A stretch of DNA of 64,000 bases from an uncultured Trueperaceae bacterium (GTDB lineage Bacteria; Deinococcota; Deinococci; Deinococcales; Trueperaceae), in contig CAVSGP010000002.1 in the NCBI GenBank assembly GCA_963727505.1, positions 224,001 through 288,000 of the forward strand. The letters run 5' to 3'. The notes under the pieces are model-generated. The model was not told where the DNA came from and did no database searches. It was given only the letters and a program-made list of their open reading frames with translations. Numbering within the stretch: the stretch's first letter is position 1; each line of letters starts with the position of its first letter. Below are positions 1 through 64,000 of this stretch, piece after piece. A program made the translations under genes and the position numbers.

Positions 1-1
1 C

Positions 2-652
2 AACGCCTACCGCGCCTATCGGCCCAGTTCCGGCCTGGTGGCCTCTGCGATCGGCTTGGGCGCACTGTTGTTCGGGGCCTCGGCCGTGCTCGCTCAGCTC
101 AAGAGCGCCCTCAACACCATCTGGGGCGGCTCCGACGCCGGCCGCGAAGGCGTGCTCGGGGCCGTGCTGGACAGGTTGCTGTCGTTCGCGCTGGTGTTCG
201 CTTTGGGCTTCCTGCTACTGGCCTCGTTGCTGTTCAACACGCTCGTCACCGCCTTCAACCGCACCGTCAGCCGGGCGGCCGGGGTCCCTGCCGAGTTGCT
301 CAGCGCCGTCAACGGCGTGGCCGCCCTCATCTTGACGGCCGTGCTGATGGCGGTGCTATACCGCTACCTGCCCGACACCTTGGTGCGCTGGCGCGACGTC
401 GTACCGGGTGCGGGCATCGCCGCCGTGCTGTTCGCCGCCGGCAAGTGGCTCCTGGGCCGCTACCTCGGCCACAGCGCCATCGCCTCCGCCTACGGCGCGG
501 CCGGAGCGCTGATCATCGTGCTGCTGTGGATCTACTACTCGGCGCAGATCTTCTTCCTGGGCGCCGAGCTGACGCGGGCGATCGCCCAGGAGCGGGCCGT
601 TACGCGGCCGGGCTCGCCACCCGGTCGCACCCGGGACCCTGCCGGGCGTTGA
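2..652 (+). CDS. YihY/virulence factor BrkB family inner-membrane protein (5' truncated by window edge)
   Basis: Frame open from base 2. Multi-TM protein with motifs LNTIWG, LYRYLPD, YGAAGALIIVLLWIYYSAQIFFLGAE. Confidence 0.9.
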   Translation, partial: NAYRAYRPSSGLVASAIGLGALLFGASAVLAQLKSALNTIWGGSDAGREGVLGAVLDRLLSFALVFALGFLLLASLLFNTLVTAFNRTVSRAAGVPAELLSAVNGVAALILTAVLMAVLYRYLPDTLVRWRDVVPGAGIAAVLFAAGKWLLGRYLGHSAIASAYGAAGALIIVLLWIYYSAQIFFLGAELTRAIAQERAVTRPGSPPGRTRDPAGR

Positions 653-761
653 GCGGCATGGCGATCTCCGCGTCTGCCGCAGACTCGCCTGGCCTGCGGT
701 CGTGCGGCCCGGGAACCATCCCGCGCCGCACGATCAGAGCGTGCTCGCCAGGGTGCGGCCG

Positions 762-2291
762 CTAGGGCGCGCTGGCGTCGGCGCCGGTCACCGTGAACGA
801 CAGATCGAACGACGGCAGGCGCTCACCGGGATGGTCCACCACGTTCAGCATCGGCAGCAGGAGGTAGTTGGCGTTCGCCGTGCTCGTCGGCGCGCCCGGA
901 CCCTTCAGATCCCCCTTGTAGATGGAGGGGTAGAGGCTGACGTAGTGCGTCCCGGCTTGCCCCGGCGCCTTGATGTGGATGACGACGTCACCCTGGCTGT
1001 TGAAACCGCAGGCGTAGCCGAAGTAGCCGTTGTCCATCACCAGCGTGTAGATGTTGGCGGTCGCGGTCCAGCCGACCCCTTTCAGGTGCACCGTGATGTC
1101 GCCACCGGGTGCCACGGTCCGCGGTGACACCTCGAAGACCGACGGCTTGATGGTGTAGTCGGCCTGCGCCCTGGCGTCCCCGGCGGTGGCGACGATGTGG
1201 TGCACACCACCCAGGTCGTCGGGCGTGTCGAACCGGTACTCGAAGGCGCCGTCGGCGCCGGCCGTGACGCTGGCGAAGGGCCGCGTCGACTCCTGCCAGC
1301 CGGCTCCGGAGATGCGGTTGCCGACCACGGTGCTCCAGGTGAGGTTCACCTCGGAGCCGGCCGGGAAGCCGCGGCCGCGCAACACCGTCGGGCTTCCGAC
1401 CGCGCCGGTGGAGTAGTCGAGCGCCAGCGAGGGCGACGCGCCACCGCCTGCCGACGCAGCGGTGCCGGGCTCACGGTTCAACCCCTGCGTAGCGGCCGGC
1501 GCCGAGGGCACGGCGGGCCCCGGCGTGATGGTGAAGACGGCGCTCTCCACCAGCGGGACCTGCGGGATGTAGATGGGCGCCTGCTGCTCGTTGAGGTAGG
1601 GAGCGGCGTGGGTGCCCACGATGGCCTGTAGGGTGTGCGGGCCGACGGCTCCGGTGGCGGGGATGGTGACGTCCGCGGTGCCGCGGGTGCTCAGCGCAGA
1701 CAGCATGCCGGTATCGGCGCCGTCGTACTTGAGGTGCCACACCAGGTGGTAGAAGCGGTAGCCGAGCCCCGTGAAGCGGATGTGGATGGGCGTGCCTACC
1801 GGCCCCGAGGCGGGCGACATGGTGAGGTGCGGCGAGACGACGAAGCCCTGGCGCGCCACCTTGTCGCCACCGCCATCGAGCAGGAAGACGTTGTGCGTGT
1901 AGCCGTAGTCACCGGGCACGGTGAAATGGAGCGTCAACGTGCCGTCCGCGCCGGCCACGCCGTTGGCCAGCGTGTGCTGCACCGTCGTGGCCGCGATACC
2001 GTTGAAGTCGGCGCCATCGACCTGCCAGGAAGCATCCGCGGTCTCCCACGACAGCGCGACCTTCGCGCCCGGCGTGAGGCCGGTGGCCTGCGCCGTCACC
2101 GCCGTGCCGACCGGCCCGTAGGCGGGCGTGAACTCGAGTCGGGCCGCGGCCTGCGCCCGGGCACCGAACATCCCCAGCGCCAGGAGGCCGGCGACCAGGG
2201 CGGCCAGAAGAGTGCGCGCGCGCTGGCCGGCGCGCCGCGGCGGCGCGCCGGCCAGGACGCCGTTTGCCATCGCTTGCCGAGTGTCTACCAT
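762..2291 (-). CDS. Secreted protein with four Ig-like/beta-sandwich repeats, function unknown
   Basis: ATG at 2291 after GAGGTGG. Signal peptide ends near ARAQA. Internal A-B-A-B duplication (GPVGT...G.....V.L.W.T and SP..G..G..I.....G.G). Confidence 0.7.
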   Translation of the reverse strand: MVDTRQAMANGVLAGAPPRRAGQRARTLLAALVAGLLALGMFGARAQAAARLEFTPAYGPVGTAVTAQATGLTPGAKVALSWETADASWQVDGADFNGIAATTVQHTLANGVAGADGTLTLHFTVPGDYGYTHNVFLLDGGGDKVARQGFVVSPHLTMSPASGPVGTPIHIRFTGLGYRFYHLVWHLKYDGADTGMLSALSTRGTADVTIPATGAVGPHTLQAIVGTHAAPYLNEQQAPIYIPQVPLVESAVFTITPGPAVPSAPAATQGLNREPGTAASAGGGASPSLALDYSTGAVGSPTVLRGRGFPAGSEVNLTWSTVVGNRISGAGWQESTRPFASVTAGADGAFEYRFDTPDDLGGVHHIVATAGDARAQADYTIKPSVFEVSPRTVAPGGDITVHLKGVGWTATANIYTLVMDNGYFGYACGFNSQGDVVIHIKAPGQAGTHYVSLYPSIYKGDLKGPGAPTSTANANYLLLPMLNVVDHPGERLPSFDLSFTVTGADASAP

Positions 2292-2404
2292 GATCCACCT
2301 CACGTTCTTCGCGTTCTGCGGAACGACCGCACGGTCCTTCGCACCGGCCGCCTTCGACCCACTCGCGGCGACCGTTCGATCCGCCCGGCGTCCGAAACAA
2401 CGAC

Positions 2405-2439
2405 GGCTGCGGCCCCACGCCAAGGGTGGAGCCGCAGCC
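2405..2439 (-). terminator. GC-rich hairpin between the two minus-strand secreted-protein genes (terminator or mRNA stabiliser)
   Basis: GGCTGCGGC(2405-2413)...GCCGCAGCC(2431-2439), 30 nt after the stop at 2469. No U-tract. Confidence 0.35.
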
Positions 2440-2468
2440 ACAGTGTTGCCTTCGTTATGCGGACGGGC

Positions 2469-2951
2469 TCAGGACTGCGGTTTGGCAATCGTGAGCTGGT
2501 TGAGCCCGACGCCCTGCCCGATCGGCGTGAACGAATCCTTGTGCCCCGCGCCGTCGGTCACCGTGAGCGTCCAGTTGTAGGTCCCAGTTGCCACGTCGGC
2601 GGGGATGTCCCAGGCACCGGTCCAGAAGTGCTCCTGGTTGCTGGCAGGGGCACTCGGGGGGTGCGCCCCGTAATTCATGTCGACGGTGTCGCCGTTGTCG
2701 AGCGTGACCTGGAGCTTGATCCCGCGCGCCTTGATGGCGTCCGGCGTGAGACGGCCGCCCGTTACGGCGTCGAAGACGTAGGCCTGCCATACCACAGCCT
2801 CGCCAGGTTGGAACACGGTGTTGGAGACGCACACCGGACCCTTGGCGTTGGTCCCGCCTCGGATCGTCGCCATCTGTACGAAGTACGTGTTGGCGAAGGC
2901 CGACGTGGCCAGCACCGCCACAAGCACGATCAACCACTTTGCGTAACGCAT
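2469..2951 (-). CDS. Secreted hypothetical protein (single beta-sandwich)
   Basis: SD GGAGGGAG then ATG 2951. Signal peptide MRYAKWLIVLVAVLATSAFA. High-GC3 codon usage. Confidence 0.8.
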   Translation of the reverse strand: MRYAKWLIVLVAVLATSAFANTYFVQMATIRGGTNAKGPVCVSNTVFQPGEAVVWQAYVFDAVTGGRLTPDAIKARGIKLQVTLDNGDTVDMNYGAHPPSAPASNQEHFWTGAWDIPADVATGTYNWTLTVTDGAGHKDSFTPIGQGVGLNQLTIAKPQS

Positions 2952-3016
2952 GGTTCTCCCTCCGAATGCTGCCCATGAACGAACCATCTGGCTTCATCTT
3001 CGAGAGTAGCATCGAA

Positions 3017-3049
3017 CGGGACGTTCGTACCCATAGGACGAATGTCCCG
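3017..3049. promoter_or_regulatory. Inverted repeat, candidate operator between divergent genes
   Basis: CGGGACGTTCGT-N9-ACGAATGTCCCG, 12-bp arms with 1 mismatch. Confidence 0.4.
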
Positions 3050-3165
3050 GCAGCGGCCGCGGTACCGCACGCGTCCCCAGCGTTATCACGTCAGGCTCAA
3101 CCGTTTCATGCGACCGACGCTCACCATGGCCGACGGCCCCCTCACGGGGCCGGAAGGAGATCGGC

Positions 3166-3780
3166 ATGCGCATGCCTACCAGGATCCTGACCGGCGCCAT
3201 CGTGCTGCTGGCGGGCGCGACGTTCGCCCAGCAGATGCCAAGCACCCCGGTGAGCCAGGAGTTCCCGCACGTTCTCGCCACGGTGGACCTGCAGCCCGGC
3301 CAGTCCGCTTCCATCACCGTTCCGGACGCCTACTTCACGGGCGCGGCCCCCGGGGAGATGACGATCTACATCCCGACGGACGCCTTCCGGGATCCCGTCC
3401 GCTTCCAGGTGCTGGCATCGTCCAACAGCCGCTGGGACGGCATGGTGAAGAGCGGCCTGAAGGTGGTCGCGAACTTCGCCTACCGCGTGGTCGACACCAG
3501 GACCGGGCAGCCCGTCCAGGCCTTCCAGGCGCCCGCGCAATACACGGTATCCGACGGCATGATCGACGGACACAGCGTGTACTGGGCCGTCAAACCGGGC
3601 GGCTCCCCCCAGATCATCGACGCCAACGCCCACAGCACCGTCCACGGCAACGTGCTCTCCCACCCCACGCCGACGGCGGCGGTGGGCTGGATCATCACCA
3701 CACCCAAGGCCGACCTGGCGAGCACGATGAAGAGCGGGGCTTCCAACGGCGGCTCGGGCTCGGGCGGCAACGGCATGTAG
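3166..3780 (+). CDS. Secreted hypothetical protein
   Basis: SD GAAGGAG. Signal peptide ...LLAGATFA. Gly/Ser-rich C-terminal tail. Confidence 0.75.
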   Translation: MRMPTRILTGAIVLLAGATFAQQMPSTPVSQEFPHVLATVDLQPGQSASITVPDAYFTGAAPGEMTIYIPTDAFRDPVRFQVLASSNSRWDGMVKSGLKVVANFAYRVVDTRTGQPVQAFQAPAQYTVSDGMIDGHSVYWAVKPGGSPQIIDANAHSTVHGNVLSHPTPTAAVGWIITTPKADLASTMKSGASNGGSGSGGNGM

Positions 3781-3935
3781 CTCCGTCCGACCCTCACGAG
3801 CCCCGCGCGACCGCCGCACTCCGAGTCGCCTTACGTCGGCCCTGGCGCGGGGCTCAAGCCCCGCCCGGACCCGGACGGCGCCTGAGCGCGGGGCCGCGCG
3901 CACGCTCCGGCGCCCGCGGGCGCCGGAGCGCCGCC

Positions 3936-5030
3936 TCAGCCCTCGCGGTAGAAGCGACTGTTGCGGTAGTACGCGTCGAACAACAGCTTGGCGAAGCCCA
4001 TCAGCGGAACGGCCAGCAGCGCCCCCAGAACGCCGGCGAAGTGCAGGCCCAGCAGCAGCGCGATGACGACGGTGGTGGGGTGGAGGCGCACCGTACGCCC
4101 CAGCACCAGCGGCTCCAGCACGTGCCCCTCGAGCTGGTTCGCGACGGTATAGACGATCAGCACCCCCATCACCGTCCACCACCCCAACGGCGCCGCCAGC
4201 AACAACGCCGGCGTGATGGCGATGATGGGCCCGAGGTAGGGCACGAGGTCGAACAACCCGCCCAGGAACCCCAGAGACAAGGCCAGGGGCACGCCCAGGA
4301 CGGCGAGCCCCAGCCCGGTGACCGCGCCGACGATGCCCGCGACGATGAGCTGACCGCGGAAGTAGCCGCCTACGGCGTGCTCGAACTTGTCGATCACGTC
4401 GGCGACGGTGGCCTGGTAGGGCTCCGGGGCGGCGAGTTGGAGGCTGCGGGTCACGCGCTGGAAGTCCGCCAGCAGGTAGGCGGTGAGCGCGAGCAGCCCG
4501 AGGAGCCGCACGACATCGCCGACGAGCGTACGCAGGGTATGGAACAGCCCGCCCCCCGTGACGTAGGTGGCGAACTGGTCCAGGAAGTGGCTGGCCCACT
4601 GACTGACCTGAACATGGAGCGCGCCGTAGGCGTTGCTCAGGGGGACCTTCACGGACTGCGGCAGGGGGGCGTCCCGGATGAGCCCCGGAACGCTCTGTGT
4701 GACGGTGGTGGCCTGCTGGATCAGGGCGGGGAGCTGGTCCGGCAGCCCCGAGAGCTGCTCGAAAAGGTCGAAGAACAACAGCGCGAACAGGGCGAGCACC
4801 GCCAGAACAGCGAGCACCGACACGACCAGACCCACCCAGCGCACATGGAAGCGGCGCCGGCTCCAACGCACCAACGGGTGGAGCAGATAGGCCAGCACGA
4901 AGGCGGTCACCACGATGAACCACACGCCGCGGGTGACCACCACGAACCAGACGACGCCGGCGAGAAGCGCCAGCGCCACGAGGACCCGCGCCAGCGGGCG
5001 ACGCCACAGGCTCTGGATCGCGTCACGCAT
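3936..5030 (-). CDS. AI-2E family transporter
   Basis: ATG 5030 after GGAGG. Motifs AYLLHPLV, GYFRGQ, LVPYLGP, NQLEGHVLEP, LHP...GALLAVP. Confidence 0.9.
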   Translation of the reverse strand: MRDAIQSLWRRPLARVLVALALLAGVVWFVVVTRGVWFIVVTAFVLAYLLHPLVRWSRRRFHVRWVGLVVSVLAVLAVLALFALLFFDLFEQLSGLPDQLPALIQQATTVTQSVPGLIRDAPLPQSVKVPLSNAYGALHVQVSQWASHFLDQFATYVTGGGLFHTLRTLVGDVVRLLGLLALTAYLLADFQRVTRSLQLAAPEPYQATVADVIDKFEHAVGGYFRGQLIVAGIVGAVTGLGLAVLGVPLALSLGFLGGLFDLVPYLGPIIAITPALLLAAPLGWWTVMGVLIVYTVANQLEGHVLEPLVLGRTVRLHPTTVVIALLLGLHFAGVLGALLAVPLMGFAKLLFDAYYRNSRFYREG

Positions 5031-5182
5031 GCTCTCGCCCCCTTCCCTCCGGCTCGGTCCCGGCCCGTCCGGGACGCCCACCGGCAATCTACCGCGCGGC
5101 GAAGGCCGTTCAGGACGCACCCCCGACGTGCGGAGCGCTCGGGCGGCACGCGGGGGCGCTGTGCACAAGCCCTTGGAGTGGT

Positions 5183-5202
5183 GTGTACCGCCGTGGTACA
5201 CT
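5183..5202 (+). promoter_or_regulatory. Extended -10 (TGnTACACT) inside a 7-bp inverted repeat upstream of the sigma gene
   Basis: GTGTACC-GCCGT-GGTACAC at 5183-5201. TACACT at 5197-5202. Confidence 0.35.
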
Positions 5203-5371
5203 TGCGCCGTTTGGCGGCGGCACACTGCCTCGTCACGCCCCCCGCCAGCACGACGTCGATCACGCGGCCGACCCGGACCGGGGCCGGCGCGCGTTCACGC
5301 TCGGGCACGCTCGGGGCGGGTCGCCCGAAGCCGCGCGGGACGGGGGACGGCCGCCGGCCGGAGATGATTCC

Positions 5372-6424
5372 ATGACCAGATCCCCGATCCAGGAGCAACA
5401 CGACCACGAACACGAGCACGATCCCCTCGACCAAGACACCGTCCGTGACCAGGACCCGGGGGAGGGGCAGGCGAGCGCTCAAGCCGCGCAGCGGAACACC
5501 GCGGATGACGGCAACGACCTTCAGCGCTACCTCAGCGAGATCGGACGGGTTCCCCTGCTCGCTCGCGACGAAGAGGTGGCACTGGCGCGCCGCGTCGACA
5601 GCGGCAGGGAAGCCGAGGCCCGGCTCGCGGCCGAGGGGGACGCTCTCGACCCGCGCGAGCACCGGCGTCTGACGCGCCAGATCGAGGACGCCGAGCGCGC
5701 GCGCCAGGATCTTATCGAGGCCAATCTGCGGCTGGTGGTGTCGGTCGCCAAGCGCTATCGCGCCCGCGGTCTGTCCCTGCTAGATCTCATCCAGGAAGGC
5801 AACGCCGGGCTCATGCATGCGGTCGAGAAGTACGACGTCAGCACCGGGTACAAGTTCTCGACCTACGCGGTGTGGTGGATCCGTCAGGCCGTGGCGCGTT
5901 CGCTGGCGAACGCCTCGCGCACCATCCGCCTGCCGGTGCACTTCCAGGAGACGCTCAGCAAGCTACGCTCCAACGCCGAACGGCTCGAGCAGGAGCTGGG
6001 CCGTCCCCCGAGCCGCGAGGAGATCGCCGGCGTGATGGGCGAGGGCTGGACCGTGGAACGTGTCGACCACACCCTGCGTCAGGCGCGCGACACCCTTTCG
6101 CTCGAACGGCCCATCGGCGAGGAGCAGGACACTACCCTCGGCGAGATGCTGCCCGACACCGATGCCGACGCACCCGTCGAGCTCGCCAGCGAGACCGCCC
6201 TCTCCGACCAGCTGAGGCGCCTGCTCGGGCGCCTCTCCGAGCGGGAAGCCAACGTACTGAGGCTGCGCTTCGGCCTGGTCGACGGGGAGCAGCACACCCT
6301 CGAGGACATCGGGCGGCACTACGGCATCACCCGCGAGGCGGTGCGCCAGGGCGAGGCCCGCGCGCTGCGAAAGTTGCAGTACCTGGCGCGCCGTGACGTC
6401 TCGCTGCGCGACTTCCTCGACTGA
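5372..6424 (+). CDS. RNA polymerase sigma-70 factor, RpoD/SigA-like, lacking region 1.1
   Basis: Region 1.2 YLSEIGRVPLL; region 2 ANLRLVVSVAKRY...DLIQEGN...KFSTYAVWWIRQ; region 3 RTIRLPVH; region 4 LRFGL...TLEDIG...TREAVRQ. Confidence 0.92.
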   Translation: MTRSPIQEQHDHEHEHDPLDQDTVRDQDPGEGQASAQAAQRNTADDGNDLQRYLSEIGRVPLLARDEEVALARRVDSGREAEARLAAEGDALDPREHRRLTRQIEDAERARQDLIEANLRLVVSVAKRYRARGLSLLDLIQEGNAGLMHAVEKYDVSTGYKFSTYAVWWIRQAVARSLANASRTIRLPVHFQETLSKLRSNAERLEQELGRPPSREEIAGVMGEGWTVERVDHTLRQARDTLSLERPIGEEQDTTLGEMLPDTDADAPVELASETALSDQLRRLLGRLSEREANVLRLRFGLVDGEQHTLEDIGRHYGITREAVRQGEARALRKLQYLARRDVSLRDFLD

Positions 6425-6445
6425 GCCCCGGGAGCGGTGGGGGCC

Positions 6446-6678
6446 ATGCCGTGCAACGAGCACAGGCGTGCAACGAGCACAGGACCTTCATCCTGCGGGT
6501 CTGGCTGGAGCGTGGGCACCCAGACCAAGGAGCATGCTGGCGCGCCTCGCTCACCTCGCTCACCGACGAGAGCGACCGTCGAGAGCGACCGTGCGAGACG
6601 CAGTCTTTCTCGTCCCTGACAATGCTCCTAGCCTATCTGCGCGACCCGCTCGCGCCCCTGACGGGGTGGCCGGCATGA
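6446..6678 (+). CDS. Small conserved-type hypothetical protein (FILRVW...WRASL...F.SL..L..YL); 5' end disrupted by a 17-bp duplication
   Basis: ATG 6446 is out of frame with the body only because of the tandem duplication at 6450-6483. GTG 6451 is in frame. Confidence 0.55.
6450..6483. repeat. Perfect 17-bp tandem duplication
   Basis: CGTGCAACGAGCACAGG x2. Confidence 0.95.
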
Positions 6679-6689
6679 GCCCCCACCCC

Positions 6690-6719
6690 TTGCAGGCGCC
6701 CCCAAGCGAGCGCTATACT
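6690..6719 (+). promoter_or_regulatory. Sigma70-type promoter
   Basis: TTGCAG-N18-TATACT upstream of the 6843 ORF. Confidence 0.55.
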
Positions 6720-6842
6720 TGACGTCCGATATAGACCTTTGCGCTGTCTTTTCGAGAACAGGCTTGCCGCATCTCACCGCACGGGTGAACGTCGCACCGA
6801 ACCCCTGAGCACATCCTGGAGCGGAAAACCCACAGGAGTTGC

Positions 6843-7091
6843 ATGATGGTTCGCGAGAGCGCGCGTATCTTCGCACCGATCACGGGCGGTCGAGGGGTCC
6901 GTCCCGTGACCCCCATCTCCCCCAACCGCTGGAAGGGTGAATCGGACTGCATCGTCGGTCCGTTCTCGAACCGCGGGCTGGCCTTCGGCTTCGCCAACGT
7001 GACCACCGACTTTGGTCAGTACGGCGGAGTCCGCTTCCACATCTTCGCCAAGCGCGACTCCTGGTACGTCGAGGTGGAGTTGCAGGGCTGA
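6843..7091 (+). CDS. Small hypothetical protein (82 aa)
   Basis: SD CAGGAG, own promoter, coding-like GC3 bias. Confidence 0.7.
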   Translation: MMVRESARIFAPITGGRGVRPVTPISPNRWKGESDCIVGPFSNRGLAFGFANVTTDFGQYGGVRFHIFAKRDSWYVEVELQG

Positions 7092-7275
7092 CGCCTCCGG
7101 ACCCGGGTCGGGGCGCCGGCCGGAACAGGGAGTCGAAGGCGCGTGCCACAAGCACGCGCCTTCGTTCGTGGTGGTCCCGTGGGAGCCCGGGCAGCCTCGC
7201 GGCCGCCGATGTCATCGCCGACACCTCGGCGGCGCGCGGGCACACCGTGGCCACCTTCGGTCGAGGGCCGCCCCG

Positions 7276-7818
7276 TCAGTAGGCGGTGGGGAGCTCGAGC
7301 ACCATCCGCACGAACGCCCGCGTGCCCGCCCGGTTCAACGTCAGGCGCACGGCCGTGAGTTGGTTCTCCTGACAGGAGCACGTGAAGACGTAGGCGTTGC
7401 CGCCGAACAGCTCCTGGCTGGGCGTGAACCCGAGCGCCGGAAGGCGCTGGTGGAAGTAGCTCAGGACGTCGTAGGGATCGGTGGTGGCGAGATCGAAGGG
7501 GATCTCGATGCCACGCTCGGAGACGTCGATGCCGATCACCGCGCGCGCAACGCTGCGCGTCACACCCACCACCGCCGCCCGGTCGGCCTCGGTGGTGGTG
7601 AAGCGCAGCCCGCCCTCCACCTCACCGGGCATGAGGGCCACCTTCACGGTATTCGTGCCCATGTTGCGCGTGAAGATCAGCGAGCCGACGACGTCGCCGG
7701 CGTAGTTGAAGGCGCTGTCGTCGAAGACGAGGGAAGGCGCCACGAACCGCGTGGACTGGGCAAGCGCGATGCCGGCGAACGCGCCGCACAGGGCAAGGGC
7801 GGCAAACAGTCTGCGCAT
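7276..7818 (-). CDS. Secreted hypothetical protein
   Basis: SD GGAG. Signal peptide MRRLFAALALCGAFAGIALA. Confidence 0.75.
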   Translation of the reverse strand: MRRLFAALALCGAFAGIALAQSTRFVAPSLVFDDSAFNYAGDVVGSLIFTRNMGTNTVKVALMPGEVEGGLRFTTTEADRAAVVGVTRSVARAVIGIDVSERGIEIPFDLATTDPYDVLSYFHQRLPALGFTPSQELFGGNAYVFTCSCQENQLTAVRLTLNRAGTRAFVRMVLELPTAY

Positions 7819-8043
7819 AGCGTGCTCCAATGCCGACAGCCAGGGACTTCGATCGCCGTGGGCGGCAGCTTCTCACCTCCCTGGGGAGCGCTCGATCGCG
7901 CCCGCTAGACCTCGGCCCCCGGCCGTTCGGCCGACACGAAGTGCCGCGGCGTCCGCTGGAGAGGTCGCACAGTGAGAGGGGACGGTTGCGCTGGCTCCGC
8001 CCCGAGTGTGAGCCAGGGAAGGGCATCCCGCTAGAGCCAAACG

Positions 8044-8676
8044 TCACCGCGCGAGCCCGGCCGCCGCCCCACCGATGGCCTCACCGAGGCCCTCGGTGGC
8101 GACCACCCTCGCCAGCTCCGGGCGGGGCGTCAGGGCGCTCAGGAAGGCTTCGTCTGCCTGGCCCGTTCCCACGGCGATCACCCGGATTCCGGCGGAGCGC
8201 GCCGCGGCGGCGGCATCCAGGGTGGCCTCACGGCTGTCGGGCATGCCGTCGGTGATGAGCAGGATCACGCGGCGCCCGCTGCGCAGGCGCAGCCGACCCG
8301 CCGCCATGCGCAGCGCCCGGGCCATATCGGTGCGCCCGTTGGGCATGAGCCCGGTGATGCTCCTCTGGAAGCGGTACGGGTTGCGCGTCGCACCAGTGAG
8401 TACCCGCGCCGTGGAACCGAAACCGATGACGCCGACGGCGTAGTTCCGCCGCCACGCCTCGTAGAAGAAGCGGATGGAGCCCCGCAGGAGCTGCGGCATC
8501 TTGCCCGGGTCGGCCATGCTCGCCGACAGGTCGAGGCACAGGTAGACGGTGCCGGTCAGCCGCGCCCGGCGCCCCACCAGCGCGTCGACCACGCGGCTCG
8601 CCAGCGAAGCCGGCGCGCCGTCGCGGCCGGGACGAACGGCCGGCGGCCCGGCCGGCCTCGATCGGTCGTCCACCAT
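8044..8676 (-). CDS. Stand-alone VWA domain protein
   Basis: MIDAS motif DLSASM, T in GRTDM, ILLITDG. Leaderless TAGAGT-N5-ATG. Confidence 0.85.
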   Translation of the reverse strand: MVDDRSRPAGPPAVRPGRDGAPASLASRVVDALVGRRARLTGTVYLCLDLSASMADPGKMPQLLRGSIRFFYEAWRRNYAVGVIGFGSTARVLTGATRNPYRFQRSITGLMPNGRTDMARALRMAAGRLRLRSGRRVILLITDGMPDSREATLDAAAAARSAGIRVIAVGTGQADEAFLSALTPRPELARVVATEGLGEAIGGAAAGLAR

Positions 8677-8732
8677 GACCTACTCTAGCGCCGCTCGGTA
8701 CACCCTCCCGCCCAGGCGTATGCTTCGGAGCG

Positions 8733-9638
8733 ATGGTCCTCGATACCCCTACCGGCCACCTGCACGGCACCCTGGAGCTTCCCGAGGGGCCGGGGCCCTT
8801 CCCGGTCGCGCTCGTCATCGCGGGCTCCGGCCCCACCGACCGCGACGGCAACTCCACCCTCCTCCCCGGACGCAACGACAGCTTGAAGCTCGTGGCCCGG
8901 GCGCTAGCCGAAGCCGGAGTGGCGTCGCTGCGCTACGACAAGCGCGCCATCGGCGAGAGCCGCGAAGCCGGCCTCGACGAGGCCGCCATGACCTTCGACC
9001 TGGCGGTGCAGGACGCCGTACGCTGGCTACGCCAGCTCGACGACGACACGCGGTTCGCACGGACGCTGGTCGTCGGTCACAGCGAAGGTTCGCTGGTCGG
9101 CATGCTCGCTACGGGCCCGGCCGGCGCCTCCGCCCTCGTGTCGCTGGAGGGTGCAGGGCGCCCCGCGGCCGACGTGCTGCGCTCGCAGCTGCGAGGCCAG
9201 CTCCCCGCCGAGCTGATGGACGAGGTCGACCAGGTGCTGCGCGAGCTGGAGGCCGGGCGAACGGTGGACACGCTGCCGCCCGGCATCGCGGCAGTGCCCC
9301 AGATCGGGCAGGCGCTGTTCCGGCAGAGCGTGCAGCCCTACCTGGTGAGCTGGTTCCGGCACGACCCGGCGCGCGTCCTGGCCGAGCTCGAGGTTCCGAG
9401 CCTGGTGGTGCAGGGCACGACCGACCTGCAGGTGCCGGTATCGGACGGCGAACGCCTGGCCGCGGCCGGGAAGCATGCCACGCTGGCGCGCATCGAGGGG
9501 ATGAACCACGTGCTCAAGGCCGCGCCTGCCGAACAGGCCGCCAACCTGGCGGCCTACTCCGATCCTGCGCTGCCGTTGGCGCCGGGATTAGCGCTGGCGC
9601 TGCGGAGCTTCCTGAAGGAGGCGGGCCTCACTCCCTAG
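8733..9638 (+). CDS. Alpha/beta hydrolase
   Basis: IAGSGPTDRDGN, RYDKR, nucleophile motif GHSEG, D in QGTTDLQV, H in GMNHVLK. Confidence 0.9.
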   Translation: MVLDTPTGHLHGTLELPEGPGPFPVALVIAGSGPTDRDGNSTLLPGRNDSLKLVARALAEAGVASLRYDKRAIGESREAGLDEAAMTFDLAVQDAVRWLRQLDDDTRFARTLVVGHSEGSLVGMLATGPAGASALVSLEGAGRPAADVLRSQLRGQLPAELMDEVDQVLRELEAGRTVDTLPPGIAAVPQIGQALFRQSVQPYLVSWFRHDPARVLAELEVPSLVVQGTTDLQVPVSDGERLAAAGKHATLARIEGMNHVLKAAPAEQAANLAAYSDPALPLAPGLALALRSFLKEAGLTP

Positions 9639-9662
9639 GCTCGTAGGGTGCGCGGAGCGCTC

Positions 9663-10067
9663 TCAGGCGTCGTCGAGACGGTCTCCACGACGGGCAAACA
9701 GGACCAGGCCCAGGAAGATCAGCAGCAACGGGCCCATGACGTTCCAGGACAGCCCGAACAGGAACACGGCCGATACCAGCAGCAGAACCACACCGGGGAT
9801 GACCTGGCGCGACACCTCGCGATCGAAGGTGCCGCTCGCCTGGTAGGCCTGGTAGGCCCGGTAGAGGAACGCCGCGGCGGGGATCAGGAGGAAGACGACC
9901 CACCAGTTCTGGAACGCCACGCCGAAGCTGTCGCGCAGCAGCAAGATGCCGCCGACCACGACCAGCAGCAGACCCAGGGCGTAACGGTCGCGAGGCTTGC
10001 GGTTCGCGCGACGCTCGCGCCGAAGGGACCGATCCGACGACGACTCGGGGGAAGGGTTGGCTTTCAC
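9663..10067 (-). CDS. Small 4-TM membrane protein (LiaF/LiaI-like)
   Basis: GLLLVVVGGILLL...NWWVVFLLIP...W...PLLLIFLG. Start uncertain (10067 or 10109). Confidence 0.7.
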   Translation of the reverse strand: MKANPSPESSSDRSLRRERRANRKPRDRYALGLLLVVVGGILLLRDSFGVAFQNWWVVFLLIPAAAFLYRAYQAYQASGTFDREVSRQVIPGVVLLLVSAVFLFGLSWNVMGPLLLIFLGLVLFARRGDRLDDA

Positions 10068-10136
10068 GAATGCCTCGACTCGAAGGGGCCCAACGTGCGC
10101 CCACCTCACGAAGACTCTACAGCCGCGGCGACCGGC

Positions 10137-10928
10137 TCAACCGCGCAGATGTACCAGCCATCCGATGAGCGATGAGCCCAACACCAGCTGGATGCCGGTC
10201 AGGATCAGCAGCACGTAGATCGCGAGCGTGAACCCGCGCTCCTGGACGGTGCGGTTGAGCCAAACGCCGAGCGCGGCACCGGCGAACGCCAGCGGCAACA
10301 GCAGCACGGCGACCAGCAGGTTGTCGACGTTCAGCAGCCCCAGCCAGGCGTAGGGCACCAGCTTCACGACGTTGACGATGAAGAAGAACCAGGCCGCGGT
10401 GCCCACGAACAGCTCACGCCGCAGGCCACGGGGCAGCAGGTAGATCGCCACCGGCGGGCCGCCAACGTGCGCCAGCGTCGAGGTGAAGCCGGCGACACCG
10501 CCCAGCACGGCGCCCCACAGGCGTGACGGCGGGCTCTGCTGTAGCGCGCGCAGCACCCGGGCCCGCACCGCCTGCCAGCCGACGAACCCCAGTGCCAGCA
10601 CACCGATGCCGACCTCCAGGGCGCGCCCGTGCGGCGCCAGCAGGTCGAAGGCGAGCGCCCCCAGGACGATCCCCACCAGCGCGCTCGGCAGCAACAGTCG
10701 CAGGTCGCGCACGCTGGCGGTGCGACGGTAGTGCCATACCGCGAAGACGTCCGCGCCGATGAGCACCGGCAGGAGCAGCGCGGCCGCCTGCGGCACCGGC
10801 AGCGTCAGTGCGACCAGCGGGGTGGCGATGACGCCGGAACCGGCGCCGAAGCCCGCCTTGGCGACGCCGACCAGCAGGGCGGCCGCCGCGGCCGCCGCGA
10901 GCGCCTCGGGCGGAAGGCCCAGGATCAT
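10137..10928 (-). CDS. Sulfite exporter TauE/SafE family protein
   Basis: GVAKAGFGAG, GFTSTLAHVGGPP, NVVKLVPY. Confidence 0.9.
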   Translation of the reverse strand: MILGLPPEALAAAAAAALLVGVAKAGFGAGSGVIATPLVALTLPVPQAAALLLPVLIGADVFAVWHYRRTASVRDLRLLLPSALVGIVLGALAFDLLAPHGRALEVGIGVLALGFVGWQAVRARVLRALQQSPPSRLWGAVLGGVAGFTSTLAHVGGPPVAIYLLPRGLRRELFVGTAAWFFFIVNVVKLVPYAWLGLLNVDNLLVAVLLLPLAFAGAALGVWLNRTVQERGFTLAIYVLLILTGIQLVLGSSLIGWLVHLRG

Positions 10929-10967
10929 GCCGGACGCCGGCGGGAGCGTCGCGAAAACAGCGGCCGT

Positions 10968-12494
10968 TCAGGTGACACGGGCCGAGAACGTCGGGCGCCG
11001 CCGCACCTGCGTCGCCTGCTCGAAGGCGTGCGCGAAGCCGATCAGCCGCCCCTCGGCGTAGGCGCCGGCGAAGAACGAGAGCCCCACGGGCAGCCCGTGG
11101 ACGTGGCCCGCGGGGAGCGTCACGTGCGGATAGCCCGCCATGGCCGCGGGCGTGGCGCAGCCTCCGAGCCGCTTGTCGCCGTCGATGGGATCGATGGTCC
11201 AGGCGGGCACCATGGTGGGCGCCACGAGGGCGTCGAGCCGGTGCGCGGCGAGGGCACGGTCGATGCCTTCGTCGCGTGCCAGGCGGTGGCAGGTCTCGCG
11301 CACCTCGCGGTAGCGCGCTTCGTCGACCACGCCGTCGGTGAGCGCCCGCTCGAGCAGCTCCTGCCCGAAGTAGGGCAGCACGGCATCAGCATGCAGCCGG
11401 TTGAAGGCCACCACCTCCTCCAGGCTCCGGACCTTCGCGCGGGGGTGCTCGGCCAGGTAGGCGTCCACGCCGGCCTTGATCTCGATCAACATCAACTCGA
11501 GCTCGGGCGCCTCGTTCATGCGCTCGCGGCCCAGCTCGACCGGGTCGACGATCTCGGCGCCCAGCGCGCGCAACGTGCCCAGCGCCGCCTCCACGACGGC
11601 GTCGGCACCCTCGTGCCGGCCGAAGCAGTCGCGCGCCACGCCCAGACGCGCCCCCTCGAGCGCGCGGGGATCGAGGAACTGCATGTAGTCCAGCATCGGC
11701 GCCTGCGCGGTCGCCTCGTCGCGCGGGTCGGGACCGGCGATGGCCGTGAGCAGGGCGGCGGCGTCCGCGACCGTGCGCGCCATCGGCCCGGCGGTGTCCT
11801 GCGAGGCGGCGACCGGGATGATGCCGGCGCGGCTCACCAGCCCGACGGTGGGTTTGATGCCCACCACGCCGTTGGCCGAGGAGGGGCTCACGATGGAGCC
11901 GTCGGTCTCGGTGCCGATGGCGCCGGCGCACAGGCTGGCGGCAACCGCCACCCCCGAGCCGGAGCTCGAGCCGCTCGGCGTGCGGTCGAGCGAATAGGGG
12001 TTGCGCGTCTGCCCTCCGCGGCTGCTCCAGCCGCTGCAACCGCGCGTCGAGCGGAAGTAGGCCCACTCGCTCAGGTTGGTCTTGCCCAGCACCACGGCGC
12101 CCGCGGTGCGCAGACGCTCGACCACGCCGGCGTCGCGCGGCGCGATGTTGCCCGCAAGCGCCAGCGAGCCGGCCGTCGTCTGCATGCGGTCGCCGGTATC
12201 GATGTTGTCCTTGACCATCACGGGCACGCCGTGCAGCGGCCCGCGCGGGCCTCGCTCGCGGCGCTCGCGGTCGAGCTCGGCGGCCGTCTGAAGCGCGTCC
12301 GGGTTGATCTCGATGACGGCGTTCAGCTCCGGCCCGCTGGCATCGATCGCGGCGATCCTCTCCAGGTAACCGCGCGCGATCTCCAGCGCGCTGGTCTCCC
12401 CCGAGGCCATGGCCGCCTGCAGCTCGGCGATCCCCTTGTCCTGGTCCTCCACGTTCGGTTCCTCCACCTCGGCGGTCCCCACCGCCGCGCTCAC
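10968..12494 (-). CDS. Amidase (amidase-signature family)
   Basis: Catalytic K in VKDNID, GSSSGS, GTETDGSI (Ser-cisSer-Lys triad). Confidence 0.95.
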   Translation of the reverse strand: MSAAVGTAEVEEPNVEDQDKGIAELQAAMASGETSALEIARGYLERIAAIDASGPELNAVIEINPDALQTAAELDRERRERGPRGPLHGVPVMVKDNIDTGDRMQTTAGSLALAGNIAPRDAGVVERLRTAGAVVLGKTNLSEWAYFRSTRGCSGWSSRGGQTRNPYSLDRTPSGSSSGSGVAVAASLCAGAIGTETDGSIVSPSSANGVVGIKPTVGLVSRAGIIPVAASQDTAGPMARTVADAAALLTAIAGPDPRDEATAQAPMLDYMQFLDPRALEGARLGVARDCFGRHEGADAVVEAALGTLRALGAEIVDPVELGRERMNEAPELELMLIEIKAGVDAYLAEHPRAKVRSLEEVVAFNRLHADAVLPYFGQELLERALTDGVVDEARYREVRETCHRLARDEGIDRALAAHRLDALVAPTMVPAWTIDPIDGDKRLGGCATPAAMAGYPHVTLPAGHVHGLPVGLSFFAGAYAEGRLIGFAHAFEQATQVRRRPTFSARVT

Positions 12495-12668
12495 GGCGTT
12501 CGTTCAGCGTATGCAAGCGTACCCCGTGGCCCGACCCCGGCGTCGCCCGCGCGGCACCTGCTCACGGCGAGAACGCGAAGCGGAAGCCTGAACAGGCGCA
12601 CGGCTGTCGTGGTGCTAGAATCGCGCCCACAGAAGTCGTGGGCAACGAGCTGTTGGGGGTTGGTCTAG

Positions 12669-12704
12669 GTGGAACCATCCGTGGAACCATCCCTGGAACC
12701 ATCC
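12669..12704. repeat. 12-bp tandem repeat x3
   Basis: (G/C)TGGAACCATCC x3, encoding (V/L)EPS repeats. Confidence 0.9.
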
Positions 12705-13070
12705 CAGGAGGAGGCCCTGTTCGGGCGTCGGCTGAAGAGCCGGCGGACGGTCCTGGGGCTGACCCAGGAGGAGCTGGCCCGACGCGCGGGCGGTTCCACG
12801 GCGACGGTGCGCATGCTCGAGGCGGAGGAACACCGGCCCTCGCCCGAAGCAGCGAGGGCGCTGGCCGAGGTCCTGGGCGTCCCCGCCGGGGAACGGCGCG
12901 CCCGCGAGCGGCCGGACGCGGCTCCGAACGGGACGCTCGAGCGCCACGGCGCCTGGCGTCTGCGGCTCCTGGGGGAGACGGCCGAGCTGACAGGACCATC
13001 GACGCGCTGGCGGCCACCCAGGACCGCCGCGCTCATCCTCGCGTTCCTGGCCCTGGAAGGGGCCACGCCT
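12669..13070 (+). pseudogene. Truncated XRE-HTH + SARP-like regulator
   Basis: HTH LTQEELARRAGGSTATVRMLEA, then SARP-like WRLRLLG...AALILAFLALEG. Protein-like sequence collapses after about 13070. Confidence 0.6.
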
Positions 13071-13165
13071 CCGGGCGTGCCCCTTCCCACGTCTCGCTCC
13101 CTTCGACCTCTGCGCGACCCATCCTCCGCGCAACCCATCCTCCCCGCAACCCGGCCACCCCCCGG

Positions 13166-13450
13166 TCAGGCGTCGTCGGGGAGCGGGCCCCAGGGGCTCG
13201 TCCGAGAAGACCCTGGCCGCGAGGATCGCGCCACGCTCGCGCCGGTCCTCGGCGCTCCCACCTGCGGGTCACGCGCTGCACGAAGCTGCCGCCATGCCTG
13301 CGGCCACAATCCGAGCAACAGCCGCGACCAGATGGTCCCGGGGCGTGCACCGGCCGTCGCCTGGCGCATGCGCCGCTCCCGCGCCGCATCCCGCATAAGA
13401 TCCGCGTACCGCTCCCGTGCCGCTCGTTCACTGTTCCAGGAACCTTGCAT
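13166..13450 (-). CDS. Small hypothetical protein divergent from the XRE-STAND regulator
   Basis: SD GGGAGG-N5-ATG. Helical ARERYADLMRDAARERR motif. Confidence 0.6.
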   Translation of the reverse strand: MQGSWNSERAARERYADLMRDAARERRMRQATAGARPGTIWSRLLLGLWPQAWRQLRAARDPQVGAPRTGASVARSSRPGSSRTSPWGPLPDDA

Positions 13451-13520
13451 GTCCGCCTCCCTCTCCCTGCCGGGCTTCCGTTGTCGGCTGGAGCCATTGC
13501 AGCGGATATGGAGTGGTCCG

Positions 13521-13602
13521 TGGTCACGGCGAGCGCCACGACGGGCGCTACTGCGAGCGCTACTGCAGGCGTTACGGCGAACGTCCCAGGCGGTGGTAGA
13601 AT
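13521..13602. promoter_or_regulatory. Five 12-bp-period direct repeats followed by extended -10 TGGTAGAAT
   Basis: TGGTCACGGCGA/GCGCCACGACGG/GCGCTACTGCGA/GCGCTACTGCAG/GCGTTACGGCGA at 13521-13580. TAGAAT at 13597-13602. Confidence 0.55.
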
Positions 13603-13648
13603 CGCCCCTACAACCGTCTTGCAGCCGTCTCGCAGGAAGGCCGCCACG

Positions 13649-16600
13649 TTGGAAGCGCCCCGTGACGATGCCGTGTTCGGGCGCTGGTTGCACAAGCGCC
13701 GGAAGACGCTCGACCTGACCCAGAAGGAGCTAGCGAAGCGGGTGGGCTGCTCGCCCGCCACCATCCGCAAGCTCGAGGCCGACGAGCGTCGCCCCTCGAA
13801 ACGCGTGGCGCAGTCCGTGGCCGAGGCGCTCGGCGTGCCCAGCGAGGAGCGCGGGGCCTTCGTGCGGTTCGCCCGTAGCGGCTGGGCCGACGAGCCCCCC
13901 CGTCAGCGACCGCCCGACCTGGAGCGCCCCTGGCTCGACCCCAGCACCGATCGGCCTGCGCCCCGCGCCGCGCCTCCCGCCGCCTCCGTGACGCCGCCCC
14001 GCGTGGCCGCCTCTAGCGAGCCCGTGGCCCCACCCGTCCCCCGCCTGCTGGCGCGCGAGCGCGAGCTCGAGCCCCTCGAGGCGGCCTTGCGGCAGGCCAC
14101 AACGGAGCGTGGAAGCGTCCTGCTCGTCTCCGGGCAGGCGGGGCAGGGTAAGACCGCGTTGCTGACCTCCTTCGCTACCCGCGCCCAGGAGCTCGAGCCC
14201 GACCTGCTCGTCGGGATCGGGACGTGCAACGCCTACACCGGCAGCGGCGACCCCTTCCACCCGTTCCGCGAGATCCTGCTGCAGCTCACCGGCGACGTCG
14301 CCCTGGGCACCGACCCGAGCGCCTTCGAGCAGACGCGCGCATCACGCCTTTGGCGCTTCATGGGTCGCGGGGGCCGGGCCCTGATCGAGCACGGGCCCCA
14401 CCTCCTCGACCGGCTGGTTGCGAGCCGTCCGCTCCGTTCGCGCTTGCTGGACGCAGGCGTCTCCCTGCCGGGCGCGAACGGCCCGGCCGCCCACAGCTCG
14501 CCCACCTCGCTCTCCGAGGGCCAGGGGGCCTACGGTCAGGAGGCGCTACGAAGCGAGATCATCGCCGTGCTGACGGCACTGGCGCAGCAGGCGCCGCTGC
14601 TGTTGCTGCTGGACGATCTGCAGTGGGCGGACGGCAGCTCCCTCGAGCTGCTCTTACAACTGGGCAGGACCGTACCCCGACACCCGATCCTGCTGGTGGG
14701 CGCCTTCCGACCCGCCGACGTGGCGCCCACGCCCGAGGGCCGGCGCCATCCCCTGGAAAGCGTTCTGAACGAGCTGACCCGGCTCTCCGGCGACGCCGCA
14801 CGAATCGACCTCGACCTGGCCGACGGCCGCGCGTTCGTCAACGCGTTTCTGGATGCCGAGCCGAACCGGCTCGACGCTAGGTTCCGCGAGGCGCTGCTTC
14901 AGCAGACCGCTGGCCAGCCCCTGTTCACGATCGAGCTGCTGCGCGCCCTGCAGGAGCGTGGCGACCTCGTGCGCGACGACGACGAGCGCTGGACGCAGGC
15001 CGCCAGCATGCGCTGGGACGCCCTTCCCGCCCGCGTGGCCGGCGCCATCGCGGAGCGTATCGCACGGCTCGAACCGGCCACACGCGAGGCGCTTCGGGCG
15101 GCGAGCGTGGAAGGGGACGTCTTCACCGTCGAAGTCGTCGCACGGGTGGTGGAGCGCGATCCCCGAGCCGTCGTCCGTGAGGTCGCGGGCGCGCTCGACC
15201 GACACGAGCTCGTCGCCGGGATCGACGTTCGGCGCGCCCCCAGGGGGCTCGTCTCGCGCTACCGGTTCCGCCACGAGCTGATCCAGCGCTTCCTGTACGA
15301 CCAGCTCGACGAGAGCGAACGCGCCTACCTCCACGAAGCTGTGGCGGAGGCGCTGAAGGCGGTCCTCGGCGACGAAGCAGACCCCGGCGCGCTCGCCTTC
15401 CACTACCTGCAGGCGCACGCTCCGCAGCGCGCCGCCCCCCACCTCCGCAGCGCCGGCGATCGCGCCAGGCGATCGGCGGCGCTGGCGGAGGCGGTCGACT
15501 TCTACACGCGCGCACTGTCCGCCTGGCCCGAGCAGGATGCCACCGGGCGCGCCACGCTGCTGCGCGACCTGGGCGAGTGCGAATGGCTCCGGGGCCGGCT
15601 CGAGCGGGCGGAGAACATCCTCGGCCAGGCGCGCGCCGCCTTCGACGCGCTGGGGGATCACGCCGCTGCGAGCACGGTGCAGCTCTCGCTGGGACGCGTG
15701 TACTACGAGCTCGGGGACTTCGAGCGCTCGCTCCAGGCCAGCATGGAAGCCCTCGCCATGTTCGACGGCCAGGCCGAGACCGAGGGCCTCGCTAGGGCCC
15801 AGAGCACCGTCTCCCAGCTCCACATGCTGGCGTCGAACGACGCCGAGGCGCTCCACTGGGGCCGCCGGGCCCTCGACCTGGCCGAGCGGCTCCATGCCGA
15901 CGACATACGGACGCACGCCTTGAACAACGTCGGCATCGTAGTGGCTCACTCCGGTTCGGAGCACCACGACGAAGGCCTCGGCATGCTGGAGCAGAGCTGG
16001 CGGCTGGCCGATCGGCTGGGACTCGCTCACGACGGCTGTCGGGCCCTGTACAACCGTGCCGCCCTGCTACAGGCGTTCGGGAGGGTGCGCGAGGCCGAGG
16101 CGGCCTGGCGCCACCTCATCGATTACGCCCAGAACCAACAGATCCTCGTGTTAGAGCTTTCGGCGAGGCTGGCGCTGTCGAAGCTCGAGTGGGACCTTGG
16201 TCGTTGGTCCGACACGCACCAACAGCTGGATCGACTGTATCAACACAAGCGAGGTTTCGACGGACCAGGCGGTAACCCCAAGCGCGTGCGCGTGGGGCTC
16301 GCGCTGGCATCGGCCGAGCTCGATCTGGGGCGTGTCGGCCATGCGCAGACCATCCTGCTCGAACACCGGAGCGCCCTCGAACGGCTCGACGAGGAGCAGC
16401 TTCGCGCCCCTTACCTTCGAGATCGGCTCCGCGCCGCAGCCGCTTCGGGAGAGAGCAGCGAAGCCGATGCCTGCGCCCGTGCGCTGCTCGACACGGTCAC
16501 CGCCCACCCCACCCACTCCGAGGATGTCCTCGCTCCTCTCCTGACCGCCGTCCGATGGCTCTCGACGCACCCGGCAACGGACACCGGCTCCCTGCTCGAG

Positions 16601-16969
16601 GCCAGCCTGCGCGCCGCCGAGGTGACGGAGGCGCAGTACGGGTCGGCCGACGCCGGCGCCACCCTCGCGGCCGTGCGGGCCACCGCTGCCGGCGCCGCAG
16701 GCGACGGAACGGCTGCGGCCACGCTGTGGCTACGGGCGGCCGAGCTGTGGCGGGACTGTGGGTTCGTCCTGAACGAGGCGCGCGCCAGGTGCGTGGGCGC
16801 TCGCGCCCTGGCGCATGCCGGGCGCGACGCGGACGCAGGGCAAGCCCGCGACCGCGCACGCGCATTGTTGGCCGACCTCGAAAGCAGGCTGCCTACGCCC
16901 GAGCTGGTGGCATCGTTCGCCCGGGTGCAGGCCACCCTGCTGAGCTCCGCGGAAAGCACTAGCGCGTGA
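13649..16969 (+). CDS. XRE-HTH + STAND (AAA_16-type) ATPase + TPR transcriptional regulator
   Basis: HTH LTQKELAKRVGCSPATIRKLEA, Walker A GQAGQGKT, Walker B LLLLDDLQWAD, GQPLF, FRHELI, TPR-like helices. Start TTG 13649 (alternative ATG 13508). Confidence 0.88.
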   Translation: MEAPRDDAVFGRWLHKRRKTLDLTQKELAKRVGCSPATIRKLEADERRPSKRVAQSVAEALGVPSEERGAFVRFARSGWADEPPRQRPPDLERPWLDPSTDRPAPRAAPPAASVTPPRVAASSEPVAPPVPRLLARERELEPLEAALRQATTERGSVLLVSGQAGQGKTALLTSFATRAQELEPDLLVGIGTCNAYTGSGDPFHPFREILLQLTGDVALGTDPSAFEQTRASRLWRFMGRGGRALIEHGPHLLDRLVASRPLRSRLLDAGVSLPGANGPAAHSSPTSLSEGQGAYGQEALRSEIIAVLTALAQQAPLLLLLDDLQWADGSSLELLLQLGRTVPRHPILLVGAFRPADVAPTPEGRRHPLESVLNELTRLSGDAARIDLDLADGRAFVNAFLDAEPNRLDARFREALLQQTAGQPLFTIELLRALQERGDLVRDDDERWTQAASMRWDALPARVAGAIAERIARLEPATREALRAASVEGDVFTVEVVARVVERDPRAVVREVAGALDRHELVAGIDVRRAPRGLVSRYRFRHELIQRFLYDQLDESERAYLHEAVAEALKAVLGDEADPGALAFHYLQAHAPQRAAPHLRSAGDRARRSAALAEAVDFYTRALSAWPEQDATGRATLLRDLGECEWLRGRLERAENILGQARAAFDALGDHAAASTVQLSLGRVYYELGDFERSLQASMEALAMFDGQAETEGLARAQSTVSQLHMLASNDAEALHWGRRALDLAERLHADDIRTHALNNVGIVVAHSGSEHHDEGLGMLEQSWRLADRLGLAHDGCRALYNRAALLQAFGRVREAEAAWRHLIDYAQNQQILVLELSARLALSKLEWDLGRWSDTHQQLDRLYQHKRGFDGPGGNPKRVRVGLALASAELDLGRVGHAQTILLEHRSALERLDEEQLRAPYLRDRLRAAAASGESSEADACARALLDTVTAHPTHSEDVLAPLLTAVRWLSTHPATDTGSLLEASLRAAEVTEAQYGSADAGATLAAVRATAAGAAGDGTAAATLWLRAAELWRDCGFVLNEARARCVGARALAHAGRDADAGQARDRARALLADLESRLPTPELVASFARVQATLLSSAESTSA

Positions 16970-18621
16970 CCCCCGACGCCGACGTCATCGTGGTCGGAGC
17001 AGGACTGGCCGGCCTCGTCGCCGCCGCCGAGGCGGCCGACGCCGGCCTGCGGGTGACGTTGCTCGACCAGGAGGCGCGGGCCAACCTGGGCGGACAGGCC
17101 TTCTGGTCGTTCGGCGGCCTGTTCCTGGTGGACACGCCGGAGCAGCGCCGGCTCGGCATCCGCGACAGCCACGAGCTCGCCTGGCGCGACTGGCTCGCCA
17201 CGGCCGCGTTCGATCGCGACGACGACCGCTGGCCGCGGCGCTGGGCCGAGGCGTACGTCGCCTTCGCAGCCGGGGAGAAGCGCGCCTGGTTGCACGAGCA
17301 AGGCCTGCGCTTCTTCCCCATCGTCGGCTGGGCCGAGCGCGGCGTCGGCCGCGCCCAGGGAGCAGGCAACACCGTCCCCCGCTTCCACATCGCGTGGGGC
17401 ACCGGCCCCGCCATCGTCGAGGCGTTCGCACGGCGCGTGCGCGAGCACGAGCGCGACGGGCGCGTCCGCCTGCGGTTCCGCCACCGCGTGCGCGAACTGG
17501 TGGTCGAGGCGGGCGCCGTGACCGGCGTGGCCGGCGAGGTGCTCACCGACGACCCGTCCGAACGCGGCCAGCCGACCTCACGCGAGCCGGTCGGCACGTT
17601 CCAGCTCGGCGCGCCGGCGGTCGTGGTGGCCTCGGGCGGCATCGGCGGCGACCACCGGCTGGTGCGGCGCAACTGGCCGGGCGAACGCCTGGGGCCGCCG
17701 CCCGACGCCATGCTCACGGGCGTCCCCGCCCACGTGGACGGGCAGCTGCAGCAGGCGAGCGCCGCGGCGGGCGGGCGGCTGATCCACGCCGACCGCATGT
17801 GGCACTACACCGAGGGCGTGCGCAACTTCGCGCCGATCTGGCCGGGGCACGGCATCCGCATCCTGCCGGGTCCGAGCAGTCTGTGGCTCGACCCCGACGG
17901 CCGCCGCCTGCCTCCCCCCTACCTACCGGGCTTCAGCACCCTCGACACGCTGGGGCACATCGGCCGCGGCCGGTTCCCGCACACCTGGTTCGTGCTGGAC
18001 CGCCGGATCCTGCGACGGGAGTTCGCGCTCTCGGGTAGCGAGCAGAATCCCGACCTCACCGGCAAGAGCCTGACCGGCGTGGTGCGCGGCAGGCTCGCCG
18101 GGTTGCAGCCGCCGCTGCGGGCCTTCCTGGAGCGCGGGGAGGACTTCCTGACGGACGCCGCCCTGGAGGGCCTCGTACGGAAGATGAACGCCCTCGTCGG
18201 CGACGAACGCCTCGATCCGGCCGTCGTGGCCGACGCAGTGATCGCCCGCGACGAGCAGCTGGTGAGCGGCTTCGGCAAGGACTTCCAGGCGATGGCCATC
18301 CGCAACGCCCGGAGGTCGCTGGGCGACCGCCTGGTGCGCGTCGCGCGCCCGCACCGCCTGCTGGATTCGGCGGCGGGGCCGCTCGTGGCGGTGAGACTGC
18401 GGGTGCTCACCCGCAAGACCCTGGGCGGGCTCGAGACCGACCTGCTGGGACGCGTGCTGCGCGAAGACGGCGAGCCGCTGCCTGGACTGTACGCGGCCGG
18501 GGAGGTGGCCGGCTTCGGGGGCGGTGGCATGCACGGCTACCGTTCGCTGGAGGGGACCTTCCTCGGCGGCTGCCTGTTCAACGGGCGGGTGGTGGGGCGG
18601 GCGCTCGGCCGCGCCGGCTGA
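16966..18621 (+). CDS. FAD-binding dehydrogenase (KsdD/FAD_binding_2-like)
   Basis: GAGLAG, GGQAFWSFGG, RFHIAWGTG, TRKTLGG, HGYRSLEGTFLGGC. GTGA overlap with the regulator stop. Confidence 0.92.
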   Translation: MTPDADVIVVGAGLAGLVAAAEAADAGLRVTLLDQEARANLGGQAFWSFGGLFLVDTPEQRRLGIRDSHELAWRDWLATAAFDRDDDRWPRRWAEAYVAFAAGEKRAWLHEQGLRFFPIVGWAERGVGRAQGAGNTVPRFHIAWGTGPAIVEAFARRVREHERDGRVRLRFRHRVRELVVEAGAVTGVAGEVLTDDPSERGQPTSREPVGTFQLGAPAVVVASGGIGGDHRLVRRNWPGERLGPPPDAMLTGVPAHVDGQLQQASAAAGGRLIHADRMWHYTEGVRNFAPIWPGHGIRILPGPSSLWLDPDGRRLPPPYLPGFSTLDTLGHIGRGRFPHTWFVLDRRILRREFALSGSEQNPDLTGKSLTGVVRGRLAGLQPPLRAFLERGEDFLTDAALEGLVRKMNALVGDERLDPAVVADAVIARDEQLVSGFGKDFQAMAIRNARRSLGDRLVRVARPHRLLDSAAGPLVAVRLRVLTRKTLGGLETDLLGRVLREDGEPLPGLYAAGEVAGFGGGGMHGYRSLEGTFLGGCLFNGRVVGRALGRAG

Positions 18622-18748
18622 GCGAGCGCGGCCGAGCGAGCGCGGCCGAGCCGCCGCGCACACCGTCCGAACGCCCATCCCGCAGCGTCGTGCGCGGCCC
18701 GCCTGGGAAGGAAACAGTCGCGGTGGTGTGGCGGCGGTGGTGTGGCGG
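18620..18748. repeat. Two separate 14-bp tandem duplications
   Basis: GAGCGAGCGCGGCC x2 (18620-18647) and CGGTGGTGTGGCGG x2 (18721-18748). Confidence 0.85.
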
Positions 18749-18820
18749 CGTCGGCACGGCGCCCCTCCACCGGCCACGGTAGACTCGGGACCACGCAACG
18801 AATCGCTAGGAGGAAGCGCG

Positions 18821-19510
18821 ATGCGCCACCTGGACTCGAACCGAAGCCCGATGGACCGCCCGCAAGCCCGTGTGTTGGCTCAGGCTCAGATCCGAGCCCG
18901 TGCCCGCAACCTCCGCCGAGCGACCCTCGTCGGGCTCTGTTTCGCCCTGCTCGCTCCCGCCTGGGCGGCAGCCCAGACCTTCACGGTCGTGACCGACCGG
19001 AGCCAGGCCAGCTACACCGTCAGCGAGAAGGTGGTGGGGCTGTCGCTGCCCCGCGACGCGGTCGGGGTCACCAAGCTCGTTACCGGCACGGTCGTCCTCG
19101 CGGCCGACGGCAGTGTCGCGGAGGGCTCCAAGCTCACGGTCGACCTTCGCGGCCTGACGAGCGACGCCGCCCGCCGCGACCGCTTCATCCAGGGCAACAC
19201 CCTGGAGACCGCGACCTACCCCGAAGCAGTGCTGGTGCCGACCGAGCTCCGGGGCCTGCCGTCGCCGCTGCCCACGAGCGGCAGCGTGAGCTTCCAGATC
19301 GTCGGCGACTTCACCGTCCATGGCACCACGAAGACGGTGACCTGGGACGCAACCGGTGACTTCTCGGCCGACGCCGTGACCGTCAAGGCCACCGCCGACG
19401 TGACCTTCGACGACTTCGGGTTGCGGCGGCCTGTGGTCGGGCCGATCCTGGCGGTCTCGGACCCTATCCACCTCGAGGTGGACGCCACCCTCCAGCGCAC
19501 CGCCAACTGA
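18821..19510 (+). CDS. YceI family protein (secreted)
   Basis: SD AGGAGG. VDL..LTSD...RD, LET..YP, GDFTVHGTTK.VTWD. Confidence 0.88.
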   Translation: MRHLDSNRSPMDRPQARVLAQAQIRARARNLRRATLVGLCFALLAPAWAAAQTFTVVTDRSQASYTVSEKVVGLSLPRDAVGVTKLVTGTVVLAADGSVAEGSKLTVDLRGLTSDAARRDRFIQGNTLETATYPEAVLVPTELRGLPSPLPTSGSVSFQIVGDFTVHGTTKTVTWDATGDFSADAVTVKATADVTFDDFGLRRPVVGPILAVSDPIHLEVDATLQRTAN

Positions 19511-19709
19511 GCGCAACGCCGAGCACGACCGCGTGCGCGCAACAGCGTGCGCGTCGGGGGCCCGGCGAGGGGGTCCGCCGCGCCACCGTGTGCGCTACGC
19601 TGCACGCTTCTGCGCCGGCGCGGCTAGTCTGGGGGGCCGAACCCGCAGGCGCAGCCGGCACCACGTCGGCGCCCGCCGCGGGCCGCAGCAGCAGACACGG
19701 GAGGTCTTC

Positions 19710-20177
19710 ATGGCCATCCATCTCACGGTGAACATCCGTCGACCGAGCGGCGAGGTGTTCGACTACATCTCGGACCTCGGGCGGTTGTCGACCTGGCACC
19801 ACGCTATCGACTCGGTCGAGAAGATCACCGGCGGAGACAACGGTACCGGCGCCACCTACCAGGTGAAGCGCACACTCCCCAGTGGGCACGTCGAGAACCG
19901 CGTCAGCGTCACCGAGTTCGACCCCGCGAAGCGCTTCACCATCGAGAGCCAACCCGGCCCGAAACCGTTCGCCTACCGCTTCCGGCTGGCATCCACGCCC
20001 CAGGGCACGCGCGTCGACGTCGATGCAAGCCGTGACGGCCTCGATCTCGATCGCACGCCGACCGTCCCTCCCGCCCTGGCCTCGGCGCTGTTCCAGCGCC
20101 GCATGGCGGAGAGTCTGAGGCGCCTGAAGCACGAGCTCGAACGCGAGAAGCCGGCCGACGCCTGGCCCGTGAGCTAG
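19710..20177 (+). CDS. SRPBCC (polyketide cyclase/dehydrase-like) family protein
   Basis: SD GGAGG. I.RP..EVFDYISD...W, VTEFDP.KRF, C-terminal helix LRRLK..LE. Confidence 0.85.
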   Translation: MAIHLTVNIRRPSGEVFDYISDLGRLSTWHHAIDSVEKITGGDNGTGATYQVKRTLPSGHVENRVSVTEFDPAKRFTIESQPGPKPFAYRFRLASTPQGTRVDVDASRDGLDLDRTPTVPPALASALFQRRMAESLRRLKHELEREKPADAWPVS

Positions 20178-20355
20178 GCGCACCGGCCCCAACCCCATCC
20201 CGAAGTCCCTTCTTGAAAGCCCCTTCCGCCGTGCGGGTCAGTACCCGCGCGCATGATGTCCGTCGGGCCACCGGCGGGCCCTCCTTGGCATGGCACGGTG
20301 GTCGGTCGGAGACCGGCGGACGACCGCCGATACGTCCATGCCGAGGAGGGTCCCC

Positions 20356-21312
20356 ATGCCGCAGCACACCGAATCACAACACTGGCAGCGGCAGCGTCCG
20401 CGGCGCGCGTGGAGGGCAGCCTCGCGCCAGAGGCTGTGGCAGGGCCTCGTGGATCTCGTCCGACACGAGGGGGTCAACGCCTTCCTGCTCACAGCGGGCG
20501 CACTGGTGAACGCGCTGGCGTTCGATGTGTTCCTGGCGCCCGGGCACGTGGCGCCGGGAGGCCTGACCGGCCTGACGCTGGTGGTGACCCGCTGGTTGCC
20601 GTTCCCGAACGGCCTCGTGCTGTTGGTGCTCAACATCCCGCTGCTCGTGCTCGGCGCTTGGCAGCTCGGCGGAGCGAAGTTCTTCGCGCGCACGGTCTAC
20701 GTCATCGCCGTGACGGTCGTCGCCATCGACGGTTTCGCCCCCTTCGTGCCCGACGGAGGAGCCAGCCACGATCCGCTCCTGAACGCTCTCTACGGGGGCG
20801 CCGTCACCGGCATCGCAGCGGGGCTGGTGATCCGGGCGCGCGGCAACATCGGGGGGACCGGTATCCTCAGCCGCTTGCTGCAGCGGCGCACCGGCGTCCC
20901 GATGGGACAGGTCTACCTCATGACCGACGGTGCCATCGTGCTGCTCCTGGGCGCTGTCTTCGGCTGGGAGCGGGCGCTCTACTCGCTGGTGGCGCTGTTC
21001 GTGAACGGCATGGCGACCGATTACGCCACCGAGGGCCCCTCGCTGGTGCGCACCGTGTTCATCGTGACCGACCGTCCCAGCGACGTTGCCGCGGCGCTTC
21101 AGCAGCGCCTGCGCAGCGGCGTCACTGCCTGGCGCGGCGAAGGGATGTACCGGGGCGGACAACGCACGGTGCTGTTCTGCACGGTGAACCGTGCCGAGGT
21201 GCGCGAGGTCACGCAGGTGGTGCGCGAGACGGACCACCACGGCTTCCTGGTGGTGGGCCAGGGGCACAAGGCGCTGGGGGGCACGATCGGCAAGAGCGAC
21301 AGCGCCGGCTGA
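20356..21312 (+). CDS. YitT family membrane protein (copy 1)
   Basis: SD GAGGAGG. APGGLTGL, LNIPL, GGTGIL, GVT...GEGMY, D..GFLVV. Confidence 0.92.
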   Translation: MPQHTESQHWQRQRPRRAWRAASRQRLWQGLVDLVRHEGVNAFLLTAGALVNALAFDVFLAPGHVAPGGLTGLTLVVTRWLPFPNGLVLLVLNIPLLVLGAWQLGGAKFFARTVYVIAVTVVAIDGFAPFVPDGGASHDPLLNALYGGAVTGIAAGLVIRARGNIGGTGILSRLLQRRTGVPMGQVYLMTDGAIVLLLGAVFGWERALYSLVALFVNGMATDYATEGPSLVRTVFIVTDRPSDVAAALQQRLRSGVTAWRGEGMYRGGQRTVLFCTVNRAEVREVTQVVRETDHHGFLVVGQGHKALGGTIGKSDSAG

Positions 21313-21321
21313 GGGAGCGGT

Positions 21322-21984
21322 CTAGCTGCCTTGGGCGAGCAGGTGACGCACGTCCTTCACGATGTGTTCGGGGTGGGAGGCGAGGTCATCGCCGCCGTAG
21401 ATCAACCGCAGGCGTCGTTGCGGGTCCAACACGTAGACCGACGCCGTGTGACGCATGAAGTAGGCGTCCGGGCCGGTCTGGTCCGTCTTCTGGTAGCTCA
21501 CGAAGAACTGCTTCGCCACCGCGGCGATAGCTTCGGGCGAACCGGTCAGCCCGCGGAATGCCGGCGAGAACGCATGTGCATAGGTGGCCATCACCTCCGG
21601 CGTGTCGCGCTCCGGATCCACCGAGATCATGGCCACCGCGACGCGGCCGCGGTCCCTGGCCGGCAGCGAGGCATGGATCTTTGCTAGCTGCATCATCTCC
21701 GTCGGACACACGTCGGGGCAATGGGTGTAGCCGAAGAACAGCATCACGACGTCGCCGTCGAAGTCCGACAGGTGGACGGGCCCGGACCCGCTCAGCAACG
21801 TGAAGTCCGTGGCAACCGTGGGGTTGGAGAGCGGCTCGCTGAGGTACGTGTAGGGAACCGGCCGCACCACGTCCCACACGACGAGCACGGCGACCACCGT
21901 CAACAGCACGCCCACGAGGATCCAGAGCGGCCGCCGCGGCGCGCGTGGCTCCGCGACGGCCCCGGGGTCAACGGGCTCGGGCAT
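21322..21984 (-). CDS. SCO family copper chaperone
   Basis: FFGYTHCPDVCP, SVDPERD, conserved His (MRHTA), N-terminal TM. Confidence 0.95.
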   Translation of the reverse strand: MPEPVDPGAVAEPRAPRRPLWILVGVLLTVVAVLVVWDVVRPVPYTYLSEPLSNPTVATDFTLLSGSGPVHLSDFDGDVVMLFFGYTHCPDVCPTEMMQLAKIHASLPARDRGRVAVAMISVDPERDTPEVMATYAHAFSPAFRGLTGSPEAIAAVAKQFFVSYQKTDQTGPDAYFMRHTASVYVLDPQRRLRLIYGGDDLASHPEHIVKDVRHLLAQGS

Positions 21985-22002
21985 GGTTCACCTCGACAGT
22001 CC

Positions 22003-22506
22003 TCACTTCCGCAGGACCGGTACGCTCACCGTGAGCGGGGCAGCGCCCTCGAACTGGAGGGTGATCTCGACATCGGCCCCTTCGGTCAGCGGGCCGTTCA
22101 ACCCCATCAACATCAGGTGGTCACCGCCCGGTTGCAGGGTCCGTCGGCCGTGCGCCGGGATGCTCAGCGCGTCCACCTTCACCATCGACACGACCGGCCC
22201 GGAGGGTGAACCCGTGTCCTCCTTGCGCGTCGTCATCGGCATGCACGACACCGCCAGGCCGGTGGTCGCCCCCACCAGCCGAACGACGCGGTCGGTCGGG
22301 TTGACGAGCACGCCGTAGAGCGCGGTGTTCGGAACAGGGGCGGGGATCCAGCGCACCCAGGCGTCTTCGAGCTTCAATGCCGGCGTCGCTACTGGTGTCG
22401 CTGCCGGTGTCGCTGCCGGTGTCGCTGCCAGCGTCGCCGACAGGACCATCAGGACCGCCGACCATGCCAGCCCGCGGGCTGCCACGGCCGTCCTTCGATG
22501 CCTCAT
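22003..22506 (-). CDS. Copper chaperone PCu(A)C
   Basis: DAWVR, M...M...L.PGGDHLMLMGL. ATPA repeats after the signal peptide. Leaderless TAGAGT-N7-ATG. Confidence 0.9.
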   Translation of the reverse strand: MRHRRTAVAARGLAWSAVLMVLSATLAATPAATPAATPVATPALKLEDAWVRWIPAPVPNTALYGVLVNPTDRVVRLVGATTGLAVSCMPMTTRKEDTGSPSGPVVSMVKVDALSIPAHGRRTLQPGGDHLMLMGLNGPLTEGADVEITLQFEGAAPLTVSVPVLRK

Positions 22507-22625
22507 GCATGGCACTCTACCGCGGTGGTTCGACCTTCGGGCACGGTCGCGCCCACCGGCCTTCAAGCGTCCGTCGTCCGCGTGCGGCGGGCCCCAGCAT
22601 GACACCGCCCGCGGGACCCAGCGCC

Positions 22626-22684
22626 CCGGCCGCACCGGCCGCACCGGCCGCACCGGCCGCCCCGGCCGCACTGGCCGCACCGGC
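22626..22684. repeat. 9-bp VNTR (CCGGCCGCA) x6.5, intergenic
   Basis: Four perfect copies, two single-mismatch copies and a partial copy. Confidence 0.95.
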
Positions 22685-22748
22685 GAGCGCGCGGACACGA
22701 GTGGCTCAGCTCATGGGACGCCGTCGGGGCCGACCGTACGATCGGTGC

Positions 22749-23258
22749 ATGCCGCTCCGCCTCCCGCTCCGGTACCCCTGGCGCAGGCTCGTCATCGCAA
22801 CGGCCACAGGCCTGCTCGCGACGAGCCTCTTGCTGGCCGGCTGCAACGTCGTGCCGCCACCGAGCCAGGCGTCGGAGTTGCTGAGCCTGGTCAATCAGGC
22901 GCGCAGCTCGGCACGGTCGTGCGGCAGCACGCCCTACGCAGCCGCCCCGCCCCTGGCGCTCGATGCCCGTCTCACGCGCGCCGCACAACTCCACAGCCTC
23001 GACATGCAAACGTCCGGGACGTTCAGCCACACGAGCTCCGACGGTCGTACGCTCGCCGACCGCGTGAACGCTCAGGGTTACACCTGGCGCCGCATCGGCG
23101 AGGACATCGCCGCGGGCTTCTCCACGTCCCAGGCGGTCGTACAGGCGTGGCTCAAGAGTCCGGGCCACTGCGCCAACATCATGGACCCGAGCTTCCAGGA
23201 CCTCGGCACGGGCGTTGCCGGCACCTACTGGACGCTCGACTTCGCAACGCCGCGCTGA
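22749..23258 (+). CDS. CAP (SCP) domain lipoprotein
   Basis: Lipobox LAGC. HSLDM..FSH, GEDIAAG, WLKSPGHCANIM. Leaderless TACGAT-N6-ATG. Confidence 0.92.
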   Translation: MPLRLPLRYPWRRLVIATATGLLATSLLLAGCNVVPPPSQASELLSLVNQARSSARSCGSTPYAAAPPLALDARLTRAAQLHSLDMQTSGTFSHTSSDGRTLADRVNAQGYTWRRIGEDIAAGFSTSQAVVQAWLKSPGHCANIMDPSFQDLGTGVAGTYWTLDFATPR

Positions 23259-23339
23259 GCCGTCCGCGGCGCGCACCGGCGGGGCCCCACCCGGGGCCCC
23301 ACCCTCGGTGGTGCGCGTAGCACGCGGCATGGATGCCCC

Positions 23340-23441
23340 GAGCGTTCCAAGGACCGCATGCGCGCCGAGTACGACGCCCGGACCTGGCTCAAGGCGGAGC
23401 TCGAGATCCGCATGCTCCACGAGAAGCTCGACCACGCCATC
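23340..23441 (+). pseudogene. C-terminal relic of a DUF1003-family membrane protein
   Basis: KDRMRAEYDARTWLKAELEIRMLHEKLDH matches the DUF1003 tail as I recall it (KDR.RAE.DY..NLKAELEI..LHEK.D). No upstream TM part. Confidence 0.65.
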
Positions 23442-23592
23442 CGGTGCGGCCTGCTGCGGTCGTCGGTGAGCGAGCGGCCGCTAGCACGCCGCAACCGCGC
23501 ACGAGACCCTCACCGCTGCGGTAGCGTAGCCCAGTGCTGGCGGGGCGCGGCGACCGCCCCCGTCCGCACAGCCCCGCGCCCGGAGGATCGCG

Positions 23593-24591
23593 ATGAAGTC
23601 AGACCCCGAGCAACGTTCCGCGGAAGGACCGGAGGGCGCGGGTTCGGCGAGCGACCGGCTCGAGCCCGTCGCACCACCGTCGGCCAGACGCACCGATGCC
23701 GTGCTCCGCGCGACCCGGCGCAAGCTGACCGTCCTCTTCCGTCAGGAAGGCGGGAACGTCATCCTGATGACCGTCGGCGCGCTGCTCTACGCCGCCGCCT
23801 TCGACCTCTTCCTGGTCCCCAGCAACGTGGCGCCCGGCGGGCTGGGTGGGCTGACGCTCGTTATCACCCACTACCTGCCGCTGCCGAACGGCGTCGTGCT
23901 GTTCGTGCTGAACATCCCCCTGTTGCTGATCGGGGCGTGGCAGCTCGGCGGCCCGCCCTTCCTGGCCCGTACGCTCTACGTCGTCACCGCCGTCTTCATC
24001 GGCATCGACGCGTTGGCGCCCTACCTGCCGCGCGAGGGCGCGAGCCACGACCCCCTGCTCAACGCGCTGTACGGCGGGGCGCTCACCGGCATCGCCGGCG
24101 GGCTGGTCATCCGGGCGCACGGCAACATCGGCGGCACCGGCATCCTCAGCCGCGTGCTGCAGCGCCGCACCGGCATCCCGATGGGTCAGGTCTACATGGT
24201 GACCGACGGCATCATCGTGGCGCTGATGGGTGCGGCGTTCGGGTGGGACCGCGCGCTGTACTCGCTCGTCGCACTGTTCGTCAACGGCCTGGCCACCGAC
24301 TACGCGACCGAGGGCCCGTCCATCATCCGAACGGTGTTCATCGTGACCGACCGGCCCGAGGACATCGCCGCAGCGCTGCAGATGCGCATGCATACCGGCG
24401 TCACCGCCTGGCGCGGCGAAGGCATGTACAGCCGCGGCGAGCGCACGGTGCTCTTCTGCACCATCAACCGCACCGAGGTGCGCGAGCTGACTGGCATCGT
24501 GCGCGAGATCGACCACAAAGGCTTCCTGGTGGTCGGGCAGGGCCATCGGGCGCGCGGCGGAACGATCGGCAAGAGCAACAGCCCGGGGTAA
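23593..24591 (+). CDS. YitT family membrane protein (copy 2)
   Basis: Same motifs as copy 1 with long identical stretches. SD GGAGG. Confidence 0.92.
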   Translation: MKSDPEQRSAEGPEGAGSASDRLEPVAPPSARRTDAVLRATRRKLTVLFRQEGGNVILMTVGALLYAAAFDLFLVPSNVAPGGLGGLTLVITHYLPLPNGVVLFVLNIPLLLIGAWQLGGPPFLARTLYVVTAVFIGIDALAPYLPREGASHDPLLNALYGGALTGIAGGLVIRAHGNIGGTGILSRVLQRRTGIPMGQVYMVTDGIIVALMGAAFGWDRALYSLVALFVNGLATDYATEGPSIIRTVFIVTDRPEDIAAALQMRMHTGVTAWRGEGMYSRGERTVLFCTINRTEVRELTGIVREIDHKGFLVVGQGHRARGGTIGKSNSPG

Positions 24592-24616
24592 GCGGCCGAC
24601 CCCGTATCATCGGAAC

Positions 24617-25249
24617 GTGAGCGACCCGTCCGAGCTTCTCGAACGCAACCGCGCCTGGGCCGGGCGCGTGGTCGGCGAGGACGCCGGCTACTTCCACCGC
24701 CTCGCCGCCCAGCAGAAACCCCGCTACCTGTGGATCGGCTGCGCCGACTCGCGCGTGCCGGCGAACGTCATCGCCGGGCTCGATCCCGGCGAGGTGTTCG
24801 TCCACCGCAACATCGCCAACGTCTTCTCCCACACCGATCTCAACGCCCTGACGGTGCTGGAGTACGCCGTGTCGGTGCTCCGGGTCGAGCACATCATCGT
24901 GTGCGGCCACTACGGCTGCGGCGGGGTGGGAGCCGCGCTCGACCAGCAGCGGCACGGCCTCATCGACAACTGGCTGCGCCTCATCAAGGACGTCGCGGCC
25001 AAGCACGAGCACACGCTGGCGGAAGCGCCCGACGACGCCGCGCGGGCCGACCGGCTGGCCGAACTCAACGCCGTCGAGCAGACCCGCAATGTCTGCACCA
25101 CCAGCATCGTCCAGGAGGCGTGGGCGCGCGGGCAGGCGCTCACCGTGCGCGCCTGGGTCTACGGCCTCAGCGACGGTCTGCTACGCGACCTGGGGTTCGT
25201 GGTGCGCGGCCCCGAAGAGGTCGACGCAGCGCACCGGCTCACGGTGTAG
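24617..25249 (+). CDS. can: Beta-class carbonic anhydrase
   Basis: WIGCADSRVP, FVHRNIAN, CGHYGCGG. Leaderless TATCAT-N6-GTG. Confidence 0.95.
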   Translation: MSDPSELLERNRAWAGRVVGEDAGYFHRLAAQQKPRYLWIGCADSRVPANVIAGLDPGEVFVHRNIANVFSHTDLNALTVLEYAVSVLRVEHIIVCGHYGCGGVGAALDQQRHGLIDNWLRLIKDVAAKHEHTLAEAPDDAARADRLAELNAVEQTRNVCTTSIVQEAWARGQALTVRAWVYGLSDGLLRDLGFVVRGPEEVDAAHRLTV

Positions 25250-25254
25250 CGCCT

Positions 25255-25707
25255 TCAGGCGCCCGTCGGTGGGCGCTGGTTGGCAAGAAGGTCGCGGATC
25301 TCGGTCAGCAGCCGTTCCTCGGCGGGCAGCGGGGGTGGCTCGACAGGTTCGGACGGCTCCGTGCGCTTCTCGGACCGACGTTTCATCTCGTTGAAGGAAC
25401 GGATGATCATGAAGAGCACGAACGCGATGAGCAGGAAGTTGATGATCGTGTTCAGGAACGCCCCGTACTGGATGACGGGAGCGCCGGCCGCCACCGCATC
25501 CTTGACCGAAGCGTAGGTACCTCCGCCCTTCAGGATGACTCCCAGGTTGCCGAAGTCGACGCCACCGAGCGCCAGGCCGACCACCGGCATGATCACCTGG
25601 TTGACGAGCGACGTGGTGATGGCCCCGAACGCGGCGCCGATGATGACGGCGACCGCCAGGTCCAGCACATTGCCGCGACTGACGAACTCGCGGAACTCCT
25701 TGAGCAT
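25255..25707 (-). CDS. mscL: Large-conductance mechanosensitive channel
   Basis: MLKEFREF..RGNVLDLAVAVIIGAAF...LLTEIRDLL. Confidence 0.97.
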   Translation of the reverse strand: MLKEFREFVSRGNVLDLAVAVIIGAAFGAITTSLVNQVIMPVVGLALGGVDFGNLGVILKGGGTYASVKDAVAAGAPVIQYGAFLNTIINFLLIAFVLFMIIRSFNEMKRRSEKRTEPSEPVEPPPLPAEERLLTEIRDLLANQRPPTGA

Positions 25708-25999
25708 GACGTCCTCCCTTGGGCCTTCACGATCACTCTACGCGAGTCGGAGACTCGGCACTGCCGTGGCCCGAAGCCGACGCCGACTCCGGGCGGGACG
25801 GTGTCCCGCCCGGACACGTGTAGCGCACGGGAGCTTGCTTCCATTCGGAACCGGTAGCATCGTGTGCGGGATCCAAACGGTCCCGGTAGAGGGCCCACGT
25901 GAAGCACATCCCCAACGACCAACCCGGACGGTCCCGTCGCGCCATGCGCGTGGTGGCGGCAGATCCCCTTGACCGCGCGCGACGGCTCGATCGCGCCGG

Positions 26000-27331
26000 A
26001 TGAACACGCCGAGCGGCTCGCCGCCCTACACGCCCCGCGGCTGGCGCCGCCTCGACCCCGTGGCTCGCGGGCTGATGTCGGCCCGGTTCCTGCGCAGCAT
26101 GGCGCAGGGCGCGCTGGTGGTCGACTTCGTGCTGTACCTCAAGGCGCTCGGTTGGGGCGCCCCGACCATCGGCCTCCTGCTCGGCGCGACCGGCGTGGTC
26201 GGCGCGGCGCTGCTGCTCGCCGCCGGCATGCTGAGCGACCGCTTCGGACGCAGGCCGTTCCTGATGGGCTACCAGCTCGCTTCTGCGGCCGGCGCGTTGG
26301 CCGTCGTCGTCTTCCCCCACTCCTGGGTCCTCGTGCTGACCGCGGTCTTGCTGGGCTACGGCCGCGGCGCCAACGGGGCGGCCGGGCCATTCGCGCCGGT
26401 GGAACAGGCATGGCTGGCGGCGAGCGTGTCGCCGGCGGCGCGCAGCCAGGCCTTCAGCCTCAACGCGGCCCTGGGGTTCCTCGGTATGGGCTTCGGCACC
26501 CTCATCGGCTCGGCCGTGCCGCTGTTCGAGCGCTTCCTGGCCGGCCCCGCGGCCTACGAGCCGCTGTTCGTGCTCAACCTGGTGGTTGCGCTCATCACCA
26601 CCTGGATGATCGCCCGACTGCGCGAGCCGCCCCGCCGCGCGACGCAACCGGCGAGCGAGGCGTCGATCCAGGCCGCGACGGGTGTCCCCGACCCCGCGAT
26701 GGCGGTCCGCGCGGAGAAGACCGGCCGCGCCCCGGTCGGAGCCGAAGACCCCGCTGGGATGACGCGCCGGGAGAACGTCGCGCTCACGCTGCTGACGGTG
26801 GTCAACTCGGTCAACGCCATCGGCATCGGGCTGATCGGCCCGCTGCTGCCCTACTGGTTCGCGGTGCGCTTCGGGGTAGGCCCTGAAGCCATCGGCTCGG
26901 TCTACGCCGTAACCTTCCTGCTGACCGCCGTGTCCTCGGTGGTGACCGGCGAGATGGGCGCGCGGGTGGGGGTGGTGCGCTCCATCGTCGGGCCGCGAAC
27001 GCTCGGTGTGCTCCTGCTGGTCGCCATGCCGCTCATGCCCGCCTACGGCTGGGCGGCGGCGATCTACGCCGTGCGCTCCATCCTCAACCGCGGCACTGCC
27101 GGGACGCGGCAGGCGTTCAGCATGGCGCTGGTGCGAGACGCGCGCCGGGGGCTGGCAGGTAGCCTCAACGCTCTGTCGTTCCGCCTGCCCTCGGCGGTCG
27201 GCGCGGCGGCGGCCGGTTGGCTGATCGGGCTGGGCTTCCTGGACCTGCCGTTCTTCATCGCCTCCGGCTTCCAGTTCGCCTACGTGGCGCTGTTCGGCAC
27301 GGTCTTGAGACGCTACGAGGACGGCACCTAG
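26000..27331 (+). CDS. MFS transporter
   Basis: About 12 TM segments. Motif A GMLSDRFGRR. Confidence 0.9.
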   Translation: MNTPSGSPPYTPRGWRRLDPVARGLMSARFLRSMAQGALVVDFVLYLKALGWGAPTIGLLLGATGVVGAALLLAAGMLSDRFGRRPFLMGYQLASAAGALAVVVFPHSWVLVLTAVLLGYGRGANGAAGPFAPVEQAWLAASVSPAARSQAFSLNAALGFLGMGFGTLIGSAVPLFERFLAGPAAYEPLFVLNLVVALITTWMIARLREPPRRATQPASEASIQAATGVPDPAMAVRAEKTGRAPVGAEDPAGMTRRENVALTLLTVVNSVNAIGIGLIGPLLPYWFAVRFGVGPEAIGSVYAVTFLLTAVSSVVTGEMGARVGVVRSIVGPRTLGVLLLVAMPLMPAYGWAAAIYAVRSILNRGTAGTRQAFSMALVRDARRGLAGSLNALSFRLPSAVGAAAAGWLIGLGFLDLPFFIASGFQFAYVALFGTVLRRYEDGT

Positions 27332-27621
27332 GGCGCACACCGCCTCGCTCATCGCGAGCCAGGGTCGCGGTCCTTCGAGACCGCGACCCTCTCCCGTCGG
27401 GGCAGGGAGTGTCGGGCCGAGCCGGCGCGCAGGCCCTCCGATCCACACAACCCGGACGTCGCGAGGCGGCGCAGCGAACCGGGCGCATGCGGCGCCAGCG
27501 TGCCGCGTCTTGACGCCGTTCCCTCCCGCCCGCATACTTGACGAACTCGACCCCAGGCATCGACACACCCGCGCCGCGACCCCCTCCGTTCTTCGCGCGC
27601 CAGACCGAAAGGGAGGTCATC

Positions 27622-28707
27622 GTGACGGATTCGCCGCGTTCCCCGTTCGTCGTCGCTGCCGTGCAAGCGGCGCCCGTGTTCCTGAACAAGCAGGCGACGC
27701 TGGAGAAGGCCTGCCGCCTCATCCACGAGGCGGGATCCAACGGCGCACGGCTCGCCGTGTTCCCCGAAGGCTTCATCCCCACCTATCCGATCTGGTCCTG
27801 GTTCATCCCGCCACACGCCAGCCGGGAGCTACGGCCGCTCTACGCCGAGCTCCTCGACAACGCGATCGACGTGCCGGGCCCGGAGACCGCGATCCTGGGC
27901 CGGGCCGCTCGTGATGCAGGCGTGCACGTGGTCATCGGCGTCAACGAGGTCAACCGCGAAGGCAGCCGCACCAGCCTGTTCAACACCGTGCTCGTGCTGG
28001 ACGCGGACGGGCGGCTCCGCTTGGGCCATCGCAAGCTCGTCCCGACCGTGGCGGAGCGCCTGGTGCACGCCAGAGGCGACGGCAGCACGCTCGACGTCGT
28101 CGACCTGGGCGAAGCCCGGGTCGCGAGCCTCATCTGCTGGGAGAACTACATGCCACTGGCGCGCTACGCGCTGTATGCCTGGGGCGCCGAGATCCTGGCG
28201 ATGCCGACCTGGGACCGCGGCGAGCCGTGGCTGAGCACGCTGCGCCACGTCGCCAAGGAGGGACGGGTGGTCGTCGTCAGCGTGTGCACGCCGTTCCATC
28301 GCGATCTCATCCCTGACAGCTACGGCTTCAAGCAGGGTTACCTTCCCGACACGGTGTGGCTCAACCCCGGAGACAGCGCCATCGTCGATCCGGACGGCAA
28401 GATGCTGGCAGGCCCGCTCCACGAGGAGGAAGGCATCCTCTACGCCGAGGTCGACCCCGCGGCGTGGCGAGGATCGCGCTACCAGCTCGACGTCGCAGGG
28501 CACTACGGGCGGCCCGACATCTTCGACCTTCACATCGACCGCAGCGCCCGGCCGCCCATACGCGTGGACAGCAAGCTGCACGGACCCGGGCCGTCGGCGA
28601 CAGGCCCTGACCTGGAGGTCGAAACCTCCCACGAGGACGCGAACGACGGCCTCCGGTCGGCGGTGTACGACGGTCGCCCGGTCGAGGATAGCGTCGACGG
28701 CGGGTGA
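27622..28707 (+). CDS. Nitrilase (carbon-nitrogen hydrolase branch 1)
   Basis: SD GGAGG. Glu-Lys-Cys triad FPEGF, HRKLVPT, ICWEN. DVAGHY.RPD. Confidence 0.92.
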   Translation: MTDSPRSPFVVAAVQAAPVFLNKQATLEKACRLIHEAGSNGARLAVFPEGFIPTYPIWSWFIPPHASRELRPLYAELLDNAIDVPGPETAILGRAARDAGVHVVIGVNEVNREGSRTSLFNTVLVLDADGRLRLGHRKLVPTVAERLVHARGDGSTLDVVDLGEARVASLICWENYMPLARYALYAWGAEILAMPTWDRGEPWLSTLRHVAKEGRVVVVSVCTPFHRDLIPDSYGFKQGYLPDTVWLNPGDSAIVDPDGKMLAGPLHEEEGILYAEVDPAAWRGSRYQLDVAGHYGRPDIFDLHIDRSARPPIRVDSKLHGPGPSATGPDLEVETSHEDANDGLRSAVYDGRPVEDSVDGG

Positions 28708-28734
28708 CGCTGCCGGGTCATACCGGCGGCGGTC

Positions 28735-29715
28735 TTAAGCGCGCATCGGCGTGGGCTCGTGAGCAGCGTCCGACGCCGCGTCGAGGCGCTCGATCTCCTC
28801 GATGGAAAGCGTCACCCGCAGCGCCGCCGCTGCCTCGGCCGCGTGCGCCGGCTTGCTCGCTCCCGGGATGGCCACGACCGTGTCGCCGTGGGCTCGCACC
28901 AGCCATGCGAGCGCGATCTGCGATGGCGTGGCGCCGCGGTCCGCGGCGATCGCCTCGAGCGCCTCGATGACCGGCCGGCTCGTCTCCAGGCGCCGCCGGA
29001 GCATCGTGCGGCGACCGACCGGGGTGGCGTCCAGCAGACTCGGGTCGCGGTGGAACTTGCCCGTCAGCAGGCCGGAGTCGAGCGGCGAGTAGGCGATGAT
29101 GCTCACGCCCAGCTCCTTCGCCGCGTCCAGCACGCCGTTGCGCTCGATCTCGCGATGCAGCAGGCTGTAATGCACCTGGTTGGACGCCAGCGGCAGCCCG
29201 CGTCGAGCCAGCGCGGCGTGGGCGCGGCGCATCCGGCGCTCGTCGAAGTTGCTCACTCCCACCGCACGGATCTCGCCCGCCTCGACCAGATCCGCCATGG
29301 CGTCCATCTCCGCCTCCGGCGAGGAGAACGACCACGGCTGATGAACCTGGTAGAGGTCGATCCCGTAAGGGGCCAATGCGCTCGTGCGGCGCCCGATCGT
29401 GCGGGGCAAGTTCGCTGCGGTGCGCATCAACGGCATCCACTTGGTCGCCACACCCACGCTTCCGGGCTCGACCTCCAGCGCCTGCAAGGCCGCGGCCAGC
29501 CCGCGCTCGGAGCGGCCGCCGCCATACATCTCCGCCGTGTCGAACCAACCGATGCCGCCCTCGAGCGCGGTCCGCACGATGTCCGTCATCGCCGGCTGGT
29601 CGATGGACGGGAACATGAAGCGGAAGACGCCCGCCCCGCCCGCGAACTGCATGATGCCGAGGCCGATGGGAGTGATGCGGAGGTCGGTGCGTCCGAGCGT
29701 CCTGGTTGGCTCCAC
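28735..29715 (-). CDS. Aldo/keto reductase
   Basis: FDTAEMYG, ATK, DLYQVH, GVSNF, NQVHYSLL, AYSPL, IPGAS. Confidence 0.95.
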   Translation of the reverse strand: MEPTRTLGRTDLRITPIGLGIMQFAGGAGVFRFMFPSIDQPAMTDIVRTALEGGIGWFDTAEMYGGGRSERGLAAALQALEVEPGSVGVATKWMPLMRTAANLPRTIGRRTSALAPYGIDLYQVHQPWSFSSPEAEMDAMADLVEAGEIRAVGVSNFDERRMRRAHAALARRGLPLASNQVHYSLLHREIERNGVLDAAKELGVSIIAYSPLDSGLLTGKFHRDPSLLDATPVGRRTMLRRRLETSRPVIEALEAIAADRGATPSQIALAWLVRAHGDTVVAIPGASKPAHAAEAAAALRVTLSIEEIERLDAASDAAHEPTPMRA

Positions 29716-29778
29716 CCTAGGTCCCCCTTCATTGAAGTCGTGGTGTGGGGAGCGCGGTCTTCCCTACCCTACTCCGGG

Positions 29779-29871
29779 TCCGCCGACGCATTCATGCGCG
29801 ACTGGGAAGCGCGGATGAACCATTACCTGGAGCACGGAACCATGCTGCGGGACGATCCGTCGGGAGGCTGA
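29779..29871 (+). pseudogene. Probable orphan C-terminal gene fragment
   Basis: ADAFMRDWEARMNHYLEHGTMLRDDPSGG* with coding-like codons and no 5' body. Confidence 0.35.
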
Positions 29872-30010
29872 TCGGCGCACGTCCGGTCGGACTGCCGACG
29901 CGGGGTGACCGGGCGCACGGCTTGACCGGTCGGCACGGGTCGGCTTACCCTTCCTAGACCCACAGCGCGAGAGACCCCCACGCTCCCGGACTCCAGGAAC
30001 GGACGGCCCC

Positions 30011-31498
30011 ATGCGCCCATCGGCCCTCTACGACCGACACATACCCATGCCCGCACGGAACCACCGGCGCCTCCTGCGCCAGATCGCGGCGCTCGTCCTG
30101 CTCGCGATCATGCTGGCAGGCGCCGCAACCGCGCAGTCGACGGCGACGCCGGAACCCGTAACCCCCGAGCTGCTCGCCACGTTCGTCCCGGCCACGTGGC
30201 ACGGCATCGAGGCCAGCGAGCACCGGGCCCGCTTCGACGCCTCCGGCGCGGCCACGGCCAGCGCGCACTACGACGACACCAGCGACGGCCGCAGTTCCCG
30301 CGACCTGTCGATGGCCATCACCGACCTGGGGCCGTACCGCGACGCCACGCTGCTGGTGGAGCGGGCGGACGTAGCCGAGGGACGCGCGACGGAGATCGAC
30401 GTCGGCGGCTATCCCGCCTTCGTCGCCACCGACTACGGTGGCCCCACGCTCGACGTGGTGGCCGGGCGCATGTGGATCCGCTCGCGCGCCTTCGGCGATC
30501 TGTTCAGCGCCGGCGACTTGAAAGATGCGGTGAAGGAACTGCCGCTCGACGCCGTCGCCGCGCTGTCGGAGGCGCCGATCGCCGAGGGCGCGAACTACCG
30601 GCCGCTGGGCTTCACCGCCGGTGCGCTGCGCCATTTCCTCCCCGAGAGTGTGCTCGGCCTCGACCGCGGCGACGGTTACTACGCCAAGCGTCACCCCGCC
30701 GGCGTCGCCTGGGGAGGCTTCCCGTATTCGGGAACGGAAGGCGGCCACGACGTTCGGGTCCGGCTCACGGTCTGGGATCTGGGGACACTCGCAGACGCCT
30801 CCCGCCAGCGCTTGTCCGCCCAGCCGGATGCCTGGAGCGCCTTCACGCGCGACGGCCACCCCGGCTTCGTCGAGAGAGGCACGCCCACGCCGCGCGTCCT
30901 GCTGTACGTCGGCCGCTTCCGACTGCAGGCCGAGGCGCGCGGTCAGCCCGGCACCTCCGCGACGTGGCTCCAGGGTGCGTTCGACGCTGTGCATGTCGAC
31001 CGCCTTGCGCGGCTCGCGGAGCTCGTCCCCGCCCCGGCTCCAGCACTCGATCCGCTCGCCGGCCAGCCCCAACTCCTCACCCCGGACAGCCTCGCCGAGG
31101 CGCTGCCCGCGTCGCTTGCCGGCATGCAGCGCAGCGACCTGAAGGCCGAGGTGACCAGCTCCCGGCGCGACCCCTTCGACACCGCCTATGCCCGCGCCAC
31201 CTACCGAGGCCAGAGCGGCGTCGCGCTGAACGTCATGGTCTTCGACCAGGGCATCGTGCCGCTGCGCGTGAAGGAGCGGCTTGCGAACATGCGGGCAGTG
31301 GACACGCAGGGACGCGTACTCTACCTGACCGACACGCCGCCGACCGCGATGGCCATCGTGGGTCGCCGCATCGTCGTGACCGTCACCCCGGCCCGCGACA
31401 GCGACCCCACGCCGACCGAGGCGGAGCTGCAAGGCGCGCTCGGCGGGCTGGGCCTGCCGGGGTTGACCAAGCTCGTAAAGAGCGCCCGCTCCGACTGA
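30011..31498 (+). CDS. Secreted protein with three ~150-aa tandem repeat domains
   Basis: Signal peptide ...LAGAATA. Repeated L...LP.S..G / Y / D.G / GR motifs. Start may be 30047. Confidence 0.75.
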   Translation: MRPSALYDRHIPMPARNHRRLLRQIAALVLLAIMLAGAATAQSTATPEPVTPELLATFVPATWHGIEASEHRARFDASGAATASAHYDDTSDGRSSRDLSMAITDLGPYRDATLLVERADVAEGRATEIDVGGYPAFVATDYGGPTLDVVAGRMWIRSRAFGDLFSAGDLKDAVKELPLDAVAALSEAPIAEGANYRPLGFTAGALRHFLPESVLGLDRGDGYYAKRHPAGVAWGGFPYSGTEGGHDVRVRLTVWDLGTLADASRQRLSAQPDAWSAFTRDGHPGFVERGTPTPRVLLYVGRFRLQAEARGQPGTSATWLQGAFDAVHVDRLARLAELVPAPAPALDPLAGQPQLLTPDSLAEALPASLAGMQRSDLKAEVTSSRRDPFDTAYARATYRGQSGVALNVMVFDQGIVPLRVKERLANMRAVDTQGRVLYLTDTPPTAMAIVGRRIVVTVTPARDSDPTPTEAELQGALGGLGLPGLTKLVKSARSD

Positions 31499-31680
31499 AC
31501 GGCGTTCCCATCTACGCGAGGACTCCGCACCGGTCCGGGGTGTACGCTGGGGTTCCCTCCGGCACCACGGACGAACGACCGGCGTGGACGGTATTCGCGT
31601 TCCTCTCCGGAGCGTCGACGAGAGGTGTCGGCACGACCGCCGGGCCCCGACCGGGAACCGAGCCTCGAGGAGGCGACCGC

Positions 31681-32499
31681 ATGCCCACGGCCCCCATCCA
31701 CGGAACCACCCTGTTCTACACCGTCGTCGGGGAGGGTCTGCCCTGCCTGGTCATGCACGGCGGGCTCGGTCTCGACCATCACTACCTGACGCCGGGACTC
31801 GACCCACTCGCGGACGCGCTACAACTCATCTACTACGACCACCGGGGCAACGGTTCCTCCGGCCGGCCGGCCCGCCAGACCCTCACCCACGCCCAGCTCG
31901 CCGACGACGCCGCCGCCCTTGCCAGCTACCTCGGCCACGAGCGTGTTGCGGTGCTGGGGTTCTCCTATGGGGGCTTCATCGCGCTCGAGTTCGCGCTGCG
32001 CCACCCCGACCGCCTGAGCCACCTGCTGCTGATGGGGACAGCGCCCGCCTTCGATTACCACGACGAGATCATGGCGAACGCCCGCCGCAAGGGCGCGACC
32101 GAAGCGCAGCTCGCGGCACTGGAATCAGAGGCCGAGGCCGCCAGCGACGAGGCCTTCGGCGAGCACATCGAGACGCTGTGGCCGCTGTACTTCCACGACT
32201 ACCAGCCCGAGTACGACGCGCTCCTCGACGATGTCATCTACTCCGTGCAGGGGCAGCCGCCGGCCGCCGAGAGCGCGGCCTACGACGTGAGGAAGCGCCT
32301 GGGCGAGATCGCCGCGCCGACGCTGATCCTGGCCGGCCGCGACGACTTCGTGTGCCCGCCGTCGCAGGCCCGGATCTTAGCCGACGGCATCCCCGGCGCG
32401 GAGCTGCGCATGTTCGAGCACAGCGGGCACATGCCCTACGTCGAAGAACCGGAGGCGACGTTCGACGCCATCCGTCAGTGGCTGGCGCGACCGCGCTGA
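31681..32499 (+). CDS. Alpha/beta hydrolase (proline iminopeptidase-like)
   Basis: SD GAGGAGG. HGG, YDHRGNG.S, GFSYGG, GRDD, SGHMP. Confidence 0.92.
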   Translation: MPTAPIHGTTLFYTVVGEGLPCLVMHGGLGLDHHYLTPGLDPLADALQLIYYDHRGNGSSGRPARQTLTHAQLADDAAALASYLGHERVAVLGFSYGGFIALEFALRHPDRLSHLLLMGTAPAFDYHDEIMANARRKGATEAQLAALESEAEAASDEAFGEHIETLWPLYFHDYQPEYDALLDDVIYSVQGQPPAAESAAYDVRKRLGEIAAPTLILAGRDDFVCPPSQARILADGIPGAELRMFEHSGHMPYVEEPEATFDAIRQWLARPR

Positions 32500-32518
32500 G
32501 CCGTTCTGGCGGCGTCGC

Positions 32519-34399
32519 TCAGCGGTGGAAGGCCCGCGCGAACCGCTGCTGCTTGAGGTACACGAAGCGAGGGGCGAGCGGCGGCAGGTTGGCGGCGTCG
32601 CGGAACCGGGTATCGAAGCTCCAGTTCCGGTCGGGCGCCGTGTACACGGCGCCGCCGTACCGCCAGGGTCCATCGGCGTGACGCGGGTTGCCCAGGCTCA
32701 CGAACGACCCCCTGTACGTCATCTTCGTGCCGGTCCAGTTCTCGTGGAAGCGCGGGTAGTTCTCGAGGCCGCCGTTGTAGGCTCCGCCCTGCCCGGCCAC
32801 GCCCTCCACGCCGCCGGTGCTGTCGGTCCCCGACAGGAAGGCGGCGTTGATCTCGGTGGCGCTGGCCGTCCGTGACGACAGTCCCTCCGCCGAGCTGGCG
32901 TCCCAGCCGCTGGTATCCCAACTATTCGACAGGATGTCGATGGTGTCGGAGAGGAACGATGCCGGGCGCCAGGAACTGCCGACGTCCTTGTTGTAATCCC
33001 CCTGGATGTAGGCCGCCTGGTCGGTCACCACCGTCAGCCCCTTGATCTGCGGCGCGCCGGACACCGCGCTGGCGAGCGTGGCGCCGTCCCGCACCCGCAC
33101 GCCGTAGCCACTGCCTGCCTGGCCGGAGGCGGGACCGGCGACCGTGAAGTACAGGACCAGGCCCCCGAGCGACGTGCCGTTGATGTCCGTCTTGCCGCTG
33201 GCGCTGTCGCCGAACAGGGTGGGATGGTTGTGCAGGCAGTCCAGCAACGCGCCCATGTCGACCTCGAGCAAGGTCATGGTCTTCTGCTCGCGGTTGTCGT
33301 AGAAGCTGTTCGACCAGTCGACGGCGCTGCCGGCAGGCGAGCTGGCGTCCTGCGTGTAGGCCAGGTTGGAGGTACTGCGCGCCGGGCAGGTAGCCAGCAC
33401 GTTGGTGAGGGCGGTGTTCTCCCCTCCACCGGTGCGGTTGGGGACGATGATGCCGGTGGGGTTGCCGCTGCTGTCGACCTGCAGCTCGACCACCAGGTCG
33501 GCCTTCTGCCAGTAGCTCTTGCCGGGGTCCAGCTGGTCCGGCGGCGGCACCGTGAGGGTGTCGAGACCGGTCTGGACGTGGTCGTTGTACGGCGCGAGGG
33601 TCGTGGTCGACACCGGCCCGAGGGTGCCGCAGTACAGCTCCGGGTAGCTCCCGGTGCCGTCGTTGATCGTCACGGTGCCGTTGCATTCGCTGCTGTTCTT
33701 GCGGCGCCGGTAGATGTCGCCGCCGGTGCCGCCGTCACGCTTGGAGACCGTCACGTCGCCGTCGATCTTCAGGCTGGGGTCGCTGTTGAGGTACAGGTCG
33801 CCGTTCACGTGCACCGGCCCGTTCAGGGTCATCGGCGCCCCGGGGAGGATCTCGAGGTCCTTGTTGTAGAAGGCCGTGAACTGGAAAAGCGGGACCAGCC
33901 GGCTCTTGAACACCAGCTTCACGATGGCCTCCGGGCGCGTGCCGCCGGGTGGGATGGCCTCCGAGACCACCGTGTAGGTGTACTCCAGCGCGTTGAGCCC
34001 GGCGAACTGCTCGTTCGGCGGGATGGTGAGCGAAGAGCCCCCCGCACCGTTGCCCGGGTCCTCGACGACGTAGGTGCGCACCGTGCGCCCGGAGACGGTG
34101 TAATCCGTGCAGGCGAAGTCGCCGCTGCCGAGGTTGCTGCCTGTACACGGAGCGGTGGCGCTGGGGCTTGTTCCCGACGGGCGGTTGTAGTCCTGGAAGA
34201 TCTGCCGCACCTGCTCGCCGCGGAGGTTCAGGCCGGCCTCGGCGGCGTAGAAGCCGGTGGTGCTGTCGGCGTTGGCCTGACTGGTGGTCATCTCGATCTG
34301 GGTGGTGAAGAAGTACGCCGCCACCAGCAAGCCGAGCACCACCACGATGGACAGGACCGTGACGAGAACGAAACCTTGGTGGGCTCGGTAGCTGCGCAC
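32519..34399 (-). CDS. PilX-like minor pilin with large C-terminal domain
   Basis: G|FVLVTVL (class III signal lacking E5), YAAEAGL, C-terminal GGLENYPRFHENW...P.RNWSFD...LPPLAP. Confidence 0.82.
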   Translation of the reverse strand: MRSYRAHQGFVLVTVLSIVVVLGLLVAAYFFTTQIEMTTSQANADSTTGFYAAEAGLNLRGEQVRQIFQDYNRPSGTSPSATAPCTGSNLGSGDFACTDYTVSGRTVRTYVVEDPGNGAGGSSLTIPPNEQFAGLNALEYTYTVVSEAIPPGGTRPEAIVKLVFKSRLVPLFQFTAFYNKDLEILPGAPMTLNGPVHVNGDLYLNSDPSLKIDGDVTVSKRDGGTGGDIYRRRKNSSECNGTVTINDGTGSYPELYCGTLGPVSTTTLAPYNDHVQTGLDTLTVPPPDQLDPGKSYWQKADLVVELQVDSSGNPTGIIVPNRTGGGENTALTNVLATCPARSTSNLAYTQDASSPAGSAVDWSNSFYDNREQKTMTLLEVDMGALLDCLHNHPTLFGDSASGKTDINGTSLGGLVLYFTVAGPASGQAGSGYGVRVRDGATLASAVSGAPQIKGLTVVTDQAAYIQGDYNKDVGSSWRPASFLSDTIDILSNSWDTSGWDASSAEGLSSRTASATEINAAFLSGTDSTGGVEGVAGQGGAYNGGLENYPRFHENWTGTKMTYRGSFVSLGNPRHADGPWRYGGAVYTAPDRNWSFDTRFRDAANLPPLAPRFVYLKQQRFARAFHR

Positions 34400-34409
34400 G
34401 ATTCGCCTC

Positions 34410-35300
34410 CTACTGCGAGAGCACGTTCCGCGGGAAGAACCGAGCGCTGAGCTGGCGATCGATGCTCTTCCGACCCTGGGTCCCGGTACCGTCCAGGGTC
34501 ACCTCGATGTACTTGAGCGACGCGAAATCATCGCCCGCCTGGGGGAAGTCCGTCCGAACATCGCCGTTGTCGAGGACGGCCCGCACCTGGAAGTCGGTGA
34601 CATCGGGGATGAGCTTCTGCCCGGCAGCCGTGTCGCCGTTCAGCACGAACTCCAGGTAGCCGTTCAGCATCTGGTAGCGGCGCTCCTGCAAGACGTACAC
34701 CTGTGGCCTGTCGGCGGCGGCGTAGTCCCCAGCCCACTTGCCGGAGGCGCGGTGGATGTGGAAGTTCGAGCTGTCCTCCGCGTCGTAGGTGAAGAACTCG
34801 TTGACCTTGGTGATGGGGTCGACGATGAACGCGGGCACCGTGCCGTTGTTGTCCAGCCGGTAGAGGCGCCAGGCCCCGAGGTTGTCCGGCCAGTTGGGAT
34901 CCTTGGTGTAGGCGTCGATGGTGCAGTTGGGGTTTCCGGAATTGTTTTTCTTCAGCGCGACGAAGATCGCGTCCGCATTGCTGCCCGCCTTGATGTCCTT
35001 GCACACTGGCAGGACCACGTCCAGCAGGTTGCGGCGGAGGACCAGCACGGTCCCACCCTGCACCTCCACAGGCGGCAGGTAGGCGTCGGACTTGGCCGTC
35101 AGGCGCTCACCCGAGATCTGGACGTCGTCGCCGATGATGCTGAGCCCGGTGCGCAGGTTCTGGTTGAGCGAAGTACGCGCCTGGTCCATGTTCATCACGC
35201 GGCGGTTGGCGAAGGTCACGGCGATGGCGGCAGCCAAGACCAGGATGGCGACCGTGAGCGCCACCAGCAACTCCACCAGGGACAGACCGGCCGGGCTCAT
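34410..35300 (-). CDS. PilW-like prepilin
   Basis: G|LSLVELLVAL. C-terminal ...PRN typical of PilW-like proteins. Start 35300 or 35309. Confidence 0.85.
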   Translation of the reverse strand: MSPAGLSLVELLVALTVAILVLAAAIAVTFANRRVMNMDQARTSLNQNLRTGLSIIGDDVQISGERLTAKSDAYLPPVEVQGGTVLVLRRNLLDVVLPVCKDIKAGSNADAIFVALKKNNSGNPNCTIDAYTKDPNWPDNLGAWRLYRLDNNGTVPAFIVDPITKVNEFFTYDAEDSSNFHIHRASGKWAGDYAAADRPQVYVLQERRYQMLNGYLEFVLNGDTAAGQKLIPDVTDFQVRAVLDNGDVRTDFPQAGDDFASLKYIEVTLDGTGTQGRKSIDRQLSARFFPRNVLSQ

Positions 35301-35331
35301 GCCGTTCACGACCCGGCGGGGCCGCGTCAGG

Positions 35332-35727
35332 TCAGTTGAAGGCCGCATTGAGCCTCGTGTACACGGTCTCGACATCGTAATAGACCTTCCCCTGGTAGCG
35401 GACCACCGCTTCGACGTGGCGAGCGTCGCCACTGCAGTACGGCAGCGACGCGGTGCAGTAGAGGACCGTCACCTCGTAGGTCCGATCGCCTCCGCTGGTG
35501 TTCAGCACCGTCCCGCTGGGGTCCCAGGCGGTGATGGGTGTCTGACGGAGGTTATCGAGGACGCTCTCGGCCGCGGCCACCGCACCGCCGCGGACGTCGC
35601 TCTGGTTGTTCACCCGGAGGTAGCTCAGGAACGCAGGGACGATGCCAGCCAGCACGACCGCCAGGATGGCCAGCGCGATGAGCGCTTCGATCAGGGTGAA
35701 GCCGCGGGCGCGACTGCGTCGTGTCAT
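35332..35727 (-). CDS. PilV/GspI-like prepilin
   Basis: RG|FTLIEALIAL. ATGA overlap with the upstream pilin. Confidence 0.88.
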   Translation of the reverse strand: MTRRSRARGFTLIEALIALAILAVVLAGIVPAFLSYLRVNNQSDVRGGAVAAAESVLDNLRQTPITAWDPSGTVLNTSGGDRTYEVTVLYCTASLPYCSGDARHVEAVVRYQGKVYYDVETVYTRLNAAFN

Positions 35728-36176
35728 CGGTGCACCTCCACCGCGCCGCCCACGAATACCTCGACCGAGGCGGTCGCCCCCTTGGCGTCGGTCAGGGCGA
35801 CGGTCGGATTGGAACCGGCGATGCCGCGAGCGTCGAAGCACACGATCACGCCGTTGGCGGCGGGGGCCGTCAGTTGCACCCCATTCTCCAGGGTGGCATC
35901 GAGTCTGGCATCGTGGGTCCAGCCGGTGGTGTCGCTGCATGCCAGGGCATACTCGGCGCGCAGCTCGGTGGCGCTGGCCCGAGAGACCCGGTAGGCGGAG
36001 GTCGTGCTCATGGCCTTGGCGCGGACCTGCTTGAAGGTGCCCTCGACCCTGGAAGCAGCGGCGCCCAGAGGATCGCCAAGGGCCGTCAGGCTCACCGATC
36101 CGACCGCAAGGACGATGCCGACCACGGCCACGACGAGGATGATCTCGAGCAAGGTCAACGCTTGCGAACCGCGCAC
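35724..36176 (-). CDS. FimT/GspH-like prepilin
   Basis: QA|LTLLEIILVV, R.KAM, FDARG. SD GGGAGG. Confidence 0.85.
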   Translation of the reverse strand: MRGSQALTLLEIILVVAVVGIVLAVGSVSLTALGDPLGAAASRVEGTFKQVRAKAMSTTSAYRVSRASATELRAEYALACSDTTGWTHDARLDATLENGVQLTAPAANGVIVCFDARGIAGSNPTVALTDAKGATASVEVFVGGAVEVHR

Positions 36177-36183
36177 CGCACGA

Positions 36184-36303
36184 CCTCCCTTCCGGAATCT
36201 CGATCGGTGAACTGAGCCACTGCTCTCAGGGGTGCACTTACCCGATTCTGATTGTGCACCTTTTCAAGTACCGGAGGAACCCCCGAACGGGGGAGTACGA
36301 GAT
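36184..36303 (-). promoter_or_regulatory. Candidate structured 5' leader RNA of the pilin operon
   Basis: Nested stems ATCTCG/CGAGAT, CCCCC/GGGGG, GGTGCAC/GTGCACC and CTGAG/CTCAG, plus an internal anti-SD segment. Confidence 0.4.
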
Positions 36304-36776
36304 CCGCCACGCGATTCCACGGAACGACGATCGCGGAACGATGACCCGGGAAGGCGGCCACCTCGGCGATCGGTCTGAACCTGGGCTGCGCCTGAGCCAG
36401 TTCCGGATCACGCCCGTGACGGCGTTCCTCGCCGTCGCCCCAGCGATTGACTTCTCGTGAACGTTCCCCCATAATGAGCGCCTTCTCCATGTCTACGAGC
36501 CGCCCCCTCGGGGCGTCGAACGCGTTCTCGAAGTCCACTTTCTCGAAGGTTGCGTTGTCGTGGATCGCTATGCCCGACGGTCCCGTGCTGAAGCGGTTCC
36601 GCCGGCGAGGAGCGTGACGTCACGCGGGCGTCACGTGGGGATCAGGCTGGCTGCCGTGATGTGGCAACTAGGGCGCCGGGTCTCGTGTAGCCGTGGGATG
36701 GATGACCAACCGCACGCGGCGAAACTCGGCCGCGCTGGAAGCGCCCAGCGGGACGCCAAGGGCAAGGGAGCCTACG

Positions 36777-37748
36777 ATGGACATCGTCTGGTTCGGCGAG
36801 GAAGGTAGCCGGGACGTCTCGCTGGTGGGGGGCAAGGCCGCAAGTCTCAGTGGCCTGGCCGCAAGCCACCGCGTGCCACCCGGCTTCTGCCTGACCACCT
36901 CCGCGTACGACGCCTGGAGCCGTACCGCCAGGCCGGCCCACCCGCAGGTGCCTCCCCAGCTACCCCGGTCGTTGCGCGACGCGATCCATCGAGCCTACGG
37001 TGAACTGGGTCGGCGCTGCGCCGCCGATCCGCTGCGTGTCGCAGTTCGCTCGTCCGCCGTCGACGAGGACGGCGCCGCGGCCTCCTTCGCAGGCCAGCAC
37101 GAGACCTTCCTCAACGTGATCGGGGAGGAAGCGGTGGTCGACGCCCTGGTTCGCTGCTGGAGCTCGGGGCGTAGCCAGCGCGCCCTGGCGTACCGGCGCG
37201 AGAGCGGCCTGGACGGCGACCGCGTCCGGCTGGCGGTGCTCGTCCAGCAGCTCGTACCGGCGGACACGTCGGCCGTCGTGTTCAGCGCCGACCCTGTGAG
37301 CGGGCGGCGCGACCAGGTCCTGATCGACGCCAGCTTCGGGCTCGGCGAGAGCATCGTCGGCGGCAGCGTCACACCCGATGCCTACCGCGTGGACAAGCGC
37401 ACGACCACCGTCGTCGAACGCAGCATCGGTTCCAAGGTCCTCATGCACGTGCCGGCCTTCGAGGGCACACAGGAGGTGCCGGTGCCGCGCCCGCTTCGCA
37501 CGCAACCCGCCCTGACCGACGAGCAGTGCGCCCGTTGCGCCGGCCTCGCCATCGCGCTGGAGACCGAGCTGGGCCACCCCGTCGATCTCGAGTGCGCCTT
37601 CCACGGAGGCGAGCTCTACCTCTTGCAGTGCCGCCCCATCACGCGCCTCCCGGCAGACCCAGCCGGCGAGGTCGCAGCCGACACCGACACCGAGCACGAC
37701 AGCGAGCACGACCGGGAGGATCCACCGGCGCCACGCCACCAGGCGTGA
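36777..37748 (+). CDS. PEP/pyruvate-binding (ATP-grasp) subunit of a PEP-synthase-like dikinase
   Basis: VGGKA..L, VAVRSSA..ED...SFAGQHET, GLGESIVGG, DLE......LLQCRPIT. SD GGGAG. Confidence 0.92.
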   Translation: MDIVWFGEEGSRDVSLVGGKAASLSGLAASHRVPPGFCLTTSAYDAWSRTARPAHPQVPPQLPRSLRDAIHRAYGELGRRCAADPLRVAVRSSAVDEDGAAASFAGQHETFLNVIGEEAVVDALVRCWSSGRSQRALAYRRESGLDGDRVRLAVLVQQLVPADTSAVVFSADPVSGRRDQVLIDASFGLGESIVGGSVTPDAYRVDKRTTTVVERSIGSKVLMHVPAFEGTQEVPVPRPLRTQPALTDEQCARCAGLAIALETELGHPVDLECAFHGGELYLLQCRPITRLPADPAGEVAADTDTEHDSEHDREDPPAPRHQA

Positions 37749-37773
37749 CGACCGGCCTCCGGAGGGAGCCTGC

Positions 37774-39468
37774 ATGTCCGACCCGAGCGCAACCCCCACT
37801 CCCATCCCCACCCCCGAGACCTTCCCGTTGGCCTGGGACGAGCCCGTGTTCGCTCACCTGCAGTGGTCGCGCGACCGCATGCACTTCCCGGAACCGGTCA
37901 CGCCCGCCATGGAGCTGTTCTTCGAAGCGCACAACGCTGGCTTCCGGCACGCCTTCGCGCTCTACGAGATGCCCCTCGAGGTCATGATGCTCAAGCGCAT
38001 CAACAGCTACGCCTACGGCGCCGTGATGCCGCGCCAGCTGGCGCATGACGCCATGGTGGCCATGGGCGAACGCGCCCAGCGCAACCTGGGGGCGGCCATG
38101 ATGCGCTCGGCCGAGCGCTGGCGCAGCGAGCTGCTGCCCGAGGTCCAGGAGCATCTGGGGTTCTGGCAGCGCGCCAACCTCTCCGGCGCGTCGCTGGCAG
38201 AGCTCGGCGAGCTCGCCCGCGAGACGCGCCGACGGCTGATCCGGCTATGGGAGATCCATTTCGAGCTGATGGTGCCCACCCTGCTGGCGGGCTCGCTGTT
38301 CCAGGACACCTACGCCGACCTCTTCGGCGCCGAGCGCGCCTTCGACGCCTTCACGCTTCTGCAGGGCTTCGGCAACAAGACCACCGAGATCAACAGCGCG
38401 CTGTGGCATCTGGCACGCAGCGCCGACGAGGACGTCCGGGCGACCATCCTGGGCCACGATCCCGAGGTGGTGGCCGGGGTGCTCCGCGGCAGTGATGCCG
38501 GCCGGCGCTTCCTCGAAGCGTTCGCCGCCTACCTGGAGGCGTACGGCCGCCGCAGCGAGACGTGGGAACTGCGTTACCCGAGCTGGCTGGAGAACCCCGC
38601 ACCGGTATGGCGGATGCTCCGCGAGCATCTGGCGGAACCCGACGCCGATCCCGATGCGGAGATGGCGCGGCTGGCCCAGCAGCGCGACGCGGCAGTCACC
38701 GATGCGCGCGCCCAGCTGGAAGGCTACCCGGCCCCCGTGGTCGAGCACTTCGAGGCCATGCTGCGCGCGGCCCAGGACGGGGTCGTGCTGTCGGAGGACC
38801 ACGGCTTCTACATCGACTTCGAGGGCGGTCACTACGTGCGTCAGGTGCTGCTCGAGGTTGGCCGCCGCCTTGCCTCGGCGGGTGCGCTTGCGTCGACCGA
38901 CGACGTCATGATGCTCACGCTCGACGAGGCGCTGGAGGCGCTGGACAGCCTGCCCGGGGCCGATCTGCGCGCGCTGGTCGAGCAGCGCCGGGCCGAGATG
39001 GAGCACTTCGGCGCGATCGAGGAACCCGAGCTGGTCGGTTCCATGCCGCCCGGCCCGCCGCCTCAGGACCCGGTAGGGCGCGCCATCGGCCGGTTCTTCG
39101 GCACGCCTCCCGAAGAGAGCGCCGAACCGGACGTGTTGAAGGGCCACGCCGGCTCGCCGGGCACGGTGAGGGGCGTGGCACGCGTCGTGCGCTCGCTGGC
39201 GGAAGCGCAGAACCTGCGCCGCGGGGAGATCCTGGTGGCCCCCATGACCTCTCCGTCGTGGACGCCGCTCTTCGGAACCGTCGCCGGCGTCGTCACGGAC
39301 ACCGGCGGGGTGCTGTCGCACAGCGCCGTGGTGGCGCGCGAGTACGGCATCCCGGCGGTGGTCGGCACAATGCGGGCGACCTCGCTGATCCGTGACGGGC
39401 AGCTCATCGATGTCGACGGCCGGAGCGGCACGGTGCGCCTGGTCGAGCGCGAGACGCCCCCCGTGTGA
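37774..39468 (+). CDS. Substrate-binding + phospho-His swivel subunit of a dikinase (RPH/PpsA-like)
   Basis: HFPEP.TP, YG.R...WEL..PSW.E.P, T.PSWTPLF, GG.LSHSAVVAREYGIPAVVG. Own SD GGAGG. Confidence 0.9.
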   Translation: MSDPSATPTPIPTPETFPLAWDEPVFAHLQWSRDRMHFPEPVTPAMELFFEAHNAGFRHAFALYEMPLEVMMLKRINSYAYGAVMPRQLAHDAMVAMGERAQRNLGAAMMRSAERWRSELLPEVQEHLGFWQRANLSGASLAELGELARETRRRLIRLWEIHFELMVPTLLAGSLFQDTYADLFGAERAFDAFTLLQGFGNKTTEINSALWHLARSADEDVRATILGHDPEVVAGVLRGSDAGRRFLEAFAAYLEAYGRRSETWELRYPSWLENPAPVWRMLREHLAEPDADPDAEMARLAQQRDAAVTDARAQLEGYPAPVVEHFEAMLRAAQDGVVLSEDHGFYIDFEGGHYVRQVLLEVGRRLASAGALASTDDVMMLTLDEALEALDSLPGADLRALVEQRRAEMEHFGAIEEPELVGSMPPGPPPQDPVGRAIGRFFGTPPEESAEPDVLKGHAGSPGTVRGVARVVRSLAEAQNLRRGEILVAPMTSPSWTPLFGTVAGVVTDTGGVLSHSAVVAREYGIPAVVGTMRATSLIRDGQLIDVDGRSGTVRLVERETPPV

Positions 39469-40892
39469 GGGAGACGCAGGCCCGGGCACTGCCTTCCGAG
39501 AGCGGCGAGGTCCGCCTGGTGGTCGCTGTAGCGCTTGCGACGATGCTGGCGCCGCTCAACTCGACCATGATCGCGGTGGCGCTGCCGCCCATCGCCGCGC
39601 AGTTCCACGCCGGCGCGTCCACGTCTTGGCTGGTCACGGGCTACCTCATCGCCATGGCCTCGTTGCAGCCGGTCGCCGGCAAGCTCGGCGACCGGCTCGG
39701 CCGGCGGCCGCTGATGCTCGGCGGTCTGGCGACCTTCGCCGTGGCCTCGCTCGGCGCGGCGCTCGCGCCCGGCTTCGGCTGGCTGCTGGGGTTCCGCATC
39801 CTGCAGGGGGTGGCAGGCGCCCTCGCCTTCCCCAACGGTGCCGCGTTGCTGCGCGAGGCGATCCCCGACGCGCGACGTGGACGCCGCTTCGGACTGGTGG
39901 GGGCGGGCGCTGGCCTGGCGGCCGCGGTGGGACCACCGGTGGCCGGCGTGCTGGTGTGGCTGAGCGGCTGGCAGTCGATCTTCTACGTCAACGTGCTGCT
40001 CATCGTGCCGGCGCTGTGGCTGGGTTGGACCACGTTCCCCCGCGGCCACCCGCACGCCGAGCGACGCCCCTTCGACCTGGCCGGCGCGGCCCTGCTGTCG
40101 GTCGCGCTCATCGCCGCCGCCGCCCGGCTCACCCACCGAGGACCGTCGGGCTCCTGGGGCACGGCGATGTGGGTAGTGGCCGCCCTTGCGGCGGCCGTGT
40201 TCGTGGTGGTGGAGTGGCGCCACCCCGACCCCGCAGTGCAGCTCCGACTCTTCGCGCGCCGGGCGTTCGCGGCGGCCAATGCGTCCGTCGCCACCAGCAA
40301 CTTCGCTATGTATGTGACGCTGCTCGCGGTGCCGTTGCTGCTCGCGGGCCGTCCCGGCGGCAGCATCGGCGCGGGCGCCGTGCTGGCCGCGATGTCCGGC
40401 GCCATGTTCGTGGCGGCCCCGGTCGGCGGGACGCTCGCAGACCGCTGGGGCCGTCGCCGACCGGCGCTCCTCGGCCTGAGTTTGCTGGTCGCCGGCACCC
40501 TCGTGCTGGCGACGTCCGGGGCCGCCGTGTCGGTGCCCGTGCTCGTGGGAGCGTTGATGCTCGTCGGCCTCGGCATCGGCACCGGCACCGCCGCCCTGCA
40601 GACGACGGCGGTCGAGGCCGCGCCGGCCCGCGACGCCGGCATGGCTTCGGGCGTATACACGACCAGCCGCTACCTCGGGAGCATCGTCGGCTCGGCGCTG
40701 CTGGCGCACCTACTGGGAGGAGCGAACCCTCGTGCCGCAGGCACGGTCGCCCTGGGACCCGCGGGCACCGACACCGTCTTCGCGATGGTCGCGGGGGCGG
40801 CCGTGCTGGCACTGCTCGCTGCCCTCGGGCTACAGGACCGGCCCGGCCAGCGGGTGGAACCGCCAACGGAGGTCAGCGAGTCCGTGGCCTGA
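39465..40892 (+). CDS. MFS transporter (DHA2/EmrB-like)
   Basis: LNSTMIAVALP.I, GKLGDRLGRR, W..IFYVNV, D..GA.L. GTGA overlap with the dikinase gene. Confidence 0.9.
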   Translation: MRETQARALPSESGEVRLVVAVALATMLAPLNSTMIAVALPPIAAQFHAGASTSWLVTGYLIAMASLQPVAGKLGDRLGRRPLMLGGLATFAVASLGAALAPGFGWLLGFRILQGVAGALAFPNGAALLREAIPDARRGRRFGLVGAGAGLAAAVGPPVAGVLVWLSGWQSIFYVNVLLIVPALWLGWTTFPRGHPHAERRPFDLAGAALLSVALIAAAARLTHRGPSGSWGTAMWVVAALAAAVFVVVEWRHPDPAVQLRLFARRAFAAANASVATSNFAMYVTLLAVPLLLAGRPGGSIGAGAVLAAMSGAMFVAAPVGGTLADRWGRRRPALLGLSLLVAGTLVLATSGAAVSVPVLVGALMLVGLGIGTGTAALQTTAVEAAPARDAGMASGVYTTSRYLGSIVGSALLAHLLGGANPRAAGTVALGPAGTDTVFAMVAGAAVLALLAALGLQDRPGQRVEPPTEVSESVA

Positions 40893-40911
40893 CGCGACGC
40901 CGTGCCGCGAC

Positions 40912-41517
40912 CTATCGCTCCACCAGCCGCCGCCGGTTGCGCAGCACGAAGCTGACGATCGCCAGATGGAGGACGATCGCGGCGCCGAGCCCCAGCAGGT
41001 GGTACGGCACCCCGGCACGCCCGGTGGCGGTGACCAGCCAGGCGCCGAGCCCACCCAGCGGCAGGAACAGCACGATGGCGGTCATCAGTCCCGGGTTGTA
41101 GCGGCGCATGGCCAGGGCCGGACCCACGTGGACCAACGCGTTCACGAGCGTGGCGTAGATGCCGATGAGGCCGAAGCCGATGCCCGCGGTTGCCGCCAGC
41201 CAGATCGACACCACGTTCAAGAGCCATACCCCTCCGACGTTGATCACGAACACCGCGCCCGACGATAGGACGTCCCGGCCGCCGCCGATCTCGCGGTTGA
41301 CGAAGCGGCGGAACCGATCGTCGTCGTGCTCCTCGTACTGGTGGAGCATGTAGATGGGAAGCTGCAGCACAACGAAGACGAACGCCATCGAGAGGCCCGC
41401 GGTGAACACGGGGAGCAAGAGCAACAGCAGGAACCCCGCGAGGAAGCCACCGTAGACCCAGGCGTGCGTTAGCCTCTCGAACGCGCTCACCGGGGTGGGA
41501 GACGTGAGCCGGTCCAT
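40912..41517 (-). CDS. HXXEE domain membrane protein
   Basis: MLHQYEEH, YNPGLMTA. Leaderless TAGAAT-N7-ATG. Confidence 0.88.
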   Translation of the reverse strand: MDRLTSPTPVSAFERLTHAWVYGGFLAGFLLLLLLPVFTAGLSMAFVFVVLQLPIYMLHQYEEHDDDRFRRFVNREIGGGRDVLSSGAVFVINVGGVWLLNVVSIWLAATAGIGFGLIGIYATLVNALVHVGPALAMRRYNPGLMTAIVLFLPLGGLGAWLVTATGRAGVPYHLLGLGAAIVLHLAIVSFVLRNRRRLVER

Positions 41518-41566
41518 ACGGCGGATTCTAGCCCGGCACGGCGATGCGCCCAAGCCGGCCAGGCCC

Positions 41567-43007
41567 TCATACCTGTCGGCCCAGCCGCACCATCACCTCG
41601 AGGCAGCGCTCCACATCCGCGTCGGTCGTGGCCCAGGAGGAGACCGAGATGCGCATGGCCGTACGCCCCTGCCACTCGGTGCCGCCGCACCAGCAGGTGC
41701 CGTCCTCCTGCAGCGCCCGGATGACCGCGCGGGTGCGCTCATGCGTGCCGAAGGAGACCAGCACCTGATTGAGGACCACCTCGTTGAGGACCTCGAAACC
41801 GGCCGCCTCCAGGCCCTCGGCGAAACGTCGGGCGTGCCGGCAGGCGCGCTCGACCAGGGACCGCACGCCCGACCGGCCCAACCGTTTGAGCGCGGCCCAC
41901 ACCTCCACGCCGCGGGCGCGGCGCGACAGCTCGGGCGTGAAGTCCGAGGGGTCGCGCGCGCCGGGTTCCGGAAGGTAGGCGGCCGTCACCGCCATGGCGG
42001 CCTGCAGCGCCGCGGGCTCCCGCACCAGCGCGATGCCCGAGTCGTAGGGCACGTTCAGCCACTTGTGGAAGTCGGTCGCCCAGGAATCGGCGAGGTCGAG
42101 CCCCGCGGCCAGCTCGCGCAGCGCCGGGCTCACGCGCGCCCACAACCCGAACGCGCCGTCCACGTGCACCCAGGCGCCCGCTTCGTGGGCGCGCGGGATG
42201 ATCTCGTTGAAGGGATCGAACGCGCCGGTGTTGACGTTGCCGGCCTGCAGGATGACGATGGTCGGGCCCTCGAGGTCGGGGAGCCGGTCGGCCCGGAACC
42301 GCCCCTGCTCGTCGGCGGGCACCGCCTCCACCCGGTCCTTGCCCAGGCCCAGCAACCCGAGCGACTTGCGCACGGTGGGGTGCATCTCGCCGCCCACCAC
42401 CACCCGGATCGGCGGCGCTCCGAAGAGGCCGTCGGCCTCCACGTCCCAGCCGGCACGCTCGAGCACCGCGTGCCGCGCGGCCGCCAGCGCCGTGGCGTTG
42501 GCGACGGTGGCGCCGGTCACGAAGCCGGCGCCGGTACCGGCGGGCAGAGCGAAGAGCTCGCGCAGCCAGTCCAGCGCCACCGCCTCGAGCGTAGCGGTGC
42601 CCGGCGCGATGTGGTGGTAGCAGCTGTTCTGGTCCCACGCCGTCGCCAGCGTGTTCGCCGCCAGCGTGACCGGAAGGGCGCCGCCACACACGAAGCCGAA
42701 GAAGCGGCGACCGGCGATGCCGAGCGTCGCCGGGGACGCCACCTCGTCGAGCAGATCGAGCACCTCGGCGGGGTCGGTGGCCTGCTCGCCCAGGGGCTCG
42801 TGCAGGCGCTCGAGGCCGGCCACGGCCGCCGCGTCCGGCTGGACGCCGCGCGCGTCCAGAGCGTCGAGGTAGCCCGCGGCCCGTGTCGCCGCGTCGTGCA
42901 ACAGCGCCGCCGTCGCGGCGGCGTCGAGATCTTCGGCCTGCTCGTTCCGTGGCGGGGGCCGGCCGGCCGATGTCGCCGGGACGGGACGCGTTCTCTGGAC
43001 CTTCCAT
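41567..43007 (-). CDS. PLP-dependent group II decarboxylase (aromatic L-amino acid decarboxylase-like); apparent +1 frameshift near the 5' end
   Basis: HVDGAFG, DSWATDFHKWLNVPY, PELSRRARG. The SD-led ATG 43007 is one base out of frame; an in-frame TTG exists at 42901. Confidence 0.85.
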
Positions 43008-43141
43008 GATCGCTCCTCCTCACCGGCGCGGACGCGCGCCGGCAAGAAGCGGACGCCGGCGGAGCGGCGTCCACGGGTCGCGGGGCAGCGGTGTTCCCGG
43101 CCACGGGGTTGTTGGCCACGCGGTTCGGGGTGGCCGCCCAT

Positions 43142-43465
43142 TCAAGCCAAGTACGCCTCGCGAAGCGGTGAGAAGATCTCGATGACCTCGCTGTCCTCCA
43201 GCGCCTCCACGGCGTGCTCGACGCCGCCCGGGATGCACCAGCTGTCGCCCGATCCGACGACAGACGTCTCTCCGGCGATGGTGAAACGCGCCTTCCCACT
43301 GACCATGAAGCCCGTCTGCTCGTGTGGATGGCGGTGGGGTGGCAGCCCGCTCCCTTCCGCCAGCTTGAACCTGAGCATCATGGTTTTCTCGCCCTGCACA
43401 AGGTTCTTCAGCACGATGCCTTCGGCTGCCTGGCGATACCCGTCCTCGCTATGGATGGTGACCAT
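43142..43465 (-). CDS. Cupin domain protein
   Basis: PPHRHPHEQ...G...IPGGVEH...FSP.RE.Y. Leaderless TATGCT-N5-ATG. Confidence 0.92.
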   Translation of the reverse strand: MVTIHSEDGYRQAAEGIVLKNLVQGEKTMMLRFKLAEGSGLPPHRHPHEQTGFMVSGKARFTIAGETSVVGSGDSWCIPGGVEHAVEALEDSEVIEIFSPLREAYLA

Positions 43466-43515
43466 GGACGAGCATAGACGAATTCAAGCGCTCGTCGGCG
43501 GCGCAGCGGGAAGGG

Positions 43516-44097
43516 TCAGCGGGCTTCGATCAAGCGGATGGTGGTGCGGTCACCCTCGTCGCCATACTGGCTGGAACAGGGGAAGGGCAGGTCCTCCGCC
43601 AGCGCCATCTCGATGGGTGCGCTGCCGTCGTCCATCTCGAGCCGTAGCACCACGCACTCGTGGCCGGCGATGGTCTCGCTCTTGTCCATGAAGACGCTTC
43701 CCATCCCGGCCACCCGCACCGGCTCGCTGCGCACGTGGATGTCCTCCTTGCCCAGCAGCATCGGCAACATCATGAAGCCCGGACCGTAGAACACCATCAT
43801 CGGACCGAGGGCCAGCACGCCCAGCATGGAGCCGCCCAGCGCGGCCGTGTTGAGGTCGTCGTGGGAGACCCCGGTCTGGGTCACCTTCATGGTGGTGGCG
43901 GTGTCGTAGCTGTCGCCCTTCTGGGTGATGTCGAGCGTGATGGTCGCGGTCTGGGATCCGTCCCCGCTGTCGACCGAAATCTCCCAGGTGTAGCTGTGGT
44001 TGCCGGTGGGGAAGGTATCTGGATTCCACTGGAAGGCCAGCGCAGATCCGGTGGCGAGCAGGGCCACCGCGGCCATGAGGCGGATGGTGGTACGCAT
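43516..44097 (-). CDS. Secreted hypothetical protein
   Basis: SD GGAGG. Signal peptide MRTTIRLMAAVALLATGSALA. Confidence 0.75.
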   Translation of the reverse strand: MRTTIRLMAAVALLATGSALAFQWNPDTFPTGNHSYTWEISVDSGDGSQTATITLDITQKGDSYDTATTMKVTQTGVSHDDLNTAALGGSMLGVLALGPMMVFYGPGFMMLPMLLGKEDIHVRSEPVRVAGMGSVFMDKSETIAGHECVVLRLEMDDGSAPIEMALAEDLPFPCSSQYGDEGDRTTIRLIEAR

Positions 44098-44127
44098 AGG
44101 GTGCCCCTCCTATAGGACCCCTCCAAT

Positions 44128-45342
44128 CTAGCGCGCGAGTTGCGATCGGGCGCGGGCGGGCGCACGCATGGGTAAACGCGCCGCGACAGCTCGGTTCGCG
44201 ACCGACCCGCCGGACATCCAGCTGACGTCGTAGCGCGGCACGGCGCGCGGGATCCGGGTTCCACGCACTTCGGCTGGTACGTCGACGAACTGCCCGGCGA
44301 TCCCGAGCGCTCCGCAGCCCGTCTCCCAGTTGGCGCACCAGATCCCCAGCGCCACCGGCGCGTAGAAGCGCGACGTCGTGGAGGCGTAGAAGTCCATCCG
44401 GACCCCCTGCCCTACCTTCGCGCCGACGGCCCGGGTCGTCTGGCCGTTGTAGGACGACGGCGACCACCGGCATGCCTCGAAGCAGCGCCCGAAAGCCGCG
44501 AACGGTGGGGCGGTGACGGCGAGGGGCTCGCGCAGCTCGGCATCGGCGAAGAACAGCGATGCCAGCGGCAACCGCCAGCGCATGGAACGCGTCATGAGGC
44601 GCACGATCGTAGGCACGTAGCGCGACCGGTAGCCGAGGGCACAAACGCAGACGATGTGATCGGTCTCGAGATCGATGCGGTCGCCCAGGTGGCGGAGGAT
44701 GCTGGCATGGTCGGCCCCGGGGCCGATCCAGCACGTCGCCACGCCCAAGCGCGTGGCGTCCAGGACGACGCGCTGCAGACTCCGGCCGACATCGACGATG
44801 GCCGTGCGGTCGTACGCCCGCGGCCCGATCGCCACCAGGAACTCGTGGGCGCCGACCACGGGCCACACCGTGAGGGGCGCGGTGATGAACTCGAAGCGGA
44901 TGGGCCGGTCCCCGATCAGGACGTCGGGCGACGTGTTCGCGCGCACCGACGCCAGGATCGCCTGCCGATGCGCGTCGGTGAGGTCGCGGCGTTGGAACGA
45001 GCGGCACGAGCGCCGCGCGCGCATGAGGTCGAAGGCGTCGAGACCGTCGAGCGGCCGGGGTAGGGGCTCGGCCGGCCGGAATCCCAGCTTGATGGTGACG
45101 ACCTCGAAGGCGAAGAGGGCGAGCGACAGGCCGCCCAGGCTCAGCGGAGTCCAGAACAGGGCGATCGGCACTGCCCCGATCAGCCGACCCACCGCCGCCA
45201 CCAGTAGCAGTACGACCGCCACCAGGGCAACCGGAACGTACTGGAGCCAGCCCGTGAACTGGAGGCGGAGCTTGATCTTCCATAGCCGCCCGAACACGCC
45301 ACCGCGATCGCCCAGATCCTTCGCCGCCCGCATCTGCGCCAC
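44128..45342 (-). CDS. Nitroreductase-family protein with N-terminal transmembrane helices
   Basis: Two TM helices, then RRSCRSF, LGVATCWIG, R..PSSYN.Q (double nitroreductase fold). Confidence 0.8.
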   Translation of the reverse strand: MAQMRAAKDLGDRGGVFGRLWKIKLRLQFTGWLQYVPVALVAVVLLLVAAVGRLIGAVPIALFWTPLSLGGLSLALFAFEVVTIKLGFRPAEPLPRPLDGLDAFDLMRARRSCRSFQRRDLTDAHRQAILASVRANTSPDVLIGDRPIRFEFITAPLTVWPVVGAHEFLVAIGPRAYDRTAIVDVGRSLQRVVLDATRLGVATCWIGPGADHASILRHLGDRIDLETDHIVCVCALGYRSRYVPTIVRLMTRSMRWRLPLASLFFADAELREPLAVTAPPFAAFGRCFEACRWSPSSYNGQTTRAVGAKVGQGVRMDFYASTTSRFYAPVALGIWCANWETGCGALGIAGQFVDVPAEVRGTRIPRAVPRYDVSWMSGGSVANRAVAARLPMRAPARARSQLAR

Positions 45343-45427
45343 GGCCCGCCCTCACTCTCGACGTGCCCGCTCGTCCGCTACCCTCAGGGGCAGCGCGAGC
45401 GACTCCACGGTAGCCGAACGCAGGTTT

Positions 45428-45451
45428 TATTGCAAGCCTTCACTTACAATA
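45428..45451. promoter_or_regulatory. Candidate TetR operator
   Basis: TATTGCAAG-CCTTCA-CTTACAATA, 9-bp arms with 1 mismatch, AT-rich, between the divergent nitroreductase and tetR genes. Confidence 0.7.
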
Positions 45452-45504
45452 GATGCGGGTGCCAACCGTGCAACCGCGGCGCGGGCGCTACCAGGCAGGA
45501 GAGC

Positions 45505-46065
45505 ATGCCCAAGGTCATCGACGTCGACGAGCTCTACCGAGTCACCGTCCGCCTCTTCAGCGAGCGCGGCTACGACGCCGCCACCACGCAGGAGATCGCG
45601 GCTCATGCGGGTGTGAGCGAGGTGACGCTGTACCGCCGCTTCGGCACCAAAGCGGCGCTGGTAGCGGCCGCCCTGCATCACGTGCTCGCCGACGCACCCT
45701 TCGGCAAGGTCGAGGCCAGTGGCGACGTCCGCGCCGATCTCATCGCCATCGCACAGGCGTACGCCGAGACGAACCGGGCCTTCGGCGACGCCGTTATCAC
45801 CCTACTGACCGACATCCCCCGCCACCCCGAGCTGCGCCAGGCCATCCCCACGCTGCTGCCGAACCTACAACGCGCGGCACACATCGTGGCGACGCACCAG
45901 GAGCGCGGCGCGATCGCACCGGGCGATCCCCTGCAGAAGGTGGTGGCGCTGATCGCACCCCTGCTGGCGGAGGGCCTGTGGCGACGGGTCGGAGCGGGCG
46001 TGGCAGTGCCTGCCTTCGATCCTGTGGCGGTGGCGGACGCGTTCCTGCGGGGGCACGGGACCTAG
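45505..46065 (+). CDS. TetR/AcrR family transcriptional regulator
   Basis: SD AGGAG. F.ERGY...TT.EIA..AGVSEVTLYRRFGTK. Confidence 0.93.
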   Translation: MPKVIDVDELYRVTVRLFSERGYDAATTQEIAAHAGVSEVTLYRRFGTKAALVAAALHHVLADAPFGKVEASGDVRADLIAIAQAYAETNRAFGDAVITLLTDIPRHPELRQAIPTLLPNLQRAAHIVATHQERGAIAPGDPLQKVVALIAPLLAEGLWRRVGAGVAVPAFDPVAVADAFLRGHGT

Positions 46066-46161
46066 AAGCGCGGGGTGGCGATCCCCTGGCGGTAGGCATC
46101 GGCGATCAGCACGGCATCGGATTGCTCGCCGATGACCCGCGGGACCTGGAACGCTTGACGC

Positions 46162-46208
46162 TGAAAACGCAAAGGGCGCGGCGACCACGGATGTGGCGCG
46201 CCGCGCCC
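46162..46208 (-). terminator. Intrinsic terminator of the beta-helix gene
   Basis: Stem GGGCGCGGCG/CGCCGCGCCC followed on the minus strand by TTTGCGTTTT, 30 nt after the stop. Confidence 0.7.
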
Positions 46209-46238
46209 AGCGGAGCTCTAGCGGAAGTTCGGAAGTGT

Positions 46239-48005
46239 CTAGCGGCTCGCCATGAGGGTTACGCCCGCGGATGCGACGACGGAGAGCTGATCAGCCGTAA
46301 CGGTCAGCGGATCGATGAGACCAGCGTAGGTAGTCTGGTAAGGGAGCGCCCCGAGATCAGGCGCAGCGCCGCTGTAAGGGAGGCCCACATCGGTGCCTGC
46401 GGCGATAGCAGGGCTATCGGATCGCAGACTCAGGAACGATGCCTGACCCGGATCGGTGCTGTTGAAGCCAGGATCGCTAATCCCAAGGTCCCAGCTGTTG
46501 CTGGCAGAATCGGAACCCCACATGCCGGGGGCGCCGTCATAGGCGATATTGTTCCGCAGCACCGTGGTGCTACCGCCGATGAAAGCGTAACCACCATTAC
46601 CGAACGCGGTGTTGTTGTAGAAGTGCACGTCCCAGCCACTGTTCTCATCGAATCCGGCGGCCCGATTGTTGAAGGCGATGGAATTACGCACCATAGTGTG
46701 CTCATTGCCAGCGCCCCCGCCAGCCTTGATACCGTTGCCATTGCCATACGCGCCGCGGCCATTGTCATGACTGATGACGTTCTCGACGAGGGTGTTGGTC
46801 GAGCGCCAGGTGTCCACCCCGTCATCGGAGTTGCCGTAGAACAAGCTGAAGGCGATGACGTTGCCGTCGCCGGAAGACAACCCGATGCCGTCAGCATCGT
46901 CACCGATCTTGCCTGAAGGGTTGTGCAGGTCGTAGTTGCCGTAGGCGGTCACATACAGATAGTGGTTACGGTCGGCAGCGATGTTCTGAAAGCCGCTGAG
47001 CTCATTGTCGTGGCTCACCAGATTGATGAGCAAGTTATCGTGACCGTCGCGCACCACCACACCCTGCTGGGGACTATGCTGCACCTCGAAGTTGGCCAGC
47101 ACATTCCAACTCGCCCCGGACAGAGCCAGGTAGGCGTTGTCCTGACCGGGCACCAGATTGCTGCCGTCGAACACCGCCCACTCACCGGGATACGACGTCC
47201 ACACGATCGGGGCACTCTGCGTCCCCGACCGGGTGAACCGCTGCTGGATCGGATAGACACCACCACGCAGGTAGACCACGTCACCAGGCTGCACCACATC
47301 AGCAGCATGCTGCACAGTACGGAAGGCCTGATCGGCACTACGACCGGTGTTGCTGTCAGAACCCGCAGAATCCACGAACAACGTCGCAGGCGGGACCGAC
47401 CAGAAACTACCCGTCGGTCCCGGCACCGGAGTAGGATCAGGAGCCGGAGTCGGGTCGGGAGTCGGGGCCGGAGTCGGGGCCGGCGAGGGGTCGGGCGAAG
47501 GCGTCGGATCCGGTGCCGGAACCGGCGAAGGATCAGACGCCGAACCGTTGCGCACCACGAAACGACCCGTGATCACCGGCGCCGTACCACGACTCACCGT
47601 AGCCACAGCGGTCAGCGCATGCGCCCCATCCGACAACGTCACAGTATCCAACGTCATCGCGAACGGAGAACCATCCGCCACGCGTGTGGCAGCACCCTCA
47701 CACGCCACATCATCCAGATAGAAAGCCACCGACTGAATCCGCGGATTATCCCGCACGGACACAGTCACAGCACCAGAGATCGTCGCTCCATCCAACTCCT
47801 TCGCATCGATCGTAGTCGTCGACTGCGACACCACCATCAACTGGAGAGACTCCGCCGACAACGCATCCGGCGCCGTCCCACAAGCCGCCATCAACACCAT
47901 CACGAGCGCGCCAACCGCCCACAGCCACACGCGCCGCGCTCGGACTGACGTCAGAAGGGTTGCAAAGGGGGTCTTTCGATCCGCATTCGTAAGCATCCGA
48001 ACCAT
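46239..48005 (-). CDS. Lipoprotein: Ig-like domain + Pro/Asp/Thr linker + right-handed parallel beta-helix (PL9 pectate lyase-like)
   Basis: Lipobox MAAC, V.FYLD...DG.H.LTA, PDPTP repeats, PGDVVYLRGG.Y, DADG, NSDDG.D, GNGNGIKAGG. Confidence 0.85.
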   Translation of the reverse strand: MVRMLTNADRKTPFATLLTSVRARRVWLWAVGALVMVLMAACGTAPDALSAESLQLMVVSQSTTTIDAKELDGATISGAVTVSVRDNPRIQSVAFYLDDVACEGAATRVADGSPFAMTLDTVTLSDGAHALTAVATVSRGTAPVITGRFVVRNGSASDPSPVPAPDPTPSPDPSPAPTPAPTPDPTPAPDPTPVPGPTGSFWSVPPATLFVDSAGSDSNTGRSADQAFRTVQHAADVVQPGDVVYLRGGVYPIQQRFTRSGTQSAPIVWTSYPGEWAVFDGSNLVPGQDNAYLALSGASWNVLANFEVQHSPQQGVVVRDGHDNLLINLVSHDNELSGFQNIAADRNHYLYVTAYGNYDLHNPSGKIGDDADGIGLSSGDGNVIAFSLFYGNSDDGVDTWRSTNTLVENVISHDNGRGAYGNGNGIKAGGGAGNEHTMVRNSIAFNNRAAGFDENSGWDVHFYNNTAFGNGGYAFIGGSTTVLRNNIAYDGAPGMWGSDSASNSWDLGISDPGFNSTDPGQASFLSLRSDSPAIAAGTDVGLPYSGAAPDLGALPYQTTYAGLIDPLTVTADQLSVVASAGVTLMASR

Positions 48006-48036
48006 CTCCCGTGGTCGGAATGCAACCTGGTCCTAC

Positions 48037-48110
48037 CCCGGTCGGTTGCATCACTGGCTCCCCGCGTCCCTTGATGCCCAGGTCGGGAACAGCGGATCAT
48101 CGCCTCCGGG
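48037..48110 (-). ncRNA. c-di-GMP-II riboswitch aptamer (gene-proximal)
   Basis: CCCGG-AGGCGATGA-[stem]-CCTGGGCATC-[stem]-GGAGCCAGTGATGCAACCGA-CCGGG. Pseudoknot GCATC/GATGC, closing stem CCCGG/CCGGG. Confidence 0.85.
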
Positions 48111-48195
48111 ACCCCCCAAAAGGGGGAGCCATTGGTTTTCCTTGGGAGCTTGCACCGGCACGCCAGCGGAACGACGAGACCAAGCACAGCAAAGC

Positions 48196-48272
48196 CCTCG
48201 ACCGGTTGCGCCACTAGCTCGGCTCGTTCCAAGCGCCCAAGGATTACAGAACGAGCGTCAACGCCTTCGAGG
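48196..48272 (-). ncRNA. c-di-GMP-II riboswitch aptamer (gene-distal)
   Basis: CCTCGA-AGGCGTTGA-C-GCTCGTTC...TGGGCGCT..GAACGAGC-CGAGCTAGTGGCGCAACCGG-TCGAGG. Pseudoknot GCGC/GCGC, closing stem CCTCGA/TCGAGG. Confidence 0.85.
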
Positions 48273-48307
48273 TACTACACGCGCCCATCAAGAAACGCGC
48301 TAACCCA

Positions 48308-48316
48308 AGAGTACCA
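48308..48316 (-). promoter_or_regulatory. Candidate extended -10 for the riboswitch leader
   Basis: TGG-TACTCT about 35 nt upstream of the distal aptamer. Confidence 0.35.
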
Positions 48317-48748
48317 CCACCACACCAATACGGAGAGAGAACGCCCACACACACAGGCGATTCGAGCGACTTGCCTTCCAGGACAGACTTCCTGCCACGC
48401 CGACCGTGAACGGCGCCAACAACGCCGCGGGACATTTCGCCCTTGACGGGAGCCCCCCGAAGTTCGGTTGCCCCCTCCACCGGCAGCGTCGCTCCGCGTT
48501 CCAACTCCACGCTGACGATGTAAATCTCACCGTCCTCGACGTTCTCCGTGGCGTGCGTCGCCAACGAGCTGGGCCGCGGCTCCGTGCAGTCCCGGTCGAC
48601 GATGTCGACCTGCGCTGCGCGTCGCCTGCTCCCCATCGCCTGCTCCCCCAAGAACGACGGTAGACGGGGCGGCGAGACGGCGGAGTGACACCGCCTGGGG
48701 GTCCCAGACCGCAACGAGCGTCCCCTATACTCTCCTGCAAGGAGGCGC

Positions 48749-49496
48749 ATGCGCGACGTGGAACGCGGCCTGTCGCAGGAGCAGCGGCTGATGCGCCAAT
48801 CCTGCCGAAGCTTCGTGAACGAGACGGTGACGCCCTTATCGCCGAGGAGGTCGCACGCGGGGACTCCGGCCTGGCCGACAAGCTCTCTCAGGTCTAGAAG
48901 GTCAGCGTACTGCTGCGCAACATCGCCCCGCGCCACCTGCAGGAGCGGTGGTTCCCGGAGCTCGTCGGCGATCGAGCTTCCTCCTTGCCCACTGCCTGAC
49001 CGAGAACGACGCGCTCTCCAAGGCGGGCGTGTACTTCAAGCCCGACAAGATCCTTCAAGCCGCCAAGAACCTCGGCGTCGGCATGGCCGCCTTCGAGCGG
49101 ACCGCCGAGTACGTCCAGACCTACGTGCAGGGCGGCAAGATCCTCATCAAGCACCAGGCCGTGGCGCTGCGGCTGGCGGCCATGGCGACCAAGCTGAGCG
49201 CGGTGCGCGCGCTGCTCCGGGAGGCCGCGCGCGAGGTCGATGCACGCGGCCCGGACGCGGACCCGCTGTGCAACATGACGAAGGTCTACGCCTCGGAGGA
49301 GATCTTCGAGGTCGCCAAGCACGCCGTGGAGCTGCACGGCGGCTCCGGCATGATGCTGGAGCAGGGCATCGAGAAGCTCTTCCGCGACGCCGCCATCTTC
49401 CTCCACATGGACGCCACCGTCGACATCTCGAAGTTCAAGATCGTGAAATCGATGTTCCCGGACACGGCAGGGACCTACGCCGGGGTGGAGGGGTAG
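48749..49496 (+). pseudogene. Acyl-CoA dehydrogenase pseudogene
   Basis: SD AAGGAGG. N-terminal LSQEQRLMRQSCRSFV, EEVARGD, internal TAG 48895-48897, frameshifts, middle domain missing after CLTE, intact C-terminal AVELHGG.G......IEKLFRDA. Confidence 0.88.
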
Positions 49497-49694
49497 GCAG
49501 AAGCGGGCGACTCGGCCCCTAGCTGCTGCTCTTCCCCGGCGAGGGGATCACGGCCTACCGCGGCCATGCCAACGTGTGGGGCGTACCCGGTTGGCTGGAA
49601 GCGGAAGGCCCCGCATCCGCAGCTCTCCCCATTCAGTCCAAGCGCTTACCCTTCCCTCCAACGCTTGCCGGAAAGCGAGTGACCTCAGCCGAGC

Positions 49695-52244
<2,550 letters not shown>

Positions 52245-53306
52245 TTACTGGGAGATGGCGTCGTAAACGCGCGTGTCCACGGCGTCGGAGAAGCTCACCG
52301 GGTTCTTGAGCAGGCCGACCTTCACCAGCAGACCTACCGAGCTGTCGAAGGCCGCCTTGTCGAGGTGCCCGATCTTGGTGTCGGCAGCGGGCTTGACGAG
52401 CTTCGCCACCTCGGCCATCTGCCAGGTCTGGTGGATCACCGGGCTCTGGCGCGTGCCTGAGCCAGCACAGGTATCACCGCAGTGCTTGAGAACGAGGTCG
52501 ACCGCTTCCTTCTGGTGATCGATGGCATACTGCCAACCCTTGATGCTCGCCCTGAGGAAGCGTTCGGCGACCTGCATGCCGGTGAGCCCCGAGCCCTTGA
52601 AGTTGGTGCTGCTGAGCACCTTCGGCGTGGTGAAGATGTTGTCCTCGAGGAGGTTCGCGCCGACGTCTGCGGGGTTGAGGATGACCAACGAGTCGAGCGG
52701 GTACCCGAGCCCCACGATCTGGTCGAGCTCGTTGTAGGTCATGGCGCTCGCGACGTCGACCTTGTTGGGGAACACCAACGAGGGGTCGAAGGCGTACACC
52801 ACGGTCTTGACGTCGGGGTTCTTGACCGTGGGATCGAGGTTGGAGGTGAAGCCGGCGGCGGCGAAGACCGCCTGCGCCGCGAACTCGTTGCCGAAGCCCC
52901 ACACGCCAACGGTCTTGCCGGCGAGGTCCTGGATGCTGCGGATGCCGGAACTCTTGAGAGCGACCATCCGGTAGCCCGAGTCCTGGAAGATCTGCGCGAT
53001 CGTGACGACGTCGAGACCCTTCTCGCGCTGCGCCAGCATGTTGGCGACCCAGTCGGTACCGAAGTCGGCGTTGCCAGAGCCGACCTGCACGGTGGGGTTG
53101 ACGTTGCCGCCGTCGAGGATGTTGACGTCGAGCCCTTCGTCGGCGTAGAAACCCTTGTCCTGCGCCACGAAGTAGCCGGCGAACTGCGCCTGCGGGAACC
53201 ACTTCGATTGGAAGTTGATCTTGATCAAGTTCTGCGCCATGCCGAAGGGCAGGCCCAGAAGCGCGAGCGCGAGCAGGGTGAAAGCTGCGCGGGAGAATCG
53301 TCTCAT
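52245..53306 (-). CDS. ABC transporter substrate-binding protein (NMT1/THI5-like, probably pyrimidine)
   Basis: Signal peptide. KWFPQAQFAGYFVA..KGFY..EGLDV, AMTYNE, FLRASIKGW.YA. Confidence 0.92.
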   Translation of the reverse strand: MRRFSRAAFTLLALALLGLPFGMAQNLIKINFQSKWFPQAQFAGYFVAQDKGFYADEGLDVNILDGGNVNPTVQVGSGNADFGTDWVANMLAQREKGLDVVTIAQIFQDSGYRMVALKSSGIRSIQDLAGKTVGVWGFGNEFAAQAVFAAAGFTSNLDPTVKNPDVKTVVYAFDPSLVFPNKVDVASAMTYNELDQIVGLGYPLDSLVILNPADVGANLLEDNIFTTPKVLSSTNFKGSGLTGMQVAERFLRASIKGWQYAIDHQKEAVDLVLKHCGDTCAGSGTRQSPVIHQTWQMAEVAKLVKPAADTKIGHLDKAAFDSSVGLLVKVGLLKNPVSFSDAVDTRVYDAISQ

Positions 53307-53474
53307 GTCTCCTCCTCCACGTTGGTCCTTCGGGTCGGAAGCCGTGCACGCGTCCGGGATCGGCCGACGGCGTCCGTGAGAAGTGGATTTGCCCGCGGCG
53401 TGAGGTGCCTGGCTCGAAGGACGGGAAGGGGCACGGCGGCACCGCAGGCGGGCGGCTGTCGTCAGGGACCCATA

Positions 53475-54632
53475 TCAGGACCCCCTAGAGGACGGGTGCC
53501 ATGCCGTCGTGAGGCGTTCGAAGAGCAGGATGGTCCCGTACAGAAGCATCGAAATGACGCTCGAGACCAGGATGGCCGCGAACACCACGTCAAAAGCGCC
53601 GCGGTGGGCGGACAGGCTGATGCGCTGGCCGAGCCCGTTGGGCGGGCCGGGGATCAGGAACTCGGCAACGATCACGCTCACGATGGCGATCACCACCGAG
53701 ATCTTCAGCGCATTGAAGACGAAGGGCAGCGAGTTCGGGAACCGCAGCGCCGTGAACACCTGCCGCGGCGTGGCCGCGTAGGCGCGGAGCAGATCGAGCC
53801 GCAAGGGGTCGACGCGCGTGAGGCCCTGCACAGTGTTGAGCACCACAGGGAAGAAGGTGACGATGACGACCACCGCCGCCTTCGACTGCCAGTCGACCCC
53901 GAACGCACGGCCCAGCACCGGCGCCAGGCCCACGATCGGCACCGCCCCGAACGCGGTAGCCAGCGGCAGGAACCCTCGCTGCAGGAAGCGACTCATCGCC
54001 ACGGACACGCCGGCCGTGTAGCCGGCGACGAGGCCGATGACGAAGCCCAGCAGCACCTCCTTCACGAAGGTGACGTAGCTGTCCTGCAACAACACCGGCC
54101 AGGAGGTGACCAGAGCGGTGAAGATGTCCGTCACGCGCGGGAAGATGCCCATGGGTACGCGGTACCCCACCACCAGCCCCTCCCACAACAGCAGGACCAC
54201 CAGCGGCACCATGGCCACGGGCAGGATGCGCTGCAGGCGCTTGTCGAACGGCGCCGTCTCAGGCCCCAGCGACGTCAGGCTCACGCGCCCGAGGGCCACC
54301 AGCGACGCCGCCACGAACCCCCCGAAGGCGGCCCAGTAGCCCCAGGCGCCGGGGCCTGCAAGCACTCGCTGGCCGAGCAGGCTGAGGAAGGCTCCCAGCA
54401 GCGCGACCGGAGCCAGCGCGGCAGCGCTCCGTAGGCGGCCGTCGATGGCCAGCACGACGGTGACGAGCCAGACGATGAGCGGCCACGCCCCCAGCCGCGC
54501 GAGCGCATCCGGGCCGCCCGCCGTGAGCGGGCCGAAGGTGCCCACCAGCGCCACCGCCAGGCACGCCAGCGCCGGCCACGTGGGGCGCCGGGCGCGGGCG
54601 CCTGCGACGACGCGGCGCGCGCGGCCGGTCAT
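53475..54632 (-). CDS. ABC transporter permease (SsuC/TauC type)
   Basis: P.VGLAP, FFPV..NTVQGL, LRFPNSLPF.F..LK. ATGA overlap with the upstream permease. Confidence 0.92.
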   Translation of the reverse strand: MTGRARRVVAGARARRPTWPALACLAVALVGTFGPLTAGGPDALARLGAWPLIVWLVTVVLAIDGRLRSAAALAPVALLGAFLSLLGQRVLAGPGAWGYWAAFGGFVAASLVALGRVSLTSLGPETAPFDKRLQRILPVAMVPLVVLLLWEGLVVGYRVPMGIFPRVTDIFTALVTSWPVLLQDSYVTFVKEVLLGFVIGLVAGYTAGVSVAMSRFLQRGFLPLATAFGAVPIVGLAPVLGRAFGVDWQSKAAVVVIVTFFPVVLNTVQGLTRVDPLRLDLLRAYAATPRQVFTALRFPNSLPFVFNALKISVVIAIVSVIVAEFLIPGPPNGLGQRISLSAHRGAFDVVFAAILVSSVISMLLYGTILLFERLTTAWHPSSRGS

Positions 54633-56485
54633 GGCCGGTCCCAAGGCGCCGTGACGCGCTGCACCAGCCCGACCAGCGCCACCAGCCCGATGCCCAGCGC
54701 CGCGGAGATCAGCAGCAGGATCCACAGGTCGGAGACGTTGCCAGCCTGCACCTGGCCGATGATGTCGTAACCGAGCCCGCGGCGGTTGTTGGATTCCGTC
54801 TCCGCCACCAGCGCCCCGACCAGGGCCGCTGCGGTGCCCAGCTTGAGGCTGGTGAAAAGGAACGGCACCGCCGCCGGGAAGCGCACCTTGAAGAACACCT
54901 GGAACGGGCTGGCGGCGTAGCTCTTCATGAGGTCGAGCGCCAGAGGGTCGACCGAGCGCAGGCCGGTGACGGTACCCACCGTGACCGGGAAGAACGCGAT
55001 GTACGCGCCGATCAGAGCCGTGGGGATGAGGCTCGTCTGGACGGTGATGCCGACGTTGCCGAGGACCAGCAGCAGCACCGGCACCAGCGCGATGATCGGC
55101 ACCGTCTGGGAGGCGATCACCCAGGGCAGGAGCGCCTGCTCGAGCGGCCGCAGGAACACGAACAACACCGCCAGCAGCACCCCGAAGGCTCCGCCGAGCA
55201 GCAGTGCCGACACCGTGCCGGCGGTGGTGTAGAGCACGCCGCGCACGATGTTGCGCTGGTCCGTGATGGGGTAGTGGGTGAAGTACGGCACCACACTCGC
55301 TGCGATCCAGTTGGGGAAGGGCACCGGGTGTTGCGGCATGCTGTAGAAACACTGCATCACCGTGCTGCCGCACGCGGGCCGCGCGTAGTAGGTGTAGTCG
55401 GCGGCCCACACCACGCTCCCCGGTTGCGGCGCCGCTGCCAGCGTGATGGTGCCCTCGCGCACGTCGCTGACAAGATAGTCGCGGTATTGACGCACCTCGG
55501 CGTTGCGCCGGGGCGGCGTGACGAAGGTGACGACCGGCCCGTCGCGCGTGTACTGGCTTCCGGGGGTCATGAGCTGGCCGTCCACGGTCACCAGGCCGCG
55601 GGAAGAGGCGAAGGTGAAGCGCGCGCGCTGACCGTCGACGCGTTCTCCCGTCCGCTCCGGCGTCGAAGACAGCGCCGTGCCGTCCACGTACACCTGGCGC
55701 GACGGATCCGTGTCGACAACGGGGGCGTGCGCGAAGGTGAAGGTGCGGTTGCTGCCGTCGACCGCGCCGCTGAGCCGCTCGGCGAGACGCACCGCGTCGT
55801 GGCCCACGCGCGGCCGGACGCTGGCAGGCCGGGCGAGCGCGACGAGACCCTTGGCCGGGTCGAGCACCGCGTAGTCGCCGGTGATGCGACGCACCTCGGC
55901 GTTGAAGGGGGGCGCCTGCGCGAACGTGACCTTGTCACCCTTGGCCTGGTAGTCCCGCCCCGGCACCAGCACCCGGTCGCCCACCACGATCGGGCCCGAG
56001 GCGTCATCGAAGCTGAAGGCGGTCGCGCGGCCGTCGGCGCGCTCGACGGAGTCGGCGGTACCGGCATGCAGCAGCTTTCCGCCGAGGTAGAGGGGCGCCG
56101 CGGCGTCGACGCCGGCGGGCAGGCGGTACTCCAGGCGGGCGCTGTCGAGAGGGCCCTCGAGCCCCGAGCCCAGCTGCACCACGGGACGCGCCGACGCGCC
56201 CTCGAGACGCACGGTCGCCCCGTCTTGCTGGTAGCGGGCGGCCAGCGGAGCGCCGTCACGCACCAGCACGCCGTTCGCCGGGGCGGCATCGAACCTCAGG
56301 CTGGTTCCGCCGTTCGGCACCTCGGCGACGGGCTGAGCGACGCTGGTGGCGGTGACCCAGTTGCTGAGATCATGCATGCGCTGGCGGGCCAACGGCAGGC
56401 CGAAGAGCAGCGCGATCGGGTAGCCCAGGGCGATGGTCGCCAGCATCACGGCGATCACGGGCCAGGCGCGCCGCAGCCAGCTCAT
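54629..56485 (-). CDS. ABC transporter permease with ~330-aa extracytoplasmic repeat insertion
   Basis: N-terminal TM, beta-rich repeats, then a canonical permease core (SQTVPIIALVP, FFPV...GLRSVD, VRFPAAVPFLF). Confidence 0.9.
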   Translation of the reverse strand: MSWLRRAWPVIAVMLATIALGYPIALLFGLPLARQRMHDLSNWVTATSVAQPVAEVPNGGTSLRFDAAPANGVLVRDGAPLAARYQQDGATVRLEGASARPVVQLGSGLEGPLDSARLEYRLPAGVDAAAPLYLGGKLLHAGTADSVERADGRATAFSFDDASGPIVVGDRVLVPGRDYQAKGDKVTFAQAPPFNAEVRRITGDYAVLDPAKGLVALARPASVRPRVGHDAVRLAERLSGAVDGSNRTFTFAHAPVVDTDPSRQVYVDGTALSSTPERTGERVDGQRARFTFASSRGLVTVDGQLMTPGSQYTRDGPVVTFVTPPRRNAEVRQYRDYLVSDVREGTITLAAAPQPGSVVWAADYTYYARPACGSTVMQCFYSMPQHPVPFPNWIAASVVPYFTHYPITDQRNIVRGVLYTTAGTVSALLLGGAFGVLLAVLFVFLRPLEQALLPWVIASQTVPIIALVPVLLLVLGNVGITVQTSLIPTALIGAYIAFFPVTVGTVTGLRSVDPLALDLMKSYAASPFQVFFKVRFPAAVPFLFTSLKLGTAAALVGALVAETESNNRRGLGYDIIGQVQAGNVSDLWILLLISAALGIGLVALVGLVQRVTAPWDRP

Positions 56486-57492
56486 GGCGCCACGGCGCCC
56501 CCATCGCTCCCCGGACCGCCTTCGGGGCCCTTGACCGCCACGGTTGCCGCGGCCTGACCCAGGCGTAGCGCCTCGCGCACCTCCGTGGTGAGCTGGAAGA
56601 AGCGCTCGGACTCACGCGACTCGGGCGAGCGCGGGTAGGGCAGGTCGACGTCGATGATCTTCTGGATGCGTCCGGGCCGGGCCGTCATCACCACGATGCG
56701 CGAGGACAGGAACACCGCCTCGGCGATCGAGTGCGTCACGAAGAGCACCGTCTTGCCGGTCTGCCCCCAGATGCGCAGCAGCTCGTGGTTCATGGTCTCG
56801 CGCGTGATCTCGTCCAGGGCGCCGAAGGGCTCATCCATGAGCAGCAACCTGGGATCGAACGCCAGCGCTCGGGCGATGGAGACACGCTGCTGCATGCCCC
56901 CGGAGAGCTGCCATGGGTACTGGCGATGGAAGTTCTCCAGTCCCACCATGGCGAGTAGCTCCGCCGCCCGCTCACCACGCTCGGCGCGCGGGAAGCCCAT
57001 GATCTCGAGCGGCAGGGTGACGTTGGCGACCACCGTGCGCCAGTCGTAGAGCACGGGCGCCTGGAATACGAAGCCGTACTCGCGCGCCTCGCGCGCTTCA
57101 GGTGCGCTCTTGCCCGCCACCTCGAGCGTGCCGGAGGTGGGCTGGATGAGGTCCGCCACCAGTCTGAGCAGGGTGGTCTTGCCGCATCCAGACGGGCCGA
57201 TGAGGCTCACGAACTCACCCTGATACACCTCCAGATCAGCATCCTTGAGCGCCACCGCCTCCACGCTGCGGACGCGGTAGGTCTTGCACACCTTGTCTGC
57301 TCGGATGACCACCGGCCGTGCGTTGGTCGCCGCCGTGTCGGGTGAAGCCGGTACCGATGCGGGAGCGTCTCCCGCCGCCGCACCGTCCCTCGCGCCGGCC
57401 GGCACCTCCGGCCCGGGGGCGGTGGACGGGCTCCGGACCTCGGCCCTGGCCGCTGCCCGGCGGACGGGCGTGGGTTCGGATCGGCTCGACAA
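56482..57492 (-). CDS. ABC transporter ATP-binding protein
   Basis: GPSGCGKT, LSGGMQQR, LLMDEPFGALD, VTH. TTG start after GAGGAGG. Confidence 0.95.
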   Translation of the reverse strand: MSSRSEPTPVRRAAARAEVRSPSTAPGPEVPAGARDGAAAGDAPASVPASPDTAATNARPVVIRADKVCKTYRVRSVEAVALKDADLEVYQGEFVSLIGPSGCGKTTLLRLVADLIQPTSGTLEVAGKSAPEAREAREYGFVFQAPVLYDWRTVVANVTLPLEIMGFPRAERGERAAELLAMVGLENFHRQYPWQLSGGMQQRVSIARALAFDPRLLLMDEPFGALDEITRETMNHELLRIWGQTGKTVLFVTHSIAEAVFLSSRIVVMTARPGRIQKIIDVDLPYPRSPESRESERFFQLTTEVREALRLGQAAATVAVKGPEGGPGSDGGAVAP

Positions 57493-57533
57493 GATCGCTT
57501 CCTCCTCCGGGATGAGCACGTCGGGCGGCGAGA

Positions 57534-58916
57534 TCAACGGTGAACTGGGGGCCGCCGGAGCATGCGGCCGCGCTTGGGATCGCCGACGAAGGCGCCATCG
57601 CGGACGGCGACCTTCCCGCGCACCGTGACGACGCTCGGGCGGCCGTCGATCTCCATGCCTTCGAATCCGTTGTAGTCGACGATCATGGTCTGCCTGGCGG
57701 CGCTCAGCTTGCCGCGGTAGGTGGGGTCGTACACCACCAGGTCGCCGTCGCTACCCACCGCCACGGTGCCCTTGCGGGGGAACAGGCCGAAGGTCTTGGC
57801 GGCGCGCGTGGAAGCGGCGTCGACGAAGCGGTGGATGTCGAGGGCGCCGCGACTGACCCCGTACGTGTACAGCAGGTTGACGCGATCCTCGATCGCGGGG
57901 ATGCCGTTGGGGATCTTCGTGAAGTCGTCCTTGCCCATGTCCTTCTGGCCGTGGAAGTCGAAAGGCGCATGGTCGGTCCCGACGGTGTCGATGAGTCCGT
58001 GCTCGAGCGCGCGCCACAGCGCGGCCTGGTCGGCCTTGGTGCGCAGCGGCGGTGACATGACGTACTTGGCGCCCTCGAAGTCGGGCCTCTGCGCGTAGCT
58101 CTCGTCGAGGATGAGGTGCGGGATGACCGATTCGATGGTCAGCGACACCCCGCGAAGCTTGGCGGCCAGGGCGGCTTCGAGCGAGGCGGCGTTGGAGAGA
58201 TGGACGACGTAGCCGTGCGCCCCGGTCATCTCCACGAAGCTGGCGAAGTGGTGGGTGCCCTCGGCTTCGACCCCCACCGGCCGGCTGGGCTCGTGGAAGC
58301 CGGGCCCGGTCTTGCCCTGCGCCAGCAGCATCTGCTGGCGGCGCGCCACCAGCTCAGCGTTCTCGCAGTGTGCGGCCACCACCACGCCCAGCTCGCGCGC
58401 CAGCTCGAGGGTCTGATAGAGCTCGTCGTCGCTGACGTCGAGCGCCCCCTTGTACGCGAGGAACACCTTGAACGACGTCGTGCCGTCGGCGACGATCTGG
58501 CGGAGTTGCGCGGCGGTGTCTTCCTTGAAGTGCGTGACGCCGAGGTGGAAGGCGTAGTCGCAGGCGCTGTTGCCGTCCGCCTTCGAGGTCCACTCCTCGT
58601 ACGCTTCCAGAGCGGGCTGCGTCGGCCCGCCCGCGACCATCTCGATGAAGGTGGTGGTGCCGCCGACCAGCGCCGCCTGGCTCCCGGCGGTGTGGGAGTC
58701 CTTGGTCACCGTGCCCATGAACGGCAGGTAGATGTGCACGTGAGGATCGATGAAGCCCGGGAAGACGTACTTGCCGGAGGCGTCGATGACCTCGGCGTCC
58801 GGGGGTGCTTCCAGGTCCCTCCCGATACGGGTGATGGTCTCGTCCTCGCAGTAGATGTCGGCGGTGGTGCGCCCGTCGGCCGTGATGATGTCGCCGTTCT
58901 TGATCAGCAAGCTCAC
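57534..58916 (-). CDS. hydA: Dihydropyrimidinase
   Basis: PGFIDPHVH, SFKVFLAYK, HCEN, SPPLR, TDHAPF, IPNG. Confidence 0.95.
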   Translation of the reverse strand: MSLLIKNGDIITADGRTTADIYCEDETITRIGRDLEAPPDAEVIDASGKYVFPGFIDPHVHIYLPFMGTVTKDSHTAGSQAALVGGTTTFIEMVAGGPTQPALEAYEEWTSKADGNSACDYAFHLGVTHFKEDTAAQLRQIVADGTTSFKVFLAYKGALDVSDDELYQTLELARELGVVVAAHCENAELVARRQQMLLAQGKTGPGFHEPSRPVGVEAEGTHHFASFVEMTGAHGYVVHLSNAASLEAALAAKLRGVSLTIESVIPHLILDESYAQRPDFEGAKYVMSPPLRTKADQAALWRALEHGLIDTVGTDHAPFDFHGQKDMGKDDFTKIPNGIPAIEDRVNLLYTYGVSRGALDIHRFVDAASTRAAKTFGLFPRKGTVAVGSDGDLVVYDPTYRGKLSAARQTMIVDYNGFEGMEIDGRPSVVTVRGKVAVRDGAFVGDPKRGRMLRRPPVHR

Positions 58917-58968
58917 GTCATGATCCTCCCGCTCGTCGCATGCCGGGCCGGCCGTGCCGGGTCCGGCG

Positions 58969-60324
58969 TCAATGGATGTCGATGCCCGTCTCCCGCCGGT
59001 ACCGCTGCATCGCCTCCCACTCGGTGGTGACGTCGGGGCGGTCTCGTACGAGTTCGTTCCAGGTGACCTCGGGCCGGCCCGATTCGACGGGCACCATGGT
59101 GATGCAGCCGTCCACGGGGCACACCAGCGAGCACAGGTCGCACCCGACGCAGTCGTCCTCGCGCACCCGCGGCTGCGGCTTGACGCCGGCGGAGAGCGTG
59201 TCGGGGTCGATGCGCGCGCCGTCGACGGTCAGGTCGATGCACTGATGGGCGCCCTCGTCGCAGGCCACGTAGCAGAGGTTGCACTGGATGCACGTCGTCT
59301 CGTCGATGCGCGCCACCGTCTTGAACGACAGGTCGAAATCGCCGAAGGAGGAGATGCGGGGCACCGAGGCGCCAACCAGGTCCGCCGCCGACGCCGCGCC
59401 CTTCTCGTCGAGCCAGTTGGAGAGGCCGTCGACGAGGTCCTCGATGATCCGGAAGCCGTAATGCATGACCGCCGTGCAGACCTGTACGTTGCTCGCTCCC
59501 AGCAGGAGGAACTCAGCTGCGTCGCGCCACGTCTGCACACCGCCGATGCCGGAGATGGGCAGCCCGCCCTCCGCGAACCGCGCGTCCGCCGCGACCGCCG
59601 AGAGCATGTGCAACGCGATGGGTCGTACCGCGGGACCGGCGAAGCCGCCGTGGCCGCCCTTGCCGCCGACGTTGGGGCGGATCTCGAGGGTGTCGAGGTC
59701 GACGCCGACGATGGAGTTGATGGTGTTGATCAGCGAGACCGCATCGGCGCCGCCGGCCAGGGCCGCGCGCGCTGGCGGCACGATGTCGGTCACGTTGGGC
59801 GTGAGCTTGACGATGACGGGGATGGAGGCCGCATCGGTCACCCACCCCGTGATCATGGTGCAGTACTCCGGCACCTGGCCGACCGCCGAGCCCATGCCGC
59901 GCTCGGACATGCCGTGTGGGCACCCGTAATTGAGCTCGATGCCGTCGGCGCCTGTGTCCTCGATGCGCTGCACGATCTCGCTCCACGCCTCCGGGGTGGA
60001 CTCGACCATCGCCGAGACGATCACCGCACGGTCCGGCCACAGGTCCTTGACCTCTTTGATCTCGCGCAGGTTGACCTCGAGTGGACGGTCGCTGATGAGC
60101 TCGATGTTGTTGATCGCCACCAGTTTGTGGGCACCGTACTCGAACGCGCCGTAGCGGTTGCATACGTTCAACACGGGCGCGCCGATGGTCTTCCAGACGG
60201 CGCCGCCCCAGCCGTACTCGAAGGCCTTGTTGACCTGGTAGGCGCTGTTGGTGGGCGGCGCCGAAGCCAGCCAGAAGGGGTTGGGGCTGGCGATGCCGGC
60301 GAAGGTGCTGGTGAGGTCAGCCAT
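58969..60324 (-). CDS. preA: Dihydropyrimidine dehydrogenase subunit PreA
   Basis: NPFWLASAPP, NNIELI, NYGCPHGM.ERGMG, two C-terminal 4Fe-4S motifs. Confidence 0.95.
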   Translation of the reverse strand: MADLTSTFAGIASPNPFWLASAPPTNSAYQVNKAFEYGWGGAVWKTIGAPVLNVCNRYGAFEYGAHKLVAINNIELISDRPLEVNLREIKEVKDLWPDRAVIVSAMVESTPEAWSEIVQRIEDTGADGIELNYGCPHGMSERGMGSAVGQVPEYCTMITGWVTDAASIPVIVKLTPNVTDIVPPARAALAGGADAVSLINTINSIVGVDLDTLEIRPNVGGKGGHGGFAGPAVRPIALHMLSAVAADARFAEGGLPISGIGGVQTWRDAAEFLLLGASNVQVCTAVMHYGFRIIEDLVDGLSNWLDEKGAASAADLVGASVPRISSFGDFDLSFKTVARIDETTCIQCNLCYVACDEGAHQCIDLTVDGARIDPDTLSAGVKPQPRVREDDCVGCDLCSLVCPVDGCITMVPVESGRPEVTWNELVRDRPDVTTEWEAMQRYRRETGIDIH

Positions 60325-61801
60325 CGCGGCCCCCGTGCGCGGCGGCGCCCTCGCCCTTGCGGGGTGGCACGAACGCATCGCTGTGCTCCCTGCCCGCCCG
60401 GCCTGCGCCGGATCGGCTCACGCCTCTGGGGAGCTCGCGGCCGAGCGGGGCCACCCCGAGTGCCTCCGCGATGCCTTGCGCCGCGATCTTGCCGTCCTGC
60501 GCGGCGGTGACGGTAAGGGCGTGACCGCTCAGGCGGACGCAGTCACCGCCGGCGAAGACCTTGGGATTGGAGGTGCGGAGCCGTTCGTCCACCTTGACGT
60601 AGCCGTGCTCGGTGTCGACTCCGAACGCCTCGAACAGCGGTGCGAGCTTGCTCTGCCCGATGGCCTTGATGACCTGGTCGCAGGGCAGCACGAACTCGCT
60701 GCCCGGTACGGGCGTCACGCGGCGCCGCCCGTCGCTGCCGGCCGGGCCGAGCTCCATGCGCACGCAACGCAACCCGGTCACCTTGCCGTCCTCGCCCAGC
60801 AACTCGACGGGTTGGGCCAGCAGCCTGAACTCCACGCCTTCGTTGCGCACGAAGGCTACCTCGAAGTCGTAGGCCGGCATCTCGTGGTCGCTGCGGCGGT
60901 AGGCGATCGTGACCGACGCGGCGCCGAGCCGCCTGGCTACGGTGGCGGCATCGATGGCGGTGTTGCCCGCACCGATGACGATGACGCGGTCTCCGACCGG
61001 CAGGTCGAGCAGCCGCTCGAGCCCGTCCTTCTCGGCCAGCTTGGTCTGGGCGATGAACGAAAGCGCTTCGATCACGCCGTCCAGGTCCTCCCCAGGGATG
61101 CCGAGATCGGGCACCGAGCCGGTGCCGGCGGCCAGGAACACGGCGTCGTAGGAGGCCAGCAGCTCGTCTGCCGGAACGTCCTTGCCGACCTGTAGGCCGG
61201 TACGCATCTCGGCGCCGAGTCGCTCGATGAACTCGACCTCTTCCAGCGACACGCGGATCGGCTCGCGCAGCGTCACGATGCCGAATGTCGACAGGCCGCC
61301 GGGAAGCTCCTGCTTCTCGAACACCGTCGCATGGATGCCGCGCCGGGCCAGCTCGCCGGCGCAGCTGAGGCCCGCGGGTCCGGCGCCGACGATGGCGACG
61401 CGCTTGCCGCTGTCGGGCGGCCGTTCGAAGGGCATGCGGCCACTCTCGTAGAGGGCGTCCGTGGCGTAGCGTTGCAGCCTGCCGATGGCGATGGGACGGT
61501 GCTCGGCGCCGAGCACGCAGGCGCCCACGCACAACTCGTCCACCGGGCACACACGGCCGCAGGAGTGCCCGATGAGGTTCGACTCGAGGATGGTGGTGGC
61601 CGCGCCCAGCACATTGCCGGTGCCGATCTTGCGGATGAAGGTGGGCACGTCGATGCCGGTTGGGCAGGCACGGATGCAGGGCGCGTCGAAGCAGTACAGA
61701 CAGCGATCCGCCTCCACGACCGCCTCGTGCGGCGTGAACGGCGGGTTCGTCTCGCTGAACCGGTCGCGCAACTGGTCCAGGGTCAGCTCGGTCTCACGCA
61801 T
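60317..61801 (-). CDS. preT: Dihydropyrimidine dehydrogenase subunit PreT
   Basis: EADRCLYCFDAPC...CP, GAGPAG, GAGNTAIDAA. Adjacent to preA. Confidence 0.9.
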   Translation of the reverse strand: MRETELTLDQLRDRFSETNPPFTPHEAVVEADRCLYCFDAPCIRACPTGIDVPTFIRKIGTGNVLGAATTILESNLIGHSCGRVCPVDELCVGACVLGAEHRPIAIGRLQRYATDALYESGRMPFERPPDSGKRVAIVGAGPAGLSCAGELARRGIHATVFEKQELPGGLSTFGIVTLREPIRVSLEEVEFIERLGAEMRTGLQVGKDVPADELLASYDAVFLAAGTGSVPDLGIPGEDLDGVIEALSFIAQTKLAEKDGLERLLDLPVGDRVIVIGAGNTAIDAATVARRLGAASVTIAYRRSDHEMPAYDFEVAFVRNEGVEFRLLAQPVELLGEDGKVTGLRCVRMELGPAGSDGRRRVTPVPGSEFVLPCDQVIKAIGQSKLAPLFEAFGVDTEHGYVKVDERLRTSNPKVFAGGDCVRLSGHALTVTAAQDGKIAAQGIAEALGVAPLGRELPRGVSRSGAGRAGREHSDAFVPPRKGEGAAAHGGRDG

Positions 61802-61864
61802 AGGGCTCCTCGCTCCGGAATCGGTGCACCGTGTTCGTGTGCCGAGAACTTCGCGGCCGGCTCC

Positions 61865-62731
61865 TCAGGGCGCCACCAGCTCGCCGTAGGCCTCGGGCCG
61901 GCGGTCGCGGTAGAACTGCCAGAGGTCGCGAACCTCGCGGATCATGTCCATGTCGAGGTCCGCGACGATCAGCTCGTCGTCGGTGCGACTGCCCTCCGCC
62001 ACGATCTGACCCCGGGGGTTCACGAAGTACGACTGACCGTAGAACTCGCCGATATCCCAAGGCTTCTCGTGGCCGACGCGGTTGATGGCCCCGACGAAGT
62101 AGCCGTTGGCGACGGCGTGGGCCGGTTGCTCGAGTTTCCAGAGGTATTCCGAGAGGCCGGCAACGGTGGCCGACGGGTTGAACACGATCTCGGCGCCGTT
62201 GAGCCCCAGCGCACGCGCGCCTTCGGGGAAGTGGCGGTCGTAGCAGATGTACACGCCGATCTTGCCGACGGCGGTCTCGAACACCGGGTAGCCGAGGTTG
62301 CCGGGCTTGAAGAAGAACTTCTCGAAGAAGCCGGCGACCTGCGGGATGTGGGTCTTCCGGTACTTGCCGAGGTAGCGCCCGTCCGCGTCGATGACGGCGG
62401 CCGTGTTGTAGTAGAGGCCGGCCATCTCCTCTTCGTAGATGGGCACGATCATGACCATCCCGTACTGCTTCGCCAGCTCCATCATCATCTGCGTGGTGGG
62501 GCCGTCGGGCATCGGCTCGGCCGTCTCGTACCACTTCGAGTCCTGCGACGGGCAGAAGTACGGGCCGTAGAAGATCTCCTGCAGGCACAGGACCTGCACG
62601 CCCTTCCGGCCGGCTTCCTCGATCATCGGGATGTGCTTGTCCATCATCGCCTTCTTGATGGCGTGGAGGTCGTCGTCGCCCGGGATGGGGTTCGAAGCCT
62701 GGATCAAGCCGCCCTTTACGGTGCGCGCCAT
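61865..62731 (-). CDS. Nitrilase-family beta-ureidopropionase (N-carbamoyl-beta-alanine amidohydrolase)
   Basis: LQEIF.GPYFC, YRK.HIP, ICYDRHFPE, FNPSAT. Pathway context. Confidence 0.88.
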   Translation of the reverse strand: MARTVKGGLIQASNPIPGDDDLHAIKKAMMDKHIPMIEEAGRKGVQVLCLQEIFYGPYFCPSQDSKWYETAEPMPDGPTTQMMMELAKQYGMVMIVPIYEEEMAGLYYNTAAVIDADGRYLGKYRKTHIPQVAGFFEKFFFKPGNLGYPVFETAVGKIGVYICYDRHFPEGARALGLNGAEIVFNPSATVAGLSEYLWKLEQPAHAVANGYFVGAINRVGHEKPWDIGEFYGQSYFVNPRGQIVAEGSRTDDELIVADLDMDMIREVRDLWQFYRDRRPEAYGELVAP

Positions 62732-62828
62732 GCGCTCTCCTTCCGTGCACCGGCCGTGTGCCGGCCCGCTATGGGAATCTTGTCGCTGCCGCGGCGCCGC
62801 TGCCAGGGTGACTCACCGGCGCCGGTCT

Positions 62829-62842
62829 GCACAATTATACAG
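62829..62842 (-). promoter_or_regulatory. Perfect -10 (TATAAT) within an imperfect palindrome upstream of the pyrimidine operon
   Basis: Minus strand TGTATAATTGTGCA. TATAAT at 62839-62834. Confidence 0.5.
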
Positions 62843-62938
62843 ACGCTTGAGATTTCACGCAGGGACGATGCGGCCGGCCGGCTGCGCCGTCCCCCGACTC
62901 ACCTCCTTCCTGGTTCCCGCGTCGCGTGCGGCACGAGC

Positions 62939-64000
62939 TCACGCCACGTCCGCCAGCGCTCGTTCCATGAGGTCTGCGGCCTGGTCCACCTCGGCCGCGC
63001 TCACGATCAGCGGCGGCGAGACGCGGATGGCATTGCCGTACAGGCCCCCCTTCCCCAGCAGCAGCCCATGCTCGCGGGCAGCGTTGACGAAGGCGGTGGC
63101 GCGGGCCGCGTCGGGGGCCTTACCCCCGTCCGGGACCACGATCTCCAATCCCTGCATGAGCCCCATGCCGCGCACGTCGCCGATGAAGGGGTGACGGGCC
63201 TGGAGCGCCTCGAGGCGCTCCCTCAAGCGAGCGCCCTGGAGCGCCGCGTTCTTCGCAAGCTCGTGCTTCTCGATGTACTCGATGGTCGCCAGCGTCGCCG
63301 CCATGCTGACGGGATTTCCGCCGAAGGTGGCGATGGTGAGCTTGTCGACCGCGGCGGCGATCTCCGGCCTGGTCACCGTCACCCCGACCGGCGAGCCGTT
63401 GGCGATGCCCTTGGCGAAGACCATGATGTCGGGCTCGACGCCCCAATGATGAATCGCGCACATGTGATCGCCGGTCCGGCCCCAGCCGGTCTGCACTTCG
63501 TCGACGATGAGCAACCCACCCGCCTCCCGCACGATGGGGAGGATGCGCTTGAAGTAGTCGCGGGGCAGCACGATGAAACCACCGACGCCCTGGATGGGCT
63601 CGGCCATGAAGGCGGCGATCTTGCCATCGGTGACCGTCGCGAGCGTCTCCTCCAGATCCTGCACACACAGGTCCAGGAGCTTGTCCTCGTCCAGGCCCAG
63701 CGGCGCGCGGTAGACGTAGGGGCTGCGCACGTGCTTGATATAGCCGTCGTAGACGTGCCCCGAGCGCCAGGATGCGTGCCCGGTGAGGCTCATGGCGGTC
63801 TGGGTGCGACCGCTGTAGGCATGCCGCAGGGTGATGACCTCCGCGCGACCGGTGTACATCCGCGCCGTCATGATGGCGGTCTCGTTGGCTTCGCTCCCGG
63901 AGGAGGTGAAGAAGCTGCTCGACAGGCGGCCGGGGGTGATCTGCGCGATCTTCTCGGCGACGCGGACGGTGATCTCGTTGAGGTAGAGCGACGACGTGTG
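62939..64000 (-). CDS. Class III aminotransferase (probable beta-alanine transaminase), 5' truncated
   Basis: FTSSGSEANE, AEPIQGVGG, DEVQTGWGRTG, PLP-Lys FAKG, TFGGNP. Confidence 0.9.
   Translation of the reverse strand, partial: HTSSLYLNEITVRVAEKIAQITPGRLSSSFFTSSGSEANETAIMTARMYTGRAEVITLRHAYSGRTQTAMSLTGHASWRSGHVYDGYIKHVRSPYVYRAPLGLDEDKLLDLCVQDLEETLATVTDGKIAAFMAEPIQGVGGFIVLPRDYFKRILPIVREAGGLLIVDEVQTGWGRTGDHMCAIHHWGVEPDIMVFAKGIANGSPVGVTVTRPEIAAAVDKLTIATFGGNPVSMAATLATIEYIEKHELAKNAALQGARLRERLEALQARHPFIGDVRGMGLMQGLEIVVPDGGKAPDAARATAFVNAAREHGLLLGKGGLYGNAIRVSPPLIVSAAEVDQAADLMERALADVA

Follow-up and report, generated by a model that had tools for sequence, protein, structure and literature searches.

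Upstream of a gene for a predicted surface protein, the minus strand of the window, by which the whole 64-kb stretch of DNA analysed here is meant, carries two copies of what looks like a single RNA fold. The question raised by this locus is whether these are two genuine sensors of c-di-GMP and, if they are, by what means and in which direction such a pair might act on the gene that follows. An earlier note on this DNA, made from the letters, had placed both copies on the minus strand and had assigned them to the class II c-di-GMP riboswitch. The window has a G+C content of approximately 70% and belongs to an assembly of 3.26 Mb in 15 contigs. It was scanned over its whole length with cmscan and Rfam 15, in which the c-di-GMP-II model (RF01786) has a gathering score of 53.5 bits, and just two sites in the 64 kb reach gathering level, both of them where the two copies had been placed:

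48277-48191, minus strand: distal aptamer A1, matching RF01786 with 63.5 bits (E-value 8.1e-12) over model positions 1-84 of 84.
48116-48031, minus strand: proximal aptamer A2, matching RF01786 with 58.3 bits (E-value 2.4e-10) over model positions 1-84 of 84.

At A1 and A2, lower scores than that of RF01786 were obtained with the variant models RF03169 and RF03170, and these were dropped as overlapping members of the clan, leaving RF01786 as the match at both loci. A kink-turn and a pseudoknot are features of the class-II aptamer as seen in its crystal structure. The UGA/GAG pair, the UGGGCRY loop and the 3′ signature GAGCYAGURRYGCAACCG, all of which had been read from the letters beforehand, are present in both cmscan alignments. 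The two aptamers are separated by a linker of 74 nt in the window and lie on one strand with no terminator-like site in between, in keeping with the tandem arrangement that had been described. The RF01786 model also responds in the control genome, that of Deinococcus radiodurans.

The pseudoknot of A1 is GCGC/GCGC and that of A2 is GCAUC/GAUGC, a difference which had been taken to be compensatory. An alignment of the 10 class-II aptamers of this genome was used as the test set for this, and in it the five loop-to-tail pseudoknot pairs are standard in 50/50 cells, compared with 10-62% when the partner is slid. Both sides change in three of the five pairs, and the covariation score obtained is reached by none of 500 shuffles, so the compensatory character of the difference holds. 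For the helices, RNAalifold was applied to a set of 24 leaders comprising the window and 23 distinct relatives. Both aptamers are recovered, with compensatory changes in P1, P2 and P3, and 18 of the 53 consensus pairs still pair despite changes on both sides. Examples in A1 are pairs 12:89 (AU 11, CG 8), 30:61 (GC 12, UA 5, AU 4) and 34:56, while A2 has pairs 197:275 and 218:245 (UA 11, CG 9). Backed by the covariance model, by covarying helices and by a covarying pseudoknot, A1 and A2 are established at the level of sequence as genuine class-II c-di-GMP aptamers. Both would be expected to be selective for c-di-GMP, and the predicted leader that carries them reads as non-coding.

The gene presumed to be under their control begins directly downstream:

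46239..47996, minus strand: regulated gene, encoding a lipoprotein-like protein of 585 aa with a Big_7 Ig domain, a Pro/Thr linker and a PL9-like right-handed beta-helix.

Pfam matches of this protein are Beta_helix (PF13229, E-value 8.6e-11), Pel9A-like_beta_helix (PF22842, 4e-9) and Big_7 (3.3e-6). Its closest solved relative is the pectate lyase Pel9A (PDB 1ru4, E-value 4.3e-19), to which residues 210-554 align over chain residues 18-397 of 400, and a further structural match is the rhamnogalacturonan lyase 5olq (E-value 3.2e-11). The alignment to 1ru4 shows the motifs ADGxG, NSDDGxD and GNGNGxK to be common to both proteins, and it is in these motifs that Pel9A has its calcium-binding aspartates and its catalytic lysine. 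By beta-helix homology over the catalytic domain and by these motifs, the protein is classed as a predicted (Pel9A-like) member of PL9. With Pel9A of Dickeya (Erwinia) chrysanthemi, itself of PL9, it thus shares the motifs and a beta-helix homologous over nearly the whole chain; unlike Pel9A, it additionally possesses a putative lipoprotein-type signal, the Big_7 Ig domain and a Pro/Thr-rich linker. As read from the sequence, its N-terminus (RARRVWLWAVGALVMVLMAAC, followed by G) has a charged n-region, a hydrophobic core and a lipobox-like LMAAC. The beta-helix that had been predicted downstream is borne out by Pfam and by the nearest solved relative, and the lipobox-like motif marks the protein as a candidate lipoprotein; these three features make the label of possible matrix-remodelling enzyme, also given to it in advance, a reasonable one for the predicted product.

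The start codon is most likely the ATG at 47996, rather than that at 48005. The former sits 9 nt past the GGGAG Shine-Dalgarno sequence (48010-48006), and almost all of the 24 aligned leaders retain the start sequence GGAUGC, L056 having GGGUGC. The start called by the ORF finder (48005, ORF 48005-46239) was rejected, as its ATG abuts the Shine-Dalgarno and is missing in the orthologs. On the same strand, katG lies 1.4 kb upstream, and no supported gene was found between katG and A1 by Pfam scan and sequence comparison. Two open reading frames in this interval were rejected as genes, ORF 48749-49522 (+) having only fragmentary matches, and these in a single other genome of the genus, and ORF 48300-48881 (-) matching G095 only, with an internal stop. 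A Pfam scan of 48749-49522 (+) and of the overlapping 48244-48936 (-) returned no family. A search for a sigma-70-type promoter upstream of A1 found none; the 180 nt upstream of A1 are 84% identical to those of the relative L016.

The pairing of aptamers is not a peculiarity of the window. This genome has 10 class-II matches, three tandem pairs among them, and a family-wide census gives 557 matches. The 18 closest homologs of the protein were taken from 128 genomes of the family, and 15 of their loci are evaluable, those of L017, L029 and L032 being cut by contig ends. Two aptamers lie upstream in 13 of these 15, counting L020, in which the GAG variant model gives the best match to the second aptamer; L018 has one aptamer and a divergent second, and L027 has no aptamer at gathering level. 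A set of 39 metagenome loci was also assembled, all of whose A2-type cores pass the gathering score; as these loci were picked by an exact pattern for the proximal (A2) core, the conservation of that core among them is partly built in and is inflated. Sufficient upstream sequence is available for 36 of them, and a second gathering-level aptamer is found upstream in 28. In six of the remaining eight (L051, L055, L060, L061, L063, L073, L074 and L082), a distal-type loop signature is still visible. The members of the pairs are specialised by position, the distal aptamer always having GGGCGC/GCGC and the proximal one always GGGCAUC/GAUGC. In addition, A2 shares 76% identity with the proximal member of a paralogous pair on contig C9, compared with 55% with its own neighbour A1. 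By these comparisons of sequence, A1 and A2 form a conserved and position-specialised pair.

How such a pair might reach the gene can be read from what lies between A2 and the start codon. There is no terminator-like site between 48277 and 47996 that could serve as an intrinsic terminator. Intrinsic termination was rejected, the single terminator-like site (48359-48342, minus strand) being upstream of A1 and the count equal to the shuffle expectation. Two elements with a bearing on translation are present instead:

48027-48020, minus strand: switching strand GGUUGCAU, complementary to AUGCAACC of A2 (48051-48044), with its GCAU pairing to the AUGC of the start codon.
47993..48023, minus strand: start-codon hairpin formed by GCAUUCCGACC, the loop ACGGGAGAU with the Shine-Dalgarno GGGAG (48010-48006), and GGUUCGGAUGC, with the AUG (47996-47994) in the stem.

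The earlier note had singled out GGTTGCAT (48027-48020), just before the Shine-Dalgarno, as complementary to a strand of A2, and it is indeed the exact 8-nt complement of ATGCAACC (48051-48044). It lies 17 nt downstream of the 3′ strand of the A2 pseudoknot, GAUGCAACC, and 19 of the 24 leaders have, downstream, a stretch of 8 nt or more that complements that strand exactly. The resulting anti-A2 helix of nine pairs is standard in 124/124 cells among 14 genome-derived leaders, compared with 22-39% when slid. It also covaries, with a double compensatory change at two pairs in L018 (GCAACC to GCGGCC together with GGUUGC to GGCCGC), this covariation resting on one lineage in which the aptamer core is itself altered. 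In the unconstrained ensemble the helix reaches a probability of 0.46 or more in 11 of 15 leaders. The start-codon hairpin, of about 11-12 pairs, is 93.2% standard (12 pairs, 24 leaders) as opposed to 23-41% when slid; it is recovered by RNAalifold and folds on its own at -13.8 to -19.4 kcal/mol. The paralogous pair on contig C9 has the same design, and there the AUG is covered by a perfect stem of 10 pairs. That the pseudoknot of A2 reads GAUGC and not the usual GYGC is probably to be explained by mimicry, as this strand would have to resemble the GGAUGC at the start codon.

A further alternative helix lies on the other side of A2:

48106..48135, minus strand: hairpin Hb, in which the 3′ end of the linker, GGCUCCCCC, pairs with GGGGGGUCC, overlapping the 5′ strand of A2 P1.

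All 24 leaders are predicted to form Hb as a local hairpin, which has a GNRA loop in eight of them and pair types that vary at five of eight positions, these counts being taken from per-sequence folds and hence leaning towards pairing. It and A2 P1 are mutually exclusive, and A2 P1 is canonical in 19-24 of the 24 leaders at seven positions. A different competitor had been proposed for the linker in the earlier note, namely TGGCTCCCC (48131-48123), and this is, as had been said, the exact 9-nt complement of GGGGAGCCA (48063-48055) in A2. However, just one of the 24 leaders, that of the window itself, has a linker stretch of 8 nt or more complementary to GGGGAGCCA, and the closest relative L016 has none. 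The pairing thus stands for the window, but TGGCTCCCC was rejected as a conserved anti-aptamer, and the conserved competitor upstream of A2 is Hb. Across the aligned leaders, the anti-A2 helix, the start-codon hairpin and Hb present themselves as conserved, covarying alternative helices, all of them predicted.

A1 appears to have a competitor of its own, further towards the 5′ end of the linker:

48140..48158, minus strand: conserved motif of the linker, CCGGUGCAAGCUCCCAAGG (family GGUnAAGnnCCCA), and candidate anti-aptamer of A1.
48230..48242, minus strand: A1 loop CCUUGGGCGCUUG; the 5′ strand of the A1 pseudoknot lies in it, and the linker motif targets it.

Among the 24 leaders, a G and CCC of the motif are invariant and its GGU is nearly so. 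Twelve of the 13 positions of the A1 loop are complementary to the motif at 48152-48140, and the motif pairs with this loop when A1 and the linker of the window are folded to minimum energy. By a hand count, about 17 of the 24 minimum-energy folds show it paired with the A1 loop, with AACCGG or with both. In this genome, the motif family also follows GCGC-type aptamers beside two GH26 genes and lies there within an AUG-burying hairpin.

Taken in combination, these elements point to a switch in which A2 would be the output stage and the pair would act on translation and not on transcription termination, with A1 as a functional sensor provided with its own conserved linker competitor. Without ligand, GGUUGCAU would pair with A2 while Hb holds the 5′ strand of A2 P1, so that the start-codon hairpin would lose its base and the AUG would be exposed. 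With c-di-GMP bound, A2 would retain its own strands, GCAU would be left to close the hairpin over the AUG, and translation would fall. Since GGUUGCAU both complements the pseudoknot strand of A2 and forms the base of the AUG-burying hairpin, the ligand most likely turns translation off, and repression of the PL9-like surface lyase by c-di-GMP is accordingly the reading that is preferred here, with moderate confidence. The opposite direction, in which c-di-GMP raises expression of the lyase-like protein, has a precedent in the class-II riboswitch of Clostridioides difficile, described as an 'on' switch in the accessible text of the source (PMC9495366). There is also one within this genome, a single aptamer on contig C4 (785209-785293): the 5′ strand of its P1 complements the Shine-Dalgarno of the same leader, an arrangement that reads as ON. 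At the locus in the window, however, the GCAU released by the ligand completes the stem that buries the AUG and does not compete with it, and among the sequences that would become free on ligand binding there is none complementary to either strand of this hairpin, so that nothing could open it. When A2 is forced into its native fold, computed accessibility of the AUG goes down in 13 of the 24 leaders and up in none; for the window it drops from 0.19 to 0.02, the energies of pseudoknot and ligand being outside the model. An ON switch is for these reasons considered very improbable here, and the strand released by A2, the closed stem, the accessibilities and the ensemble results are what lead to the translational OFF reading.

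The same computations also set bounds to the OFF reading. Forcing A2 brings no change in 11 of the 24 leaders, in which the switch would therefore have to be kinetic, and in a separate run with A2 locked the accessibility of the AUG was not lowered in L016, L019, L026 and L033. At unconstrained equilibrium the AUG is mostly paired already, with a median unpaired probability of 0.14.

Elsewhere in this genome, riboswitches also lead two GH26-like genes and one gene for a GH99-like glycosidase, which is weak evidence of coherence among the targets. The GH26 leaders likewise fold into hairpins that bury the AUG, and a pilin-like gene has a riboswitch layout that reads as ON.

The part played by the distal aptamer is less easily read from the leader. 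With compensatory pairs in all three of its helices, A1 is, as judged from the alignment, under selection, and it is plausible that two aptamers would sharpen the dose response, as the earlier note had supposed. Over the 24 leaders, the computed coupling between A1 and A2 averages +0.3 kcal/mol, with six leaders below -1, six above +1 and no consistent sign, and forcing A1 into its native fold lowers the accessibility of the AUG in six leaders and raises it in nine, again with no consistent effect. Linker-to-start complementarity and accessibility in the same leaders gave no conserved link between A1 and the ribosome-binding site.

One way in which A1 could nonetheless be involved is as part of an integrated two-aptamer device with a single translational platform, in which binding by A1 frees the linker motif, the motif weakens Hb and A2 P1 is allowed to form, giving a cooperative relay. 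Hb sequesters the 5′ strand of A2 P1 in 24 of 24 leaders and is directly abutted by the motif, whose CCCAC can, by eye, pair with the GUGG(G) that opens the 5′ strand of Hb in about 10 of the 24. The linkers of 11 of 15 orthologous leaders measure 44-53 nt, which leaves little room for a separate platform, and solitary A2-type aptamers are almost never found. Against such a relay, the coupling just described is inconsistent in sign, the probability of Hb is the same without A1 in most leaders, local folds always favour Hb over pairing of the motif with it, and that pairing is missing in the window and in L013, L019, L026, L078 and L083. Transmission from A1 to A2 by way of Hb was accordingly rejected as a helix relay, and the integrated device as a whole is judged unlikely. 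The linker freed by A1 might otherwise act on the start region directly, by pairing with the Shine-Dalgarno or the start strand, in which case A1 and A2 would be two independent OFF riboswitches and only pseudo-cooperative. This is how published tandems of c-di-GMP-II are classed, as multiple platforms, in the accessible part of PMC9481103. In the window, the candidates for such a route are the CUCCC tracts at 48147-48143 and 48128-48124, opposite GGGAG, and at GCGC-type aptamers that adjoin a gene the motif family does supply the 5′ strand of a hairpin burying the AUG. The linker after A1 is strongly complementary to the start strand in L033 (z -4.3), L070 (-4.1), L026 (-2.5), L071 (-2.2) and L045 (-1.6). 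However, a second start-sequestering strand just after A1 is significant in five of the 24 leaders only, the window having a z of +0.8; CUCCC:GGGAG amounts to only five pairs, and A1 forced native has no consistent effect on the accessibility of either the AUG or the Shine-Dalgarno. Two independent switches are thus also a doubtful account of this leader.

A further reading, put forward tentatively, is that the two aptamers are not copies of one riboswitch but together form an obligate device of two stages, which would have spread among several genes of the lineage. It would consist of a generic A1 and a dedicated A2 with the start-codon-mimic GAUGC, having decoys (Hb and GGUUGCAU) on both of its closing strands, and A1 would gate or tune A2 kinetically during transcription. 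If this is true, the translational response could be digital or even band-pass and would be hidden from equilibrium folding. If A1 does gate A2, the leader would also be a natural RNA cascade for one ligand and of interest to riboswitch engineers.

With translational repression through A2 retained as the preferred reading, the locus, its 23 relatives and the paralogous pairs of the same genome may together serve as a compact comparative example of tandem class-II translational repression in the Deinococcota. Its anti-aptamer strand, its start-codon hairpin and the hairpin that acts as a decoy for P1 are each open to mutation. The locus also suggests a regulon logic in which high c-di-GMP would turn off surface enzymes that cut glycans and turn on a fibre subunit.

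To our knowledge, what is known of class-II c-di-GMP riboswitches from experiment concerns almost entirely the Clostridia and transcriptional ON switches. The class-II switch of Clostridioides difficile, for example, is found in the context of pilA1. The pair in the window has the same class of aptamer and would likewise control a cell-surface function, but the C. difficile switch is transcriptional and ON, whereas the window pair is without a terminator and reads as translational OFF. Docking of aptamers on each other is a feature of the glycine riboswitch. That system, in its tandem form, is also similar in having dual aptamers with one identified platform and a short conserved linker, as far as can be taken from Table 1 of PMC9481103; it differs in that no coupling of secondary structure was found between A1 and A2 in the 24 leaders. 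Several complete riboswitches in one 5′ UTR are likewise found in Bc3-5 of Bacillus thuringiensis, a triple-tandem c-di-GMP-I array according to the available text of PMC4759541, where the aptamers are of class I and have a fold unrelated to that of the class-II aptamers in the window.

For the Deinococcota themselves, tandem c-di-GMP riboswitches have been reported to be enriched (Microb Genom, 2025, PMC12452182), the accessible portion of that report giving statistics only for this phylum, and not the architecture, expression platform or target gene. In the open-access literature, so far as its accessible text extends, no translational platform, position-specialised pair or P1 decoy hairpin was found for c-di-GMP-II. 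The nearest counterparts are the tandem c-di-GMP-II arrangements of Sherlock et al. (2022, RNA Biol, PMC9481103), which according to the accessible text comprise 59 doublets and nine triplets, for the most part preceding a COG4932 surface-anchor gene of Paraclostridium and its relatives, and are described as having multiple platforms and as being pseudo-cooperative. Like those described there, the pair in the window consists of two complete class-II aptamers for one ligand with a surface-protein gene downstream, and a steeper response is to be expected. Unlike them, as far as that text goes, it has a host in the Deinococcota, a PL9-like lyase as its target, no terminators and aptamers specialised by position, and a translational platform is identified for A2 only. 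As tandem c-di-GMP-II riboswitches are already in print, the pair is to be regarded as a new example and not as a new principle.

The genome containing the window (G000) also possesses eight class-II c-di-GMP aptamers besides the window pair, including two further tandem pairs. These lie at the following sites on its contigs:

C9:145230-145503, minus strand, class-II c-di-GMP aptamer site
C4:708550-708821, plus strand, class-II c-di-GMP aptamer site
C4:710074-710156, plus strand, class-II c-di-GMP aptamer site
C4:785209-785293, minus strand, class-II c-di-GMP aptamer singlet
C15:12024-12106, plus strand, class-II c-di-GMP aptamer site
C5:154249-154334, minus strand, class-II c-di-GMP aptamer site

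Every gene downstream of these additional aptamers has a signal or lipoprotein-type N-terminus. Pfam analysis identified GH26 in two of the genes and GH99 in one, the latter also with a faint PKD match below cutoff; another gene has a weak Ig-like match, and two small proteins matched no Pfam family. These findings suggest that surface glycan enzymes and fibres form a c-di-GMP regulon in this genome.

No supported gene was found in the window in the 1.4 kb between katG and the distal aptamer (48278-49694). Over the 180 nt adjoining the aptamer on its upstream side, the sequence is 84% identical to that of the closest relative (L016); a terminator-like hairpin at 48359-48342(-) lies within this segment. 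The upstream neighbours, all on the same strand as the riboswitch locus, are:

49695-51890, minus strand, catalase-peroxidase katG
52245-56485, minus strand, NMT1-like binding protein and two ABC permease genes

No connection of these genes to the riboswitch locus was seen.

Directly 3′ of the distal P1 3′ strand, a run of 4-8 U is present in 10 of the 24 leaders compared, from high-G+C genomes (L013, L016, L019, L022, L024, L026, L033, L045, L070, and L083); the window has only CUUUG at this position. The run could be a terminator tract, a protein-binding site or due to chance. In some relatives (L033, L070, L026, L071, and L045) the linker directly after the distal aptamer strongly complements the start-codon strand or Shine-Dalgarno region (z -1.6 to -4.3), and it may serve as a second sequestering strand. 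Such complementarity is absent from the window linker.

The proximal element of the related locus L018 (880-999), identical in sequence in L011, scores below the Rfam cut-off owing to GCGGCC in place of the near-invariant GCAACC. Its downstream competitor is altered in parallel, from GGUUGC to GGCCGC. The element would be a structural switch that no longer senses ligand, or else an aptamer of altered specificity.

The singlet at C4:785209-785293(-) has a start codon 18 nt downstream and, as its P1 5′ strand UCCCUUCGG complements its own Shine-Dalgarno region CCGGAGGGA, it reads as a putative translational ON switch, a sign opposite to that proposed for the window tandem.
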